A DNA stretch of 51,693 bases, from positions 1 through 51,693 of the forward strand of contig CAVIUA010000045.1 of the NCBI GenBank assembly GCA_963645945.1, given 5' to 3'. Origin of the DNA: a bacterium (GTDB lineage: Bacteria > Bacillota_I > Bacilli_A > RF39 > UBA660). The notes under the pieces were generated by a model. That model worked only from the letters and a program-made list of their open reading frames with translations, was not told the origin of the DNA and ran no database searches. The translations under genes and the position numbers were made by a program. Below, piece by piece: positions 1 to 51,693 of the stretch. How positions within the stretch are numbered: position 1 is the stretch's first letter; the number at the start of each line of letters is the position of its first letter.

Positions 1-4
1 CTTA

Positions 5-26
5 AATTATTTCCCGGGAAATAATT
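5..26. promoter_or_regulatory. Noc-binding-site (NBS) type palindrome, perfect
   Basis: 22-bp perfect palindrome AATTATTTCCCGGGAAATAATT. The core at 8-23, TATTTCCCGGGAAATA, contains the published B. subtilis NBS core ATTTCCCGGGAAAT without mismatch. The GC-rich centre stands out in an AT-rich spacer. Confidence 0.8.
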
Positions 27-191
27 CAGATGAATTATAAAGTAAATTTGCATATGATCAGAAAATTAAAATATATTAATATGGTATTACACTTATAAAT
101 TTTAAAGAACTAAATTTTAATTTTTTGCATTTTTAAACAACAATAATTCATTATTTAATATTAAACATTACTATTAAATTATAAATTTGCT

Positions 192-209
192 ATGTTTCAC
201 GTGAAACAT
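192..209. promoter_or_regulatory. parS (Spo0J/ParB loading site), perfect
   Basis: 18-bp perfect palindrome ATGTTTCACGTGAAACAT. The core at 193-208, TGTTTCACGTGAAACA, equals the Firmicute parS consensus TGTTNCACGTGAAACA. Confidence 0.85.
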
Positions 210-246
210 TAAATAATTAAATAAATGAAATAAATCCAGTTATCAA

Positions 247-268
247 AATCATTTCCTAGAAAATAATT
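247..268. promoter_or_regulatory. Degenerate NBS-like palindrome
   Basis: AATCATTTCCTAGAAAATAATT. The core at 250-265 matches TATTTCCCGGGAAATA at 12 of 16 positions and shares the AAT..ATTTCC / AAATAATT flanks of the perfect copies. It lies 37 nt after the parS at 192-209. Confidence 0.4.
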
Positions 269-371
269 TAAACAATTAGCAATAAAAAATACGTATCGTG
301 TAAAAACTAAAAGACATATAAATTAAGTGCAATTATTAATATAGTAAAAGCTAAATTAATAAATTGATATC

Positions 372-391
372 AATGTTTCACGTGAAACATT
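372..391. promoter_or_regulatory. parS (Spo0J/ParB loading site), perfect
   Basis: 20-bp perfect palindrome AATGTTTCACGTGAAACATT. The core at 374-389 is TGTTTCACGTGAAACA. Confidence 0.85.
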
Positions 392-428
392 ACGATTTTA
401 CTAAACAAATAGGTAAAAATACACATGT

Positions 429-452
429 AAATTATTTCCCGGGAAATAATTT
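429..452. promoter_or_regulatory. Noc-binding-site (NBS) type palindrome, perfect
   Basis: 24-bp perfect palindrome AAATTATTTCCCGGGAAATAATTT. The core at 433-448 is TATTTCCCGGGAAATA. It lies 37 nt after the parS at 372-391. Confidence 0.8.
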
Positions 453-551
453 ATCACTAAAACAAAAATAAATACTGATACATACATAGTAAAAAAAATA
501 TTAAAATAATAAAAATAAATTCTAAATTAATCAAAAAATATTCAAAAACTT

Positions 552-560
552 TTATCCACA
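552..560 (+). promoter_or_regulatory. Isolated perfect DnaA box
   Basis: TTATCCACA, an exact 9-mer consensus, lies in the spacer downstream of gyrA. Confidence 0.45.
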
Positions 561-590
561 AGTAAAATTATGTAAAATTTATCGATAAAA

Positions 591-621
591 GCGCAAAAAA
601 AGAAAGGCACAACGCCTTTCT
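591..621 (-). terminator. Rho-independent terminator of gyrA
   Basis: Hairpin AGAAAGGC-acaac-GCCTTTCT at 601-621. On the minus strand it is followed by a T-run (plus-strand A-run at 595-600). It starts 20 nt past the gyrA stop. Confidence 0.8.
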
Positions 622-640
622 TAAATTTTAATTTTATAAA

Positions 641-3064
641 TTAATTATCTTCTTCATCTTTTGTTACTAAAGCAACAGTAGAAACTAATTCGTTATTCTT
701 TAAATTAATAAGTCTTACACCTTGAGTAGCACGTCTTAAAAGAGAAACTTGATTCAATGGCATTTTCATAATAGTACCATTATCAGTCACAATAACAATA
801 TCATATTTTTCACTTTCAATACGTTTTAAAGCAACCATAGTACCATTCTTTTCAGTAATATTTAATGCTTTAACACCCTTACTACCTCTATGAGTTAATC
901 TATATTCATCAATAACAGTTCTTTTACCATATCCCTTATCAGTAACAATTAAAATTTCTTGTCCAGGATTAACAATTTCCGATCCAATAACATAACTTCC
1001 ATCTAAATCAATACCCTTTACACCAGAGCTGCTTCTACCCATAGGTCTTATTTCACTTTCAACAAAGCGAACCATTCTACCATTATTAGCTCCAATAGCA
1101 ACTTCATCATTTCCACAAGTCTTTCTTACAGAAATTAACTCATCATTTTCCTTTAATACAATAGCAATTTTACCAGATTTTCTAATATTATTAAATTCTG
1201 AAATATCAGTTCTCTTAACTATTCCATTCTTAGTAGCAAACACTAAATATTTAATATCATCAGACGAAGCAGAAATTTCCACAATCGAACTAATGTTCTC
1301 ATTTTTATCTAATTGTAGTAAATTTATTATTGGAAGACCCTTTGATTGCCTTGAAAATTCAGGAATTTCATAACCCTTCATACGATAAACTCTACCCTTA
1401 TTAGAGAAGAACAATATATAGTCATGAGTTTTCATAGAAATTAATTGTTCCACAAAATCTTCTTCATGAGTAGTCATACCATTAACACCTACACCACCAC
1501 GATTTTGAGTACGATAAGTATCAGATCTTAATCTTTTAATATAACCATTGCGAGTTAATGTAATAATTACATCTTCATTAGGTATCAAAGACTCATCCTC
1601 AATATATTCAATAGCAGTCATATCAATATTTGTACGACGCTCATCGCCATATTTTTCCTTAATTTCTAATAATTCATTCTTAATAACCTCTAAAACTCTA
1701 GAATCACTAGCTAAAATGCCACGTAACTCTTCAATTAATTTTAATAAGTCATTTAATTCATTTTCAATTTTTTCGCGTTCTAAACCAGTTAAACGACGTA
1801 ATTTCATTTCTAGAATAGCATTAGCTTGAATTTCACTTAACTTAAAATTATTCATCAAACCAGTTCTAGCTTCATCATCAGATTTAGCAGCCCTAATTAA
1901 TTTAATAACAGCATCAATATTATCAAGTGCTATCTTTAATCCTTCTAAAATATGAACACGTTTTTCAGCAACTTCTAAGTCATATTTAGTTCTTCTAATA
2001 ATTACTTCACGTTGAAAATCAATATATTTAACTATAATATCCTTTAAACCTAAAGTCTTTGGAACACCTTGATCCAGCATTAAGAAAATAATTCCATAAG
2101 TAGTTTGAAACGAAGTATGTTTATATAATTTATTTAAAACAACTTGGGCATTTGCATCTTTCTTTAAAGTTATTGTAATTTTGATACCATTCTTTAAATC
2201 AGAATGATAATCAGCAATACCTTCTATTGTTTTATTATGAACAAGTTCTGCAACCTTATTTTTTAATTCTAAAGTATTAACACCATAAGGAACTTCATCA
2301 ATTATTATACATTGCTTACCATTTACTTCTTCAATTGTAGCCTTACTTCTAATAGTAATAGTACCTCTACCAGTTTCATAAGCCTTTCTGATACCAGCAT
2401 TTCCCAAAATTGTTGCACCAGTAGGAAAATCAGGTCCTTTAATATATTGCATTAACTCATCAAGTTCAATATCATGATTATCAATATAAGCAACACAACC
2501 ATCAATTACCTCTCTTAAATTATGAGGTGGTATATTAGTAGCCATACCAACAGCAATACCAGTAGTACCATTAACTAAAATATTAGGAAAACGAGAAGGC
2601 AAAACATCAGGTTCTCTTTCACTTTCATCAAAGTTTGGACTAAAATTAACCGTATTTTTATTAATATTTCTAAGTAATTCCAAAGAAATCTTTGAAAGAC
2701 GAGACTCGGTATAACGCATTGCTGCTGCACCGTAACCCTCAATATTACCAAAGTTACCATGACCATCAACTAACATATATCTATATGAGAAGTCTTGAGC
2801 CATTCTTACCATTGCTTCATATATACTAGAATCACCATGTGGATGATATTTACCCATAACATCTCCAACAATTCTAGCACTCTTTTTATGAGGTTTATCA
2901 GGAGTATAGCCAGATTCATACATAGAATAAAGAATTCTTCTGTGTACTGGCTTTAAACCATCTCGTAAATCAGGAAGTGCACGAGCAACGATAACACTCA
3001 TAGAATACTCTAAAAAAGAATCTTGAACTTCTTTAACAATATTATTTTTTTCTAATCTATCCAT
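641..3064 (-). CDS. gyrA: DNA gyrase subunit A
   Basis: 807 aa. N-terminus [31 protein letters not shown] and the catalytic-Tyr region AAMRYTE are present. The C-terminal beta-pinwheel repeats are present. It lies immediately downstream of gyrB. Confidence 0.97.
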
Positions 3065-3076
3065 ATCTAAACCCTC

Positions 3077-5005
3077 CTACACATCCAAATTTTCCACATA
3101 AGTAGCATTTGTTTCAATGAATTCTCTTCTTGGTCCTACTTCTTCACCCATAAGTTTAGAGAAAACTTCATCTGCTGCAATAGTATCATCAACAGTTATT
3201 TGTCTTAGAATTCTTTTATGTATATCCATTGTAGTTTCATTTAATTCTTCAGCATCCATTTCTCCTAAACCTTTCATACGCATAATATCATACTTTGTAT
3301 TAGGAGATAATGTAGCTAAATACTCATCTCTTTCTTGTTCATTTAATACATATTTAATAGTTTTTCCATGTTTTATAACAAATAATGGTGGCTGAGCTGC
3401 ATAAACATGACCAGCTTCTACAATAGGTCTAAAGAATCTATAGAATAAAGTTAATAATAAAACTCTAATATGACTTCCATCAACATCAGCATCGGTCATG
3501 ATAATTATTTTATGATAACGTAATTTACTTAAATCAAATTCATCACCAATACCAGTACCAAATGCTGTAATAATAGTTCTTATTTCTTCATTTGATAAAG
3601 CTCTATCAATTCTAGCCTTTTCAACATTCAAAATCTTACCACGTAAAGGTAAAATAGCTTGAGTCATACTATCTCTACCCTTTATAGCTGATCCACCTGC
3701 AGAATCTCCCTCGACTAAGAATATTTCACTTATACTAGCATCTTTGCTCTTACAATCAGAAAGTTTGCCATAGAAATTAGTTACATCTAAGTCACCTTTT
3801 CTTCTAGTTAACTCCCTAGCCTTTTTAGCCGCAACACGAGCTCTACTAGCAGTCATAGATTTATCAATAATTACCTTAGCCTGATCAGGATTTTCCATCA
3901 AAAATCTCTCAAAAGACTCTGCAAAAATTTTATCCACAACCCCACGAACTTCGCTATTTCCTAGTTTCGTCTTAGTTTGTCCCTCAAATTGAGGATCTGG
4001 ATGTTTAACAGAAACTATCATAGTTATACCTTCTCTAACATCATCACCAGTTAAAGGATCATCATTTTGTTTTAACATTCCTGCAGATACTGCATATTTA
4101 TTTAAAACTCTTGTTAAAGCTCTTCTAGCTCCATCTTCATGAGTACCACCTTCAGGAGTAGTAATATTATTAACAAATGAATAAATACATGAATTATAAG
4201 TTTCATTATATTGTAAAGCTATTTCAACACTTATATCCTTATCTTTTCCAGATACATCAACAATAGTTTCATGAATAGGATTTTTATTAGCATTAATCAT
4301 AGCAACATATTCACTTATACCACCTTCATAGCAAAATGAATCTTTTTTATCTGCTTCTCTTTCATCATATAAAGATATTCTAAGACCTTTATTTAAAAAG
4401 GCTAATTCTCTTAATCTTTTCATTAAAATATCATAGTCATAAACTGTAGTTTCAGTAAAAATTTCATCATCTGGTAAAAAATGAACTGTAGTACCTGTTC
4501 TATCATCATCACATTTATCAATTATCTTTAAACTATCATCAGGATGTCCACCATGACTAAATCTTTGATAATAAACATTTCCATTTTTATATACTTTTAC
4601 TTCTAGCCAGTCACTTAAAGCATTAACAACACTAGCACCAACACCGTGAAGACCACCAGATACTTTATAGCCTCCACCACCAAATTTACCTCCAGCATGC
4701 AAAACTGTATAAACTGTTTCAACAGTACTTTTACCAGTCTTTGGATGGATATCAACAGGAATACCCCTACCATCATCTTTTACTGTAATACTATTATCCT
4801 TACCAATAATTACTTCAATATGTGAACAATAGCCAGCTAATGCTTCATCTATAGCATTATCAACAATTTCCCATACCAAATGATGTAATCCTCTAGAACT
4901 AGTATTTCCAATATACATTCCAGGTCGTTTTCTAACGGCCTCTAAACCTTCAAGAACCTGAATTGAAGACGAATCATATGATCCTTTAACTTTTTCTTCA
5001 TTCAT
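3077..5005 (-). CDS. gyrB: DNA gyrase subunit B
   Basis: 642 aa. GHKL ATPase motifs ([22 protein letters not shown]) and Toprim motifs ([26 protein letters not shown]) are present. Confidence 0.97.
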
Positions 5006-5013
5006 TAAATAAT

Positions 5014-6126
5014 CTACTTCCTTTCCACATTCCCATTAGAAACTTTATATATATAAGCATTTTCTAAATATTTTTTATTTATACCATTTAAATTAGTAGT
5101 TGTTAAAATACTTTGAATTTCCTTACTATTAATCAATTTCAACAACCTATTTTGTTTTTTTAAATCAAACTCACTAAATATATCATCTAATAAAACTACA
5201 GGATAAAATCCAGTTAGGTTCTTAAATATATCAATTTCTGATAATTTAAAAGATAATATTGCTAATTTTTGTTGCCCTTGTGATCCATAATATTTTAAAT
5301 CATTTCCATTAAATTGAAAGATAAAATCATCTCTATGTGGACCAAAAATAGTCATACCATAATTCAATTCCTTCATATAATTTTTTTCAAATGTTGCTTC
5401 CAATTTTTCATTCATAGATAAAGAATCATAACTACTAAATTCAACATTAGGTAAATAAATGATTTTTAATCCAGATGTATTAGAAATTTCCCTGAAATAG
5501 TTATCAATATTATCATTGATTAAATCTATATATTCTTTTCGTTTTTGATAAATAATTATAGCTTTTTTTATTAAACGTTCAGTAATTACATCTAAATATT
5601 TTTTATCAGCTATACTATTGCTAAAAAGAATTTTTAAATATTCATTACGTGTTTTCAAAATTTTATTGTACTCATTATAAGTATTTAAATAAACTTTAGA
5701 AATTTGAGATAACTGAATATTTAATAAATTTCTTCTGATACTTGGTGAATCTTTAATTATATCTAAATCATCAGGAGTAAAAACAATAACATTTAAATTA
5801 GATATATAATCTGCTATTTTTTTAACATCTGTCTTATTAACACTAATTTTTTTACTATCATTTGTTATTACAACCTCTAATTTAGAAGTAATAATATCTT
5901 TTTTTATTGTTCCTTTAATTGTACACTTACTTTTATTAAATTGAATTATATTAGGATTTGCACCTATTCTATGAGATTTAGTAAGTGCCAAAAACACTAT
6001 AGATTCCAATATATTTGTTTTACCTTGAGCATTATCACCGATAAAAATATTCATTTTTTTATTAAAATGAATTTCAACATTGGAATAATTTCTGAAATTA
6101 ACCAAGTTTATTTTAGTTATTTTCAT
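5014..6126 (-). CDS. recF: DNA replication and repair protein RecF
   Basis: 370 aa. It has the N-terminal Walker [13 protein letters not shown] and an SMC-like signature ([15 protein letters not shown]) followed by [10 protein letters not shown]. It sits in the conserved position upstream of gyrB. Confidence 0.93.
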
Positions 6127-6251
6127 TTAAATCCGCAAAAAAGACACATATTCTCACCTAACCCTTATTTCAGTATTCCTATACACACAAACATATTATA
6201 CCATAAGACGCCAAATAAAGCACGAAAAAAATAGTTATAATCAACTATTTT

Positions 6252-6698
6252 TTATTTATTTTTTCGATTTCTCATAATTAAATCTAAGCGAGAGGCTCTA
6301 GATATCTGATTTTCAATTGTTCTATACGAACATGGAACAATTATTTCTTTAAAATTATCAAATACTATCTTTGTATTAGTATTATCTACTTTTTCAAAAC
6401 TCTTAACTCTACTTAAAGATATCCAAGCACAGTCTTGTGCTGAAGGTGAAGTTGTTGGAAAAACAACTATATTATTAGTATCTTCAACAATAATAGGAAC
6501 TTTATACTCCGCTCCTAAAATAGATCTAGCACTATCCTTTCTACCATTATAGGTACTACCAAAATACTTACAAGACTCTTCCATTATTTTAAATGGTGTT
6601 TCATCAATGATATACCTATCATCATCTTCATAAACTAAACTACTTTCTTCTTCATTTGGAACAACAGCTAATGTTCCTTTACTAAATTCATATTTCAT
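6252..6698 (-). CDS. comK: ComK-family competence transcription factor-like protein
   Basis: 148 aa counted from the internal ATG at 6698 with RBS GGGGG 7 nt upstream; the TTG-extended track ORF was rejected. Strong ComK-like blocks: YEFSKGTLAVVP, SCKYFGSTYNGRK, KVPIIVEDTNNIVVFPTTSP..C.WIS, SYRTIENQ. Confidence 0.8.
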   Translation of the reverse strand: MKYEFSKGTLAVVPNEEESSLVYEDDDRYIIDETPFKIMEESCKYFGSTYNGRKDSARSILGAEYKVPIIVEDTNNIVVFPTTSPSAQDCAWISLSRVKSFEKVDNTNTKIVFDNFKEIIVPCSYRTIENQISRASRLDLIMRNRKNK

Positions 6699-6760
6699 CT
6701 TATTTCCCCCTATAGAAAACGAAATTTGTTCGTTTTCATTCAAAATATAACAAATTTTTT

Positions 6761-6777
6761 TGTCGAATTTTATCGAA
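6761..6777 (+). promoter_or_regulatory. Tandem Spo0A-box-like direct repeat upstream of comK
   Basis: TGTCGAAtttTATCGAA. The first unit is a perfect 0A box (TGTCGAA) and the second has one mismatch, with a 10-bp period. It lies 63-79 nt upstream of the comK ATG and overlaps the -35 area of a minus-strand TGTTATATT extended -10 (plus-strand 6744-6752). Confidence 0.45.
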
Positions 6778-6855
6778 ATTTGTAGAACAAACAAAAAAAA
6801 TAGAAGAATTATATCTTCTATTTATATTATTAGCAATAAAATAAAATATCCTAGA

Positions 6856-7983
6856 CTAATATGTACGAATTGGTAAAACCAATTGAGTAAGACTAGTATC
6901 TTCTGAAGATTTAATTAAAATTGGCTTAATTTCACCAACAAAATGAATATCAACAGTTTCTGTGGAAAAACTTCTTAAAGCTTCCATCATATATTTAGCG
7001 CTAAATGAAATCTTAATATTTTCATCATTATTCTTAGTAATTGGCATTTTTTCTTCAACTCTACCAATTTCTGCAGAACTACTTCTCAAAATCAAATACT
7101 CATCAGTAGTTTCTAAAGTAACTATATTCTTCTCTTTATCACTTGTTAATATACTAACACGGTCAATAACATCATAAAAATCATTAAGTTTAGTACTAAT
7201 AACTAATAATGAATCATCTGGTAACAAATTAGCTGTATTAGGATAAGTACCAGAAATTAATCTAGATTCAAATTTCAAATTATTATTTTTAAATAAAATC
7301 TTATTATTAAAGATATGTAATTCAACAATATCATCATCATCACTTAATATTTTACTGAATTCAACAAGATTTTTACTAGGAATAACAATATTATAATTTT
7401 CTTCACTTTCTCTATCTAATTTAACAATTTTTCTAGCTAATCTATAAGAATCGGTAGAATTACATTCTAATACATCCCCTACTATATTAAAATTAATTCC
7501 TGTTAATACTAACTTACCTTCCTCATTTGAAGATGCAAAAGCAGTTTGATTAACAATACTCTTAAATACACCAGCATTAATACTAATTTTCTTTTTACTT
7601 TCTTCTAAACCAATATTAGGGTATTCACTTTCACTAATACCATTTAAATTGAATTCACTGTTTTCTGTGTAAATTAATATTTTTAATTCATCTACAACTT
7701 CAATATTAATATATTTATCAGGTAATTTTCTAACAATATCAAGAATATACTTACCTTGAATAATAATACTACCTTCATTTTCAATTTTAAAATCATCTTC
7801 ATTTACACTTTCTATACTATTTTGAATAGTAATATCATTATCACTAGCAGTTAAAATCAATTTTTTCTTTTTTAATTCAAATTTAATTCCTGCTAAAACT
7901 GGAATTAAGTTTTTTGTAGAAATAGCCTTAGAAACTTTATTTAAAGCATCTAACAATAAATCCTTTTTAATTGTAAATTTCAT
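6856..7983 (-). CDS. dnaN: DNA polymerase III beta sliding clamp
   Basis: 375 aa. It shows the typical start MKFTI.KD.L...L..V...I, three-domain length, and the C-terminal LVLPIRTY. It lies directly downstream of dnaA. Confidence 0.95.
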   Translation of the reverse strand: MKFTIKKDLLLDALNKVSKAISTKNLIPVLAGIKFELKKKKLILTASDNDITIQNSIESVNEDDFKIENEGSIIIQGKYILDIVRKLPDKYINIEVVDELKILIYTENSEFNLNGISESEYPNIGLEESKKKISINAGVFKSIVNQTAFASSNEEGKLVLTGINFNIVGDVLECNSTDSYRLARKIVKLDRESEENYNIVIPSKNLVEFSKILSDDDDIVELHIFNNKILFKNNNLKFESRLISGTYPNTANLLPDDSLLVISTKLNDFYDVIDRVSILTSDKEKNIVTLETTDEYLILRSSSAEIGRVEEKMPITKNNDENIKISFSAKYMMEALRSFSTETVDIHFVGEIKPILIKSSEDTSLTQLVLPIRTY

Positions 7984-8114
7984 ATATATTCCTTCTTTCT
8001 TTTATATTATTTATATTATTAATGTGGAAAAAGTTGAAAACTCAAATTTAACTAATATTTATTGTCTTTTTTATAAACATTTATTTGTGGATAAAATTAA
8101 ATTAAATCGAAGTT
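7984..8114. other. oriC part 2: dnaA-dnaN spacer with DnaA boxes and an AT-rich unwinding candidate
   Basis: TGTGGATAA at 8086-8094 is the perfect reverse complement of TTATCCACA. TGTGGAAAA at 8023-8031 matches 8 of 9. A pure A/T tract TTTATATTATTTATATTATTAA lies at 8001-8022. Confidence 0.7.
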
Positions 8115-9482
8115 TTACACAACACCTATATCCTTTTTCAATTTTTCTATTATATTTGCCAGGTCTTTATTGATTTTTATTTCGTTTTCTATTTTTTCCA
8201 CGGAATGCATAACTGTCGAATGATCTTTTCCCCCAAATTCTGTTCCTATCTTAGGAAAAGACTCACTTGTCATATTCCTACAGAGGTACATAGCAATTTG
8301 CCTTGGAAAAGATATATTTGAACTCCTCTTTTTACTTCTAATATCTTCAACAGAAATCTGAAAATATTCAGAAACTATTTTTTGAATTCTTTGAATGTCA
8401 TTCTTTTCACTCATTCCTTTACTAATAAAGTCTTTTAAAGCTTCAATAGCTAAATCTAAAGTAATTTCAACGCCACCCATTATTGTAGAATAAGCAACAA
8501 TTCTAGTTATGGAACCTTCCAATTGTCTCACGTCTGTACCAATATTTGATGCTATATATTCAATAACTTCTTCAGAAATTTCTTTTTCAAAGTTACCAGC
8601 AATTATTTTTTTCTTTAAAATTTGCATTCGTAAAGAAAAGTCAGGTGGAAAAATATTAACTGTTAATCCCCAACAAAATCTTGTCCTTAACCTATCTTCC
8701 AACAATTTTAAGTCATCTGGAGAACGATCTGAAGAAATTATTATTTGTTTACTATCATTATATAATGAATTAAAAGTATGGAAAAATTCTTGTTGTGTCT
8801 TAGTAGCACCGCCTAAAAATTGAATATCATCAATTATAAGAACATCAATATTCCTATATTTATTCTTAAAAAAATCTACATAATTAAAATTAGTTCCTGA
8901 ATCATCCTTCTTATTTAATTTGATAAAGTCCTGTGTAAATTGATCAGAAGTAACATATAAAACCTTTTTGTTACTATTTTCTAATATATAATTACCAATA
9001 GCATGCATCAAATGAGTTTTACCTAGTCCACTATTTCCATATATAAATAATGGATTGTACATTTTACCAGGATTTTCAGCAACTGACAATGCCGCAGCAT
9101 GTGCAAACTTGTTACTATTCCCTACTATAAAGTTTTCAAAAGTATATTTAGCATTAAGATTTGAATGTACTTTATTATTAGGTATACCCTCTAATACCTC
9201 TTCTATTTCAATCTTTTTAGGTAGTACCTCTTCTATTTCTTCTTTTAAAATTAATATTAATTCAAAATTAGTACCTGTAATATCATTTAAAGTTTTTGTA
9301 ATTAAATCAGCATAATTATCCATCAAATGCTTCTTATGTATTGGCATTGGAACAATTATATATGCTTTACCGTTTTCTAATCTATGTAACTGCGTATCAG
9401 CAAACCAAGTGGTAAAAGATAAAGAAGTTAGTTCATCTTTTATTTGACCTAAGAACTTGGTCCATAAAATATCGACATTCAT
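8115..9482 (-). CDS. dnaA: Chromosomal replication initiator DnaA
   Basis: 455 aa from the ATG at 9482 (MNVDILWTKFL..., RBS GGGGAGATGG). AAA+ Walker A GNSGLGKTHL is present, as are LIIDDIQFL and the C-terminal DNA-binding block FGGKDHSTVMH. The 68 extra N-terminal codons in the track ORF run through the DnaA-box cluster and were rejected. Confidence 0.95.
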   Translation of the reverse strand: MNVDILWTKFLGQIKDELTSLSFTTWFADTQLHRLENGKAYIIVPMPIHKKHLMDNYADLITKTLNDITGTNFELILILKEEIEEVLPKKIEIEEVLEGIPNNKVHSNLNAKYTFENFIVGNSNKFAHAAALSVAENPGKMYNPLFIYGNSGLGKTHLMHAIGNYILENSNKKVLYVTSDQFTQDFIKLNKKDDSGTNFNYVDFFKNKYRNIDVLIIDDIQFLGGATKTQQEFFHTFNSLYNDSKQIIISSDRSPDDLKLLEDRLRTRFCWGLTVNIFPPDFSLRMQILKKKIIAGNFEKEISEEVIEYIASNIGTDVRQLEGSITRIVAYSTIMGGVEITLDLAIEALKDFISKGMSEKNDIQRIQKIVSEYFQISVEDIRSKKRSSNISFPRQIAMYLCRNMTSESFPKIGTEFGGKDHSTVMHSVEKIENEIKINKDLANIIEKLKKDIGVV

Positions 9483-9729
9483 TCTACCATCTCCCCACAA
9501 GATAAATAAACTACGATTAGTGTACATTAAATTGTGAAAAAAATAAACCATTTTATTGCAAAATTTTTTATCAACACGATTTCCACATTTTTTTACACAA
9601 CATAAACCATTAATAAATAAGAATAAAATTAACTTATCCACAGTTTCCACAGATTTTAATTCCACATGGTAAAAAAACATTTCCACAAACTTGTGGATAT
9701 TGTTTAAAAATAAAAAAGTACGATTTTAA
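9483..9729. other. oriC part 1: DnaA-box cluster upstream of dnaA
   Basis: Perfect TTATCCACA at 9634-9642. Near-consensus boxes: ATTTCCACA 9579-9587, TTTTACACA 9591-9599, GTTTCCACA 9643-9651, ATTTCCACA 9679-9687, and TGTGGATAT 9692-9700 (reverse complement ATATCCACA). Confidence 0.8.
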
Positions 9730-9759
9730 TTGACAAAACAACACTTATATTATTATAAT
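9730..9759 (+). promoter_or_regulatory. Sigma-A-type promoter of rpmH
   Basis: TTGACA at 9730-9735, an 18-nt spacer, and TATAAT at 9754-9759, about 30 nt upstream of the rpmH RBS GGAGGTGGAG. Confidence 0.65.
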
Positions 9760-9789
9760 AATGTAGATTTATGTCTGGAGGTGGAGCAA

Positions 9790-9912
9790 ATGAAAAGAAC
9801 ATATCAACCAAACAACCGCAAAAAAGCTAAAAAATTAGGTTTCTTTGCACGTAAAAAAACAAATATTTTGAATCGTCGTCGTCGCAAAGGACGTAAACTA
9901 CTTTGCAAATAA
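9790..9912 (+). CDS. rpmH: 50S ribosomal protein L34 (short, 40 aa)
   Basis: MKRTYQPNNRKKAKKLGFFARKK...RRRRKGRKLLCK from the ATG at 9790 with an RBS upstream. The longer track ORF starts inside the promoter. Confidence 0.9.
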   Translation: MKRTYQPNNRKKAKKLGFFARKKTNILNRRRRKGRKLLCK

Positions 9913-9913
9913 G

Positions 9914-9940
9914 CCGCTGCCTAAACATCAGTGGTTTTTT
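9914..9940 (+). terminator. Putative terminator or attenuator between rpmH and rnpA
   Basis: Stem CCGCTG/CAGTGG (one G-T pair) with a 9-nt loop, followed by TTTTTT at 9935-9940. Confidence 0.5.
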
Positions 9941-9969
9941 ACTCTTAGAATTTAAAGTAGGTGATATAG

Positions 9970-10329
9970 TTGAAAAAATTATATGTTGTAAAAAATGCTA
10001 GAGATTTTGAAGATATTATAAAAACAGGTAAAAGAAGTAAAAATAAAAGTTTTATTATATATTATAAGGATAACAACTTACCATATAACAGATATGGAAT
10101 ATCAGTTGGTAAAAAACTTGGAAATGCTGTTTATCGTAACAAATATAAACGAAAAATAAGAGCAATTGTCGATAATTACAAAAAAAACTATATAAATCAT
10201 AAAGATTATATTATAATATTAAGAGGAAGTGCAGAAGACAAACTATATAAAGAACTAGAAGAAGATTACATTTCACTAATAAACAGTATTGGAAAGGACA
10301 CATATAATGAAGCTAAAACAAAAAAATAA
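9970..10329 (+). CDS. rnpA: Ribonuclease P protein component
   Basis: 119 aa, basic, TTG start. It contains YGISVGKKLGNAVYRNKYKRKIR (RNR-like motif). It is in the conserved position after rpmH. Confidence 0.85.
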   Translation: MKKLYVVKNARDFEDIIKTGKRSKNKSFIIYYKDNNLPYNRYGISVGKKLGNAVYRNKYKRKIRAIVDNYKKNYINHKDYIIILRGSAEDKLYKELEEDYISLINSIGKDTYNEAKTKK

Positions 10330-11245
10330 AATAAAATTAATTATAGTATTAGTACTATTATTAATAACAACAGGATGTACAACAACATTAACAGATAAAG
10401 ATAAAAAACCAGTTAAAAACGAAGTCACTGGTCAAAATTTGACCAAAAACATAATTTGTCAGCCAACAAATAAAGAAACAATAAATATTTACAAAGAAAA
10501 TGGAGTAAAAGTTGATAAATTACCAAAATGTGAAAACTTTAAAATAACATCTGGTAAATATGAAGGATTATGGACAAGTTTATTTGTAAAACCTTTAGCA
10601 TTCGTACTAATATTCTTTGGAAAGAACGTAGGCAACTACGCAGTATCATTAATAATATTAACATTAATAATAAGATTACTAGCATATCCAGTTACTAAAA
10701 AGACAGCATTGCAGTCAGAGTTAATAAAAAAAGCACAGCCAGAACTTGATAGACTAAAGAATAAGTATAAAAACAAAACAGATCAAGAATCAATGATGAA
10801 ACAGCAACAAGAAATGATGATGATTTACAAAAAACATAATATAAATCCATTATCAGGATGTCTATTCTCGTTTTTACAATTACCATTATTTATAGCTTTC
10901 TTCGAAGCTGTACAAAGAACACCAGCCATATTTGAAGATAAATTCTTAACATTACAATTAGGAACAACACCTTCAGTAGGAATATTTACTAGTCACTGGC
11001 TAGCATACGCAATTATAATATTACTAATAGGTGGAAGTACATATTACTCATTAAAAATGAATTCAACAGCAAATATGACTGATCCTACAATGAAAATGAT
11101 GCCTACCATGATGACCGTAATGTTAGTATTAACAGGCATCTTCATGCCATCAGGATTAGGAATATACTGGGTAACATCAAATATATTTACCATAGTTCAA
11201 AATATTATTGTTAAAAGGAGTAAAGAAGTAAATGGAAAAGCATAG
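10307..11245 (+). CDS. yidC: Membrane protein insertase YidC/SpoIIIJ-type lipoprotein
   Basis: Start MKLKQKNKIKLIIVLVLLLITTGC carries a lipobox. Multiple TM segments are present, along with the 60-kDa-IMP core (LIIRLLAYPVTKK...Q.ELIK, NPLSGCLFSFLQLPLFIAFF, GLGIYWVTSNIFTIVQ). Confidence 0.88.
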   Translation: MKLKQKNKIKLIIVLVLLLITTGCTTTLTDKDKKPVKNEVTGQNLTKNIICQPTNKETINIYKENGVKVDKLPKCENFKITSGKYEGLWTSLFVKPLAFVLIFFGKNVGNYAVSLIILTLIIRLLAYPVTKKTALQSELIKKAQPELDRLKNKYKNKTDQESMMKQQQEMMMIYKKHNINPLSGCLFSFLQLPLFIAFFEAVQRTPAIFEDKFLTLQLGTTPSVGIFTSHWLAYAIIILLIGGSTYYSLKMNSTANMTDPTMKMMPTMMTVMLVLTGIFMPSGLGIYWVTSNIFTIVQNIIVKRSKEVNGKA

Positions 11246-11846
11246 ATATATAGGAAAAACTAAAGAAGAAGCAATTTCAAATGCAACAATAGATTTACAA
11301 GAAACACAAGATAACCTAATAATAAAAGAACTAGACGAAATAAAAGTTGGTTTATTTAAAAGTAAAAAAATAGAAATAGAAGTAGTGGAAAGACGAGAAG
11401 TAATAAAATACATCAAAGAATATATTCAAAAACTTCTAAAGAATCTAGGATTTACTGCAAATATAGAAATAAAAAATAAAGATGAAATACCAACATATAC
11501 AATATATTCAGATAATGATGCTTTATTAATTGGAAGAAATGGTAAAAATCTAAAAGCACTAACAATTGTAACTAGTCAACATATACTTAATGAACTAGGT
11601 AAAAACTTTAAATTTATTATTGATATAAACTCATATAAAGAAAAAAGAGAGAAGTCACTTGAATATCTAGCTAAAAAAGTTGCTAGAGAAGTAGCCAATA
11701 CAAAAATAGAGGCAAAACTTGACTCAATGAACTCATATGAAAGAAGAATAATTCATAACACTTTAACTAACAACAAGAAAGTGTATACAGAAAGTGAAGG
11801 GGAAGAACCTAATCGTTATGTAGTTATCAAACCAAGAGAAGATTAA
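11232..11846 (+). CDS. jag: Jag/KhpB-type RNA-binding protein (KH + R3H domains)
   Basis: 204 aa. It has the Jag_N start (YIGKTKEEAISNA), a KH-like LIGRNGKNLKAL, and R3H (MNSYERRIIHNTL). It lies downstream of yidC. Confidence 0.85.
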   Translation: MEKHRYIGKTKEEAISNATIDLQETQDNLIIKELDEIKVGLFKSKKIEIEVVERREVIKYIKEYIQKLLKNLGFTANIEIKNKDEIPTYTIYSDNDALLIGRNGKNLKALTIVTSQHILNELGKNFKFIIDINSYKEKREKSLEYLAKKVAREVANTKIEAKLDSMNSYERRIIHNTLTNNKKVYTESEGEEPNRYVVIKPRED

Positions 11847-11924
11847 TTTCTTCTTTTTTTCTTACAAAAAATATCTCAAATTAGAATAATGTGCTATAAT
11901 ATACGAAGAAAAAGGAGAGATACC

Positions 11925-13277
11925 ATGAATGATACAATAGTAGCTATTTCAACAGCACTTGGAGTAGGGGCAATATCAATCGTAAGACTATCAGGAAATG
12001 ATGCTATAAATATTGTCAATAAATGTTTCGAAGGAAAAGACCTAACAAAAGTTGATTCTCATACAATTCATTACGGATTTATCAAAAATGAAACAGAAAG
12101 AATAGATGAAGTATTAGTATCAGTAATGAGAGCACCAAAGACATATACAACAGAAGATATAGTAGAAATCAACTGTCACGGTGGAATAATCACAACAAAA
12201 CAAGTTTTAGAGACAATGTTAAACTCAGGCGCTAGATTAGCTGAACCAGGTGAATTCACAAAAAGAGCTTTTTTAAATGGTAGAATTGACCTAGTTGAAA
12301 GTGAAGCTATCATGGACTTAATTGAAAGTAAAAGTTCCGAAGCAAAAAAAATGGCACTCTCTCAACTTTATGGAGACTTATCAAAATTAATTACCTCATT
12401 TAGAGATAGATTAAAAAATCTTTTATCATCAATAGAAGTTAATATAGATTATCCAGAATACTATGACATAGAAATAGTAACTGAAGAAAAAATAGCTAAA
12501 GAAATAAAATCTATGAAAGAAGAACTTAAAAATCTAATTGAAAGATCAAAGTCCTCTTCAATAATAAAAAATGGAATTCAAACAGTAATACTAGGTAGAC
12601 CAAATGTTGGTAAAAGCAGTATTTTAAATAAATTATTAGATGAAGAAAAAGCTATCGTAACAAACGTAGCCGGAACAACAAGAGATATAGTAGAAGGTCA
12701 AACATACATTGATGGCATTTTAATAAAATTTATAGATACAGCCGGAATCAGAAAAACAGACGACATTGTAGAAAAAATCGGCGTGGAAAAAAGTTTAAAA
12801 GCCGTAGAAGATGCCGATTTAATAATTCTAGTCTTAAACAACAATGAAGAACTAACAGCGGAAGACTTAGAAATTCTAGAAAAAACAAAAGATAAACAAA
12901 GAATTATAGTAATTAATAAAAAAGATTTAGAAAGAAATATTAACTTACCAGAAAGTCTAGAAAACGTAGTAGAAACCGACACTAACTCAATAGAAGGAAT
13001 AGATTCCTTAAAATCAAAAATAAAAGAAATGTTCGACTTAGAAAAAATAACAACAAAAGACTACACATATTTAAGTAATAGTAGACAAATATCATTAATA
13101 ACAAAAGCTTATCAAAGTATTTTATCCGCTGAAAAAAGTCTAAATGAATCATTACCAATAGATTTAATTGCAATAGATTTAAAAGAATGTTTTGATTTAC
13201 TTGGTCAGGTAATAGGTATATCATATACAGACGAAATAATAGATAATTTATTTGAAAACTTTTGCGTAGGAAAATAG
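11925..13277 (+). CDS. mnmE: tRNA modification GTPase MnmE
   Basis: Start [25 protein letters not shown]-domain motifs GRPNVGKSS and DTAGIR are present, with the C-terminal FCVGK. The upstream codons of the track ORF overlap a TGTGCTATAAT extended -10. Confidence 0.95.
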
Positions 13278-13288
13278 GAAGTGACAAA

Positions 13289-15148
13289 ATGAAATATGAA
13301 GTAATAGTAGTAGGTGGAGGTCATGCAGGATGTGAAGCTTCTTTAGCGACAGCACGTCTTGGACATAAAACCCTATTAATAACAGGAAATATAAAAAATA
13401 TTGCTGATATGCCATGTAATCCATCTATCGGTGGTCCTGCTAAAGGAATAGTTGTTCGTGAAATCGACGCACTAGGTGGCGAAATGGGAAGAAATGCCGA
13501 CAAAGCCACATTACAAATAAAGATGTTAAATACAAAAAAAGGTCCAGCAGTTCAAGCCTTAAGAGCTCAAGCCGATAAAGTAACTTATCCAAAAGAAATG
13601 TTAAAAACACTAAATAGTGAAGAAAATCTAGAAATAAAAGAAGCCATGGTAGAAGATTTAATCGTAACAGATGGCAAAATACAAGGAGTAATACTTGCCG
13701 ATGGAACAAAAATAAACTCTGATGCCGTAATTCTAACAACAGGAACATACCTACGTTCCGTAGTCCTAACTGGATCACAAAAAACACCATCTGGACCAAA
13801 AGGAGAAAAAGAATCTAAATACTTAAGTACAAAATTGAAAGATTTAGGATTCAAAATACTTCGTTTAAAAACAGGAACTCCACCTAGAATAGAAAAATCA
13901 TCAATTGATTATACAAAAACATCAATAGAGTCAGGAGATGATGAAGAATTAACATTCTCTTTTGATAATAAAGCTTATTATGACTACAAAAATCAAATAG
14001 ACTGTCATTTAATCTATACAACACCAGAAACACATAAAATAATAAAAGAACACTTAAAAGAATCAAGTATGTATGGTGGATATGTAGAAGGAGTAGGTCC
14101 AAGATATTGTCCATCTATAGAAGATAAAGTAGTAAGATTTAGTGATAAAGAAAGACATCAATTATTTTTAGAGCCAGAAAGTATTTATTATGATGACATC
14201 TACTTACAAGGTTTTTCAACAAGTATGCCACACAATATTCAAGAATTAATGGTTCATAGTTTACCAGGATTAGAACATGCCAAAATATTAAAATATGCCT
14301 ATGCCATTGAATATGACGCCATCGATTCAAAGCAATTAAAAAGGTCATTAGAAACAAAACTAATCGAAGGATTATATACAGCAGGACAAATTAATGGAAC
14401 ATCAGGCTATGAAGAAGCTGCAGGACAAGGATTAATTGCTGGAATCAATGCTTCCTTAAAATTATCTGGAAAAGACCCATTAATATTAAAAAGAAATGAA
14501 TCATACATTGGAGTTTTAATAGATGACTTAGTAACTAAAGGCGTAAAAGATCCTTATCGTTTACTAACATCAAGAGCAGAGTACAGATTACTCCTAAGAC
14601 ATGATAATGCCGATATCAGACTAAGAAAATATGGTCATGATGTAGGTTTAATATCAGAAGAAAAGTACCAACAATTTGAACAAAAATTAAAAGATATAGA
14701 TAACTTATTTGAACTTCTAAAAGAAACTAGAATTACACCAAAACAACAAACAAATGATTATATAATTTCCATTGGCTCAACACCATTAAAAGATGGTATG
14801 TCACTATATGACTTTTTAAAAAGACCAGAAATTAAAATCGACGATTTAGAACATTTTGTTGATATGCCATACTCAAAAGAAGTAAAAGAACAGGTTGAAA
14901 TAAACATTAAGTATGAAGGATACATAAAAAAATCAAACAAAGAAGCTGAAAAAATGCTATCCTTAGAAGAGAAAATCATTCCAGAGACAATTGACTATGA
15001 CAAAATACCTAACTTAGCTAGTGAAGCAAGACAAAAATTATCAGAAATCAAACCAACAACCATTGGTCAGGCAACAAGAATATCCGGTGTAAACCCAGCA
15101 GATATATCAATACTAATGGTATATATAAGAAGGAATAAACATGAATAA
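13289..15148 (+). CDS. mnmG: tRNA uridine 5-carboxymethylaminomethyl modification enzyme MnmG
   Basis: Start [17 protein letters not shown] (FAD dinucleotide fold). It also contains [12 protein letters not shown] and [17 protein letters not shown]. Confidence 0.96.
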
Positions 15149-15779
15149 AGAACATTTTATTGTAGAAACAAAGAAATTAGGAATCAATTTAACAGAAGAA
15201 CAATTAAATAAATTAGATCAGTTTTATAATTTATTAATTGAATGGAATGAAAAAATTAATTTAACAAGAATAACAACCAAAGAAGATGTATATTTAAAAC
15301 ACTTTTATGATAGCTTAACTATAGCAAAAGTCATAGATTTATCAACAAAAGAGACCTTATGTGATGTAGGAACAGGTGCTGGATTTCCAGGAATAGTATT
15401 AAAAATAGTATATCCAAATTTAAAAATAACTTTGGTAGATGCCTTACAAAAAAGAGTAAATTATTTAAATACTATTATAAAAGACTTACAATTAGAAAAT
15501 ATTCAAACTATTCATACCCGTGGTGAAGACCTTCATGATAAATATGATGTAGTAACCGCAAGAGCCGTAGCGAACATTGAAAAATTACTAAAATACACAA
15601 TGCATTTAGTAAATAATACAGGCGTATTTGTTGCTATGAAAGGAAATGTAGATAATGAATTAACACCTGAAATAGAAAATAAAATCTCAAAAAAATATCA
15701 AATATTAAAAATAGCTAAATTTGAATTACCTATAGAAAATAGTCAAAGAAGTTTAATTGTCATTAAAAACAAAAAGTAA
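15141..15779 (+). CDS. rsmG: 16S rRNA m7G527 methyltransferase RsmG
   Basis: 212 aa. It has the SAM motif [15 protein letters not shown] and the conserved NLT.I....V...HF.DSL. It lies after mnmG. Confidence 0.92.
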
Positions 15780-16010
15780 TAAAAAGCATAAGTAGTTAAC
15801 TCATTAATTAAGGGCTACTACTTTTTTATTTGAAAAAATCAATTAAAATTATCTAAATAAAAACCAAGCTCAGCAAATAAAATTAAATAAACAAGCTAAA
15901 AATATAATTAAAACTGAACTAGAAAAAAAATCAGCCAAATTAAATTAAATACTACAAATTTAAAACGAATTTAGCCAAAATCGCCTAAATAAATAAAATA
16001 AAAAACTGAT

Positions 16011-16039
16011 ATTGAAAGATTTGACAAACTAAGATATAA
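16011..16039 (+). promoter_or_regulatory. Sigma-A-type promoter of the noc-like gene
   Basis: TTGAAA at 16011-16016, a 17-nt spacer, and TATAAT at 16034-16039, 35 nt upstream of the ATG. Confidence 0.55.
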
Positions 16040-16073
16040 TATAATAGATAAAGAATAAAGCGAGGGATGCAAA

Positions 16074-17384
16074 ATGAATACAGAAACAAAAGACGAAGTT
16101 GTTTATTTATATTTAGATGACATAATTCCAAATCGTTTTCAACCAAGAGAAGTATTTGACGAAAAAGCACTAAGAGAATTAGCAGTTTCAATTAAAGAAC
16201 ATGGTGTAATTCAGCCAATAATCGTACGTCGTGTAAACGGAAAATATGAAATAATTGCTGGAGAACGTCGATATAAAGCATCAGCATTAGCTGGTATGAC
16301 AAAAATCCCTGCTATTATAAGAGATTTAGACGATAAAGAAAGTTCAAAAGTAGCTTTACTTGAAAACCTACAAAGAAAAAATCTTAATCCAATAGAGGAA
16401 GCTAGAACATATCAAAAAATTCTTGAAATAGATCAAATGACTCAAGATGAATTAGCCAAAACAATGGGTAAGAGTCAGTCTGCAGTAGCAAACAAATTAA
16501 GATTATTATCATTATCAGATGAAGTTCAAGATTCATTATTGAAAGAACAAATTTCCGAAAGACATGCTAGAGCCTTATTAAATATTTCAGATGCTAAGAA
16601 GCAAAAAGAAATGTTAAAAAAAGTAATAAGTAATAAAATGACAGTAAGAACATTGGAAGAGGAGATATCAAAAATGAACGGAACGCCAGCAAATGAAAAT
16701 ATTCAGTCTGTAAGAACAACATTAACAAATAATGCTACACCTATAATGCCAACAACAGATATGCCAGAAGATATGTCAAATTATGGAAAAGTAACAATAG
16801 CTCCACCAATAGAAAACGGTCCAGCTAGTAAAGAACAAAAATTTATCAACTATGGTGAAATTGATAAAGAAGCCGTAGAAGAACCTAAAAACTCATATTA
16901 TAATCAAGTTGCAGTTCAACCAGTTGATGTAAATACAATAAAAGAACAAGCCATTGATATAACACCAGGAAATGATACACCATCAGCTGACTTAGATAAT
17001 TTATTAAATATTCAAGCACCAGCAAGTAGCAAATATCCTCATGTAAAAGCTCGTCCAGCACAAGATTATATGACACCAGCTGAAGCAATTGTTAAAGGAG
17101 ATGCCGAAGCTCCTGATGAGTCAATTAAAGATTACTTCCAAATGCCTAATATCAAAGCAACAGACTTTTCACAAGGAGTAGCAGCAGTGCCTGCTCAACA
17201 GTCAATTTCAAGTATCATGAGTAATCCAAACCCAGTTCAAAATACTGGTGCTTATACAACAGAAGAGATTATGGCTAAAATTAGAGACGTAGTAAAAGAC
17301 ATAGAAAGTCATGGTAACAAAATTACTTTTGATGAAATGAATTTTGCAACAGCTTATCAAGTAATCATAAAAGTAGATAAATAA
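16074..17384 (+). CDS. noc: Noc-type ParB-family paralogue with a long low-complexity insertion
   Basis: 436 aa. ParB N-domain (IIPNRFQPR, GVIQPIIVR, IIAGERRYKA, the GERR arginine patch). The HTH region GKSQSAVANKLRLLSLS...SERHARAL has Q, K and R at positions reported as Noc-specific, against R, T/H and G in ParB. It is in the position between rsmG and soj, as for B. subtilis noc. Matching NBS palindromes occur in this window. Confidence 0.75.
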   Translation: MNTETKDEVVYLYLDDIIPNRFQPREVFDEKALRELAVSIKEHGVIQPIIVRRVNGKYEIIAGERRYKASALAGMTKIPAIIRDLDDKESSKVALLENLQRKNLNPIEEARTYQKILEIDQMTQDELAKTMGKSQSAVANKLRLLSLSDEVQDSLLKEQISERHARALLNISDAKKQKEMLKKVISNKMTVRTLEEEISKMNGTPANENIQSVRTTLTNNATPIMPTTDMPEDMSNYGKVTIAPPIENGPASKEQKFINYGEIDKEAVEEPKNSYYNQVAVQPVDVNTIKEQAIDITPGNDTPSADLDNLLNIQAPASSKYPHVKARPAQDYMTPAEAIVKGDAEAPDESIKDYFQMPNIKATDFSQGVAAVPAQQSISSIMSNPNPVQNTGAYTTEEIMAKIRDVVKDIESHGNKITFDEMNFATAYQVIIKVDK

Positions 17385-17409
17385 AAGGTAGATAATTCTA
17401 CTTTTTTTT
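17384..17409 (+). terminator. Rho-independent terminator after noc
   Basis: AAAGGTAGA-taat-TCTACTTT hairpin running into a T8 tract. Confidence 0.6.
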
Positions 17410-17478
17410 AACAAAAACATTTAAAAAAATTCAATTGTTTGATACAATAATTAAGTAAAATTGAAAATGGGTGATTAG

Positions 17479-18267
17479 ATGGGAAAGGTTATATCATTAG
17501 TAAATCAAAAAGGTGGAGTAGGAAAAACAACGACAAGTATCAATCTTTCTGCATCACTAGCAGTATTAGGGAAAAATGTTTTATTAATAGATTTAGATCC
17601 TCAAGGTAATACAACTACTGGTGTAGGAATAAATAAGGGAGAAATTGAACGTAGTATATATGATGTTTTAATAGACGAATGTACAATAACAGAAGCTATT
17701 ATCAAAACAAAATATAAAAACTTATATGTTTTACCTGCAACAATAAATTTAGCCGGAATTGATATTGAATTAGTAGAAAAAAGTAAACAAGAAAATGGTT
17801 TTCAAAAAGGTGAGCAATTAAAAAGACATATAGAAGGAATTAAAGATAGTTTTGATTATATAATAATAGACTGTCCACCTTCTTTAGGGGTTATAACAAC
17901 AAATGCATTAACAGCTTCTAACTCGGTTATAATACCAGTACAATGTGAATTCTTTGCTCTAGAAGGAATAACACAGCTGTTAAAAACTATTATGTTAGCA
18001 CAAAAAACATTAAATCCAGACTTAGTAATCGAAGGTGTTTTACTAACTATGTTAGATTCTAGAACAAATTTAGGTTTTGAAGTAGTAGAAGATATCAGAA
18101 AATTCTTTAAAGAAAAAGTATACAACACAATAATTCCAAGATTAGTTAGATTAACAGAGGCTCCATCACACGGAGAGCCTATAATAGTTTATGATCCAAA
18201 AAGTAGAGGATCAGAAGCTTATATAAATTTAGCAAAGGAAGTGATTGCGAGAAATGGAAACAACTAA
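17479..18267 (+). CDS. soj: ParA/Soj chromosome partitioning ATPase
   Basis: 262 aa. It has the deviant Walker A NQKGGVGKTTT and also contains DLDPQGN and IIDCPPSLG. Confidence 0.93.
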   Translation: MGKVISLVNQKGGVGKTTTSINLSASLAVLGKNVLLIDLDPQGNTTTGVGINKGEIERSIYDVLIDECTITEAIIKTKYKNLYVLPATINLAGIDIELVEKSKQENGFQKGEQLKRHIEGIKDSFDYIIIDCPPSLGVITTNALTASNSVIIPVQCEFFALEGITQLLKTIMLAQKTLNPDLVIEGVLLTMLDSRTNLGFEVVEDIRKFFKEKVYNTIIPRLVRLTEAPSHGEPIIVYDPKSRGSEAYINLAKEVIARNGNN

Positions 18268-19156
18268 TAACAATAAAAGAAGAGCTTTAGGTAGAGGATT
18301 AGAAGAATTATTTTATAATGAGCCAATTGATTACAACAAAGTAGAAGAAAAAATATTAACAGAAACATCAAAAGATGAAATTAAAATGGTAAAAATAGAT
18401 GAATTAAGAAGTAATCCATACCAACCAAGAAAAGTATTTGATGAAACAGCACTTCAAGAATTAGCAGCCTCAATCAAGGAACACGGTGTATTTCAACCTA
18501 TAATAATAAAAAAAAGTATTAAAGGATACGAAATAATAGCCGGAGAAAGAAGAGTAAAGGCCTCAAAACTAGCAGGTTTAGACGAAATACCAGCAATAAT
18601 TCGTGATTTTTCAGATGATGAAATGATGGAAATTGCTCTACTTGAAAACTTACAAAGAGAAAATTTAAATGCTATAGAAGAAGCAAATGCTTACAAAAAA
18701 TTACTAGAAACATTACAATTAACTCAAGAACAACTATCAAATAGACTAGGTAAAAGTAGAAGTCATATCACAAATATGATAGGTCTATTAAATTTACCAG
18801 AAGAAGTACAAAAACTACTTAGTAGTAAAGAAATAAGTGCTGGACATGCAAGAATAATAAGCAAACTAGAAAATGAAGAGCAACAAATAAGTCTTGCTAA
18901 AAAAGTAGTAGATGAAGGACTAAGTGTTAGACAACTAGAAGATATTACTCATTCTAATGAAAAGTTCTTAAGAGTACATGAAATTAAAAGAAGAACAAAA
19001 GAGACAAGTTCAGAATATGTATATTTAGAAGAAGAACTATGTGAAAAATTAGGTACAAAAGTAAAAATTAAAACAAATAAAATAGAAATCAGTTTTGTTA
19101 ACGGAAATGATCTAAACAGGCTATTAGAAATAATGAATTTAGAATCAAGGAGGTAA
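18254..19156 (+). CDS. spo0J: ParB/Spo0J chromosome partitioning protein
   Basis: Start METTNNNKRRALGRGLEELF, the ParA-interacting motif. It contains GERR, and the HTH region GKSRSHITNMIGLLNLP...SAGHARII has ParB-type R and G specificity residues. It overlaps the soj stop by 14 nt. Confidence 0.9.
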   Translation: METTNNNKRRALGRGLEELFYNEPIDYNKVEEKILTETSKDEIKMVKIDELRSNPYQPRKVFDETALQELAASIKEHGVFQPIIIKKSIKGYEIIAGERRVKASKLAGLDEIPAIIRDFSDDEMMEIALLENLQRENLNAIEEANAYKKLLETLQLTQEQLSNRLGKSRSHITNMIGLLNLPEEVQKLLSSKEISAGHARIISKLENEEQQISLAKKVVDEGLSVRQLEDITHSNEKFLRVHEIKRRTKETSSEYVYLEEELCEKLGTKVKIKTNKIEISFVNGNDLNRLLEIMNLESRR

Positions 19157-19159
19157 TAC

Positions 19160-19975
19160 ATGTTAAAACTGACTGAAAATATAGATGTTAATATAATAAA
19201 TTTAATTCTTCCAATAATATATATATTAATAGGAATGATAATATATAGAATCATAAAAAGAATTATTGATAAAAGTATAAATATAGAAAGAATTACATTA
19301 AAATCACATAAACAAAGAGCAGAAACAATAAAAATGTTAATACTAAATATAATTAAATACATAACAGTAATATTAGTATTATTAGCAATTCTTTCTAACT
19401 TTGGAATAAACGTTAAGTCAATTTTAGCAGGACTAGGAATTACAACTGCCATTATAGGTTTAGCCTTCCAAGACTTAGCAAAAGACTTAATAGCAGGTAT
19501 TTCAATAATAACCGAAAATCAATATGAAGTAGGAGATACCATAGAAGTAGATGGATTCATGGGAGAAGTTGTGTTTTTAGGTTTAAAAACAACAAAGATT
19601 AGAGACTATAAAGGAGCAACCAAAATAATAGCAAATCACAACATGGATAAAATAATTAATTATAGTATACATGATTCATTAGCAGTAGTAGATATAGGAA
19701 CAAGCTATGAAAATACAACAGAAGAAATAGAAAAAGTATTAACTGATTTAGCAACTAATTTAAAAGGAAAAATAAAAGATGCCACTGGTGACATTGAAAT
19801 TTTAGGAATAAATAAACTTGCAGATTCTTCTGTTGAATATCGAATTACCGTACCAGTAAAACCAATGAAACATATAGAAACAGAAAGATTTCTACGCAAG
19901 GAAATAAAAAATGCCTTTGATAAATCAAAAATAAATATCCCATATCCACAAATAGAGGTGCACAATGGAAAATAA
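19160..19975 (+). CDS. MscS-family mechanosensitive channel
   Basis: 271 aa. Three N-terminal TM segments are followed by the MscS beta-domain block GDTIEVDGFMGEVVFLGLKTTKIRDYKG..KIIANHNM. Confidence 0.8.
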   Translation: MLKLTENIDVNIINLILPIIYILIGMIIYRIIKRIIDKSINIERITLKSHKQRAETIKMLILNIIKYITVILVLLAILSNFGINVKSILAGLGITTAIIGLAFQDLAKDLIAGISIITENQYEVGDTIEVDGFMGEVVFLGLKTTKIRDYKGATKIIANHNMDKIINYSIHDSLAVVDIGTSYENTTEEIEKVLTDLATNLKGKIKDATGDIEILGINKLADSSVEYRITVPVKPMKHIETERFLRKEIKNAFDKSKINIPYPQIEVHNGK

Positions 19976-20159
19976 AGAATATACAATAGGAACAAAAGTC
20001 ATTATGAAAAAACAACATCCTTGTGGTGCTAACTCATGGGAAATAACTAGACTAGGTGCCGACATAAAAATAAAATGTCTAAACTGTGGTAGAACAGTAT
20101 TAATACCTAGAATTGAATTTAATAAAAAAATTAAGAAAATAATTACAGAGGAGGAATAA
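19965..20159 (+). CDS. DUF951-family small protein
   Basis: 64 aa. It has the pattern G..V.MKK.HPCG...WEI.R.GADIKIKC..CGR, recalled from DUF951 proteins found near ychF in Firmicutes. Confidence 0.65.
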   Translation: MENKEYTIGTKVIMKKQHPCGANSWEITRLGADIKIKCLNCGRTVLIPRIEFNKKIKKIITEEE

Positions 20160-20160
20160 A

Positions 20161-21756
20161 ATGTTTCAAAAGAAAAAACTCCGCTTAAAGAAATTTTATT
20201 TTCATCCAACAACAACCTTAATCCTCTTAACATTTGGCCTAATAATTTTAAGTGCAATATTATCAGGATTAGAAATGCAAGCTACATATAATATAGTAAA
20301 TATTAACACAAAAGAACTAGAACCAACACTAATAGCTGTTGAAAATATGTTAAGCTTTGATGGAATAAAATATATCATAAGTAGTGCAACAAGAAACTTT
20401 ATTAGTTTTGCTCCGTTAGGTACATTGTTAATATCATTACTTGGTTTAACGATTGCTGAATCAACAGGTATGTTAGAAGCTATCACCAGAAGAAAACTAA
20501 AAAAGATGCCAAAAACTGCTCTAACATTTATTTTAATCTTTGTAGCAACAATTTCATCATTGATTAACGAAGTTGGCTATGCAATACTAATACCTTTAGC
20601 AGCCTTAATATACTTCATGAATGATAGAAATCCAATTCTTGGTATTGTAACAGCATTCGTAGGAGTTGCCTTTGGCTACGGTGTATCAATATTTGTAGGA
20701 ACAATGGAATCATCCTTAATAGAATATACAAAAAATGCTACACTTTTAGTTGATGATACAGCTCATATAGCCCTAACTTCAAATCTTATCTTTATAATAG
20801 CTGCTTCAGTTATACTATCAATTGTAGGAACTATTATAATCGAAAAAATAATAGCACCAAAGATAGGAAAATATAAAAAAGATGATGAAATGTCTCAAAC
20901 AGAAAAATATAGTATTGTTAATAGCGAAGAAACACAACAAATTGAAATAGAACAAGAAAAAAAAGAAAAAACCGGTTTAAAATATGCATTAATTACAGGA
21001 ATTATAGTCCTATTATTGTTCATCTGGTCACTAATTCCTAATCTTCCATACTCTGGTTTATTACTAGATATGTCTGAAACAACATACTTAAATCAAGTAT
21101 TTGGCGAAAATGCCTATTTTCAAAATGCTTTTACATACTTAGTATCACTTTTATTCTTCCTAACAGGAATTGCTTATGGTATAGGAGCACATACAATAAA
21201 AAGTGATTCAAAAATAATAGAAAAAGCAAGTGATAATTTTTCAAAACTAGGTAGTATGTTTATTCTAATGTTTGTTGCAGCCCAATTTATAGCAATATTT
21301 AAAAAGACAAATATAGGAACTATAATAGCTTGCTGGCTAGCAAACGCTTTAGAAATATTAGACTTTACAGGTATACCTTTAATTATAGTAACTCTAATAT
21401 TTATAGCTTTAGCAAACATATTCTTAACTGGTACCGCAACAAAATGGATGATTTTTGCTCCAATAGTAGTACCAAAATTTTTACAGTCAAACATTTCACC
21501 AGAGTTTGCTCAAATAGTAATGCGTGCTGGTGATTCAATGACTAAAGGTTTCACACCAATATTGGCAGCTTTCATTATATATCTAGGCTACCTAAATATA
21601 TATAACTTAAACAAAAATAAACCATATTCAATTATTAAAGCTATGAAACTAATAACACCATATTTCTTATTAATTTCATTAACTTGGATTTTATTGGTAG
21701 TAGGTTGGTACATATCAGGTCTTCCAATAGGCCCAGGTGTATATCCAACACTATAG
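20161..21756 (+). CDS. AbgT-family (aminobenzoyl-glutamate type) transporter
   Basis: 531 aa and polytopic. It contains FAPLGTLLISLLGLTIAESTGM and the C-terminal PIVVP.F......PE..Q...R.GDS.T, consistent with AbgT family members. Confidence 0.75.
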   Translation: MFQKKKLRLKKFYFHPTTTLILLTFGLIILSAILSGLEMQATYNIVNINTKELEPTLIAVENMLSFDGIKYIISSATRNFISFAPLGTLLISLLGLTIAESTGMLEAITRRKLKKMPKTALTFILIFVATISSLINEVGYAILIPLAALIYFMNDRNPILGIVTAFVGVAFGYGVSIFVGTMESSLIEYTKNATLLVDDTAHIALTSNLIFIIAASVILSIVGTIIIEKIIAPKIGKYKKDDEMSQTEKYSIVNSEETQQIEIEQEKKEKTGLKYALITGIIVLLLFIWSLIPNLPYSGLLLDMSETTYLNQVFGENAYFQNAFTYLVSLLFFLTGIAYGIGAHTIKSDSKIIEKASDNFSKLGSMFILMFVAAQFIAIFKKTNIGTIIACWLANALEILDFTGIPLIIVTLIFIALANIFLTGTATKWMIFAPIVVPKFLQSNISPEFAQIVMRAGDSMTKGFTPILAAFIIYLGYLNIYNLNKNKPYSIIKAMKLITPYFLLISLTWILLVVGWYISGLPIGPGVYPTL

Positions 21757-21775
21757 CACCCGTTCGGGTGTTTTT
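21757..21775 (+). terminator. Rho-independent terminator
   Basis: CACCCG-tt-CGGGTG followed by TTTTT, directly after the transporter stop codon. Confidence 0.8.
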
Positions 21776-21835
21776 AATTTTTATATTTAAAAAGAAAAAC
21801 TTATGTTATAATAAGACAAGAAAAGAGGTAATTAT

Positions 21836-22936
21836 ATGAGTTTAACAGCTGGAATAGTAGGCCTACCAAATGTAGGAAAATCAACTTTATTTAATGCAAT
21901 AACTAATCAAAAAATATTAGCTGAAAACTATCCATTCGCAACAATAGAACCAAATGTTGGAGTAGTAACAGTACCAGATGAAAGAATGGATAAATTAAAA
22001 GAAATGTATGATCCAAATAGATTTATACCAACAGCATACGAATTTACAGATATTGCAGGTTTAGTAAAAGGGGCTTCACAAGGAGAAGGTTTAGGTAATA
22101 AATTCCTATCTCATATACGTGAAGTAGACGCCATAGTAGAAGTAGTAAGATGTTTTGATGATGGAAAAATAATCCATGTAGAAGGAAATATAGACCCAAT
22201 TAGAGACATTGAAACAATCAATCTAGAACTAGCTATAGCCGATTTAGATGTCATTAATAATAGATTAGAACGTGTTGCTAAAAAAGCCCGTACTACAAAA
22301 AATAAAGATGATTTATTAGAAGTAGAAGTCTTAGAAAAGTGTAAAAAAGCCCTAGAAGAAAATACACCAATAAGACAATTAGGCTTAAATGAAGAAGAAA
22401 AGAAAATAATAAAATCTTACAGTTTTTTAACATTAAAGCCAATAATATATCTCGCTAATATAAAAGAAAGCGAACTTGGTAATCCAGACAATGAATACGT
22501 AAAAGTAGTAAAAGATTATGCTGCTAAAGAAAATGCTAAAGTAGTTAGTCTTTGTGCAAAAGTTGAAGAAGAACTAAGTGAAATATCAAAAGAAGATAAA
22601 AAAGAAATGTTAGAAGGACTAGGATTAGATGCATCAGGATTAGATAAATTAATAACCGCAACATATGACATTCTAGGTCTAGCAACATATTTTACTGTTG
22701 GAAAAGATGAAGTAAGAGCCTGGACATTTAAAAAAGGTATGAATGCAAAACAATGTGCCGGTATAATTCATACAGATTTTGAAAAAGGGTTTATTCGTGC
22801 TGAAGTTATTTCATACACTGACTTAATTGAACTTGGTAGTGAATTAAAAGTAAAAGAAGCAGGAAAAGCCAGACTAGAAGGGAAAGATTATTTAATGCAA
22901 GATGGAGATATTTGCCATTTTAGATTTAATGTATAA
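21836..22936 (+). CDS. ychF: Ribosome-binding ATPase YchF
   Basis: 366 aa. It starts GIVGLPNVGKSTLFNA and contains DIAGLVKGAS. The C-terminal TGS-like block is RAWTFKKG..A.QCAGIIHTDFEKGFIRAEV. Confidence 0.95.
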   Translation: MSLTAGIVGLPNVGKSTLFNAITNQKILAENYPFATIEPNVGVVTVPDERMDKLKEMYDPNRFIPTAYEFTDIAGLVKGASQGEGLGNKFLSHIREVDAIVEVVRCFDDGKIIHVEGNIDPIRDIETINLELAIADLDVINNRLERVAKKARTTKNKDDLLEVEVLEKCKKALEENTPIRQLGLNEEEKKIIKSYSFLTLKPIIYLANIKESELGNPDNEYVKVVKDYAAKENAKVVSLCAKVEEELSEISKEDKKEMLEGLGLDASGLDKLITATYDILGLATYFTVGKDEVRAWTFKKGMNAKQCAGIIHTDFEKGFIRAEVISYTDLIELGSELKVKEAGKARLEGKDYLMQDGDICHFRFNV

Positions 22937-22966
22937 AATTATACCATCAAAAATAAAGGAATAAGT

Positions 22967-23743
22967 ATGAAAAAACTAGTAATTTTTGAAACAAATAATA
23001 AAGATGGTATTATGAGTAGAAGTAAAAAATTCTATCCAGATACTTATAGTGAAGAAGATATAAAAAAATTTTTTTTAAAAGTACGTCAAAAAGTAGGTGC
23101 AAAATACGGTTTTTCAGGTTTAAAAATACTTCAGCCGGCTCAAAAAGACGTAGAAGCAAATCTTGATTATCCAGATGGAACATATAAAAGAATAGATGAT
23201 ACTTGCTTACTAAAAGAAGATTTATGGTATGAAACAATACCGGCAGATATATTAGTAATTGATTCTAATTATCAAAATATTGTCATTGGACATCGGTCAG
23301 CAGACTGTCCAGTAATAATTGCCGAAGATAGAAAAAATCAAGTAGTAGCAGTTTCACATTCTGGTGCCTTGCAAATAAATAGAAAAGTTCCAATGTATAC
23401 CATAACCGCTCTTCAAAAAGAATTTGGCAGTAATCTAAATGATATTTATGTCTACATTGGTAGTTGTATAAAAAAAGAATCCTATGTCTATGATCGTTAT
23501 CCAAACTGGGCAACAAATGTCTCTGTATGGAAAAATTGTATAGAAAAAAAGAATAATCTATATCATATTGATTTAGTAACCGCAATAATTAATCAATTAA
23601 ATATACCTAAAGACCATATAACAATAAGTCCTGTTGATACGTATAAAAATCCAGACTATTATTCACATTCATCAGAAGTAAAAAAAGAATCTAAACCTGT
23701 AGGTCAAAACTTTGTAGGTGCCTTTTATAAAAGTACAGAATAA
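22967..23743 (+). CDS. Divergent YfiH/PgeF (DUF152, laccase-domain) family protein
   Basis: 258 aa. GHRSADCPVII and AVSHSGALQ resemble the H..ADC.P and HAGWRG blocks of this family, and there is a C-terminal YYSHS. The protein is divergent, so the assignment is moderate. Confidence 0.5.
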   Translation: MKKLVIFETNNKDGIMSRSKKFYPDTYSEEDIKKFFLKVRQKVGAKYGFSGLKILQPAQKDVEANLDYPDGTYKRIDDTCLLKEDLWYETIPADILVIDSNYQNIVIGHRSADCPVIIAEDRKNQVVAVSHSGALQINRKVPMYTITALQKEFGSNLNDIYVYIGSCIKKESYVYDRYPNWATNVSVWKNCIEKKNNLYHIDLVTAIINQLNIPKDHITISPVDTYKNPDYYSHSSEVKKESKPVGQNFVGAFYKSTE

Positions 23744-23899
23744 TCATTTATTAATAAGAATAATAATAACGCGCTCTGCGCGATTAAAATATCAAAAAAT
23801 TATAGACAAAATCTCATACATTTGTTATAATACATCCGAGTATTTAAAATACTCCTTGCTGTAATTACAGCCGAATAGTCCAAAAGGAGGTGTAAAAAA

Positions 23900-24187
23900 A
23901 TGAATAAATATGAAGTTATGTTTATCGTTAGACCTGATATGGAGGAAGCAGAAATTAAAAAGACTGCAGAAGACATGAAAAAGGTTTTAACTGATAACAA
24001 GGCTAAACTTTTAGAAGAAAAGCCATTAGGTCAAAAAGAATTAGCTTATGAAATCAATAAATTTAAAACTGGATACTATTACTTATACGTAGTAGAAGCA
24101 GATAGTGCAGCTGTAAATGAATTTGATCGTGTTGCTAGAATCAATGAAAGCCTACTTCGTCATTTAGTTGTAAAAGTAGAAGACTAA
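23900..24187 (+). CDS. rpsF: 30S ribosomal protein S6
   Basis: MNKYEVMFIVRPD..., 95 aa, first gene of the rpsF-ssb-rpsR operon. Confidence 0.95.
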   Translation: MNKYEVMFIVRPDMEEAEIKKTAEDMKKVLTDNKAKLLEEKPLGQKELAYEINKFKTGYYYLYVVEADSAAVNEFDRVARINESLLRHLVVKVED

Positions 24188-24203
24188 GAAAAAGAGGTAT
24201 AAT

Positions 24204-24680
24204 ATGAATAAGGTATTTTTAATAGGAAGATTAACAAGAGATCCAGAATTAAGATACACTGGTAACAACACTCCAGTAGCAACATTTTCATTAGCTGTAA
24301 ATAGACCATTTTCTAACCAAGCAGGTGAAAGAGAAGCAGACTTTATAAACATCGTTGTTTGGAGAAAACAAGCAGAAAATGTTAAGAACTATTTAACACA
24401 AGGAAGTCAAGCTGCTGTTGAAGGACGTATTCAAGTAAGATCTTATGATGACCAATCTGGCCAAAAAAGATATGTTACAGAAGTAATTGCCGATAATGTT
24501 GAATTCTTAGGATCAAAATCTTCCACAAATAATTCAAATAATTCATCAGTTAGTAGTAAAGAACCAACACCATATGATTTTGGTGATGCAAAAGAGCCAA
24601 AGGGAACAGATGTAGATAGTAATCCATTTGCAGACTTTGGTGCTAGCATTGAAATAAGTGATGATGAATTACCATTCTAA
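24204..24680 (+). CDS. ssb: Single-stranded DNA-binding protein
   Basis: OB fold MNKVFLIGRLTRDPELRYT, with the acidic tip DDELPF. Confidence 0.95.
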   Translation: MNKVFLIGRLTRDPELRYTGNNTPVATFSLAVNRPFSNQAGEREADFINIVVWRKQAENVKNYLTQGSQAAVEGRIQVRSYDDQSGQKRYVTEVIADNVEFLGSKSSTNNSNNSSVSSKEPTPYDFGDAKEPKGTDVDSNPFADFGASIEISDDELPF

Positions 24681-24695
24681 AAAGGAGGATAAACA

Positions 24696-24914
24696 ATGGC
24701 AGAATTTAATCGTAGAAAGAAAAAAGTTTGTATGATGTGCACAAAAAATGCAGTAGTTGATTATAAAGACCCAGAAACTTTAAAAAGATATACAAATGAA
24801 AAAGGTAAAATTGTACCAAGACGTGTAACAGGAAACTGTGCATTACATCAAAGATATATTGCTAAACAAATTAAAAGAGCACGTGCAATAGCATTAATGC
24901 CTTATACAAGATAA
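24696..24914 (+). CDS. rpsR: 30S ribosomal protein S18
   Basis: 72 aa. It contains RRKKKVC.....V.DYKD...L.R........I.PRR.TG.C...QR....IKRAR..AL.PY. Confidence 0.95.
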
Positions 24915-24915
24915 T

Positions 24916-24942
24916 AGTGTACCAGAAATGGTATGCTTTTTT
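24916..24942 (+). terminator. Rho-independent terminator of the rpsF operon
   Basis: AGTGTACCA-gaaa-TGGTATGCT stem with two G-T pairs, followed by TTTTTT. Confidence 0.7.
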
Positions 24943-24999
24943 ATTAGACAAAATAGGCAAACTATTATATAATATAGTTGACATTTGATAGGAGGCCAT

Positions 25000-25989
25000 A
25001 TGAGAATTATTGATAAAAGAAGAGAATTAAATAAAGTAATACGAGGAAGCAAAAATGTATTTTTAATGGCCCATAAGGACCTAGACTTAGATGCACTTGG
25101 AAGTTGTATTGGATTTAGTACTGTATTAGGTCAAAAAAAGAAAAATTGTTATATAATAATAGATGATAAAAACCATGAATTGGGTGTTGAAAAAGTATTA
25201 AGAGAACTAGAAGGTTGCATAAAAATAATTAAAAGTGAAGAGATAGATAGATATTTATATCCGAAAATGTCAAAAAATCTTTTAATTATATTAGATACAA
25301 ATAAAACTGAATTAGTACAAAGTAAAGACCTATTGAAAAAAATAGAGAAAAAGGTTATTATAGATCATCATGATACATCTAAAACAACTATAAAAGGTGC
25401 ACTGACAATAATAGATAATGAAGTATCAAGTACCTGTGAAATGATAACAGAACTAGTTGAGTATAATGATGTTGAATTAGAACCATATTACGCTACTGTT
25501 TTATTATCAGGAATTGTTTTAGATACCAATAACTTTACACTTAAAACAACAGCTGAAACATACTATGCAGCATACTACTTATCAAGTTTAGGTGCTAGTG
25601 CCAAAAAAGTACAATATCTTTTAAAACAAGATATAATGGAATACACAGAAAGACAAAAACTATTAGCTGATATTCAAACTATAAATAATAGAATTGCTTT
25701 TACAAAAGCAACACCATATACGATATATAGAAGAGAAGACTTAGCTAAGGTTGCTGATACATTACTATTCTTTAATAATATAGAAGCATCATTTGTCATT
25801 GGTAAAATTGGTAAAGATTCAGTAGGAATTAGTGCTAGAAGTCTTGGCAATTACAACATAAGTAAAATATTAGAAAAACTAGGTGGTGGCGGTGATACAT
25901 ACAATGGAGCTGCCAGATTTGAAAAGACAACTATAAGTAAAGTTGAACAAATGTTAAAAAAAGAAATACAAGATCAGGAGGGTGAATAG
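25000..25989 (+). CDS. Stand-alone DHH/DHHA1 phosphoesterase (GdpP catalytic-module-like)
   Basis: 329 aa from the ATG at 25000 (RBS TAGGAGG). Motifs present: [28 protein letters not shown] and GGGGD. It occupies the rpsR-[gdpP]-rplI-dnaB slot but has no TM, PAS or GGDEF part. Confidence 0.75.
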
Positions 25990-25990
25990 T

Positions 25991-26431
25991 ATGGAAGTAA
26001 TTTTTATCAAAGATCTAAAAAATCAAGGTAAGAAAGGACAAATTAAAAATGTAAAAGATGGATATGCACAAAACTTTCTTATTAAAAATGGCTATGCCGT
26101 AGCAAAAACCAAAGAAAATTTATCAAAGCTTGAACATGAAAAAGAAAAAAAAGCTGATGAAGATTTAAAAAATAAAAAACTAGCAGAAGAACTAAAAACA
26201 AAACTTGATAAAGAAGTATTAGAGTTCAAGGTAAAAACTGGTGAAGGCGATAGAGTATTTGGAAGCATCAGTCAAAAACAAATAAAAGATAGCCTACAAG
26301 AAAAAGGTTACAAAATAGAAAAAAGTCAAATAGATAGTAGTAATCAAATATCATCACTTGGCTTTCATAATGTAAACATAAATATATATGGAAATATTAA
26401 AGCAACTGTAAAAGTACATCTAGTAAAGTGA
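25991..26431 (+). CDS. rplI: 50S ribosomal protein L9
   Basis: [36 protein letters not shown]; 146 aa from the ATG at 25991. Confidence 0.93.
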
Positions 26432-26442
26432 GGTGATGGCTA

Positions 26443-27792
26443 ATGGCTAACAAAATAATGCCAAATAACTTAGAAGCAGAAGAGTCAGTCTTGGGAGCGT
26501 GTTTCTTATCAAAGTATGCCTTACAAAAAGCTACTGAAAGTCTACTGCCAGAATCTTTCTATAGTGAAAAAAATGCAAAAATATTTACAGCCATGATGGA
26601 TCTAGCAGAAGACAAAACACCAATAGATTTAACAACAATAACAAGCCATTTGAAAAAGAAAAATGAGCTTAATGAAGTTGGTGGAGTAGAATACCTAACG
26701 GAAATATTAAACTTTGTACCAACAGCAAGTAATGTTGATTACTATATTCAAAATGTAGAAGAAACGGCTATCTTAAGAAGACTTATAGAAACAGCTAATG
26801 ATATAGCAACAGAAGGATATAGAACAGATGAAACAGTAAATGAAATATTAGATAGTTCAGAAAAGAAAATACTAAGTATTGTTAAAAATAGAAAATCTAG
26901 TGAATTTAGAAGTATAAAAGATGTTTTATTAAAAACTCAATCTGACTTAGAACGTTTATCAGAAAATAAGAGTGAAATTACTGGTTTAGCAACCGGTTGG
27001 TATGATTTAGATAAACTAACAACAGGACTACATCCAAACGAATTTATCATTATAGCAGCAAGACCGGCAATGGGAAAAACAGCTTTTGCGCTTAATCTCG
27101 CAACACATGCCGCTATGACTCAAGACAAAAGCGTTGCGGTTTTTAACTTAGAAATGAGTGCAGAACAATTGGCGATGCGTATTTTATCTTCCCTTGGTCA
27201 ATTAGAAGGATTCAAGCTACGTACCGGTAATTTAATGAATAATGATTGGAAAAGAATAAATGAAGCAGTATCACAATTATCAAATACAAATTTAGTAATT
27301 GATGATACACCAGGTATTACAATAGGTGAAATTAGAGCTAAATGTCGTAGACTAGCAAGTAGTGAAAAAGGTTTAAGCCTAGTTATAATCGACTATTTAC
27401 AACTAATTTCCGGTGGTAAAAACTACGGAGCAAATCGTCAACAAGAAGTATCAGATATTTCACGTAGTTTAAAAACACTTGCTATGGAATTAAATGTTCC
27501 GATAATAGCTTTATCACAATTATCAAGAAGTGTAGAAGGAAGAGAAGATAAGAGACCATTAATGAGTGACTTAAGAGAATCAGGCTCAATCGAGCAAGAT
27601 GCTGATATTGTAGCTTTCTTATATCGTGATGACTATTACAATAAAGAAGCACGTACAGAAGATAATACAAGTATCAGTGAATTAATAATAGGAAAACACC
27701 GTAATGGACCAACCGCAACAATAGAATTGCTATTTAAAAAGAATACTTCGACATTCTTAAACTTAAAAAGAGAGAATAAGGAGGCCAACTAG
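26443..27792 (+). CDS. dnaB: Replicative DNA helicase (DnaB family; DnaC in B. subtilis nomenclature)
   Basis: 449 aa. It starts PNNLEAEESVLGA and has Walker A ARPAMGKTAFALN. It also contains IDYLQLI, ALSQLSR and SDLRESGSIEQDAD. Confidence 0.95.
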   Translation: MANKIMPNNLEAEESVLGACFLSKYALQKATESLLPESFYSEKNAKIFTAMMDLAEDKTPIDLTTITSHLKKKNELNEVGGVEYLTEILNFVPTASNVDYYIQNVEETAILRRLIETANDIATEGYRTDETVNEILDSSEKKILSIVKNRKSSEFRSIKDVLLKTQSDLERLSENKSEITGLATGWYDLDKLTTGLHPNEFIIIAARPAMGKTAFALNLATHAAMTQDKSVAVFNLEMSAEQLAMRILSSLGQLEGFKLRTGNLMNNDWKRINEAVSQLSNTNLVIDDTPGITIGEIRAKCRRLASSEKGLSLVIIDYLQLISGGKNYGANRQQEVSDISRSLKTLAMELNVPIIALSQLSRSVEGREDKRPLMSDLRESGSIEQDADIVAFLYRDDYYNKEARTEDNTSISELIIGKHRNGPTATIELLFKKNTSTFLNLKRENKEAN

Positions 27793-29312
27793 TGAAGAAG
27801 AATAAATTATCAATAATTTTATCAATAACATTAGTACTAAGCCTTTTTCTAGTAACTGGTTTTACTCCTAAAAGACTAACAACGCATACCGTATATCATG
27901 TATATTTAAAAGGCGAATCCTTAGGTATCATAAAATCTAAACAAAGTCTTGAAGAATACATCAATAAAAAACAGTCAGAAGTAAAGAAAAAATATAATGT
28001 AGATAAAGTATATATTCCATCAGATTTGGATATTGTTAAAGAAATAACATATGATAATGAATTAACATCAGTAGAAAAAATATACAATAAAATAAAAGAT
28101 ATTGCGCCATTTACTATCTCTGGGTATGCAGTTACTATAAAAGGATTAGATACAAAAGATGCTTCAACTGGAAAAAAAATAAAAGGGAAAAAACAAGTAA
28201 TAAATGTTCTAGAAAAAGAAACTTTTACAGAGGCAGTAGAAAATATTGTAAAATCATTTGTCCCAGCAGAAGATTATGAAGCATTTGCAAAAGGTACACA
28301 AAAAGAAATAGATAAAACCGGCAAAATAATTGAAAAAATATATATTGAAAATATTATTACTATTAAACAACAAAAAATACCTATAGATAAAGAAATATAT
28401 CAAGATTCAAAAGAATTAAGTAAATATTTGTTATTTGGAACAACATCAGAACAACAAAAATATATAGTTCAACCAGGAGATACAATAGAGGATGTAGCTT
28501 TCAATAACAAGATATCAACAGAAGAATTTTTAATAGCGAACCCTAGCATTAATAATGCAAACAGTTTATTATATTCAGGACAGGAAGTAACCTTAGGTAT
28601 TTTAAAACCACAGTTTAATGTTGTAGAATGGGATTATGTAGTTACAGAAGAAGAAAAGAAGTTTACGACAGAAACAAGATATGATAACGATAAATATGTA
28701 GGATATACAGAAATTGTTCAAAAAGGAGTAAATGGATTAAATAAAGTAAGTAACAAGGTCCAAAAGGTTAATGGTGAAATTACAAGCTTGGTTAATGTAG
28801 AAACGGAAACTATTAAAGAGCCTATAACTGAAATAATCGTAAAAGGTGGAAAAAAATCAAGCTACTATGGTTATGGAGCTGTTCTTCCTACAAAAGGAGA
28901 ATGGGGATGGCCTGCATCATGTTCGTCAATTTCATCATCATTTGGATATAGATGGGGAACATTACATGATGGTACTGATATAGCAGGCTGTGGATACGGT
29001 TCGAATATATTTGCAGCTCAATCAGGTACTGTTGTAGAATCAAAAAAGAAAACAGGATCATATGCAGGAGGCTATGGTGACAATGGCGAATATATAACAA
29101 TAGACCATCATAATGGATATTATACTCTATATGCACATTTGTGCCCAGGGTGTAGATATGTTAGCGTTGGTGATACAGTAACAAAGGGACAAGTTATTGG
29201 TGGTATGGGACAAACAGGAATGGCAACAGGAGTACATTTACACTTCTCATTATGGCAAGGATATCCTTATCGTTCTGGAAGTAGAGCTCTAAATGCTATG
29301 AATTATTATTAA
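27792..29312 (+). CDS. Membrane-anchored LysM + G5 + M23 (LytM) metallopeptidase
   Basis: 506 aa, GTG start, N-terminal TM. It has LysM (YIVQPGDTIEDVAF...), a G5-like block (TETRYDNDKYVGYTEIVQKGVNG), and an intact M23 domain (HDGTDIAG and HLHFSL). Confidence 0.8.
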   Translation: MKKNKLSIILSITLVLSLFLVTGFTPKRLTTHTVYHVYLKGESLGIIKSKQSLEEYINKKQSEVKKKYNVDKVYIPSDLDIVKEITYDNELTSVEKIYNKIKDIAPFTISGYAVTIKGLDTKDASTGKKIKGKKQVINVLEKETFTEAVENIVKSFVPAEDYEAFAKGTQKEIDKTGKIIEKIYIENIITIKQQKIPIDKEIYQDSKELSKYLLFGTTSEQQKYIVQPGDTIEDVAFNNKISTEEFLIANPSINNANSLLYSGQEVTLGILKPQFNVVEWDYVVTEEEKKFTTETRYDNDKYVGYTEIVQKGVNGLNKVSNKVQKVNGEITSLVNVETETIKEPITEIIVKGGKKSSYYGYGAVLPTKGEWGWPASCSSISSSFGYRWGTLHDGTDIAGCGYGSNIFAAQSGTVVESKKKTGSYAGGYGDNGEYITIDHHNGYYTLYAHLCPGCRYVSVGDTVTKGQVIGGMGQTGMATGVHLHFSLWQGYPYRSGSRALNAMNYY

Positions 29313-30067
29313 TGAAATTCAAAGTAATAGCGTCCGGTTCTAAAGGAAATAGTACGGTTATATTAACTGATACCACAAAAATAGTTATAGACATGGGAAT
29401 TTCCTATTTAACTCTAAAAAAGAGTTTAGAAGAAGATTCCCTTTCTTTAGATAATTTTACCGGAATTTTAATAACCCATTGCCACAAAGACCATATAAAC
29501 GGCCTAGCTTCGCTAGTTAAACACACAAAATTAAAAGTATACATTCCTGAAAAAATGTATGATAGTTTAAAAGAAGTATTAGAAAAAGACTCATGCATAT
29601 TTATAGATGATAATTTTTCAATTGGGGACTTAAATATAGAACTAATTCATACATCACACGATGCTCCAGCATCCGTAGGATACATAATTGAAAATAATAA
29701 AAAGACACTTGTCTATGTAACAGATACTGGTTATATAAATAGAAAATTTTTAGCCAGAATGACAAAAAAAGACTGTTATATAATAGAAAGTAATCATGAT
29801 GAAAAAATGTTAATGGATGGACCATATCCAAGATTCCTAAAAGAAAGAGTAATTAGTGATAAAGGCCATTTATCAAATACCACTACAGCTAAATACCTTC
29901 AAAAAATAATTGGAGATAATACTAAAAATATAGTACTAGCTCACTTAAGTGAAACAAATAACACCGAAGAGTTAGCATTAACTACTGTAAAAGATACTTT
30001 AAATAACGATAATTTAAATATTATAGTTGCTCACCAACATGATCCTAGTCCTATAATAGAGGTGTAA
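29312..30067 (+). CDS. MBL-fold metallo-hydrolase (YycJ/WalJ-like)
   Basis: 251 aa. It contains ITHCHKDHINGL (HxHxDH) and a C-terminal LAHLS. Confidence 0.8.
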   Translation: MKFKVIASGSKGNSTVILTDTTKIVIDMGISYLTLKKSLEEDSLSLDNFTGILITHCHKDHINGLASLVKHTKLKVYIPEKMYDSLKEVLEKDSCIFIDDNFSIGDLNIELIHTSHDAPASVGYIIENNKKTLVYVTDTGYINRKFLARMTKKDCYIIESNHDEKMLMDGPYPRFLKERVISDKGHLSNTTTAKYLQKIIGDNTKNIVLAHLSETNNTEELALTTVKDTLNNDNLNIIVAHQHDPSPIIEV

Positions 30068-30068
30068 T

Positions 30069-30524
30069 ATGATTAAAATAATTGCGATAGGTAACATAAA
30101 AGAAAAATATTTAAAAGATGCTATTGCTGAATACCAAAAAAGACTTCAAAAATATACAAGTCTTGAAATAATAGAGTTAAAAGATGAAAGCTTTGATGAT
30201 ATAGATAAAACTCTTAATAAAGAAGCTGAAAAAATAAAAAAACATATATCAGAAAAAGACTATATAATAACCCTAGAAATTGAAGGAAAACAACTAGACT
30301 CAATAGATTTTTCTAAAAAGTTAGAAAATATTCAATTAGAAACAAGTAATATTACCTTCATCATTGGTGGTAGTTATGGACTAAGTACTGAAATAAAAGA
30401 AATGTCTAATTATCATTTATCAATATCCAAAATGACATTTCCACATCAACTATTCAGAGTAATATTATTAGAACAAATATATAGAGCATTTAAAATTAAA
30501 AATAATGAAAGTTATCATAAGTAG
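30069..30524 (+). CDS. rlmH: 23S rRNA pseudouridine1915 N3-methyltransferase RlmH
   Basis: 151 aa SPOUT protein. It contains IIAIGNIKEKYLKDAI.EY.KRL, FIIGGSYGLS and MTFPHQL.R..L.EQIYRA. Confidence 0.88.
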   Translation: MIKIIAIGNIKEKYLKDAIAEYQKRLQKYTSLEIIELKDESFDDIDKTLNKEAEKIKKHISEKDYIITLEIEGKQLDSIDFSKKLENIQLETSNITFIIGGSYGLSTEIKEMSNYHLSISKMTFPHQLFRVILLEQIYRAFKIKNNESYHK

Positions 30525-30536
30525 GGAGATTCAACT

Positions 30537-31199
30537 ATGATAGGAAATAACTGGGATACTATATTAGAAAAAGAGTTTGAAAAAGATTATTTCAAAGAGC
30601 TAATGGAGTTTGTTAGCCAAGAATATAAAAATAAAACTATATATCCTAAACAAAATGATATATTTAATGCTTTCCGTTATACAGATTTTGACAATGTAAA
30701 GGTTGTAATTCTTGGTCAAGATCCTTATCATGGACCAAATCAAGCTGAAGGATTATCCTTTTCTGTAAGTAACGATGTCCTAAAACCACCATCATTAAAA
30801 AACATTTTTAAGGAACTAGAAAATGACTTACAAATACCTTTTCCAGAACATAATTCACTTAAGCCCTGGGCAAAAGAGGGAGTTTTCCTATTAAATGCAG
30901 TTTTAACAGTAGAAGAACATAAACCAACTTCACATAAAAATCATGGTTGGGAAACATTTACCGATAATATTATAAAAATAATTAATAATAAAAAAACACC
31001 CGTAGTGTTTATTTTCCTGGGTACATATGCTAGAAACAAGAAAAGCTTAATTACTAATCCAATACATTACGTAATTGAGTCTCCACATCCATCACCATTT
31101 TCAGCATACTCTGGTTTCTTTGGTAGTAAACCATTTTCTAAAACGAATAATTTTTTAAAAAGCAAAGGTTTAAAAGAAATAAACTGGAGAATAGAATAA
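30537..31199 (+). CDS. ung: Uracil-DNA glycosylase (family 1)
   Basis: 220 aa. It contains VVILGQDPYHGPNQAEGLSFSV and the C-terminal SPHPSPFSA. Confidence 0.93.
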   Translation: MIGNNWDTILEKEFEKDYFKELMEFVSQEYKNKTIYPKQNDIFNAFRYTDFDNVKVVILGQDPYHGPNQAEGLSFSVSNDVLKPPSLKNIFKELENDLQIPFPEHNSLKPWAKEGVFLLNAVLTVEEHKPTSHKNHGWETFTDNIIKIINNKKTPVVFIFLGTYARNKKSLITNPIHYVIESPHPSPFSAYSGFFGSKPFSKTNNFLKSKGLKEINWRIE

Positions 31200-31200
31200 A

Positions 31201-31232
31201 AAAGGTACTTCAATTTGAAGTACTTTTATTTT
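31201..31232. terminator. Bidirectional terminator between ung and pta
   Basis: GGTACTTCAA/TTGAAGTAC hairpin at 31204-31224, flanked by an A-run on the left and a T-run on the right. Confidence 0.75.
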
Positions 31233-32215
31233 TGTGCCTGAACAGCTGTAATAGCAATAACTCCAAGTATATCGTCCACGCTACAACCACGAGATAAATC
31301 ATTAACTGGCGCAGCTAAACCTTGACAAATAGGACCATACGCTTGAGCCTTAGCCAAACGTTGTACTAATTTATATCCAGCGTTACCTGCATCTAAATCA
31401 GGAAAAATCAAAACATTAGCCTTACCCGCAATTAAACTTCCTGGAGCCTTACTTTTAGCAACATCAGGTACAATTGCGGCATCAATTTGTAATTCACCAT
31501 CCATATTATAATCAGGATATTTCTCATTTGCATATTTTACAGCTCTAATAACCTTATCAACATCGGCATGTTTTGCACTACCTTTTGTTGAATGAGAAAT
31601 GAAAGCAACCAAAGGATCAGCTTTAGTAAGAAGTTTGAAACTATCAGCACTTTCTTTTGCAATACTAGCAAGTTCTACATCAGTAGGATTTTGTACTAAT
31701 CCAGAATCAGCAAAAATAAAGGTTCCATTTAAACCATAATCACAGTCAGGAACACACATTAAAAAGAAAGCAGATACTAAGTCAACTCCTTGCTTAGCTT
31801 TAATTATTTGTAAAGCCGGACGTAAAGTATCAGACGTAGGATGACATGCACCAGATACAACGCCATCAGCTTTACCTAGTTTTACTAACATACAAGCAAA
31901 ATACATATAGTCATTATGTAATAAATTATCTGCCTCATCATAAGTTAATCCCTTATCTTTCCTTAAAAAATAAAGCTCGTCAATCATTTTTTCTGTATCC
32001 GCATAAGTACTTGGATTTATTATTTCTATCTTTTCGCTTCCTTCAATATTAAACTTTTTAATTTCCTCGCTATCACCAATAACAACAATTCTAGCAATCC
32101 CTTCATCAGTAGCTCTAACAGCAGCCTTAAGCACTCTTTCATCCATGGACTCAGGTAACACTATAGTCTTAATATTATTTTTAGCTCTTTCTTTAATACT
32201 ATCAATAAAATTCAT
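31226..32215 (-). CDS. pta: Phosphate acetyltransferase
   Basis: 329 aa. It contains IVLPES.DERVLKA, HSTKGSAKH, and the C-terminal GPICQGLAAPVNDLSRGCSVDDI. Confidence 0.93.
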   Translation of the reverse strand: MNFIDSIKERAKNNIKTIVLPESMDERVLKAAVRATDEGIARIVVIGDSEEIKKFNIEGSEKIEIINPSTYADTEKMIDELYFLRKDKGLTYDEADNLLHNDYMYFACMLVKLGKADGVVSGACHPTSDTLRPALQIIKAKQGVDLVSAFFLMCVPDCDYGLNGTFIFADSGLVQNPTDVELASIAKESADSFKLLTKADPLVAFISHSTKGSAKHADVDKVIRAVKYANEKYPDYNMDGELQIDAAIVPDVAKSKAPGSLIAGKANVLIFPDLDAGNAGYKLVQRLAKAQAYGPICQGLAAPVNDLSRGCSVDDILGVIAITAVQAQK

Positions 32216-32226
32216 ATATCATCCTT

Positions 32227-32760
32227 CTATCTATCTTTTAATATTTCAAACATTTCTCTTTTTTCATCAGAGTAAAAACTTTTCTTCTTATATCTTCTAA
32301 AGAAACCAACAATATTAGAAGGAAAAGAAACAACTAAGTTATTAAAAACAATTACAGCGTCATTATAAAACTTAACAGCACCAGTTAACTCAATTTCATT
32401 TTTCTTTAACTCTTCCAAAATACTATTTAAAGAATCACTTTTAAGTAATTTTTCATTTTCATCTATAGTTTTTAATAAATCATTATAATTTTTTCTTAAT
32501 AAATCATTAAATTCAAAATGATTAAGAGCGTCAGGATTTATATTTAAAACCTCAGGTAAAAACTCTTCTATTTTTAATTCTTTAATAATAATAGGACAAG
32601 TTCTTTCTAATAAATCTTTTTTAGTATGTAACAAAGCATCTATATTATTTTCAGCTTCTTCTATTTTAATAATCGCAAACTGAAACTTATTATTAAGTAT
32701 ACTAATAAAAATCAGAATAAGGGCTAATCCCACAACAACACCAAGAATTATTTCTAACAT
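32227..32760 (-). CDS. lemA: LemA-family membrane protein
   Basis: 177 aa from the ATG at 32760 (RBS AGAGGTGG). It has an N-terminal TM and a C-terminal FYNDAVIVFNNLVVSFPSNIVGFF block typical of LemA. Confidence 0.7.
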   Translation of the reverse strand: MLEIILGVVVGLALILIFISILNNKFQFAIIKIEEAENNIDALLHTKKDLLERTCPIIIKELKIEEFLPEVLNINPDALNHFEFNDLLRKNYNDLLKTIDENEKLLKSDSLNSILEELKKNEIELTGAVKFYNDAVIVFNNLVVSFPSNIVGFFRRYKKKSFYSDEKREMFEILKDR

Positions 32761-32848
32761 AAAACCACCTCTAATTATTACAATTATATCAAAATAGTGT
32801 TTTATAAACAACTTGATAAAATAAAAAAAGTCAATAATATGACCTTTT

Positions 32849-33091
32849 TTACATACCTAAAATTTGAGATAAACCTAACAATATTCCTAGAAGTAAAAAG
32901 AAGAATGTAATAGCTAAACCAACAATTGCACCAGACTTAGCAAATTGTGCATGATATTCTTTATTCTTTTTATCTAAGAAAAAGTAATATAGGGCAATAC
33001 CTACTGGAAAGAAGAATATTCCACATATCAATAATAATATACGATCTTCAATATCGATTTTTCCAGCATAAATATCTTTTTCCTTTTCCAT
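32849..33091 (-). CDS. Small two-TM membrane protein, function unknown
   Basis: 80 aa with two hydrophobic segments, its own RBS (GGAGGAG), and tight spacing within the PBP-lemA-pta minus-strand block. No family was recognised. Confidence 0.5.
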   Translation of the reverse strand: MEKEKDIYAGKIDIEDRILLLICGIFFFPVGIALYYFFLDKKNKEYHAQFAKSGAIVGLAITFFFLLLGILLGLSQILGM

Positions 33092-33125
33092 ATGATACTC
33101 CTCCTATAATAATTATAACATGAAA

Positions 33126-35084
33126 TTATGAAACCGTATAGTAATTATTTTTTTCATCAAAAGTTTGATCTGTACTACTAGGTTCTGTGCCTTTTACAAA
33201 AAACATCATCTTCTTTTTTTGACTAGAATCGGTTGCTGGCCTTCCAGAAATTGGGTCTACTAATACTGCAGATATATTATCTGGCATTTCATACCAAGCA
33301 TCTTCCTTACCAAGTTCATATGCTTCAATTGACTTATACCATATATCTCTAGCGAACTTATAGTCAGACTTATCAATATTTCTATTATCATCATAACCAG
33401 CCCAAACGGCCGTAACTATATCATTATTAAAACCAATATACCAAGTATCAGTATTTGTAGTGCCAGACTTAAGTCCATATTTATGTGTTAACTTAGTTGC
33501 TAAATTTATTGCGGTAGGATAATTATAATCAATATAATCTTTATCATAAGTAGCTGTTAATAAATTATTAAGAATAAAAACTAAACTAGAATTTAAGACC
33601 AATTCTTTTTTATCATTAGCTTTATACAATACTTTACCAGATGCATCAACAACTTTTTCAATCAAATGACCTTTAACCTTGTATCCTAGATTAGCAAAAG
33701 CAGAATAGCCAGAGGCCATTTCAACAATACTAATTTCATTAGTACCTAAAGGTAAAGAAGGAACACTTTCAAGTTTAGAAGTAATACCAACCCTTCGTGC
33801 TACATTAATAAGAGCCTCTTCCCCAAGAAAAAGATGTGTTTTAACAGCATAAATATTTTCTGAGTAAGCAATAGCAGCACCCATGGAAATAGGCTTATTA
33901 CCATATACATTATTATAATTACTTGGTGAATATGGCTCTTGATTACTAAAAGTAAAAGTCGTTTTTTCACTAGTAAATGCCGAACTAGATGTAAAACCAT
34001 TCTCTAAAGCGGCATAATATAAATAAGGCTTCATAGTAGAACCAACTTGTCTTTTTGAAGATATAACTCGATTATAAGAAGATTTATTATAATTTTTACC
34101 ACCAATTAACGCGATTATTGCCCCAGTATTAGGATTCATCATTACTGCCGAAGCTTCAATTTCTGAAGTATCTGGAATACTTTGTTTAACATTTTTCTCA
34201 AGAATACGTTGAGCATTTAAATCTAAATTAGTATATATTTTTAAACCTTTACTATCACTATAAGATAAAGGAATAGAGTCAATGCTTTTTAACTCTTCCA
34301 AAACGGCATCCTGATAATACATTACACTTGTTAATTCTAAAGACTCATTTTCGCCAGAAAACTTAAGTTCCTCATTAAAAGCCTTATTTTTCTCTTCCTC
34401 ACTAATAACGTTATTTTTAACAAGTAACTCTAATATAGTTAATTGTCTTTCTTTCGCAAGATCAAAATTAATTATTGGCGAATAATTAGCTGGAGACTTA
34501 GGAATACCTGTTAAAATACTTGCCTCAGCCAAGTCTAAATTTTTTGCCGATTTATTAAAATAAAACTTACTAGCATTTTCAATACCATACATACCATGTC
34601 CATAATTAATAGTATTTAAATATCCTTCTAGTATTTCATCTTTAGAATAATTAGCTTCTATTTTCATCGTATACCACATTTCATCCCATTTTCGTTTCCA
34701 TGTTTTATCAAAATCCAAGAAGAGGTTTTTAGCATATTGTTGTGTAATAGTAGAAGCACCCTGCATAGTCTTTCCAGATGTTAAGTTTATATAGCCTGCT
34801 TTCAATATTCTTAAAATATCAAATCCAAAATGTTTATAAAAATTCTTATCCTCAGTATAAATAGTAGACTTAATAACATTATCAGATATTTCATCTAAAC
34901 TAACCCAGGCTTTCGACTCATTACCTTGAAAAAATACCGTATCAGTGGAGTCATACAATGTAATATTATTAGCACTATATATTTCGGGCTTAGGAGAAGT
35001 TTTAATGTAAACAAATATTCCAACGCATAATAAAACTAGGAGTATTATCCCATACTTAAAAATTTTAAAAAAAGTCTTTTTCAA
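33126..35084 (-). CDS. Class A penicillin-binding protein (glycosyltransferase + transpeptidase)
   Basis: 652 aa with an N-terminal TM. GT51 motifs are EDKNFYKH.GFD and GASTITQQ. The transpeptidase motifs are STMKP (SxxK) and KSGTT. Confidence 0.9.
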   Translation of the reverse strand: MKKTFFKIFKYGIILLVLLCVGIFVYIKTSPKPEIYSANNITLYDSTDTVFFQGNESKAWVSLDEISDNVIKSTIYTEDKNFYKHFGFDILRILKAGYINLTSGKTMQGASTITQQYAKNLFLDFDKTWKRKWDEMWYTMKIEANYSKDEILEGYLNTINYGHGMYGIENASKFYFNKSAKNLDLAEASILTGIPKSPANYSPIINFDLAKERQLTILELLVKNNVISEEEKNKAFNEELKFSGENESLELTSVMYYQDAVLEELKSIDSIPLSYSDSKGLKIYTNLDLNAQRILEKNVKQSIPDTSEIEASAVMMNPNTGAIIALIGGKNYNKSSYNRVISSKRQVGSTMKPYLYYAALENGFTSSSAFTSEKTTFTFSNQEPYSPSNYNNVYGNKPISMGAAIAYSENIYAVKTHLFLGEEALINVARRVGITSKLESVPSLPLGTNEISIVEMASGYSAFANLGYKVKGHLIEKVVDASGKVLYKANDKKELVLNSSLVFILNNLLTATYDKDYIDYNYPTAINLATKLTHKYGLKSGTTNTDTWYIGFNNDIVTAVWAGYDDNRNIDKSDYKFARDIWYKSIEAYELGKEDAWYEMPDNISAVLVDPISGRPATDSSQKKKMMFFVKGTEPSSTDQTFDEKNNYYTVS

Positions 35085-35192
35085 GTGAATCTCTCCCTTC
35101 TTTATTAGTATTAAATGAAAAAAAATAAAATATGTATGAAAAATTAATGATTTGTGCTATAATCTAAACTATAAATTTAAGGCGGTGGTACT

Positions 35193-35543
35193 ATGCCTAA
35201 AACAAAAGTAAAAATTACTACAAAATCAAATAATATTACTGATATATATGAAATAAAAGCTTTATTAAAAAATAATAAATTAATGTATTATGAGCCAAAT
35301 AAAACCAAAGTAATTTTTGATTATGAAAATAATATATTAACTAGAATTAATGAAGAGATGTCAATGGAATATAAGTTTGACTTAGAAAATAAAACAATAG
35401 GTTATATAGAAATAAAAGAATTAGGGAAATCCTTAAATTTAAATATTAAAACAAAACAGTTCCTATCAGATAATAAAAATATTGATTTAGTATTTTTTGT
35501 AGAAGAAGAAGAGATTTGTTACAAACTGGAGGTGTTAGAATGA
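35193..35543 (+). CDS. DUF1934 (YwiB-like) small beta-barrel protein
   Basis: 116 aa, translationally coupled to argS by an ATGA overlap. The size and the upstream-of-argS position are as recalled for ywiB-type genes. The assignment rests mainly on context. Confidence 0.55.
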   Translation: MPKTKVKITTKSNNITDIYEIKALLKNNKLMYYEPNKTKVIFDYENNILTRINEEMSMEYKFDLENKTIGYIEIKELGKSLNLNIKTKQFLSDNKNIDLVFFVEEEEICYKLEVLE

Positions 35544-37288
35544 GTCTTATTAAAAAAATAGAAAAAGAAATTAAAAATATTATTGAAAGTTCAGGATACA
35601 GCCTAGAAAACTTTGTATTACAACCATCATCAAGACCAGATTTAGGTCAATATCAAATAAATGATTCCATGGTACTAGCTAAGAAATATGGTAAAAATCC
35701 AAGAGATATCGCAACTGATATCGTAAAAGAATTAGAAAAAGATAAAAGATTTGCAAATATAAATATAGCAGGTCCAGGTTTTATAAATATAAGTTTAACT
35801 GATGAATATCTTACAGAGTTATTAAATATGATAAATACTGATATCACTTCAGTTATAGATAAAAAAGAGCCAAAGAAGATAATTTTAGATTACGGTGGCG
35901 CAAATGTCGCTAAAGCATTACACGTTGGTCACTTAAGAAGTGCAAACATCGGTGAAGCTTTAAAGAGACTAGCAACATTACTAGGATATGAAGTTTTAGG
36001 TGATGCTCATTTAGGAGACTACGGAAGACCATTAGGATTTGTTGTTTTAGAAATAAAAAAACGCTATCCAGACTTACCATATTTTGATTCAAATTACACC
36101 GGTGACTATAGTGAAATAGAACTACCTATAACAAATGAAGAACTAGAAAAAATATATCCAGAAGCTTCTAGAAAAGCTAAAGAAGATGAAAGCTACCTAG
36201 AAGAAGGGCGTGATGTAACTGCTAAAATACAAAATCATGTACCAGGATATTATGACCTATGGAAAAAAGTTGTTGATATTTCAAAAGAAGATATTAAAAA
36301 AGTATATGATGACCTTAATGTTCATTTTGAGCTATGGCAAGGAGAAAGTGATGCTGCAGAATACTTTAATGAATTAGAAGAATTCTTTGATAAATCAGGT
36401 GTTCTAATAGAAAGTTCAGGAGCTAAAATCATTGAAGTAAAAGAAGAAACTGATAAAGCCCCAATGCCACCATTACTTTTTGTAAAATCAAACGGAACAT
36501 TGTCATATGAAACAACTGATTTAGCAACTATTCTTGAAAGAAAGAAAAATTATAATCCAGACGAAATTTGGTATTTAACAGATGCAAGACAAGAATTACA
36601 TTTTATACAAGTATTTAGAGCAGCAAAAAAAGCAAAACTTGTAAATGATGATATAAAACTAGTTTGGTTTGGCTTTGGTACTATGAACGGTAAAGACGGT
36701 AAACCATTTAAGACAAGAGATGGTGGTGTAATGTCTTTAAAAGGGTTAATTAATTTAATCTATGATGAGACAATAAAAAGAATTAATCCCGAAACAGTCA
36801 GTGAAGATGAAAAAGAAAAAGTTGCTAAAACTGTTGCTATAGCAGCCTTAAAATATGCTGACTTCTTACCATATCGTGGTACGGATTATATTTTTGAGGT
36901 TGAAAAATTTGCTGATTTAGAAGGAAAAACAGGACCATATTTACTATATTCTACAATTAGAATGAAATCCCTTTTAAACAAAGCAAAAGATATAAAACAA
37001 GAAAAAGCAACAACTTTAACAACCATTACAGAAAGAGAAATAATATTAAATCTTTTAAATTTACCAAGAGTATTAGACAAAGCCATAGAAGCAAAATCAT
37101 TAAATGATATAGCAGAATATCTTTATAAATTAACCTCTCAATATAATAAATTCTATTCAGAAAATAAAATAATTACTGAAGAAAATGAATATATCAGAGA
37201 ATCTTGGTTAATCCTAACTACTGTTGTATATAATATAAACATGTTACTACTAAACACATTAGGAATATCTGTTCCAGAAAAAATGTAA
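35540..37288 (+). CDS. argS: Arginine--tRNA ligase
   Basis: 582 aa from the ATG at 35540 (RBS GGAGGTG). It has the HIGH-type HVGHLRS and the anticodon-binding C-terminus ending ...LLNTLGISVPEKM. Confidence 0.95.
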   Translation: MSLIKKIEKEIKNIIESSGYSLENFVLQPSSRPDLGQYQINDSMVLAKKYGKNPRDIATDIVKELEKDKRFANINIAGPGFINISLTDEYLTELLNMINTDITSVIDKKEPKKIILDYGGANVAKALHVGHLRSANIGEALKRLATLLGYEVLGDAHLGDYGRPLGFVVLEIKKRYPDLPYFDSNYTGDYSEIELPITNEELEKIYPEASRKAKEDESYLEEGRDVTAKIQNHVPGYYDLWKKVVDISKEDIKKVYDDLNVHFELWQGESDAAEYFNELEEFFDKSGVLIESSGAKIIEVKEETDKAPMPPLLFVKSNGTLSYETTDLATILERKKNYNPDEIWYLTDARQELHFIQVFRAAKKAKLVNDDIKLVWFGFGTMNGKDGKPFKTRDGGVMSLKGLINLIYDETIKRINPETVSEDEKEKVAKTVAIAALKYADFLPYRGTDYIFEVEKFADLEGKTGPYLLYSTIRMKSLLNKAKDIKQEKATTLTTITEREIILNLLNLPRVLDKAIEAKSLNDIAEYLYKLTSQYNKFYSENKIITEENEYIRESWLILTTVVYNINMLLLNTLGISVPEKM

Positions 37289-37396
37289 AAAAGTGTTGTA
37301 ATTGAAAAAGATATATGATATAAGTTTATTGGTAATTTTATTACCCGGTCAAAAATGATATTAAAACATATAATGTTTTGAATATAGGAGGACAAT

Positions 37397-37843
37397 ATGA
37401 GCATAAAGAAAATGACAAAAGATGAATTAGAACTATTATCAAATAAAGATATAACAAATTTAATCTTAGAAGAAAGTAAAAAACCAATAAATACAGCCGA
37501 TTTGTTCAAGAAAATAATTAAATTATTAGAATTGCCTGAAAGTACATTTGAAAAAAAAATAGCTGATTATTATACAGCTCTTAGTACAGATAAGAGATTC
37601 ATTTTATTAGAAGATGGAACATGGGATTTACGCAGTCGTCATACATCAGATAAAGTTGTAAAAATAATGGAAGATGAAGAAGAAGAAAATGAAGAAAATA
37701 AGGAAGAAATAGAAGAAACAATAGAAGAAGACGAAGAAGATTCATATGATGATAAAGACGACGATGATTATAACGACGACACCAACGAAGAACTAAAAGA
37801 TTTAGTTGTAATTGATGAAGACGAATTAGAACTAGAACAATAG
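37397..37843 (+). CDS. rpoE: RNA polymerase delta subunit
   Basis: 148 aa. An N-terminal HARE-HTH-like domain (YTALSTDKRFILLEDGTWDLR) is followed by an extremely acidic D/E tail. Confidence 0.85.
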   Translation: MSIKKMTKDELELLSNKDITNLILEESKKPINTADLFKKIIKLLELPESTFEKKIADYYTALSTDKRFILLEDGTWDLRSRHTSDKVVKIMEDEEEENEENKEEIEETIEEDEEDSYDDKDDDDYNDDTNEELKDLVVIDEDELELEQ

Positions 37844-37908
37844 TTTCTAGTTTTTTTGATTAAAACTATGATATAATACGATTAAATCAACCGGAAAGGG
37901 TGAAAAAA

Positions 37909-38976
37909 ATGATAGAAAGATTAGAAGTAACTTTAGAAAAGTACCAAACTTTAGAAAAAGAATTAACTAAACCAGAAGTCCTAAGTGATATTAAGAAAAC
38001 AAGAGAATATTCAAAAGAAATGTCTTCACTTGAAGATATTGTTAATTGTTACAAAAAGTATAAAAAAGTATTAGCTGGTATAGAAGAAACTAAAGAAATG
38101 TTAAAAGATTCTGAAATAGGAGAAATGGCTAAAGAAGAGTTAAAAAGTTTAGAAGAAGAAAAAGCACAACTTGATCAAGAATTAGAAATATTATTAATAC
38201 CAAAGGACCCTAATGATGACAAAAATGTTGTAATGGAAATTAGAGGAGCTGCCGGTGGTGACGAAGCTAATATCTTTGCTGGTGACCTATTCAGAATGTA
38301 TACAAGATATGCTGAAAAGAAAGGTTTTAGTTACCAAGTATATAACTCAGTAGAAGGAACAGCAGGTGGATTCAGTCAAATAGAATTAATTATTAAAGGA
38401 CAAAATGCCTATTCAATATTAAAATATGAATCAGGTTCACATCGTGTTCAAAGAGTTCCAGTAACAGAGTCAAATGGTAGATTACAAACTTCAACCGCAA
38501 CAGTATTAGTTATGCCAGAAGCTGATGAGGACATTGATATTGAAATAAATCCAAATGATTTAAGAATCGATATTTATCGTTCATCAGGTTGTGGTGGACA
38601 AGGAGTAAATACAACGGATTCAGCTGTTAGAATTACCCATTTACCAACTAACACTGTAGTTACATGTCAAAATGAACGTAGTCAAATTCAAAATAAAGAA
38701 CAAGCCATGAAAGTATTAAAAACACGTCTATATGAGCTTGAGCAACAAAAAAAATTAGAAGAAGAAGGTTCACAAAGACGTAGTAAAATAGGTACTGGTG
38801 ATAGAGCCGAAAAAATAAGAACTTATAATTATCCACAAAATCGTGTAACAGACCATCGTATTGGCTACACTACAAAGAACCTAGATAGAGTAATGGATGG
38901 AGATTTAGATGATATTATCAACGCTTTAATCCAAGAAGATCAAAAACGTAAATTAAAAGGAGAAACAGAAGAATAA
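37909..38976 (+). CDS. prfA: Peptide chain release factor 1
   Basis: It contains RVQRVPVTES (RF1 PxT) and SGCGGQGVNT (GGQ). The ATG at 37909 is preferred; the GTG at 37900 is possible. Confidence 0.95.
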   Translation: MIERLEVTLEKYQTLEKELTKPEVLSDIKKTREYSKEMSSLEDIVNCYKKYKKVLAGIEETKEMLKDSEIGEMAKEELKSLEEEKAQLDQELEILLIPKDPNDDKNVVMEIRGAAGGDEANIFAGDLFRMYTRYAEKKGFSYQVYNSVEGTAGGFSQIELIIKGQNAYSILKYESGSHRVQRVPVTESNGRLQTSTATVLVMPEADEDIDIEINPNDLRIDIYRSSGCGGQGVNTTDSAVRITHLPTNTVVTCQNERSQIQNKEQAMKVLKTRLYELEQQKKLEEEGSQRRSKIGTGDRAEKIRTYNYPQNRVTDHRIGYTTKNLDRVMDGDLDDIINALIQEDQKRKLKGETEE

Positions 38977-39800
38977 TGACAGTAGAAGATCTTCTGTTTT
39001 TTGCTAAACAGCACATTCATTCAGACCATGCTAAAATACTTTTAGGTGAACTACTTAATAGAAATCCTTTAGAATTGTTAAATTATTTAGACTACGAAGT
39101 AAGTGAAGAAGACGTAAAAAAATATAAAGAATATGTCAAAGCCTTAGAAGAAGGAAGACCAATACAATATGCACTTGGATATGTTAACTTTTATGGTAAT
39201 AAATTTGTAATAAATGAAAATACCCTAATCCCAAGATTCGAAACAGAAGAATTAGTAGAAAAAACCATTGAATTTTCAAAAAAGTTTTTCACAAAACCTG
39301 TGGATATAATTGATTTAGGAACAGGTTCAGGTGTTATTGGTCTTACTCTAGAAAAAAAATTATCCACAAATTCTGTGGATTTAATAGATATAAGTCCAAA
39401 AGCATTGGAAGTTGCTCACAAAAACTGTGCAAAACTAAATTCAAAAGCCAATTTAATAGAAAGTGACATGTTCCAAAATGTGAATAAAAAATATGATATC
39501 ATTATAAGTAACCCGCCTTACATAAAAACAACAGAAGAAATTGAAAAAATAGTTAAAGATAATGAACCAGAAATTGCTTTATACGCGGGAGAGACTGGCC
39601 TAGACTGTTACAAAAAAATATTAGAAAATATTTCACCTTTTATGAAAGATAGATGTTTAGTAGCTTTTGAAATTGGTATGACCCAAGCCAATGACATAAA
39701 AGAATTAATCAATAAATATTTATCGGATGTAAGAGTAGAAGTTTATAAAGATTTATCCGAAAAAGACAGAATGATATTTATTTTTAAAAATCTTGAATAA
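38976..39800 (+). CDS. prmC: Release factor glutamine methyltransferase PrmC/HemK
   Basis: 274 aa. It contains DLGTGSGVIG (SAM) and ISNPPYI (NPPY), and is coupled to prfA. Confidence 0.9.
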   Translation: MTVEDLLFFAKQHIHSDHAKILLGELLNRNPLELLNYLDYEVSEEDVKKYKEYVKALEEGRPIQYALGYVNFYGNKFVINENTLIPRFETEELVEKTIEFSKKFFTKPVDIIDLGTGSGVIGLTLEKKLSTNSVDLIDISPKALEVAHKNCAKLNSKANLIESDMFQNVNKKYDIIISNPPYIKTTEEIEKIVKDNEPEIALYAGETGLDCYKKILENISPFMKDRCLVAFEIGMTQANDIKELINKYLSDVRVEVYKDLSEKDRMIFIFKNLE

Positions 39801-39846
39801 AAAAATAACAAAAGCCTCACTATTAAAATGAAAGTGAGGTTTTATA

Positions 39847-40368
39847 ATGAAAAAAACTCTTATAATACTAAGTATAATAATTGTATTACTATCCCTAAAT
39901 AAAATAAAAAAAATTACTATTCCTAAAGAATCAATAAGATTTAGAGTAATCGCAAATAGTAATAGTGAACATGATCAAAAAACTAAAAAGGAACTAGTCA
40001 AAAATCTTTACCAAGAAATAGAAACTATCAATAACTATTCTAAAGATATAAAAACATCTCGTGAAATTATAAATAATAATATTCATAACTTTGAAAAAGT
40101 CGTAGAACATACTATTCAAAATGAAACATATAAAGATGACTATGATATCAATTATGGAGAAAACTATTTTCCTGATAAAGAGTACAAAGGAGTTAGTTAT
40201 GAAGAAGGTAACTATGAATCATTAGTGATAACTTTAGGTGATGGCCTAGGAGACAACTTCTGGTGTGTACTATTTCCACCATTATGTCTATTAGAAGCAG
40301 AAGAGACAGATACAAATGAAGTAGAATATACATCATTCATTAAAGAAATAATAGATAAGTATTTTTAA
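39847..40368 (+). CDS. spoIIR: Stage II sporulation protein R-like
   Basis: 173 aa with a signal/TM segment. It contains IRFRVIANSNSEHDQ..K and GDGLGDNFWCVLFPPLC, matching the conserved SpoIIR blocks. Confidence 0.78.
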   Translation: MKKTLIILSIIIVLLSLNKIKKITIPKESIRFRVIANSNSEHDQKTKKELVKNLYQEIETINNYSKDIKTSREIINNNIHNFEKVVEHTIQNETYKDDYDINYGENYFPDKEYKGVSYEEGNYESLVITLGDGLGDNFWCVLFPPLCLLEAEETDTNEVEYTSFIKEIIDKYF

Positions 40369-40401
40369 TAATTATAAGAATAAAATATATAAGGTGATAT
40401 A

Positions 40402-40932
40402 ATGCAGCAACTCCTTATATATTTTATTATTGCTTTAGGACTAAGTATGGATGCCTTTTCTCTAGCAATCGCTTATGGTACAAATAAAATAAGTACTAAA
40501 AAAACAATTATGCTAAGTCTTTGTGTAGGATTCTTTCATTACTTAATGCCTTACTTAGCCTCATCTATTGGAAGAAAAATAGAATTTATAACAACCGGTT
40601 CTAACATCATAGTCGCTCTAATTTTTCTTATTATCGCAATAGAAATGTATATATCAAAAGATGAAGAAATTAAAGGTACTATAACCGGTATTTTTTCCAT
40701 GATAGTATTTGCTTTTACCGTAAGTATAGATAGTTTCTCTATAGGCTTAGCTTTAAGTATAGTAGAAAATAATTTAAATATAGCCTTTTTGATTTTTAGT
40801 ATCATATCATCTATTTTTACTTTATTAGGATTACTACTTGGAAAATATCTGTCAAAAAAATTAGGAAACAAAGCTACATACATTGGAATAACAATTTTAG
40901 TATTATTAGCGATAAAGTACCTTATTAACTAA
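40402..40932 (+). CDS. mntP: Manganese efflux pump MntP (DUF204 x2)
   Basis: 176 aa with six TM segments and the duplicated motifs LSMDAFSLAIAYG and VSIDSFSIGLALS. Confidence 0.8.
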   Translation: MQQLLIYFIIALGLSMDAFSLAIAYGTNKISTKKTIMLSLCVGFFHYLMPYLASSIGRKIEFITTGSNIIVALIFLIIAIEMYISKDEEIKGTITGIFSMIVFAFTVSIDSFSIGLALSIVENNLNIAFLIFSIISSIFTLLGLLLGKYLSKKLGNKATYIGITILVLLAIKYLIN

Positions 40933-40970
40933 TTATTTACAGGATTTATCCCAATAATATAAGTAAAACA

Positions 40971-40999
40971 TTGACAAACAACTTATATTTTTTTATGAT
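40971..40999 (+). promoter_or_regulatory. Sigma-A-type promoter of fba
   Basis: TTGACA at 40971-40976, a 17-nt spacer, and TATGAT at 40994-40999. This explains the false N-terminal extension of the track ORF. Confidence 0.55.
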
Positions 41000-41015
41000 A
41001 AATCTGGGTGATAAG

Positions 41016-41861
41016 ATGTTAGTGAACATGAACCAAATGTTAAAAAAAGCTAAAGATGAACATTATGCGGTACCTCATTTCAATATTAATAATTTGGAAT
41101 GGACTAAATTTATATTAGAAGAATGTAATGAATTAAATATACCCGTTATTTTAGGAGTAAGTGAAGGTGCTGTTAAGTACATGGGCTCATACTTAGTAGT
41201 AGCAGACTTGGTAAAAGCCATGATCAAATCTTTGAATATTAAAATACCAGTATGCCTACATTTAGACCATGGTAGTAGTCCTGAAAGTTGTATTTCCGCA
41301 ATAGACGCCGGTTTTTCATCTGTAATGATTGATGGCTCAAGACTACCATTAAATGAAAATATTAAAATAACAAAAGAAGTTGTTTCGTATGCTCATGAAA
41401 GAGGGATAAGTGTTGAAGCAGAAGTTGGTCATATAGGAACAACAAATGATAATATGACAAAAAAAGAAACAAATGCAACATTAGAAGACTGTCAAATATT
41501 ATTTGAAAATACAAATATTGATGCTTTAGCAGCAGCCCTTGGAAGTGTTCACGGATTCTATAAAAAAGAAGCTAATCTTGATTTTGAAACAATGGAATTA
41601 ATTAGTAAAAGTTTACCAGTCCCATTAGTATTACATGGAGGAACTGGAATTCCAGATGATAAAATCAGAATGGCTATATCAAAAGGAATATCAAAAATTA
41701 ATATTAACACTGAGCTTCAGTCAGTATGGAGTAAGGCCGTAAGAAAGTATCTTTTAGAGAATGAAGATGTTTATGACCCAAGAAAAATAATTTCATCAGG
41801 TGAAGCTGCAATGAAAGAAAGAATCTCAGAAATTGTAACGCTATTTGGAACCAAGATATAA
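41016..41861 (+). CDS. fba: Class II fructose-1,6-bisphosphate aldolase
   Basis: 281 aa from the ATG at 41016. It contains YAVPHFNINNLEW, LHLDHGSS, VMIDGS and LVLHGGTGIP. Confidence 0.92.
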   Translation: MLVNMNQMLKKAKDEHYAVPHFNINNLEWTKFILEECNELNIPVILGVSEGAVKYMGSYLVVADLVKAMIKSLNIKIPVCLHLDHGSSPESCISAIDAGFSSVMIDGSRLPLNENIKITKEVVSYAHERGISVEAEVGHIGTTNDNMTKKETNATLEDCQILFENTNIDALAAALGSVHGFYKKEANLDFETMELISKSLPVPLVLHGGTGIPDDKIRMAISKGISKININTELQSVWSKAVRKYLLENEDVYDPRKIISSGEAAMKERISEIVTLFGTKI

Positions 41862-41888
41862 AATATACTAGGTAGATGGAGGTGTAGA

Positions 41889-43142
41889 ATGAAAGTTATT
41901 GAAATAGACGGAGGTCATAAACTAACAGGAAGTATTAGAGTTTCCGGAGCAAAAAACGCAACAGTTGCTCTTATACCTGCAGCAATATTAACAGATGAAG
42001 AAGTAACAATATGCAATGTTCCAGAAATAACTGATACAAATGACCTATGTGCAATACTAAACACATTAAAAGTAGATATAAAAAGGGCAAGTGAAAGTAT
42101 AATTATAAATCCAAGTAAGATGGAAAATATAGAAATAACTGAAGAATTTTCAAAAAAATTAAGAGCATCATATTACTTCATGGGCGCATTACTAGGAAAA
42201 TATGGGAAAGCTGTTATGTACTTTCCAGGAGGATGTTCTATAGGTGCAAGACCAATAGATTTGCACTTAAAAGGATTTGAAGCGTTAGGTGCTAAAGTTA
42301 CTATTGAAAAAAATAAATATACAGTAGAAGCGGATGAATTAAAAGGAGCCAATGTATATTTAGATATTGCCTCAGTAGGAGCAACAATAAACATTATGTT
42401 AGCAGCCGTAAAAGCTAAAGGTAAAACAATAATAGATAATGCGGCAAAAGAGCCTGAAATAGTAAACGTTGCTACATTCTTAAATAACATGGGTGCAAAA
42501 ATCACTGGTGCCGGAACCTCAACAATAAAAATAGAAGGAGTAGATTATCTTCATCAATGTTTTCATGAAGTAATACCAGATCGTATTGAAGCTGGAACCT
42601 ACATAATCATTGGTGCTTTATCAGGAGCTCCATTAAAAGTAGATAATATTATTCCAGAACATATAGATTCATTAATATCAAAACTAGAAGAAATAGGCGT
42701 TAACCTTGAACTCGGTTCGGATTATGTATTAATTAATTCTAAAGAGTCATATAAATCAACAAATATAAAAACAGCTGTATATCCAGGCTTTCCAACTGAC
42801 TTGCAGCAACCATTTACAGTACTTTTAACACAAAGTTCTGGTAAGTCAAAAGTAACTGAAACAATATGGGAAAACCGTTTCATGCATATCCCATACTTAA
42901 ATGATTTAGGTGCTGATATTACCGTAAAAAATCAAACCGCAACAATACTTGGTCCAACAAAATTAAAAGGTTGTCAAGTTGTCGCAACTGATCTTAGAGC
43001 GGGAGCTGCCATGATTGCCGCAGGATTAAAAGCTGATGGCAGAACAACAATAACAAACGCCGAACATATTTTAAGAGGATATGAAGATATAGTTGAAAAA
43101 CTATCTGAAGTAGGTGCTAAAATAAGAATAAAAGAAATATAA
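41889..43142 (+). CDS. murA: UDP-N-acetylglucosamine 1-carboxyvinyltransferase
   Basis: 417 aa. It contains VSGAKNA, the active-site loop PGGCSIGARPIDLH, and the C-terminal RGYE.I..KL..LGA.I. Confidence 0.95.
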   Translation: MKVIEIDGGHKLTGSIRVSGAKNATVALIPAAILTDEEVTICNVPEITDTNDLCAILNTLKVDIKRASESIIINPSKMENIEITEEFSKKLRASYYFMGALLGKYGKAVMYFPGGCSIGARPIDLHLKGFEALGAKVTIEKNKYTVEADELKGANVYLDIASVGATINIMLAAVKAKGKTIIDNAAKEPEIVNVATFLNNMGAKITGAGTSTIKIEGVDYLHQCFHEVIPDRIEAGTYIIIGALSGAPLKVDNIIPEHIDSLISKLEEIGVNLELGSDYVLINSKESYKSTNIKTAVYPGFPTDLQQPFTVLLTQSSGKSKVTETIWENRFMHIPYLNDLGADITVKNQTATILGPTKLKGCQVVATDLRAGAAMIAAGLKADGRTTITNAEHILRGYEDIVEKLSEVGAKIRIKEI

Positions 43143-43166
43143 TTATATAGTTATATTTCTTTTTTA
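43134..43166 (+). terminator. Putative murA terminator (A/T-only stem)
   Basis: GAAATATAA-ttatatag-TTATATTTC followed by TTTTTTATTT. The stem is weak because it is almost pure A/T. Confidence 0.45.
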
Positions 43167-43184
43167 TTTATAAGAAATTTTCTT

Positions 43185-43500
43185 TCTACTTTTTTAAATT
43201 TTATAATTTTGCCTATTGAAAACAAATGTTTGTATCGCAATAAAATAAGACAAGATTATGGAGGTGTTATTTTATGTATAAAGCTGATAAGTTCAAACTA
43301 CATCCTATTTGAGTTATACTAAAAATACTAGTAATATAAATAATTTGTCAAAACAATTAAAAAAATTACAAATAAAAGAATTAGTACGGCAGCGACTGTC
43401 GGAATTTAAGCCTATGGAGAATAGAGGTTACTCTATCTGTGAAGTAGGAAATTTGATCGGTGACGACCAAACAAAAACGACAAATTAAAATTTGTCCTTT
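43185..43500 (+). mobile_element. Internally deleted IS200/IS605-family (tnpB-type) element remnant
   Basis: The left part (about 43185-43300) is roughly 80 percent identical by eye to 51577-51693. The shared part includes a promoter-like TTGA(A/C)A, a CAAATGTTTG palindrome, RBS GGAGGTG, and ATGTATAAAGCT. The right part encodes a TnpB-like C-terminal tail and ends in the hairpin GACAAATT-AA-AATTTGTC at 43479-43496. Boundaries are approximate. Confidence 0.6.
43274..43488 (+). pseudogene. tnpB: tnpB remnant (12-codon N-terminal stub plus out-of-frame C-terminal tail)
   Basis: The stub MYKADKFKLHPI* (43274-43312) resembles the canonical TnpB start MYKAYKFRLYPN. A different frame (43291-43488) reads ...NINNLSKQLKKLQIKELVRQRLSEFKPMENRGYSICEVGNLIGDDQTKTTN*, resembling TnpB C-termini. 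About 1 kb of the expected gene is missing. Confidence 0.55.
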
Positions 43501-43517
43501 GTTCTTTTGGAGGCGTT

Positions 43518-44261
43518 ATGAAGTTTATAAAAAAACACTATAAATTATTGATAAGTATTTTAGTATGCCTACAAGTATTTGTAATATTTAAAGAAAACAA
43601 TAAAAACAACCAAAATTATTTATCATTAGGAGATGGCTTTGCCCTAGGAAAAGATTCATATGGGCAAGTTGATTATGGCTATAGTGACTATTTAAAAGAC
43701 TATTTAAAAGAAAATGACTATTTAAATAGGTACATAAAATCATTTTCAGAAGAAAAAATGTCCATATCAGAATTAGAAAGTAAAATAACAGTTAATAAAA
43801 AAATAAACATAGGTAATCAAGAAATAAATTTAAAACAAACCTTAAGGGAAAGTACCATTTTAACACTTTCTATAGGATTGAATGATTTGATTTATCAAAT
43901 GAGTATAGCCAATGTTCTAACTGACAGTAAATTGGATAGAATAATTACTAACATTGAAAAAGATTTTAACAGTTTAATTATAGAACTAAAAAAATATTAT
44001 CAATATGATATATACGTAATAGGATATTACAACATAAATCCAACTAATTACTTTCTAACAACAGGTATCAATAAACTAAATAACATTTATAAAAATAATA
44101 AAGATATAATTTACATAGATATATATGAAGATTTTCAAAATAATAAAAATTTTCGTTCTAGAAAGCAAAATATTTATCCAAATAGACATGGATATCAAGC
44201 AATTTCTAATAAAATAATAGATAAAATGGCTAAAAGACTTGAAAAACAAAAAAATAACTGA
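43518..44261 (+). CDS. SGNH/GDSL-fold protein, probably catalytically inactive
   Basis: 247 aa with an N-terminal TM/signal. Block I reads LGDGF (GDG instead of GDS). Block III, SIGLNDL, is intact. Block V reads QNIYPNRHGYQAIS where D..HPN..GY..IA is expected. Confidence 0.6.
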   Translation: MKFIKKHYKLLISILVCLQVFVIFKENNKNNQNYLSLGDGFALGKDSYGQVDYGYSDYLKDYLKENDYLNRYIKSFSEEKMSISELESKITVNKKINIGNQEINLKQTLRESTILTLSIGLNDLIYQMSIANVLTDSKLDRIITNIEKDFNSLIIELKKYYQYDIYVIGYYNINPTNYFLTTGINKLNNIYKNNKDIIYIDIYEDFQNNKNFRSRKQNIYPNRHGYQAISNKIIDKMAKRLEKQKNN

Positions 44262-44321
44262 TATACTAATAGCGCATTTAATTACTATGACAAACGTTGT
44301 CATGGCGGAAGGAGAGATCGT

Positions 44322-44540
44322 ATGAAAAAGGATATACATCCAACAATGGTAGATTGTAAAGTTACTTGCGCTTGTGGAGAAACATTTACAGTTAAATCAA
44401 CAAAACCAGAAATAAGTGTTGAAGTTTGTTCAAAATGTCATCCATTCTATACTGGAAAACAAAGTAGAGCATCTCGTGCTGGTAGAGTAGATAAATTTAA
44501 TAGAAAATATGGTTTAAATCAAAATGAAACTGCCGAATAA
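44322..44540 (+). CDS. rpmE: 50S ribosomal protein L31 (Cys-containing type)
   Basis: [22 protein letters not shown]....[13 protein letters not shown]; 72 aa. Confidence 0.93.
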
Positions 44541-44593
44541 GCGGTTTTTTCTTTTCAAATTTATGTTATAATTACAAAGAGGAGATAGAAAAT

Positions 44594-45037
44594 ATGAAGA
44601 TAGGTTTTGCTAGTGACCATAGAGGTTACAAATTAAAAAAAGAATTAATAAATGAATTAAAAAAAGAAAACTATGAAATAATAGATTATGGAACTGATAG
44701 TGAAGAATCAACTGATTATCCAGATTATGCTTTTAAATTAGGAGAAAGTGTTGTTAATAAAAATGTTGATTTTGGAGTAGCAATCTGTGGTTCAGGCATA
44801 GGAATAAGTATTGCTTGTAATAAAGTAAAAGGTATTCGTTGCGCAAAAGTTTCAACAAAAGAAGAAGCAGAAGTAACTAGAATTGATAATGATTCAAACA
44901 TAGTAGCATTTGGCGAAAAAACATCATTTGATGAAGCTCTTGCTATAGTTAAAACATTTATTAATACAGAATGTTCAGATTTAGAAAAACACAAAAGAAG
45001 AATTAATAAAATAAAAGAATATGAGGAAACACACTAA
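44594..45037 (+). CDS. rpiB: Ribose-5-phosphate isomerase B (RpiB/LacAB family)
   Basis: 147 aa. It contains MKIGFASDHRGYKLK and GVAICGSGIGISIACNKVKGIRCA. Confidence 0.9.
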   Translation: MKIGFASDHRGYKLKKELINELKKENYEIIDYGTDSEESTDYPDYAFKLGESVVNKNVDFGVAICGSGIGISIACNKVKGIRCAKVSTKEEAEVTRIDNDSNIVAFGEKTSFDEALAIVKTFINTECSDLEKHKRRINKIKEYEETH

Positions 45038-45234
45038 TGTCAGGTAAATTTTTTCTATATGTAGCAGTAACCATTCTAGTAATTTGGTCATTAGATTCCG
45101 TAAATATAAATCAAATTTTCAAGAAAAACAAAATAATTCAAGCAAGAGTATTTTACTTTTTACTAGGCATTTCAATGATTTATTTAGTAACTAATTTTAT
45201 AATGGATTTATTTACTTCTGGAAAAATTTTTTAA
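45037..45234 (+). CDS. Small two-TM membrane protein (DUF1146/YwzB-like)
   Basis: 65 aa, coupled to rpiB by an ATG overlapping the stop codon. Its two TM segments are separated by a basic loop (KKNKIIQAR). The family assignment is from memory of a similar pattern. Confidence 0.45.
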   Translation: MSGKFFLYVAVTILVIWSLDSVNINQIFKKNKIIQARVFYFLLGISMIYLVTNFIMDLFTSGKIF

Positions 45235-45285
45235 AAGAAGTATAAATCTTTTTTTTTTGGTTAAAACTTATAATGAGGTGAAAAA

Positions 45286-45918
45286 ATGGTAAAAAGAAAA
45301 TTAAAATCCTTTGTAATACCGAGTATTGCTGTTTTTCTAATAATAGTAGGTGCATTCATTAGTATTGTAAATATGAAAGATTCAGGAAAAAATGAAGAAC
45401 TAAGTAATGTTGATTTTGTAACTAACACAATTTTAAATGATGATGTAGCTGTTATTAATACTAGTACTAAAGTAATTAATCCATACACTGATCAAACTGT
45501 AACTGTAGGCAAATCATTTTATGATTTCAGAGGAACTGCAGAACAACAAGAAAAATCTATTATCTATCATGACAATACATACTTACAAAATACAGGAATA
45601 GATTTTATAAGTCAAAATGTATTTGAAATAGTATCAGTATTACCAGGAACAGTAGCAGATGTTAGTGATAATGAAAGTTTAGGTAAAACAGTTCAAATAA
45701 AACATGACAATGGATACGTATCAGTATATCAAAGTTTATCAGAAGTTTCGGTAAAAAAAGGAGATAGTATTAATCAAGGACAAGTAATAGGTAAGTCTGG
45801 AACTAATGAACTAGATAAAGAAATAGGAAACCATTTACATTTTGAGTTTTATTCATCAGGTCAAATCGTAGATCCTAACCTTTATTTAGATAAAGAGTTA
45901 TCAAAAAAAGAAGAGTAA
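45286..45918 (+). CDS. Membrane-anchored degenerate LytM/M23-domain protein (SpoIIQ-like)
   Basis: 210 aa with an N-terminal TM. In the M23 domain the HxxxD motif is replaced by NTGID, while HLHFEF is retained. It lies immediately upstream of the mreB/mbl-type gene. Confidence 0.55.
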   Translation: MVKRKLKSFVIPSIAVFLIIVGAFISIVNMKDSGKNEELSNVDFVTNTILNDDVAVINTSTKVINPYTDQTVTVGKSFYDFRGTAEQQEKSIIYHDNTYLQNTGIDFISQNVFEIVSVLPGTVADVSDNESLGKTVQIKHDNGYVSVYQSLSEVSVKKGDSINQGQVIGKSGTNELDKEIGNHLHFEFYSSGQIVDPNLYLDKELSKKEE

Positions 45919-46011
45919 TACTATATTACTCTTTTTTTAATAAAAAAAGAGAAAGAATAATATATTATAAGTAAAAGAGATGTGATAAAATTAAAAAGAA
46001 AGGAATGTGAC

Positions 46012-47013
46012 ATGATGTTAGCAAAAGATATAGGTATAGATTTAGGAACGGCAAACGTTTTAATATATATAAAAGGACAAGGCATTGTTTTAAATGAACC
46101 GAGTATTGTTGCTGTTGAGACTGAGACAAAAAAAGTAATAGCAGTAGGAGAATCAGCAAGAGAAATGTTAGGAAGAACACCAGGTAAAATAAAAGCCATC
46201 AAACCAATGAAAGATGGCGTCATTGCTGATTTTGAAATTACTGAAATAATGCTAAATGAATTTATTAAGAAAATAAAGGGCAGAAATTTATTTTCAAGAC
46301 CGAGAATATTAGTTTGTTGTCCTACTAATATTACACAAGTTGAAAAAAATGCCATTAAAGAAGCTGCTGAACGAACTGGTGCAAGAAGAGTTTATATAGA
46401 AGAAGAACCAAAGGTAGCCGCTATTGGAGCTGGCATGGATATATCAAAACCAGAAGCAAACATGGTAGTGGACATTGGTGGAGGAACAACAGATATAGCA
46501 ATTCTATCACTTAATGGTATAGTTGTATCATCTTCAATAAAATTAGCAGGTAATGTATTTGATCAAGATATAATAAGATATATAAGAGATAAATATAAAC
46601 TTCTTATCGGTGAAAAAACGGCTGAAGACATCAAAATAAACTTTGCTACTGTTTATAAACCAAGTCGTAAGCAAAAGAAAGAAGTAAAAGGCAGAAGTTT
46701 AATAACTGGCTTACCATCAACAATAGAAATTACACAAGATGAAACAACTGAAGCACTAAAAGAAAGTACAACAAAAATTATTAAAGAAACAATAGCTGTA
46801 TTAGAACAAGCAGATCCAGAATTATCCGCAGATATTGTGGAAAAAGGAATTGTTCTAACAGGTGGTGGAGCTCTTTTAAATGGCTTAATCAATTTATTTG
46901 AACAAGAATTAAAAGTACCAATACTTATCGCAACCTCACCATTAACTTGTGTTGCTGAAGGAACAGGCGTACTTTTAGAAGATATAAGAAGATTAGAAAA
47001 TGACCAAAATTAA
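46012..47013 (+). CDS. mreB: Actin-like rod-shape protein MreB/Mbl family
   Basis: 333 aa from the ATG at 46012. It contains DIGIDLGTANVLIY, DIGGGTTDIA and VLTGGGALL. No mreC/mreD follows, which makes it Mbl-like in context. Confidence 0.93.
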   Translation: MMLAKDIGIDLGTANVLIYIKGQGIVLNEPSIVAVETETKKVIAVGESAREMLGRTPGKIKAIKPMKDGVIADFEITEIMLNEFIKKIKGRNLFSRPRILVCCPTNITQVEKNAIKEAAERTGARRVYIEEEPKVAAIGAGMDISKPEANMVVDIGGGTTDIAILSLNGIVVSSSIKLAGNVFDQDIIRYIRDKYKLLIGEKTAEDIKINFATVYKPSRKQKKEVKGRSLITGLPSTIEITQDETTEALKESTTKIIKETIAVLEQADPELSADIVEKGIVLTGGGALLNGLINLFEQELKVPILIATSPLTCVAEGTGVLLEDIRRLENDQN

Positions 47014-47119
47014 AGTGTGTCATTTTTGTTTTTAATTATAAAAAAGCTGTAAGCACTAGTTTATTCTTGCGTATATACTGAAATTTGGTATAATTAAAGA
47101 GGAAAGAAGTGAAAAAAAC

Positions 47120-48238
47120 ATGAGAACACAAATTCTTGAATCAAGTAAAATTGTTCTGGTAACATTTCTTTTTTCTGCATTAATAATGATTTTAATGAAA
47201 AAAGTTGCCGTTCATATTGGAGCTATGGACATACCAAGAACTGAAGAAGGAAACAGACATATCCATAAAGTCGCTACTCCAAAACTTGGCGGTGTTGGAA
47301 TATTTTTGTCCTTTCTGTTTGGATATATGCTTTTCGGTGAACAAAGTATAAGAATGAATTCAATTCTAATAGGTAGTTTTATGGTAGTATTAACCGGAAT
47401 AGTTGATGATATAAAACCGATACGACCATACCAAAAATTACTAGGACACATAGCAGCAGCTTCAGTTATAACATTTTATGGCGGAATAAGACTAGACAAC
47501 ATTACAGCATTTGGCTTTTACATTGACTTTGGTATTATGTCTTATCCATTAACGATATTATTTTTGATAGCGTGTACAAATATAATCAATTTAATAGATG
47601 GTCTGGATGGACTGTCTGGTGGTATATGCAGTATATTTTATTTAACAATTGGTATAATTGGTTTCTACCAAGGTAGATATGGAAGCTTAGTAATGATATT
47701 AACGTTTATTATGTTAGGATCAACATTGGGATTTTTATTGCATAACTTTCACCCGGCAAAAATATTTGCAGGTGACTGTGCAACGTTCATGGGCTTCATT
47801 ATTGGAGTAATAACTTTACTCGAATTTAAAGGCCCAGCACTAATATCATTTTTTGTACCAGTTACAATATTAGGCATACCAATACTAGATACTCTATTTG
47901 CTATAATAAGAAGATTATTGAGAGGACAACCGCCATTTCAAGCAGATAAAGAACATTTACACCATCAATTATTAGGTATGAATTTTTCACAACAAACTAC
48001 AGTATTAATAATTTATGGAATAAACATTTTATTTGCTGCGGCATCATTACTATATACATTAAAAGATCCAATATTAGGAAAAATAATATATATCATAATA
48101 TTGATAATAGTCTTATGGTTTGTGTTCCACACGACAATAATATCTGATAAAAATCCAAAAATAACACAAAAAATCGAATCGAAATTAGGATTTAAAAAAA
48201 GAAAGCAAAAAAATAATAAACTAAAGAGTACTAAGTAG
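47120..48238 (+). CDS. tagO: Undecaprenyl-phosphate GlcNAc-1-phosphate transferase (GT4, TagO/WecA-like)
   Basis: 372 aa and polytopic. It contains IVDDIKPI, NLIDGLDGL and HPAKIFAGDCATF. Confidence 0.85.
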   Translation: MRTQILESSKIVLVTFLFSALIMILMKKVAVHIGAMDIPRTEEGNRHIHKVATPKLGGVGIFLSFLFGYMLFGEQSIRMNSILIGSFMVVLTGIVDDIKPIRPYQKLLGHIAAASVITFYGGIRLDNITAFGFYIDFGIMSYPLTILFLIACTNIINLIDGLDGLSGGICSIFYLTIGIIGFYQGRYGSLVMILTFIMLGSTLGFLLHNFHPAKIFAGDCATFMGFIIGVITLLEFKGPALISFFVPVTILGIPILDTLFAIIRRLLRGQPPFQADKEHLHHQLLGMNFSQQTTVLIIYGINILFAAASLLYTLKDPILGKIIYIIILIIVLWFVFHTTIISDKNPKITQKIESKLGFKKRKQKNNKLKSTK

Positions 48239-48253
48239 TAGTACTCTTTTTAA
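48224..48253 (+). terminator. Rho-independent terminator after tagO
   Basis: AAGAGTACT-aagtagt-AGTACTCTT followed by TTT. It overlaps the tagO stop codon. Confidence 0.75.
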
Positions 48254-48294
48254 ATTAACTAAAATAAATGGAAAAATCTGGAAAAGGAGATAAT

Positions 48295-49026
48295 ATGATT
48301 AATTTTATAATATGTGAAGATGAAGATGTACTAGCAACCAAATATATAAATGTAATAGATAAGTTTATGATGAATAATGATGCTAATTATAAGATTCATA
48401 GATATACGGGATATACAAAAGCATGGGAAAATTATGTTAAAAGTGAAAAAGAATTTAAAATATATATCTTAGATATTAAAACAAAAGAGGGTTCAGGAAT
48501 AGATGCAGCTAGAAAAATCAGAGAAGAATTTGATGACTGGGTCTCAATGATAATAATTGTAACAGCATATTCCGAATATAAATATGAAGCAATGAGTAAA
48601 AGACTAATGTTAGTAGACTTTATTAATAAGCTATATAACTTGGATCAAAAATTACAGGAAGCGCTGTTAATATGTATGAAGCATTATAATAGAAAATTTA
48701 AAAGCATAAAATACAACTATCGTAATGTTTCATACAATATTGAATTGCGATATATACAGTATATCGAAAAAGAGCCAGGCACGAAAAGAAGTAAAGTTAA
48801 AACAGTACATGGTGAATTTTATATTCAAGGTCCATTAGACGATATAATGAAACAACTAGATAAAAGATTTAAAAAATGTGGCAGAAGCCTAATTATAAAT
48901 ATAGAACAAGTTGAACGTTATAATACTAAATCAAATACAGTAATATTCAATTCTGGTGATAAATTAACATCTGTACCAAGAGAGAAAAGAAAGGAGTTAG
49001 AAAGATATGTTAGAGGTCTTGACTAA
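48295..49026 (+). CDS. agrA: LytTR-family response regulator (AgrA-like)
   Basis: 243 aa from the ATG at 48295 (RBS AAAGGAG). The receiver domain has FIICEDE and an acceptor Asp in YILDIKT. The C-terminal LytTR domain contains I.YIE..........H...Y.....L......L....F.......IIN. Confidence 0.85.
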   Translation: MINFIICEDEDVLATKYINVIDKFMMNNDANYKIHRYTGYTKAWENYVKSEKEFKIYILDIKTKEGSGIDAARKIREEFDDWVSMIIIVTAYSEYKYEAMSKRLMLVDFINKLYNLDQKLQEALLICMKHYNRKFKSIKYNYRNVSYNIELRYIQYIEKEPGTKRSKVKTVHGEFYIQGPLDDIMKQLDKRFKKCGRSLIINIEQVERYNTKSNTVIFNSGDKLTSVPREKRKELERYVRGLD

Positions 49027-50311
49027 ATTCATATGTGCAGTAATATTATCGACACTAGGATTCTATGTTATAAAAAAAATAACCAATAGTGAGATTAAAT
49101 TACTAAATATCAAAACAGTTACTTATTTAATGGCTTTATGTGTGTTGACAGTAATAATGCATAATATAGAATATAATGGTGCACATACTGTTACAATATT
49201 TGCACTACAAATTATAATATATAAAGAAATATTCAATATAAGAACAGAGGAAGCTTTAATAGCTTGTGGTATATTGATGGGATTAACATTTGTCGGTGAT
49301 ATATTGACATTGGTATTATTAAGAATGTTTTACTCTGTAGATTCAATTATGAATACTTGGTATATAAGTTTATTTGCTAATTTTTCTGTAGTCATTATTG
49401 TTATGCTATTATTTAATATAAAAGCAATAGTAAGTCAAACAAAAGTATTTTATAAAAATATATCAAAAAACAAATCAATATCTACAGTATTATTTGTTAT
49501 CTTATTAATTGTTGGACTTAGTTCTCTTACGCAAAATGTAACAAAATCATCAAACATGACTATGAATTATTTATCAAATATTTTAATAATGTTAATTTTC
49601 TTTACTTTATCCTATCTTTTTATAAAGAGTAAAAATAGTTATGATAAATTAAATTCAGAATATGAAAGTATGTTTAGCTATGTTCAAAACTTTGAAGACT
49701 GGATTGAAAAAGAACAATTAAATCGTCATGAATATAAAAATCAATTAGCTGTTCTACGTTGTTTAACTAGTGAAAAGAAAGTAAAAGATAAAATAGATAA
49801 GATTTTAGAAGATAGTATCAATGTTGAAGGAGAAGTAGTTCATCAACTTAAGACGCTACCGAAGGGTGGCGTCAAAGGTCTTATGTATTATAAATCAGCA
49901 ATTGCTCAAAAAAATAAAATTGATTTAACTGTAAATATTAGCTTGGAACTACATTCCATATTATCAAAATTGTCTGAAAAAGAAGTTAAAGTGCTATGTC
50001 ATTTAATAGGAATCTATTTTGATAATGCAATAGAAGCGGCTAAAGAAACTAGGAAGAAAAAGGTTTTGATTGAAATATATGAAATTAAAGATCACGTTAC
50101 CTTTGTATTTTCTAACACCTTTAAAAAGGCAAAAAACTTTAATGATAGAAATAAGAAAGGTGTTTCAACTAAAGGAGAAGGTCATGGTAATGGATTATAT
50201 TATGCATCAAAATTAATTGGTCAAAACCCTTGGCTAAGTCAAAAACAAGAAGTTATAGATAAATACTATATTCAACAAATTATTGTAACACGAAAAAACG
50301 ACCATAAATAA
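49007..50311 (+). CDS. agrC: AgrC-like (HPK10) sensor histidine kinase
   Basis: 434 aa with about six N-terminal TM segments. It has the H-box RHEYKNQL, the N-box FDNAIEA, and the G-box GEGHGNGLYYA. It overlaps the regulator gene by 20 nt. Confidence 0.82.
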   Translation: MLEVLTKFICAVILSTLGFYVIKKITNSEIKLLNIKTVTYLMALCVLTVIMHNIEYNGAHTVTIFALQIIIYKEIFNIRTEEALIACGILMGLTFVGDILTLVLLRMFYSVDSIMNTWYISLFANFSVVIIVMLLFNIKAIVSQTKVFYKNISKNKSISTVLFVILLIVGLSSLTQNVTKSSNMTMNYLSNILIMLIFFTLSYLFIKSKNSYDKLNSEYESMFSYVQNFEDWIEKEQLNRHEYKNQLAVLRCLTSEKKVKDKIDKILEDSINVEGEVVHQLKTLPKGGVKGLMYYKSAIAQKNKIDLTVNISLELHSILSKLSEKEVKVLCHLIGIYFDNAIEAAKETRKKKVLIEIYEIKDHVTFVFSNTFKKAKNFNDRNKKGVSTKGEGHGNGLYYASKLIGQNPWLSQKQEVIDKYYIQQIIVTRKNDHK

Positions 50312-50332
50312 ATAACTGGTCGTTTTCTTTTT
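50293..50332. terminator. Bidirectional terminator between convergent agrC and agrD
   Basis: AAAAAACGACCA ... TGGTCGTTTT. The ACGACCA/TGGTCGT stem has a 12-nt loop that contains the agrC stop codon. An A-run on the left and a T-run on the right let it terminate both directions. Confidence 0.65.
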
Positions 50333-50451
50333 TAGTCACAAAGATTTCTCATAGCCTTTGGCTCATCTGCAACAATCCATAAACACCCTAAACTAGCAGC
50401 TCCTGTAGCCATCATAGCGATAGCAGTTAATAGATACGCGATTTTTTTCAA
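50332..50451 (-). CDS. agrD: AgrD-like autoinducing-peptide precursor (39 aa, not in ORF track)
   Basis: RBS AAGGAGG, an 8-nt spacer and a TTG start at 50451. Translation: MKKIAYLLTAIAMMATGAASLGCLWIVADEPKAMRNLCD*. It has a hydrophobic leader, Cys plus four residues (CLWIV), then an acidic DEPK..L tail as in AgrD. It starts 49 nt downstream of agrB. Confidence 0.78.
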   Translation of the reverse strand: MKKIAYLLTAIAMMATGAASLGCLWIVADEPKAMRNLCD

Positions 50452-50500
50452 AATAATTTCCTCCTTAGTTAAAATATATATGCTAAAAATATTAAATATT

Positions 50501-51100
50501 TTAAGCCTGAACGTAGGTCTTATAATTATTATATGGTTGACCGAATGCCATATAAAGTAATGGATTTATAGTAATAGCTTCTACTATCAAAGCTGATAAA
50601 ATTAATGGTGCTATAAAAGTATCTAAAAATATAAATAGCAATACTGAATAAATAATACCTAAGAAAACGGTAGACCATTTTCTGATTTTTCTTTTTTTCA
50701 TATTTGGTAATGGCCTTTTTACTGTATCTGCTGGTGCAAAAAAGAAATAACTAACAACACATATTATACAAATAATAAAAACAATATTTTTTGGAATAAC
50801 AACATTAATTAAAATATATGGAAGAATAACAAACTGAAATAAAGATATAAATAAACACTGTATACTTTTCTCTGCATGAAAACCAAATCCTGTATAGCGA
50901 ATGGTATTAAACAGTATCAAAGTAATAATAACTTCTTTTAAAATACCCAAAAGTAATGCTACAACGAGAATAATTACAAGTTTTGTAATAGTCAGATATA
51001 TACCTTCAAGTCCATATCTCAACTTTTCTATATCATCATCAGATAGTTTCTTATAGTTTTCAATAAATCTAATAGAAGAATCTAAAATTTTTTTCTTCAT
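50501..51100 (-). CDS. agrB: AgrB-like membrane peptidase (AgrD processing)
   Basis: 199 aa and polytopic. RYTGFGFHAEKSIQC gives His and Cys 7 residues apart, as in the catalytic H77/C84 pair of S. aureus AgrB. There is a basic loop KRPLPNMKKRKIRK. Confidence 0.85.
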   Translation of the reverse strand: MKKKILDSSIRFIENYKKLSDDDIEKLRYGLEGIYLTITKLVIILVVALLLGILKEVIITLILFNTIRYTGFGFHAEKSIQCLFISLFQFVILPYILINVVIPKNIVFIICIICVVSYFFFAPADTVKRPLPNMKKRKIRKWSTVFLGIIYSVLLFIFLDTFIAPLILSALIVEAITINPLLYMAFGQPYNNYKTYVQA

Positions 51101-51182
51101 TTTTCACCTCACGACTCCATTATACAATTAAATACTTAAAATAAATGTTTATTCTATATAAAGTATCTGTACAAATTAAAAA

Positions 51183-51199
51183 TGTCGAATTATGTCGAA
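51183..51199 (+). promoter_or_regulatory. Tandem perfect Spo0A-box-like direct repeat in the agrB-csp spacer
   Basis: TGTCGAAttaTGTCGAA: two perfect 7-mers with a 10-bp period, 83-99 nt upstream of the agrB ATG. They are in the same orientation relative to the gene as the comK copy. Confidence 0.45.
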
Positions 51200-51215
51200 A
51201 TAATAGTAAAAATAA

Positions 51216-51247
51216 ACAATTCAATGCCGTAAACATACAAGTTAAGG
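51216..51247 (+). promoter_or_regulatory. Candidate LytTR (AgrA-type) binding site: imperfect direct repeats at 21-bp spacing
   Basis: ACAATTCAATG (51216-51226) and ACAAGTTAAGG (51237-51247) are 8 of 11 identical and start exactly 21 nt apart. The second resembles the S. aureus AgrA box ACAGTTAAG. They lie just upstream of the weak -35 region of the TATAAT at 51283-51288. Confidence 0.35.
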
Positions 51248-51326
51248 AAAAAACACTTTCATAGCCTAATTATTTGCTAGAATATAATCACCAACAAGGA
51301 TGGTAGAAATGTGAGGTGCAAAAGGA

Positions 51327-51548
51327 ATGATGATCGGTCGCGTAAAATGGTTCAATAATGAAAAAGGATATGGATTTATTGAATTTAAAGAAGATGAGGA
51401 TATATTTGTACATTATTCTGCAATAGAATCAGAAGGATACAAAACTTTATCTGAGGGCCAACTAGTAGAGTTTAAGTTAGTAGAAACAAGTAAAGGTTTC
51501 CAAGCAATAAACGTTAAATTAGTAAAAGAAGCTACTACTGCAAAGTAG
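51327..51548 (+). CDS. Cold-shock protein (CspA family)
   Basis: [15 protein letters not shown] (RNP1) and DIFVHYSAI (RNP2). It is 73 aa, with a short C-terminal extension relative to the typical ~66 aa. Confidence 0.9.
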
Positions 51549-51576
51549 TAGTTTTTTATATATAAGGAAAGAGCTT

Positions 51577-51693
51577 TTTACTTTTTGAATTTTTTATAAT
51601 TACACCGTTGACAAACAAATGTTTGCATTATAATATAGTAAGACAAGAGATGGAGGTGTATCATATGTATAAAGCTTATAAGTTTAGACTGTA
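51577..51693 (+). mobile_element. Left end of an IS200/IS605-family tnpB element (runs off the window)
   Basis: It is homologous to 43185-43300. It has TTGACA at 51608-51613, the palindrome CAAACAaaTGTTTG at 51612-51625, TATAAT at 51629-51634, and RBS GGAGGTG. Confidence 0.55.
51665..51693 (+). CDS. tnpB: TnpB-like protein, 5' partial
   Basis: MYKAYKFRL..., the canonical N-terminus of IS605 OrfB/TnpB proteins. It is truncated by the window end. Confidence 0.5.

What the first reader, a model, noticed from the sequence alone, without database searches (positions are those of the whole stretch)
1..460. Interleaved perfect parS and Noc-binding-site palindromes in the ORF-free spacer downstream of gyrA
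Seen in the sequence:
- TGTTTCACGTGAAACA occurs twice (193-208 and 374-389).
- TATTTCCCGGGAAATA occurs twice (8-23 and 433-448), each inside a longer perfect palindrome of 18-24 bp.
- A decayed NBS copy (12 of 16) lies at 250-265.
- The order is NBS - parS - NBS* - parS - NBS. Each parS is followed after exactly 37 nt by an NBS-type palindrome (209 to 247, and 391 to 429). The 37-nt spacers themselves are unrelated in sequence.
- My manual scan found no other CCCGGG-centred or parS-like site in the remaining 51 kb.

Established knowledge: the first 16-mer is the Spo0J/ParB parS consensus defined in B. subtilis. The second contains the 14-bp Noc-binding site ATTTCCCGGGAAAT. ParB and Noc are paralogous CTP-dependent clamps that load at their sites and then spread.

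Inference: this spacer, about 9 kb from oriC, may be a dedicated dual loading platform where two paralogous clamps are nucleated side by side at fixed phasing. I am not aware of a described interdigitated parS/NBS array. It raises questions about mutual roadblocking, co-spreading, or coupling of segregation to nucleoid occlusion.
Basis: partly seen in the sequence, partly recalled or inferred. Interest (0 to 1): 0.78.

Follow-up and report, generated by a model that had tools for sequence, protein, structure and literature searches.

The report
Mixed parS/Noc-site centromere array near oriC
Next to its replication origin, this uncultured gut bacterium and more than 100 related species carry a conserved array that alternates the loading sites of two sister DNA-clamp proteins (ParB and a Noc-type paralogue without a membrane anchor), an arrangement I could not find described in the literature.

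Summary
The palindromes are real and sit at the stated coordinates. The "exactly 37 nt" offset is wrong: centre-to-centre distances are 57 and 59 bp.

The window starts inside the feature. Complete contigs of the same species hold five NBS-parS pairs (57-59 bp apart) in the 1.4-kb gyrA-ffs-tadA spacer, about 8-9 kb from oriC. A genome scan found close NBS-parS pairs in at least 119 species genomes, nearly all AT-rich uncultured Bacilli. Almost all lie in the gyrA-tadA-dnaX spacers, strongly alternating and sometimes in tandem arrays of up to 23 sites.

The window encodes a canonical ParB (LGRGL motif, R/G specificity residues). It also encodes a Noc orthologue with NBS-type residues (Q,K,S,R) and intact CTP motifs. 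This orthologue lacks the N-terminal membrane helix and has a roughly 190-aa disordered linker found only in this clade. The clade's 24-bp NBS occurs almost only in the oriC region.

Best reading: a two-paralogue composite centromere, not classical nucleoid occlusion. Binding and function are inferred. The helical phasing of the spacing is suggestive only. I found no prior description.

The parts
5..26 (.). NBS copy 1. The core TATTTCCCGGGAAATA lies at 8-23, inside a 22-bp perfect palindrome. It belongs to pair 3 of the full array; its parS partner lies beyond the window start.
   Evidence: homologous to L001 13158-13173
192..209 (.). parS copy 1. The core TGTTTCACGTGAAACA lies at 193-208, inside an 18-bp palindrome. 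It is the partner of the decayed NBS at 250-265.
   Evidence: homologous to L001 12863-12878
250..265 (.). Decayed NBS (CATTTCCTAGAAAATA, 12 of 16 bases), 57 bp centre-to-centre from parS 1. The same position is perfect or one mismatch off in other strains of the species.
372..391 (.). parS copy 2. The core lies at 374-389, inside the 20-bp palindrome AATGTTTCACGTGAAACATT, which is the clade consensus.
428..453 (.). NBS copy 3. The core lies at 433-448, inside a 26-bp palindrome that contains the clade's 24-bp consensus AAAWTATTTCCCGGGAAATAWTTT. It is 59 bp centre-to-centre from parS 2.
595..622 (-). Intrinsic terminator of gyrA. It forms the gyrA-side boundary of the array-bearing spacer.
   Evidence: sequence; homologous hairpin at L001 12443-12466
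641..3064 (-). gyrA, the flanking gene. The array always lies downstream of it in relatives.
8115..9686 (-). dnaA. DnaA boxes flank it (8023, 8086, 9634, 9692) and the GC-skew turning point lies here, which marks oriC.
16074..17384 (+). Noc-type ParB paralogue (436 aa), the predicted NBS-binding CTP clamp.
- It has no N-terminal membrane helix and no ParA motif.
- Its specificity residues are Q135, K141, S146 and R163.
- GERR and ENLQR are intact.
- It has a disordered acidic linker at 204-395 with conserved islands, and a folded C-terminal domain at 396-436.
17479..18267 (+). Soj/ParA ATPase.
18254..19156 (+). Canonical ParB/Spo0J (300 aa from the ATG), the predicted parS-binding clamp.
- It carries the N-terminal LGRGL ParA-activating motif.
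- Its residues at the specificity positions are R, M, N and G.
- It has a ParB_C dimerisation domain.

Best explanation
Positions 1-460 are the gyrA-proximal half of a composite chromosomal centromere about 1 kb long. In complete contigs of the same species the array has five NBS-parS pairs. It lies between the gyrA terminator and ffs-tadA-dnaX, about 8-9 kb from oriC.

Proposed mechanism:
- Inferred: the parS palindromes load the canonical ParB encoded at 18254-19156. This ParB carries the ParA-activating LGRGL peptide.
- Inferred: the 24-bp NBS palindromes load the paralogous Noc-type protein encoded at 16074-17384.
- Shown: both proteins keep the CTP-binding motifs.
- Inferred: each therefore closes into a CTP clamp at its own site and slides into neighbouring DNA. 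Interleaving the two site types would then build one mixed ParB/Noc-type nucleoprotein complex over the origin region.

How this differs from Bacillus and Staphylococcus Noc (all three points are shown):
- The protein has no N-terminal membrane-targeting helix.
- It has a clade-specific, acidic, disordered linker of about 190 aa with conserved short motifs.
- Its sites are essentially restricted to the oriC region.

I therefore read it as a second centromere protein, not a chromosome-wide nucleoid-occlusion factor. Its most likely role is speculative. It may bring partner(s) to the centromere through its linker motifs, which would be a division of labour with ParB. It may also tune ParB loading or spreading.
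For: 1. The sites exist and are non-random.
2. Same-species contigs show five NBS-then-parS pairs at 59, 57, 58, 59 and 58 bp, with unrelated spacer sequences and no tandem-repeat homology.
3. Window versus L001: site columns are 71/76 identical. Non-site spacer is 335/499 (67%) identical with 121 gapped columns. gyrA is 95.9% identical at the nucleotide level.
About 115 of these lie in the gyrA-tadA-dnaX spacers, with gyrA identity to the window of 44-90%.
5. Alternation: 528 of 699 adjacent site pairs are mixed, against 372 +/- 12 in label shuffles.
6. Some species amplified an NBS+parS unit in tandem: 125 bp x 10.7 copies and 83 bp x 13.2 copies.
7. The Noc-type protein carries Q, K, S, R at the four specificity positions. 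Jalal 2020 showed that Q173 and R201 plus one lysine at 179 or 184 give NBS specificity. ParB has R, M, N, G.
8. Similarity is reciprocal: the Noc-type protein is closest to solved Noc structures and ParB is closest to Spo0J. The gene order rsmG-noc-soj-parB matches B. subtilis.
9. GERR and ENLQR are invariant in both proteins.
10. The N-terminus is short and conserved. Query residues 4-7 align to residues 23-27 of G. thermoleovorans Noc, roughly where the N-delta-26 construct that lacks helices alpha1 and alpha2 begins.
11. The clade's 24-bp NBS in metagenomes: 102 of 120 loci carry oriC-region genes. Among loci of at least 5 kb, 61 of 70 do, and 3 more lie in the nearby yaaT-mfd block.
12. 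A perfect 24-bp NBS is kept inside dnaX, encoded as (I/N)ISREI(I/F), within an otherwise unconserved part of the protein in 19 species loci.
Against: - No binding, loading or localisation data exist. The organism is uncultured.
- The whole-genome NBS distribution for this species could not be read. Only about 62 kb around oriC is available.
- The metagenome test used the extended 24-mer, so core-only NBS elsewhere are not excluded.
- Position 184 is Ser or Ala, not Lys.
- The Noc-type protein scores below NCBIfam's Noc cut-off (284 versus 315 bits).
- Helical phasing of the spacing was significant in the genome set (Rayleigh Z 18-28). It survived 80% clustering (Z about 15). It was not significant in the smaller, independently ascertained metagenome subset (Z 1.7). 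Like-to-like distances show no phase.
- In a sister species (L005) the pair distances are irregular: 127, 164, 92 and 39 bp.
- The role of the second clamp is conjecture.
Confidence: 0.6

Rival explanations
1. Classical nucleoid occlusion. The Noc orthologue tethers NBS-bearing DNA to the membrane and blocks division over the origin region, as in B. subtilis and S. aureus. On this reading the array is only the densest part of an origin-biased NBS distribution that happens to lie next to parS.
For: - The protein is orthologous to Noc and the gene order is syntenic.
- The NBS core is identical to the Bacillus/Staphylococcus consensus.
- NBS in those species are also origin-biased.
- A few isolated NBS exist outside the array.
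Against: - There is no N-terminal amphipathic helix in any of 11 aligned clade members, nor in further metagenomic examples. A Noc variant without this helix is impaired in occlusion (citing Adams 2015).
- The linker is acidic (25 D+E against 13 K+R), so it is an unlikely membrane binder.
- About 90% of NBS loci lie within the oriC region, not across half or two-thirds of the chromosome.
- Tight, alternating pairing with parS is not explained by this reading.
Confidence: 0.12
2. Antagonist or insulator model. NBS-bound or clamped Noc-type protein mainly acts as a roadblock or competitor. It would confine or meter ParB clamps released from the neighbouring parS, or the reverse. The array would then regulate partition-complex size rather than assemble a cooperative two-protein complex.
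For: - Strict alternation and short distances (24-70 bp) place each loader directly in the sliding path of the other.
- From general knowledge of the field, ParB clamps are blocked by DNA-bound proteins. The title of PMC9242446, listed, concerns ParB bypassing roadblocks.
Against: - It does not explain the conserved 190-aa linker motifs.
- It does not explain the separate NBS in dnaX and elsewhere around oriC that have no parS nearby.
- Sequence alone cannot separate it from the best explanation.
Confidence: 0.15
3. The CCCGGG-centred palindrome is recognised by something other than the Noc-type protein. Candidates are another HTH factor or a restriction-modification enzyme. Alternatively it acts structurally, for example as a cruciform or terminator, and its match to NBS is coincidental.
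For: - CCCGGG is a common restriction site.
- The palindromes score as terminator-like hairpins in a crude scan.
- A ComK-like gene sits at oriC.
Against: - The whole 16-bp NBS is matched exactly, plus symmetric flanks out to 24 bp.
- The genome encodes a protein with the matching specificity residues.
- The site is preserved inside the dnaX coding sequence.
- CCCGGG is not avoided or enriched elsewhere. Two copies are observed against about 0.4 expected, and both are in NBS.
Confidence: 0.05
4. Non-functional satellite. A parS-containing unit that happened to include an NBS-like sequence was amplified by tandem duplication, and the NBS hitch-hikes.
For: True tandem arrays exist in some species, and contigs often break at the arrays.
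Against: - In the window species the five units share nothing but the two palindromes.
- The sites are conserved while the spacer diverges to 67% identity.
- NBS also occurs alone at conserved positions such as dnaX.
- The arrangement spans species whose gyrA is only 44-90% identical to the window's.
Confidence: 0.02

Closest known systems
Spo0J(ParB)/parS/Soj chromosomal partition system of Bacillus subtilis and other bacteria
   Same: - The 16-bp parS consensus is identical.
- The sites are clustered near the origin.
- ParB has the ParB_N, HTH and ParB_C domains, the LGRGL ParA motif and the CTP motifs.
- soj and parB are adjacent.
   Different: - All parS seen in about 62 kb around oriC are packed into one intergenic array of about 1 kb.
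- Each parS is paired with a site for a second ParB-family protein.
- There is no parS inside parB itself.
Noc/NBS nucleoid occlusion system of B. subtilis and S. aureus (Wu 2009; Adams 2015; Pang 2017; Jalal 2020, 2021)
   Same: - The NBS core is identical.
- The gene is orthologous and lies between rsmG and soj.
- Q, K and R specificity residues are present.
- GERR and ENLQR CTP motifs are intact.
   Different: - There is no N-terminal membrane-targeting helix.
- The linker is about 190 aa, disordered and clade-restricted, with only 63 representative clusters in 1.84 billion proteins.
- The NBS is extended to a 24-bp palindrome.
- NBS are confined to the oriC region and interleaved with parS, instead of 41-70 sites spread over half or more of the chromosome.
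Iterated centromeres and multi-parS clusters, for example F-plasmid sopC (12 x 43-bp repeats, from my own knowledge) and the 22 parS near the Myxococcus origin (abstract of PMC3899335)
   Same: Many loading sites are packed into a short stretch. In some relatives they form true tandem repeats.
   Different: Those arrays serve one ParB. Here two orthogonal palindromes for two paralogues alternate. In the window species the array is not a sequence repeat.
Engineered orthogonal ParB-parS / Noc-NBS labelling pairs (mParSpot, PMC11109969, listed)
   Same: They use the same two protein-site pairs as independent, non-cross-reacting systems.
   Different: They are artificial, and the sites are placed at separate loci. 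No natural interdigitated array is described there or in any paper I found.

Membership tests
Chromosomal ParABS centromere (parS) | 16-bp palindrome matching TGTTNCACGTGAAACA | tested here: met
   Two perfect copies lie at 193-208 and 374-389. The full array in the same species has five.
Chromosomal ParABS centromere (parS) | Origin-proximal location | tested here: met
   The array lies about 7.5-9.5 kb from dnaA, its DnaA boxes and the GC-skew turning point.
Chromosomal ParABS centromere (parS) | Cognate ParB with parS-type specificity residues, a ParA-activating N-terminal motif and a ParA partner | tested here: met
   ParB at 18254-19156 has R..G at positions 173/201, the LGRGL motif and a ParB_C domain. 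Soj is encoded at 17479-18267.
Chromosomal ParABS centromere (parS) | Specific binding and CTP-dependent spreading of ParB from the sites | not testable with these tools
   This needs biochemistry or ChIP.
Noc/NBS nucleoid occlusion system | NBS palindrome ATTTCCCGGGAAAT | tested here: met
   Perfect 16-mers lie at 8-23 and 433-448. The clade consensus extends to 24 bp.
Noc/NBS nucleoid occlusion system | ParB paralogue orthologous to Noc, judged by gene position and best similarity | tested here: met
   The gene lies in the order rsmG-noc-soj-parB. Its best solved relatives are Noc (E 3.5e-61), ahead of ParB.
Noc/NBS nucleoid occlusion system | Passes the curated NCBIfam Noc model (TIGR04285) cut-off | tested here: not met
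   It scores 284.1 bits against a cut-off of 315.
Noc/NBS nucleoid occlusion system | NBS specificity residues Q173, K179 and/or K184, R201 (Caulobacter numbering) | tested here: met
   The residues are Q135, K141, S146 and R163. One lysine suffices according to Jalal 2020.
Noc/NBS nucleoid occlusion system | N-terminal amphipathic membrane-targeting helix | tested here: not met
   The protein starts about where the N-delta-26 construct of G. thermoleovorans Noc starts. The ORF cannot be extended upstream. The short N-terminus is conserved in 11 homologues.
Noc/NBS nucleoid occlusion system | Tens of NBS scattered over the origin-proximal half to two-thirds of the chromosome | tested here: not met
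   This was tested at clade level. 102 of 120 metagenomic loci with the 24-bp NBS carry oriC-region genes, and 64 of 70 loci of at least 5 kb do. The window has no NBS in its other 51 kb. Caveats: only the extended motif was scanned, and no closed genome was read.
Noc/NBS nucleoid occlusion system | CTP-binding motifs (GERR arginine, ENLQR asparagine) | tested here: met
   G63-R66 and E97-R101 are invariant. The equivalents R89 and N121 are needed for CTP binding in B. subtilis Noc.
Tandem iterated plasmid-type centromere (sopC-like) | Head-to-tail sequence repeats, each carrying one site for a single ParB | tested here: not met
   There is no tandem-repeat homology in the window species. Relatives with true repeats carry two different palindromes per unit.
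Dispersed repeat / MITE | Many copies at unrelated, non-origin loci or on mobile elements | tested here: not met
   The sites are confined to oriC-region spacers and genes. There were zero hits in 2.9 million viral contigs.

The most novel reading that the evidence does not exclude
In this order-level clade of reduced-genome gut Bacilli, the bacterial centromere is built by two paralogous CTP clamps. They are co-loaded from paired sites whose spacing is constrained and possibly helically phased. The Noc orthologue is an origin-restricted, membrane-independent second 'kinetochore' subunit. Its disordered linker motifs would recruit partners that ParB handles alone in other bacteria. The arrangement is either a relic of the state just after the ParB/Noc duplication or a secondary re-purposing of Noc.
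Probability: 0.35. Interest if true: 0.9.

Novelty: new variant of a known kind. Interest (0 to 1): 0.8.

Why it matters
ParB and Noc are the two textbook CTP-dependent DNA clamps. They are thought to work at separate places for separate jobs: segregation at parS near the origin, and division control at NBS scattered over the chromosome.

A natural, widely conserved array that interleaves their loading sites is unexpected. So is a Noc orthologue that has lost the feature needed for nucleoid occlusion.

If the reading holds, it would matter in three ways:
- It offers a natural system for asking how two orthogonal sliding clamps share one DNA track. They might block each other, co-spread or cooperate.
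- It shows what a Noc-type protein does when it cannot bind membranes.
- It bears on how the ParB-to-Noc functional switch evolved.

It also defines the centromere of a large, uncultured and abundant group of gut bacteria. It explains why their assemblies tend to break at this locus.

Tried and rejected
- An exact-sequence look-up of the window's GyrA found nothing. I reached relatives through a homology search instead.
- Tandem-repeat origin of the array in the window species: rejected, because the units share no homology.
- RNA gene in the spacer: only SRP RNA, downstream of the array. Nothing was found within 1-640.
- Promoter enrichment in the spacer: none (14 found against 17.9 expected).
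- 'All parS on one DNA face, all NBS on the other': not supported, because like-to-like distances show no helical phase.
- Replication of the 10.5-bp spacing periodicity in the independently ascertained metagenome subset failed (Z 1.7, n = 75). I therefore report the phasing only as suggestive.
- Absence of indels inside the two window pairs relative to L001 (0 of 84 columns against 121 of 537). This is not meaningful statistically. Gapped columns cluster into about 12 events by my count, so about 2 would be expected in 84 columns.
- Mobile-element or viral association: none.
- MITE or dispersed repeat: rejected.
- ComK-box reading of the NBS flanks: the spacing does not fit (my own inspection).
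- Six literature searches found no description of mixed parS/NBS arrays or of a helix-less Noc. The library is incomplete, so this is absence of evidence only.
- A regular expression meant to read specificity residues in metagenomic Noc-type ORFs returned nothing and was not pursued.
Full report
**1. Observation**

- TGTTTCACGTGAAACA lies at 193-208 and 374-389. TATTTCCCGGGAAATA lies at 8-23 and 433-448.
- Nothing else in 51.7 kb comes within 2 mismatches of either motif.
- CCCGGG occurs only at the two NBS copies.
- A 12-of-16 NBS relic lies at 250-265.
- The "exactly 37 nt" offset is an arithmetic slip. The 16-mers are 41 and 43 nt apart, and the centres are 57 and 59 bp apart.

**2. Context**

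- The window is the oriC region of an AT-rich (28% GC) uncultured bacterium. Close relatives are labelled as Bacilli, 'Tenericutes' or Mycoplasmatota MAGs.
- The gene order is gyrA, gyrB, recF, a ComK-like gene, dnaN and dnaA on the minus strand. On the plus strand come rpmH, rnpA, yidC, jag, mnmE, mnmG, rsmG, a Noc-type gene, soj and parB.
- DnaA boxes flank dnaA, and the cumulative GC skew turns at 8-10 kb. The palindromes are therefore about 8-9 kb from oriC.

**3. The window shows only part of the feature**

- Contigs of the same species (GyrA 99% identical) carry a 1.4-kb gene-free spacer. It contains, in order, the gyrA terminator, the array, an SRP-RNA gene, then tadA and dnaX.
- The spacer holds five NBS-then-parS pairs with start-to-start offsets of 59, 57, 58, 59 and 58 bp.
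- The five units share only the two extended palindromes. Their spacers are unrelated, and Tandem Repeats Finder sees no repeat.
- Equal lengths with randomised sequence argue for selection on the pair distance in this species. This is an inference.
- Between the window and L001 the site columns are 71/76 identical. The rest of the spacer is 67% identical with many indels. gyrA is 95.9% identical at the nucleotide level.
- Individual NBS copies are polymorphic between strains, mostly through changes in the CCCGGG core.
- The window starts at a contig end inside the array. Many assemblies break at this locus.

**4. Conservation across the clade**

- All but one locus are AT-rich uncultured gut or rumen Bacilli-type MAGs. 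They include Candidatus Onthousia and three closed chromosomes of 1.3-1.5 Mb.
- In about 115 loci the sites lie in the gyrA-tadA or tadA-dnaX spacers. GyrA identity to the window is 44-90%.
- Complete arrays hold 2-23 sites (median 4 parS and 2 NBS). parS and NBS counts are correlated (r = 0.60).
- 528 of 699 neighbouring site pairs are mixed, against 372 +/- 12 in shuffles.
- Some species have amplified an NBS+parS unit as a true tandem repeat: 125 bp x 10.7 copies and 83 bp x 13.2 copies.
- The clade consensus sites are AATGTTTCACGTGAAACATT and the 24-bp AAAWTATTTCCCGGGAAATAWTTT.
- The pair pattern is absent from 2.9 million viral contigs.

**5. Spacing**

- Centre-to-centre distances of adjacent mixed pairs peak near 24, 36, 47-48, 57-58 and 68-70 bp.
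- The Rayleigh maximum falls at 10.5-10.75 bp. Z is 28 pooled and 18-21 when each locus counts once. The phase corresponds to about n + 0.45 helical turns.
- The signal survives clustering of loci at 80% nucleotide identity (Z about 15).
- It is not significant in the smaller metagenome subset, which was ascertained without any distance condition (Z 1.7).
- Like-to-like distances show no phase.
- I treat helical phasing as a lead, not a result.

**6. The two proteins**

ParB (18254-19156):
- It has the ParB_N, HTH and ParB_C domains and the LGRGL ParA-activating motif.
- It carries R, M, N, G at the four specificity positions.
- Its closest solved relative is B. subtilis Spo0J.

The Noc-type protein (16074-17384):
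- It is closest to solved Noc structures and sits at the Noc position in the gene order.
- It carries Q135, K141, S146 and R163. Jalal 2020 showed that Q173 and R201 plus one lysine at 179 or 184 give NBS specificity.
- GERR and ENLQR are intact. Their equivalents are needed for CTP binding in B. subtilis Noc.
- It begins only 3-6 residues before the point where G. thermoleovorans Noc residues 23-27 align. It therefore lacks the membrane-targeting helix alpha1 and also helix alpha2. The ORF cannot be extended upstream, and the short N-terminus is conserved in 11 homologues.
- Residues 204-395 are predicted disordered and are acidic. They contain conserved islands (KFINYGEID, ADLDNLLNI, TPAEAIVK, DYF). 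A folded C-terminal domain follows.
- This C-terminal half has only 63 representative relatives among 1.84 billion protein clusters.
- The protein scores below NCBIfam's Noc cut-off (284 against 315 bits).

**7. Where NBS sites lie**

- In 619 kb of array-flanking sequence from about 115 species there are 18 perfect NBS inside dnaX, 5 other isolated NBS and 1 isolated parS.
- The dnaX site is a full 24-bp palindrome encoded as (I/N)ISREI(I/F). It lies in an otherwise unconserved stretch of the protein, so the DNA site rather than the peptide is conserved.
- A metagenome scan with the 24-mer returned 120 AT-rich loci. 33 hold arrays and 16 hold only the dnaX site.
- 102 of the 120 carry at least one of 15 oriC-region genes. 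Among loci of at least 5 kb, 61 of 70 do, and 3 more lie in the nearby yaaT-rsmI-pth-mfd block.
- For genomes of about 1.5 Mb this is an enrichment of more than 30-fold.
- In this clade NBS are therefore an origin-region feature. In B. subtilis and S. aureus, by contrast, 41-70 sites are spread over half or more of the chromosome.

**8. Interpretation**

- The best-supported reading is a composite centromere. parS loads ParB and NBS loads the Noc-type clamp. Both slide into the same origin-proximal DNA and form a mixed complex.
- Shown: the sites, their conservation, alternation and location, and the protein features.
- Inferred: which protein binds which site, and CTP-dependent clamping.
- Speculative: the role of the second clamp, either as a partner-recruiting adaptor through its linker motifs or as a modulator of ParB loading.
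- Classical nucleoid occlusion is unlikely, because the membrane helix is missing and the sites are origin-restricted.
- A roadblock or insulator role cannot be separated from the favoured reading by sequence alone.

**9. Comparison with known systems and novelty**

- The parts belong to the ParABS and Noc/NBS families.
- As a Noc system, this one fails two defining features: the membrane helix and the scattered site distribution.
- Six full-text searches found no description of interleaved parS/NBS arrays or of a helix-less, origin-restricted Noc. Recent surveys still describe Noc as membrane-binding with scattered sites.
- I classify the feature as a new variant of a known kind.

**10. Limits**

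- There are no experimental data.
- No closed genome could be read in full.
- Species in the sets are phylogenetically related, which inflates the statistics.
- The metagenome test covers only the extended NBS motif.

Noticed in passing
L093 6891-7265 (JAVBRL010000212.1, a GC-rich Synergistaceae MAG): Two close NBS/parS pairs lie next to the 3' end of a parB-like gene in a different phylum. One pair has a parS-like site followed 39 nt later by a perfect NBS. The other has a one-mismatch NBS followed by GTTTCACGTGAAAC. Close pairing is therefore not strictly limited to the AT-rich Bacilli clade, although Noc is said to be confined to Firmicutes.
   Followed up: partly
L001 15389-15404 (inside dnaX), and the same position in 18 other species loci: A perfect 24-bp NBS palindrome is embedded in the dnaX coding sequence, encoded as (I/N)ISREI(I/F) within an otherwise unconserved linker at about residue 350. 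It was present in 16 of 76 species whose dnaX was fully covered.
   Followed up: yes
Metagenome loci L127/L136/L152 (ybaB), L155/L231 (recR), L139 (recF), L207 (mnmG), and L146/L197/L237/L240 (yaaT-rsmI-pth-mfd block): Further recurrent single NBS sites lie inside or between other oriC-region genes in other species. Several fall at the same codon position in different contigs.
   Followed up: partly
window 6252-6794 (-): A ComK-family gene (Pfam E 1e-42) sits between dnaN and recF. It is conserved at that position in relatives (L001, L005).
   Followed up: partly
window 552-560: A perfect DnaA box (TTATCCACA) lies between the array and the gyrA terminator. In the other strains (L001-L004) it reads TTTTCCACA.
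   Followed up: partly
L001 13736-13834: An SRP RNA gene (Rfam RF00169, 53 bits) lies between the array and tadA. It is the only RNA family hit in the spacer.
   Followed up: yes
window position 1; also L004/L101 and many loci at contig ends (L011, L018, L020, L024, L025, L035, L038, L058, L088, L091): Assemblies frequently break inside the array. The GTDB representative of the window's species (GCA_963656615.1) has the array split over two contigs. This explains why the window starts at an NBS.
   Followed up: partly
window 16074-17384, residues 256-264, 305-313, 334-341 and 353-358: Short conserved islands (KFINYGEID, ADLDNLLNI, TPAEAIVK, DYF) lie in an otherwise variable disordered linker. 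ADLDNLL loosely resembles the GL(D/E)ALL core of ParB's ParA-binding peptide but lacks the basic residue.
   Followed up: no
L170 8447-9244 (34% GC metagenome contig): A 266-aa Noc/ParB-type protein has the N-terminus MKIPFFNQENQ..., which looks like a possible membrane helix. It is encoded next to an extended NBS, so it may be a neighbouring lineage that keeps a canonical Noc.
   Followed up: no
window 250-265; L001 12806 and 13387; L002 12803 and 13356; L003 12621; L004 4765: Individual NBS copies are polymorphic between strains of one species. Most changes are single substitutions in the CCCGGG core (CCTGGG, CCCAGG, CCCGGA), which fits AT-biased or CpG decay under weak selection per site in a redundant array.
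   Followed up: partly
window 44285-44314: An L31-Firmicutes ribosomal-protein leader (Rfam RF03156) scores just above its gathering threshold.
   Followed up: no

Follow-up and report, generated by a model that had tools for sequence, protein, structure and literature searches.

In the current model of Noc, an N-terminal helix tethers DNA to the membrane and division is blocked from sites distributed chromosome-wide. The N-terminal amphipathic helix of B. subtilis Noc is needed for its function and was reported in all homologues examined at that time (PMC4331003). The locus analysed here lies in a 51,693-nucleotide stretch of DNA, referred to as the window, and encodes a Noc-like ParB paralogue that was predicted to lack such a helix and to carry a low-complexity insertion of ~190 aa, raising the question of what a Noc protein does when its membrane anchor is missing. 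The original prediction suggested that the protein may act without direct membrane binding, or that the insertion may provide an interaction surface, either of which would be a mechanistic variant of nucleoid occlusion.

A Noc-lineage gene beside soj and spo0J

As described in that prediction, an open reading frame of 436 aa plus stop occupies positions 16074..17384 of the forward strand. The ORF map gave the gene order rsmG-noc-soj-spo0J, with soj (17479-18267) and spo0J/parB (18245-19156) following on the same strand (17479..19156; ORF, Pfam and NCBIfam evidence). The upstream region (16012..16067, forward strand) contains a promoter-like TTGAAA-17-TATAAT at 16012-16040, recognized by consensus match only, an in-frame TAA at 16056-16058 and an RBS-like GAGGGA at 16062-16067.

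The gene was assigned from its reading frame, TIGR04285 score, PDB ranking and position in a tree. The maximum-likelihood tree separated ParB from Noc with support of 100/99 and placed the protein on the Noc side, where the Noc proteins of its family formed a clade (100/98), with the Noc proteins sampled from other Bacilli families as its sister group (95/81). The best PDB matches were the Noc structures 7nfu, 7ng0 and 7ol9, and 7nfu scored higher (211 bits) than B. subtilis Spo0J 6sdk (169 bits). Together with the NBS sites described below, these results agree with the predicted Noc-type identity and place the protein in the Noc lineage, not that of ParB.

Residues 8-100 (16095..16373, forward strand) form the ParB/Noc N-terminal CTP-binding domain (Pfam PF02195, E = 1.6e-36), in which GERRYKA, IQPIIVR and ENLQRKNL are all present and invariant in the family alignment. 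This domain is followed by an HTH DNA-binding domain at residues 102-202 (16377..16679, forward strand; Pfam PF17762, E = 2.3e-34), which reads GKSQSAVANKLRLLSLS...SERHARAL. When the specificity residues were mapped to Caulobacter ParB numbering (PMC7383237), the four reading positions were Q135 (173), K141 (179), S146 (184) and R163 (201), whereas the neighbouring Spo0J has the parS-type combination R/M/N/G. One lysine, at 179 or 184, is enough for NBS reading (PMC7383237). The four residues had thus been identified correctly, but the description of S146 as intermediate was wrong: position 184 varies among the sampled Noc proteins of other Bacilli families, being mostly N and otherwise S, K, Q, D or G. 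Of the features of canonical ParB, the parS-reading R173 and G201 are replaced by Q135 and R163, and the ParA-activating peptide is missing; the ParA-binding motif ALGRGLEELF was found only in the neighbouring Spo0J, the LG(R/K)GL peptide being absent from the Noc-lineage protein. The specificity residues therefore predict binding to NBS, contrary to a parS-specific protein.

The short C-terminal domain that had been noticed at residues 394-436 (17253..17381, forward strand) is folded in the AlphaFold model, which has a helix at 396-412 and strands at 417-423 and 428-434 (pLDDT 74-87 over the 43 residues). The full-length protein matched the Noc profile TIGR04285 with 284 bits over profile positions 1-205, compared with 244 bits for the neighbouring Spo0J, and missed the curated cut-off of 315 bits. 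After in silico removal of the linker, the match extended over positions 1-255 of 255 with 297 bits, still below the cut-off. The isolated C-terminal domain gave no match in NCBIfam, and its Noc type is therefore visible only with the linker-less sequence. On these comparisons, the protein is predicted to have an intact CTP-binding N-domain, an NBS-reading HTH domain and a Noc-type dimerisation domain at its C terminus.

Absence of the membrane-targeting helix

A misplaced start codon would be a trivial explanation for a missing helix. The in-frame TAA at 16056-16058 was confirmed on re-reading; it lies 18 nt upstream of the noc ATG, and the intervening codons are just AGC GAG GGA TGC AAA, with no alternative start among them, so a longer N terminus is excluded. 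In 71 related species, Noc starts with M-x-x-E/D-x-K-D-E-V-V, and only 0-14 open codons precede this start in all but one of them. A start elsewhere that encodes a helix was thus ruled out by the in-frame stop and by the 71 orthologous starts, and the common start across these species indicates that the absent helix is a trait of the clade and not an annotation error.

For the N terminus itself, MNTETKDEVVY, the helical hydrophobic moment is 0.08 and the net charge -2, as against 0.50 and +2 for residues 1-11 of B. subtilis Noc. Residue 4 of the protein falls on residue 23 when aligned with G. thermoleovorans Noc, and residue 5 falls on residue 26 when aligned with B. subtilis Noc, indicating that the Noc helices alpha1 and alpha2 are both absent. 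The prediction of a missing N-terminal helix was therefore borne out, and no such helix was present in this genome or in the 71 related species. A hydrophobic-moment scan of the rest of the protein revealed no cationic amphipathic stretch: the top windows fell within the folded domains, and all linker windows with a moment of at least 0.47 were net negative. With the N-terminal helix and any other cationic amphipathic stretch missing, the suggestion that this Noc may act without direct membrane binding gains support.

Interleaved NBS and parS near the origin

The two perfect 16-bp NBS predicted at 8-23 and 433-448 were both verified; none of 100 shuffles contained two matches to the 14-bp NBS core. 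The two NBS belong to a composite array whose part in the window (8..448, strand not assigned; site search) consists of the NBS at 8-23, parS at 193-208, a degenerate NBS at ~250-265, parS at 374-389 and the NBS at 433-448. The array continues on another contig of the genome, at the end of C48, with parS at 83921, NBS at 83979, parS at 84068 and 84354, and NBS at 84411; a further NBS, at 82184 of that contig, lies inside dnaX. A contig break runs through the array in this draft genome (48 contigs, 92.5% complete); relatives with contiguous assemblies have the order gyrA-array-tadA-dnaX.

The perfect NBS TATTTCCCGGGAAATA occurs five times in the genome, and the reversed control pattern does not occur at all (0 matches). 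Five perfect parS were also found, and all ten sites are at one locus. All NBS fall within one ~3-kb cluster near oriC; apart from the dnaX copy, they are interleaved with parS in the non-coding gyrA-tadA/dnaX spacer, ~8-10 kb from oriC. The many scattered, terminus-depleted NBS of a canonical Noc were not observed in searches that allowed up to two mismatches, which more degenerate sites elsewhere on the chromosome could escape; a single near-oriC cluster was found instead. Since NBS are missing elsewhere on the chromosome, occlusion across the genome as in Bacillus is unlikely, and the proposed variant of nucleoid occlusion is unsupported, given that the sole NBS cluster of the genome sits with parS ~8-10 kb from oriC.

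This arrangement would also suit a regulator of replication initiation. In S. aureus, Noc restrains initiation and Noc complexes spread over 8-10 kb (PMC5540599); the array here is close to oriC. However, the partners of the NBS are parS sites rather than the DnaA-box clusters that flank dnaA, and no NBS was found in the dnaA-flanking spacers where those clusters lie; we consider such a role very unlikely. A tether of the origin to the pole or septum, in growth or in sporulation, through a protein partner such as DivIVA is another use to which solely origin-proximal binding sites might be put. RacA and RicO are precedents for site-specific origin anchors (bioRxiv 10.64898/2026.03.06.710092), and the genome encodes homologues of DivIVA, Spo0A and SpoIIIE/FtsK. 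Against such a tether, no DivIVA-binding element is recognizable in the protein, and the upstream promoter-like element looks like a housekeeping promoter of the sigma-70 type rather than a sporulation promoter, although this is weak evidence. We regard this explanation, too, as quite improbable.

Conservation across the clade

The clustered parS/NBS pattern was present in 19 of the 20 other genomes of the genus, in three of four further genera of the family and, farther out in the clade, in 28 of 30 members, or ~50 related genomes overall, with two to six NBS per genome. Two of the distant members have strictly alternating arrays, one being (parS-NBS)x6 repeated every 84 bp and the other (parS-NBS)x4 repeated every 62 bp. 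What is newly seen here is that the few NBS of the genome are interleaved with parS near oriC and that this arrangement is kept across the clade. In the other sampled Bacilli families, NBS-like sites are spread across many contigs or positions. A helix-less Noc of canonical length also occurs in two of these families, and one of the two, f5, has dispersed NBS-like sites, indicating that loss of the helix alone does not imply restriction to the origin; helix loss was accordingly rejected as a predictor of clustered NBS.

In the same 68 genomes, the median identity of the Noc core was 87%, compared with 74% for the ParB core. The Noc core is thus under strong constraint and more conserved than that of ParB. 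A peptide specific to the N terminus of this clade was matched in ~370 species-level genomes. These data bear on the possibility that noc is a degenerating or neutrally evolving copy whose insertion is junk. Its score of 284 bits, short of the NCBIfam Noc cut-off, might be read in that way, but the high identity of the core, the intact reading frames in 71 species and the conservation of cognate sites and linker motifs effectively refute it, and we give it almost no credence.

An acidic linker with six conserved motifs

Between the HTH and C-terminal domains, residues 203-393 (16680..17252, forward strand) form an acidic linker with a pI of 4.4 and a net charge of -12, for which AlphaFold predicts disorder (pLDDT mostly below 50) and for which no match was found in Pfam or NCBIfam. 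The insertion, 191 aa long, is free of recognizable domains, as had been noted, and predicted to be disordered, but it is not simply of low complexity: six blocks within it are invariant or nearly so in an alignment of 56 species, amid sequence that is otherwise 34% identical. All six were defined from the alignment and lie on the forward strand. Block 1 (residues 217-247; 16722..16814; 56 sequences) has the form P(I/L)xPT(T/A)D(M/L)P followed by NYGKVTIAPPIEN. Block 2, KFINYGEID (residues 256-264; 16839..16865), contains an invariant N259, with Y260, G261, E262 and I263 nearly so. Block 3, VDVNTIKEQAIDI (residues 284-296; 16923..16961), and block 5, YMTPAEAIVKGD (residues 332-343; 17067..17102), each include a short helix in the AlphaFold model, at 286-292 and 335-341, respectively. 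Block 4, ADLDNLLNI (residues 305-313; 16986..17012), has invariant D308 and L311, and its core [LI]-D-x-L-L is retained even in relatives with a shorter linker. Block 6, DYFQMP (residues 353-358; 17130..17147), has invariant Y354 and F355.

In the 71 orthologues, the linker is 163-258 aa long with a net charge of -37 to -7, and each of the ten genera sampled in the family has open frames of 369-594 aa. An assembly artefact or strain-specific expansion was rejected, because 71 species share the long form (406-501 aa); disorder and conservation among orthologues, which had been proposed as checks on the insertion, were both recovered.

Block 2 is a candidate place for a relocated membrane anchor, which would make the protein a canonical membrane-tethering Noc after all. 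KFINYGEID loosely resembles RFFGLGEKE of B. subtilis Noc and is strongly conserved. Its helical hydrophobic moment is just 0.13-0.19, compared with ~0.5 for B. subtilis Noc, indicating that it is not an amphipathic helix; in addition, AlphaFold predicts no helix there, N-Y-G is turn-like, the surroundings are acidic, and a sister motif, NYGKV followed by IAPP, is not helix-forming. An anchor moved into the linker therefore seems highly improbable.

The conserved short motifs make the linker look like an interaction surface, as had been suggested, and one of them is shared with an unrelated ATPase. When profiles of all six blocks were compared with 3375 ORFs, a second significant match was obtained for block 1 alone, in the disordered tail of a DUF87/HerA-type ATPase (G000 C10; E = 1.2e-7). 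The motif is retained in 14 of 18 orthologues of this ATPase in the genus; outside the genus, the tail is missing or is present without the motif. The clue is therefore local, the ATPase motif being confined to one genus. A paralogue of the motif-bearing ATPase adjoins sepF-divIVA.

Such an interaction surface could serve an origin-anchored local division inhibitor, which would occlude division around segregated origins by binding FtsZ, FtsA, SepF or a membrane protein through the linker, and would replace a missing Min system by a logic like that of MipZ-ParB in Caulobacter. Division control is the ancestral function of the family (PMC4331003), the NBS are confined to the origin region, and the location of the ATPase paralogue may point the same way. 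Moreover, FtsZ, FtsA, SepF, DivIVA and MreB are present and no MinD homologue was found, although the draft genome searched is 92.5% complete. None of the linker motifs resembles the FtsZ C-terminal peptide DFDIPAFLRDRNY or known divisome-binding peptides, and the acidic linker has no membrane-binding element. A local inhibitor of this kind is, in our judgement, unlikely.

Discussion

We favour a reading in which the protein is a Noc-lineage, ParB-type CTP clamp that acts at the chromosome centromere and not over the whole nucleoid, a role that its domains, specificity residues and sites suggest with fair probability. Because the NBS are few and lie beside parS near the replication origin, it is probably a second centromere protein rather than a genome-wide division blocker, and genome-wide occlusion fits less well than a function at the centromere or origin. 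We propose that Noc dimers would load at NBS and ParB dimers at the adjacent parS, and that, with CTP, both kinds of clamp would shut on the DNA and move along a common origin-proximal region, giving a nucleoprotein complex that contains the two proteins. The Noc-lineage protein would do so without direct membrane binding. The two long acidic linkers of each dimer would present multivalent motifs through which one or several partner proteins may be drawn to the origin region; at least one of these partners is probably common to the Noc linker and the HerA/FtsK-superfamily ATPase that carries the same motif. Candidate cellular outputs could be positioning or anchoring of the origin, a local block to division near origins, or control of replication.

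A more far-reaching version, which we think rather doubtful, is that the parS-NBS units are a true bipartite centromere for two paralogous CTP clamps and that an anchor-less, origin-restricted Noc is the ancestral state of the family. NBS specificity would then have been gained at the centromere after duplication of parB, and the membrane helix and genome-wide NBS would have come later. If so, the clade would be a living intermediate of the functional change from ParB to Noc.

With either version, a very large group of gut Bacilli, uncultured and with small genomes, retains a strongly constrained Noc without the helix or dispersed sites. Their parS centromere incorporates the NBS, and some species have strict tandem repeats of a parS-NBS unit, implying a second, undescribed job for Noc-type clamps, and a full-text literature search returned no description of a helix-less, long-linker Noc variant or of mixed parS/NBS arrays. 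The locus is a natural case of two paralogous CTP clamps with one loading array, which raises the questions of whether the clamps obstruct one another on DNA, whether they co-condense and what the linker motifs recruit; the composite array and the anchor-less Noc also bear on the origin of Noc from ParB.

Comparison with known systems

The closest known relatives are the Noc proteins of B. subtilis, G. thermoleovorans and S. aureus (TIGR04285; 7nfu, 7ng0, 7ol9 and 6y93), with which the protein shares its lineage, the rsmG-noc-soj-spo0J position, the ParB-type CTP-binding N-domain, NBS-type residues, an identical 16-bp NBS palindrome, the Noc-type C-terminal domain and the lack of a ParA-binding motif. 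It differs from them in having neither the N-terminal amphipathic helix alpha1 nor helix alpha2, and in its linker, which is short and basic (K/R-rich, KGF.RD.R) in known Noc but ~190 aa long, acidic and disordered here, with six motifs. The sites differ as well: B. subtilis has ~70 scattered NBS (PMC4331003) and S. aureus 41 Noc loci (PMC5540599), over most of the chromosome, whereas the genomes of this clade have 2-6, all origin-proximal and, with one exception, interleaved with parS.

In its predicted CTP-gated clamp architecture and its few origin-proximal palindromes, located in the same array as the ParB sites, the protein resembles chromosomal ParB/Spo0J; unlike ParB, it would read NBS instead of parS and lacks the LG(R/K)GL ParA-activating peptide; its C-terminal domain is of another type and its linker far longer. 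RacA of B. subtilis and RicO of S. aureus are likewise site-specific DNA binders with sites solely near the origin, but their folds are unrelated, and RacA acts via DivIVA and RicO via a C-terminal amphipathic helix, whereas no anchoring element is recognizable here. In MipZ-ParB of Caulobacter and KorB-KorA of RK2, a complex of ParB-family clamps likewise acts as a platform, through which a second activity reaches a defined stretch of DNA. The present system has no homologue of MipZ or KorA, and its platform is a second ParB paralogue with sites of its own.

A Noc-lineage protein without the membrane helix

In the ORF map, the gene encoding the 436-aa Noc-lineage protein (16074–17384, + strand) lies between rsmG (15141–15779, +), which is preceded by mnmE and mnmG on the same strand, and soj (17479–18267, +) and spo0J (18245–19156, +). 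Beyond an origin-like strand switch, dnaA, dnaN, a small ORF, recF, gyrB and gyrA are located on the − strand. GAGGGA is found 6 nt 5′ of the ATG, and a promoter-like TTGAAA-17-TATAAT, identified by consensus match only, at 16012–16040 (+).

Pfam assigned residues 10–100 to ParB_N and 102–202 to HTH_ParB, with no domain match C-terminal of residue 202. The original prediction of a Noc-type ParB paralogue agreed with the PDB sequence search, in which Geobacillus thermoleovorans Noc was the top match (7nfu, 211 bits), followed by Bacillus subtilis Noc (7ol9, 186 bits), Helicobacter pylori ParB (4umk, 183 bits) and B. subtilis Spo0J (6sdk, 169 bits). It also agreed with the NCBIfam Noc model TIGR04285, which matched over profile positions 1–205 with 284 bits, short of the 315-bit cut-off but more than the adjacent Spo0J scores (244 bits). 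A maximum-likelihood tree was built on the N-domain and HTH from 13 proteins of the same family, the 13 Spo0J proteins encoded next to them, and sequences from other Bacilli families (18 Noc and 7 ParB). The ParB/Noc split was supported at 100/99, and the clade of this protein (100/98) fell on the Noc side, sister to the other sampled Noc proteins (95/81). When the linker (residues 203–393) was removed in silico, TIGR04285 was matched end to end (positions 1–255, 297 bits), indicating that the last 43 residues form a Noc-type C-terminal domain, for which AlphaFold predicts a helix and two strands (pLDDT 74–87).

The specificity positions, mapped after Jalal et al. (PMC7383237), are Q135, K141, S146 and R163; those authors assign base 1 to Q and base 6 to R, and find a single Lys at either 179 or 184 (Caulobacter ParB numbering) sufficient. 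The earlier reading of Q, K and R as Noc-like therefore stands, whereas S146, previously considered intermediate, is not unusual, because most Noc proteins sampled from other families have Asn at this fourth position. At the level of sequence, these results establish Noc ancestry, with an intact CTPase and HTH and NBS-type residues.

Residue 4 aligns with residue 23 of Geobacillus Noc, and residue 5 with residue 26 of B. subtilis Noc, indicating that both the amphipathic helix α1 and helix α2 are missing. The predicted lack of an N-terminal helix was further supported by an in-frame TAA (16056–16058, +), separated from the ATG by five codons, none of which is a start codon, and by the helical hydrophobic moment and charge of residues 1–11 (0.08 and −2, against 0.50 and +2 for B. 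subtilis Noc). Scanning one genome per species revealed 370 loci encoding a relative. The 71 parsed loci of the clade have the common start M-x-x-(E/D)-x-K-D-E-V-V, with 0–14 upstream open codons in all but one, and shorter-linker relatives (297–359 aa) start in the same way. We conclude from these alignments and starts that the membrane helix is absent across the clade. Adams et al. found an N-terminal amphipathic helix in every Noc homologue examined, and B. subtilis Noc was inactive once it was removed (PMC4331003); an M-x-(L/I)-F-type N-terminal peptide is present in most of the Noc proteins that we sampled from other families. Helix loss is not unique to this clade, however, since Noc proteins of canonical length (251–255 aa) that start directly at the ParB domain, with no such peptide, also occur in two other families (L113 and L114 in f5; L117 and L118 in f11).

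Conserved motifs in an acidic linker

Canonical Noc proteins have a short, basic, K/R-rich segment followed by KGF.RD.R where this protein has its long linker, which is A/P/N/T-rich and acidic (pI 4.4, net charge −12). All 71 orthologue linkers (163–258 aa) are likewise acidic (−37 to −7). AlphaFold pLDDT is mostly below 50, with three short helices predicted at 286–292, 306–310 and 335–341. Linker identity is only ~34% across 56 species, yet six blocks are conserved in them: P-T-T-D ... NYGKVTIAPP (217–247), KFINYGEID (256–264), VDVxxIKxxAxDI (284–296), ADLDNLLNI (305–313), (Y/F)xTPAExIVKxD (332–343) and DYFxxP (353–358). The segment thus lacks a Pfam domain, as originally described for this P/A/Q/N/T-rich insertion, but is not featureless; its composition and blocks identify it as an acidic linker with conserved motifs. 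A cryptic internal membrane anchor is unlikely, given that no linker window is both positively charged and high in hydrophobic moment and that KFINYGEID reaches a moment of only 0.13–0.19. Simple gene decay is also unlikely, as the Noc core is more tightly constrained than ParB (median identity 87% versus 74% in the same 68 genomes).

A profile of the first block, made from Noc orthologues only, matched one other ORF of the genome (E = 1.2e-7), an 869-aa DUF87/HerA-type ATPase encoded outside the window between ftsY-ylxM and ffh (C10:30759–33365, +). The match falls in its disordered, N/S/P-rich C-terminal tail of ~290 aa, which has (D/N)YGxVxIxPP and P-T-T-D as in the Noc linker, carries DDYGSVRIAPPMENN and terminates in MVPTTDKGIPLISIVE; the conserved C-terminal peptide in orthologues of the genus (L150–L167) is P.TD.G.PL(I/V)N(I/L)V(E/G). 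This tail is hypervariable within the genus, but (D/E)YGxVx(I/V)xPP is nonetheless kept in 14 of 18 orthologues; in other genera of the family, the tail is absent or lacks the motif. Because two DNA-handling proteins have the same short motif in disordered regions, a common binding partner would be the simplest reading.

Most genomes of the family encode two such HerA-type paralogues. The second one here (42% identical; C31:37315–39051, +), also outside the window, is just upstream of sepF (C31:39440) and divIVA (C31:39789).

NBS and parS sites are interleaved near the origin

In the genome (1.32 Mb, 27.6% G+C, 48 contigs, 92.5% complete), perfect 16-bp sites number exactly five for NBS and five for parS; these are minimum counts because the assembly breaks inside the array (window 1–450/end of C48); reversed control patterns gave zero matches. 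All ten sites are divided between the beginning of the window's contig and the end of C48, in AT-rich non-coding DNA except for one NBS within the dnaX coding sequence (C48:82184–82199), about 1.7–2 kb from the array, which most genomes of the genus have at the same position (for example, L085:7027–7042 and L086:6866–6881). Contiguous assemblies of relatives show gyrB, gyrA, the array, tadA, dnaX, a ybaB-like gene and recR in this order, indicating that the two contig ends adjoin and that the array is ~8–10 kb from oriC.

Most NBS in the genus are ~58 bp from a parS. Two distant clade members have strict tandem arrays, (parS-NBS)x6 with an 84-bp period (L088:3724–4207) and (parS-NBS)x4 with a 62–63-bp period (L089:2695–2934), and arrays seem to grow by duplication of the parS-NBS pair as one unit. 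Within the genus, 19 of 20 further genomes have clustered NBS (2–6 per genome), as do 3 of 4 genera elsewhere in the family and 28 of 30 more distant clade members; in these distant members the sites are 16–31 kb from noc where contigs permit measuring. Site searches across the clade thus place NBS in an origin-restricted arrangement interleaved with parS.

In other Noc-bearing Bacilli families, NBS-like sites (two mismatches or fewer) are spread over many contigs or chromosomal positions. Among the genomes encoding helix-less Noc of canonical length, both from f5 have such sites dispersed, and at most one was found in each of the two from f11. The f24 locus L116 encodes a Noc of 675 aa, which continues beyond a normal N-terminal peptide, core and C-terminal domain into a strongly acidic extension of ~400 aa; its genome has five NBS-like sites, all within about 40 kb around noc.

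Possible roles and comparison with known Noc systems

We propose that this Noc would load at NBS as a CTP clamp next to ParB and spread across the same origin-proximal DNA, making no membrane contact itself, and that its linker motifs would recruit partners. Candidate outputs are origin positioning or anchoring, replication control and, in a cell without Min, a block on division confined to the vicinity of segregated origins. No MinD homologue was found by tblastn in the 92.5% complete draft, where only Soj was matched. Homologues of FtsZ, FtsA, SepF, DivIVA, MreB, MurA, MraY, Spo0A and SpoIIIE/FtsK are encoded, so a cell wall is probable in this organism and sporulation possible; the labels on public records of relatives are 'Mycoplasma sp. 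CAG:877', 'Tenericutes' and 'uncultured Bacilli'.

Full-text literature searching turned up no account of a Noc that combines helix loss with a long linker, nor of arrays mixing parS and NBS, and a survey of the ParB-CTPase fold published in 2025 presents Noc in canonical form only (PMC12704722). The clade of the present protein has few, clustered, origin-proximal NBS, whereas B. subtilis has about 70 around most of the chromosome (PMC4331003) and S. aureus Noc occupies 41 loci, spreading over 8–10 kb at each (PMC5540599).
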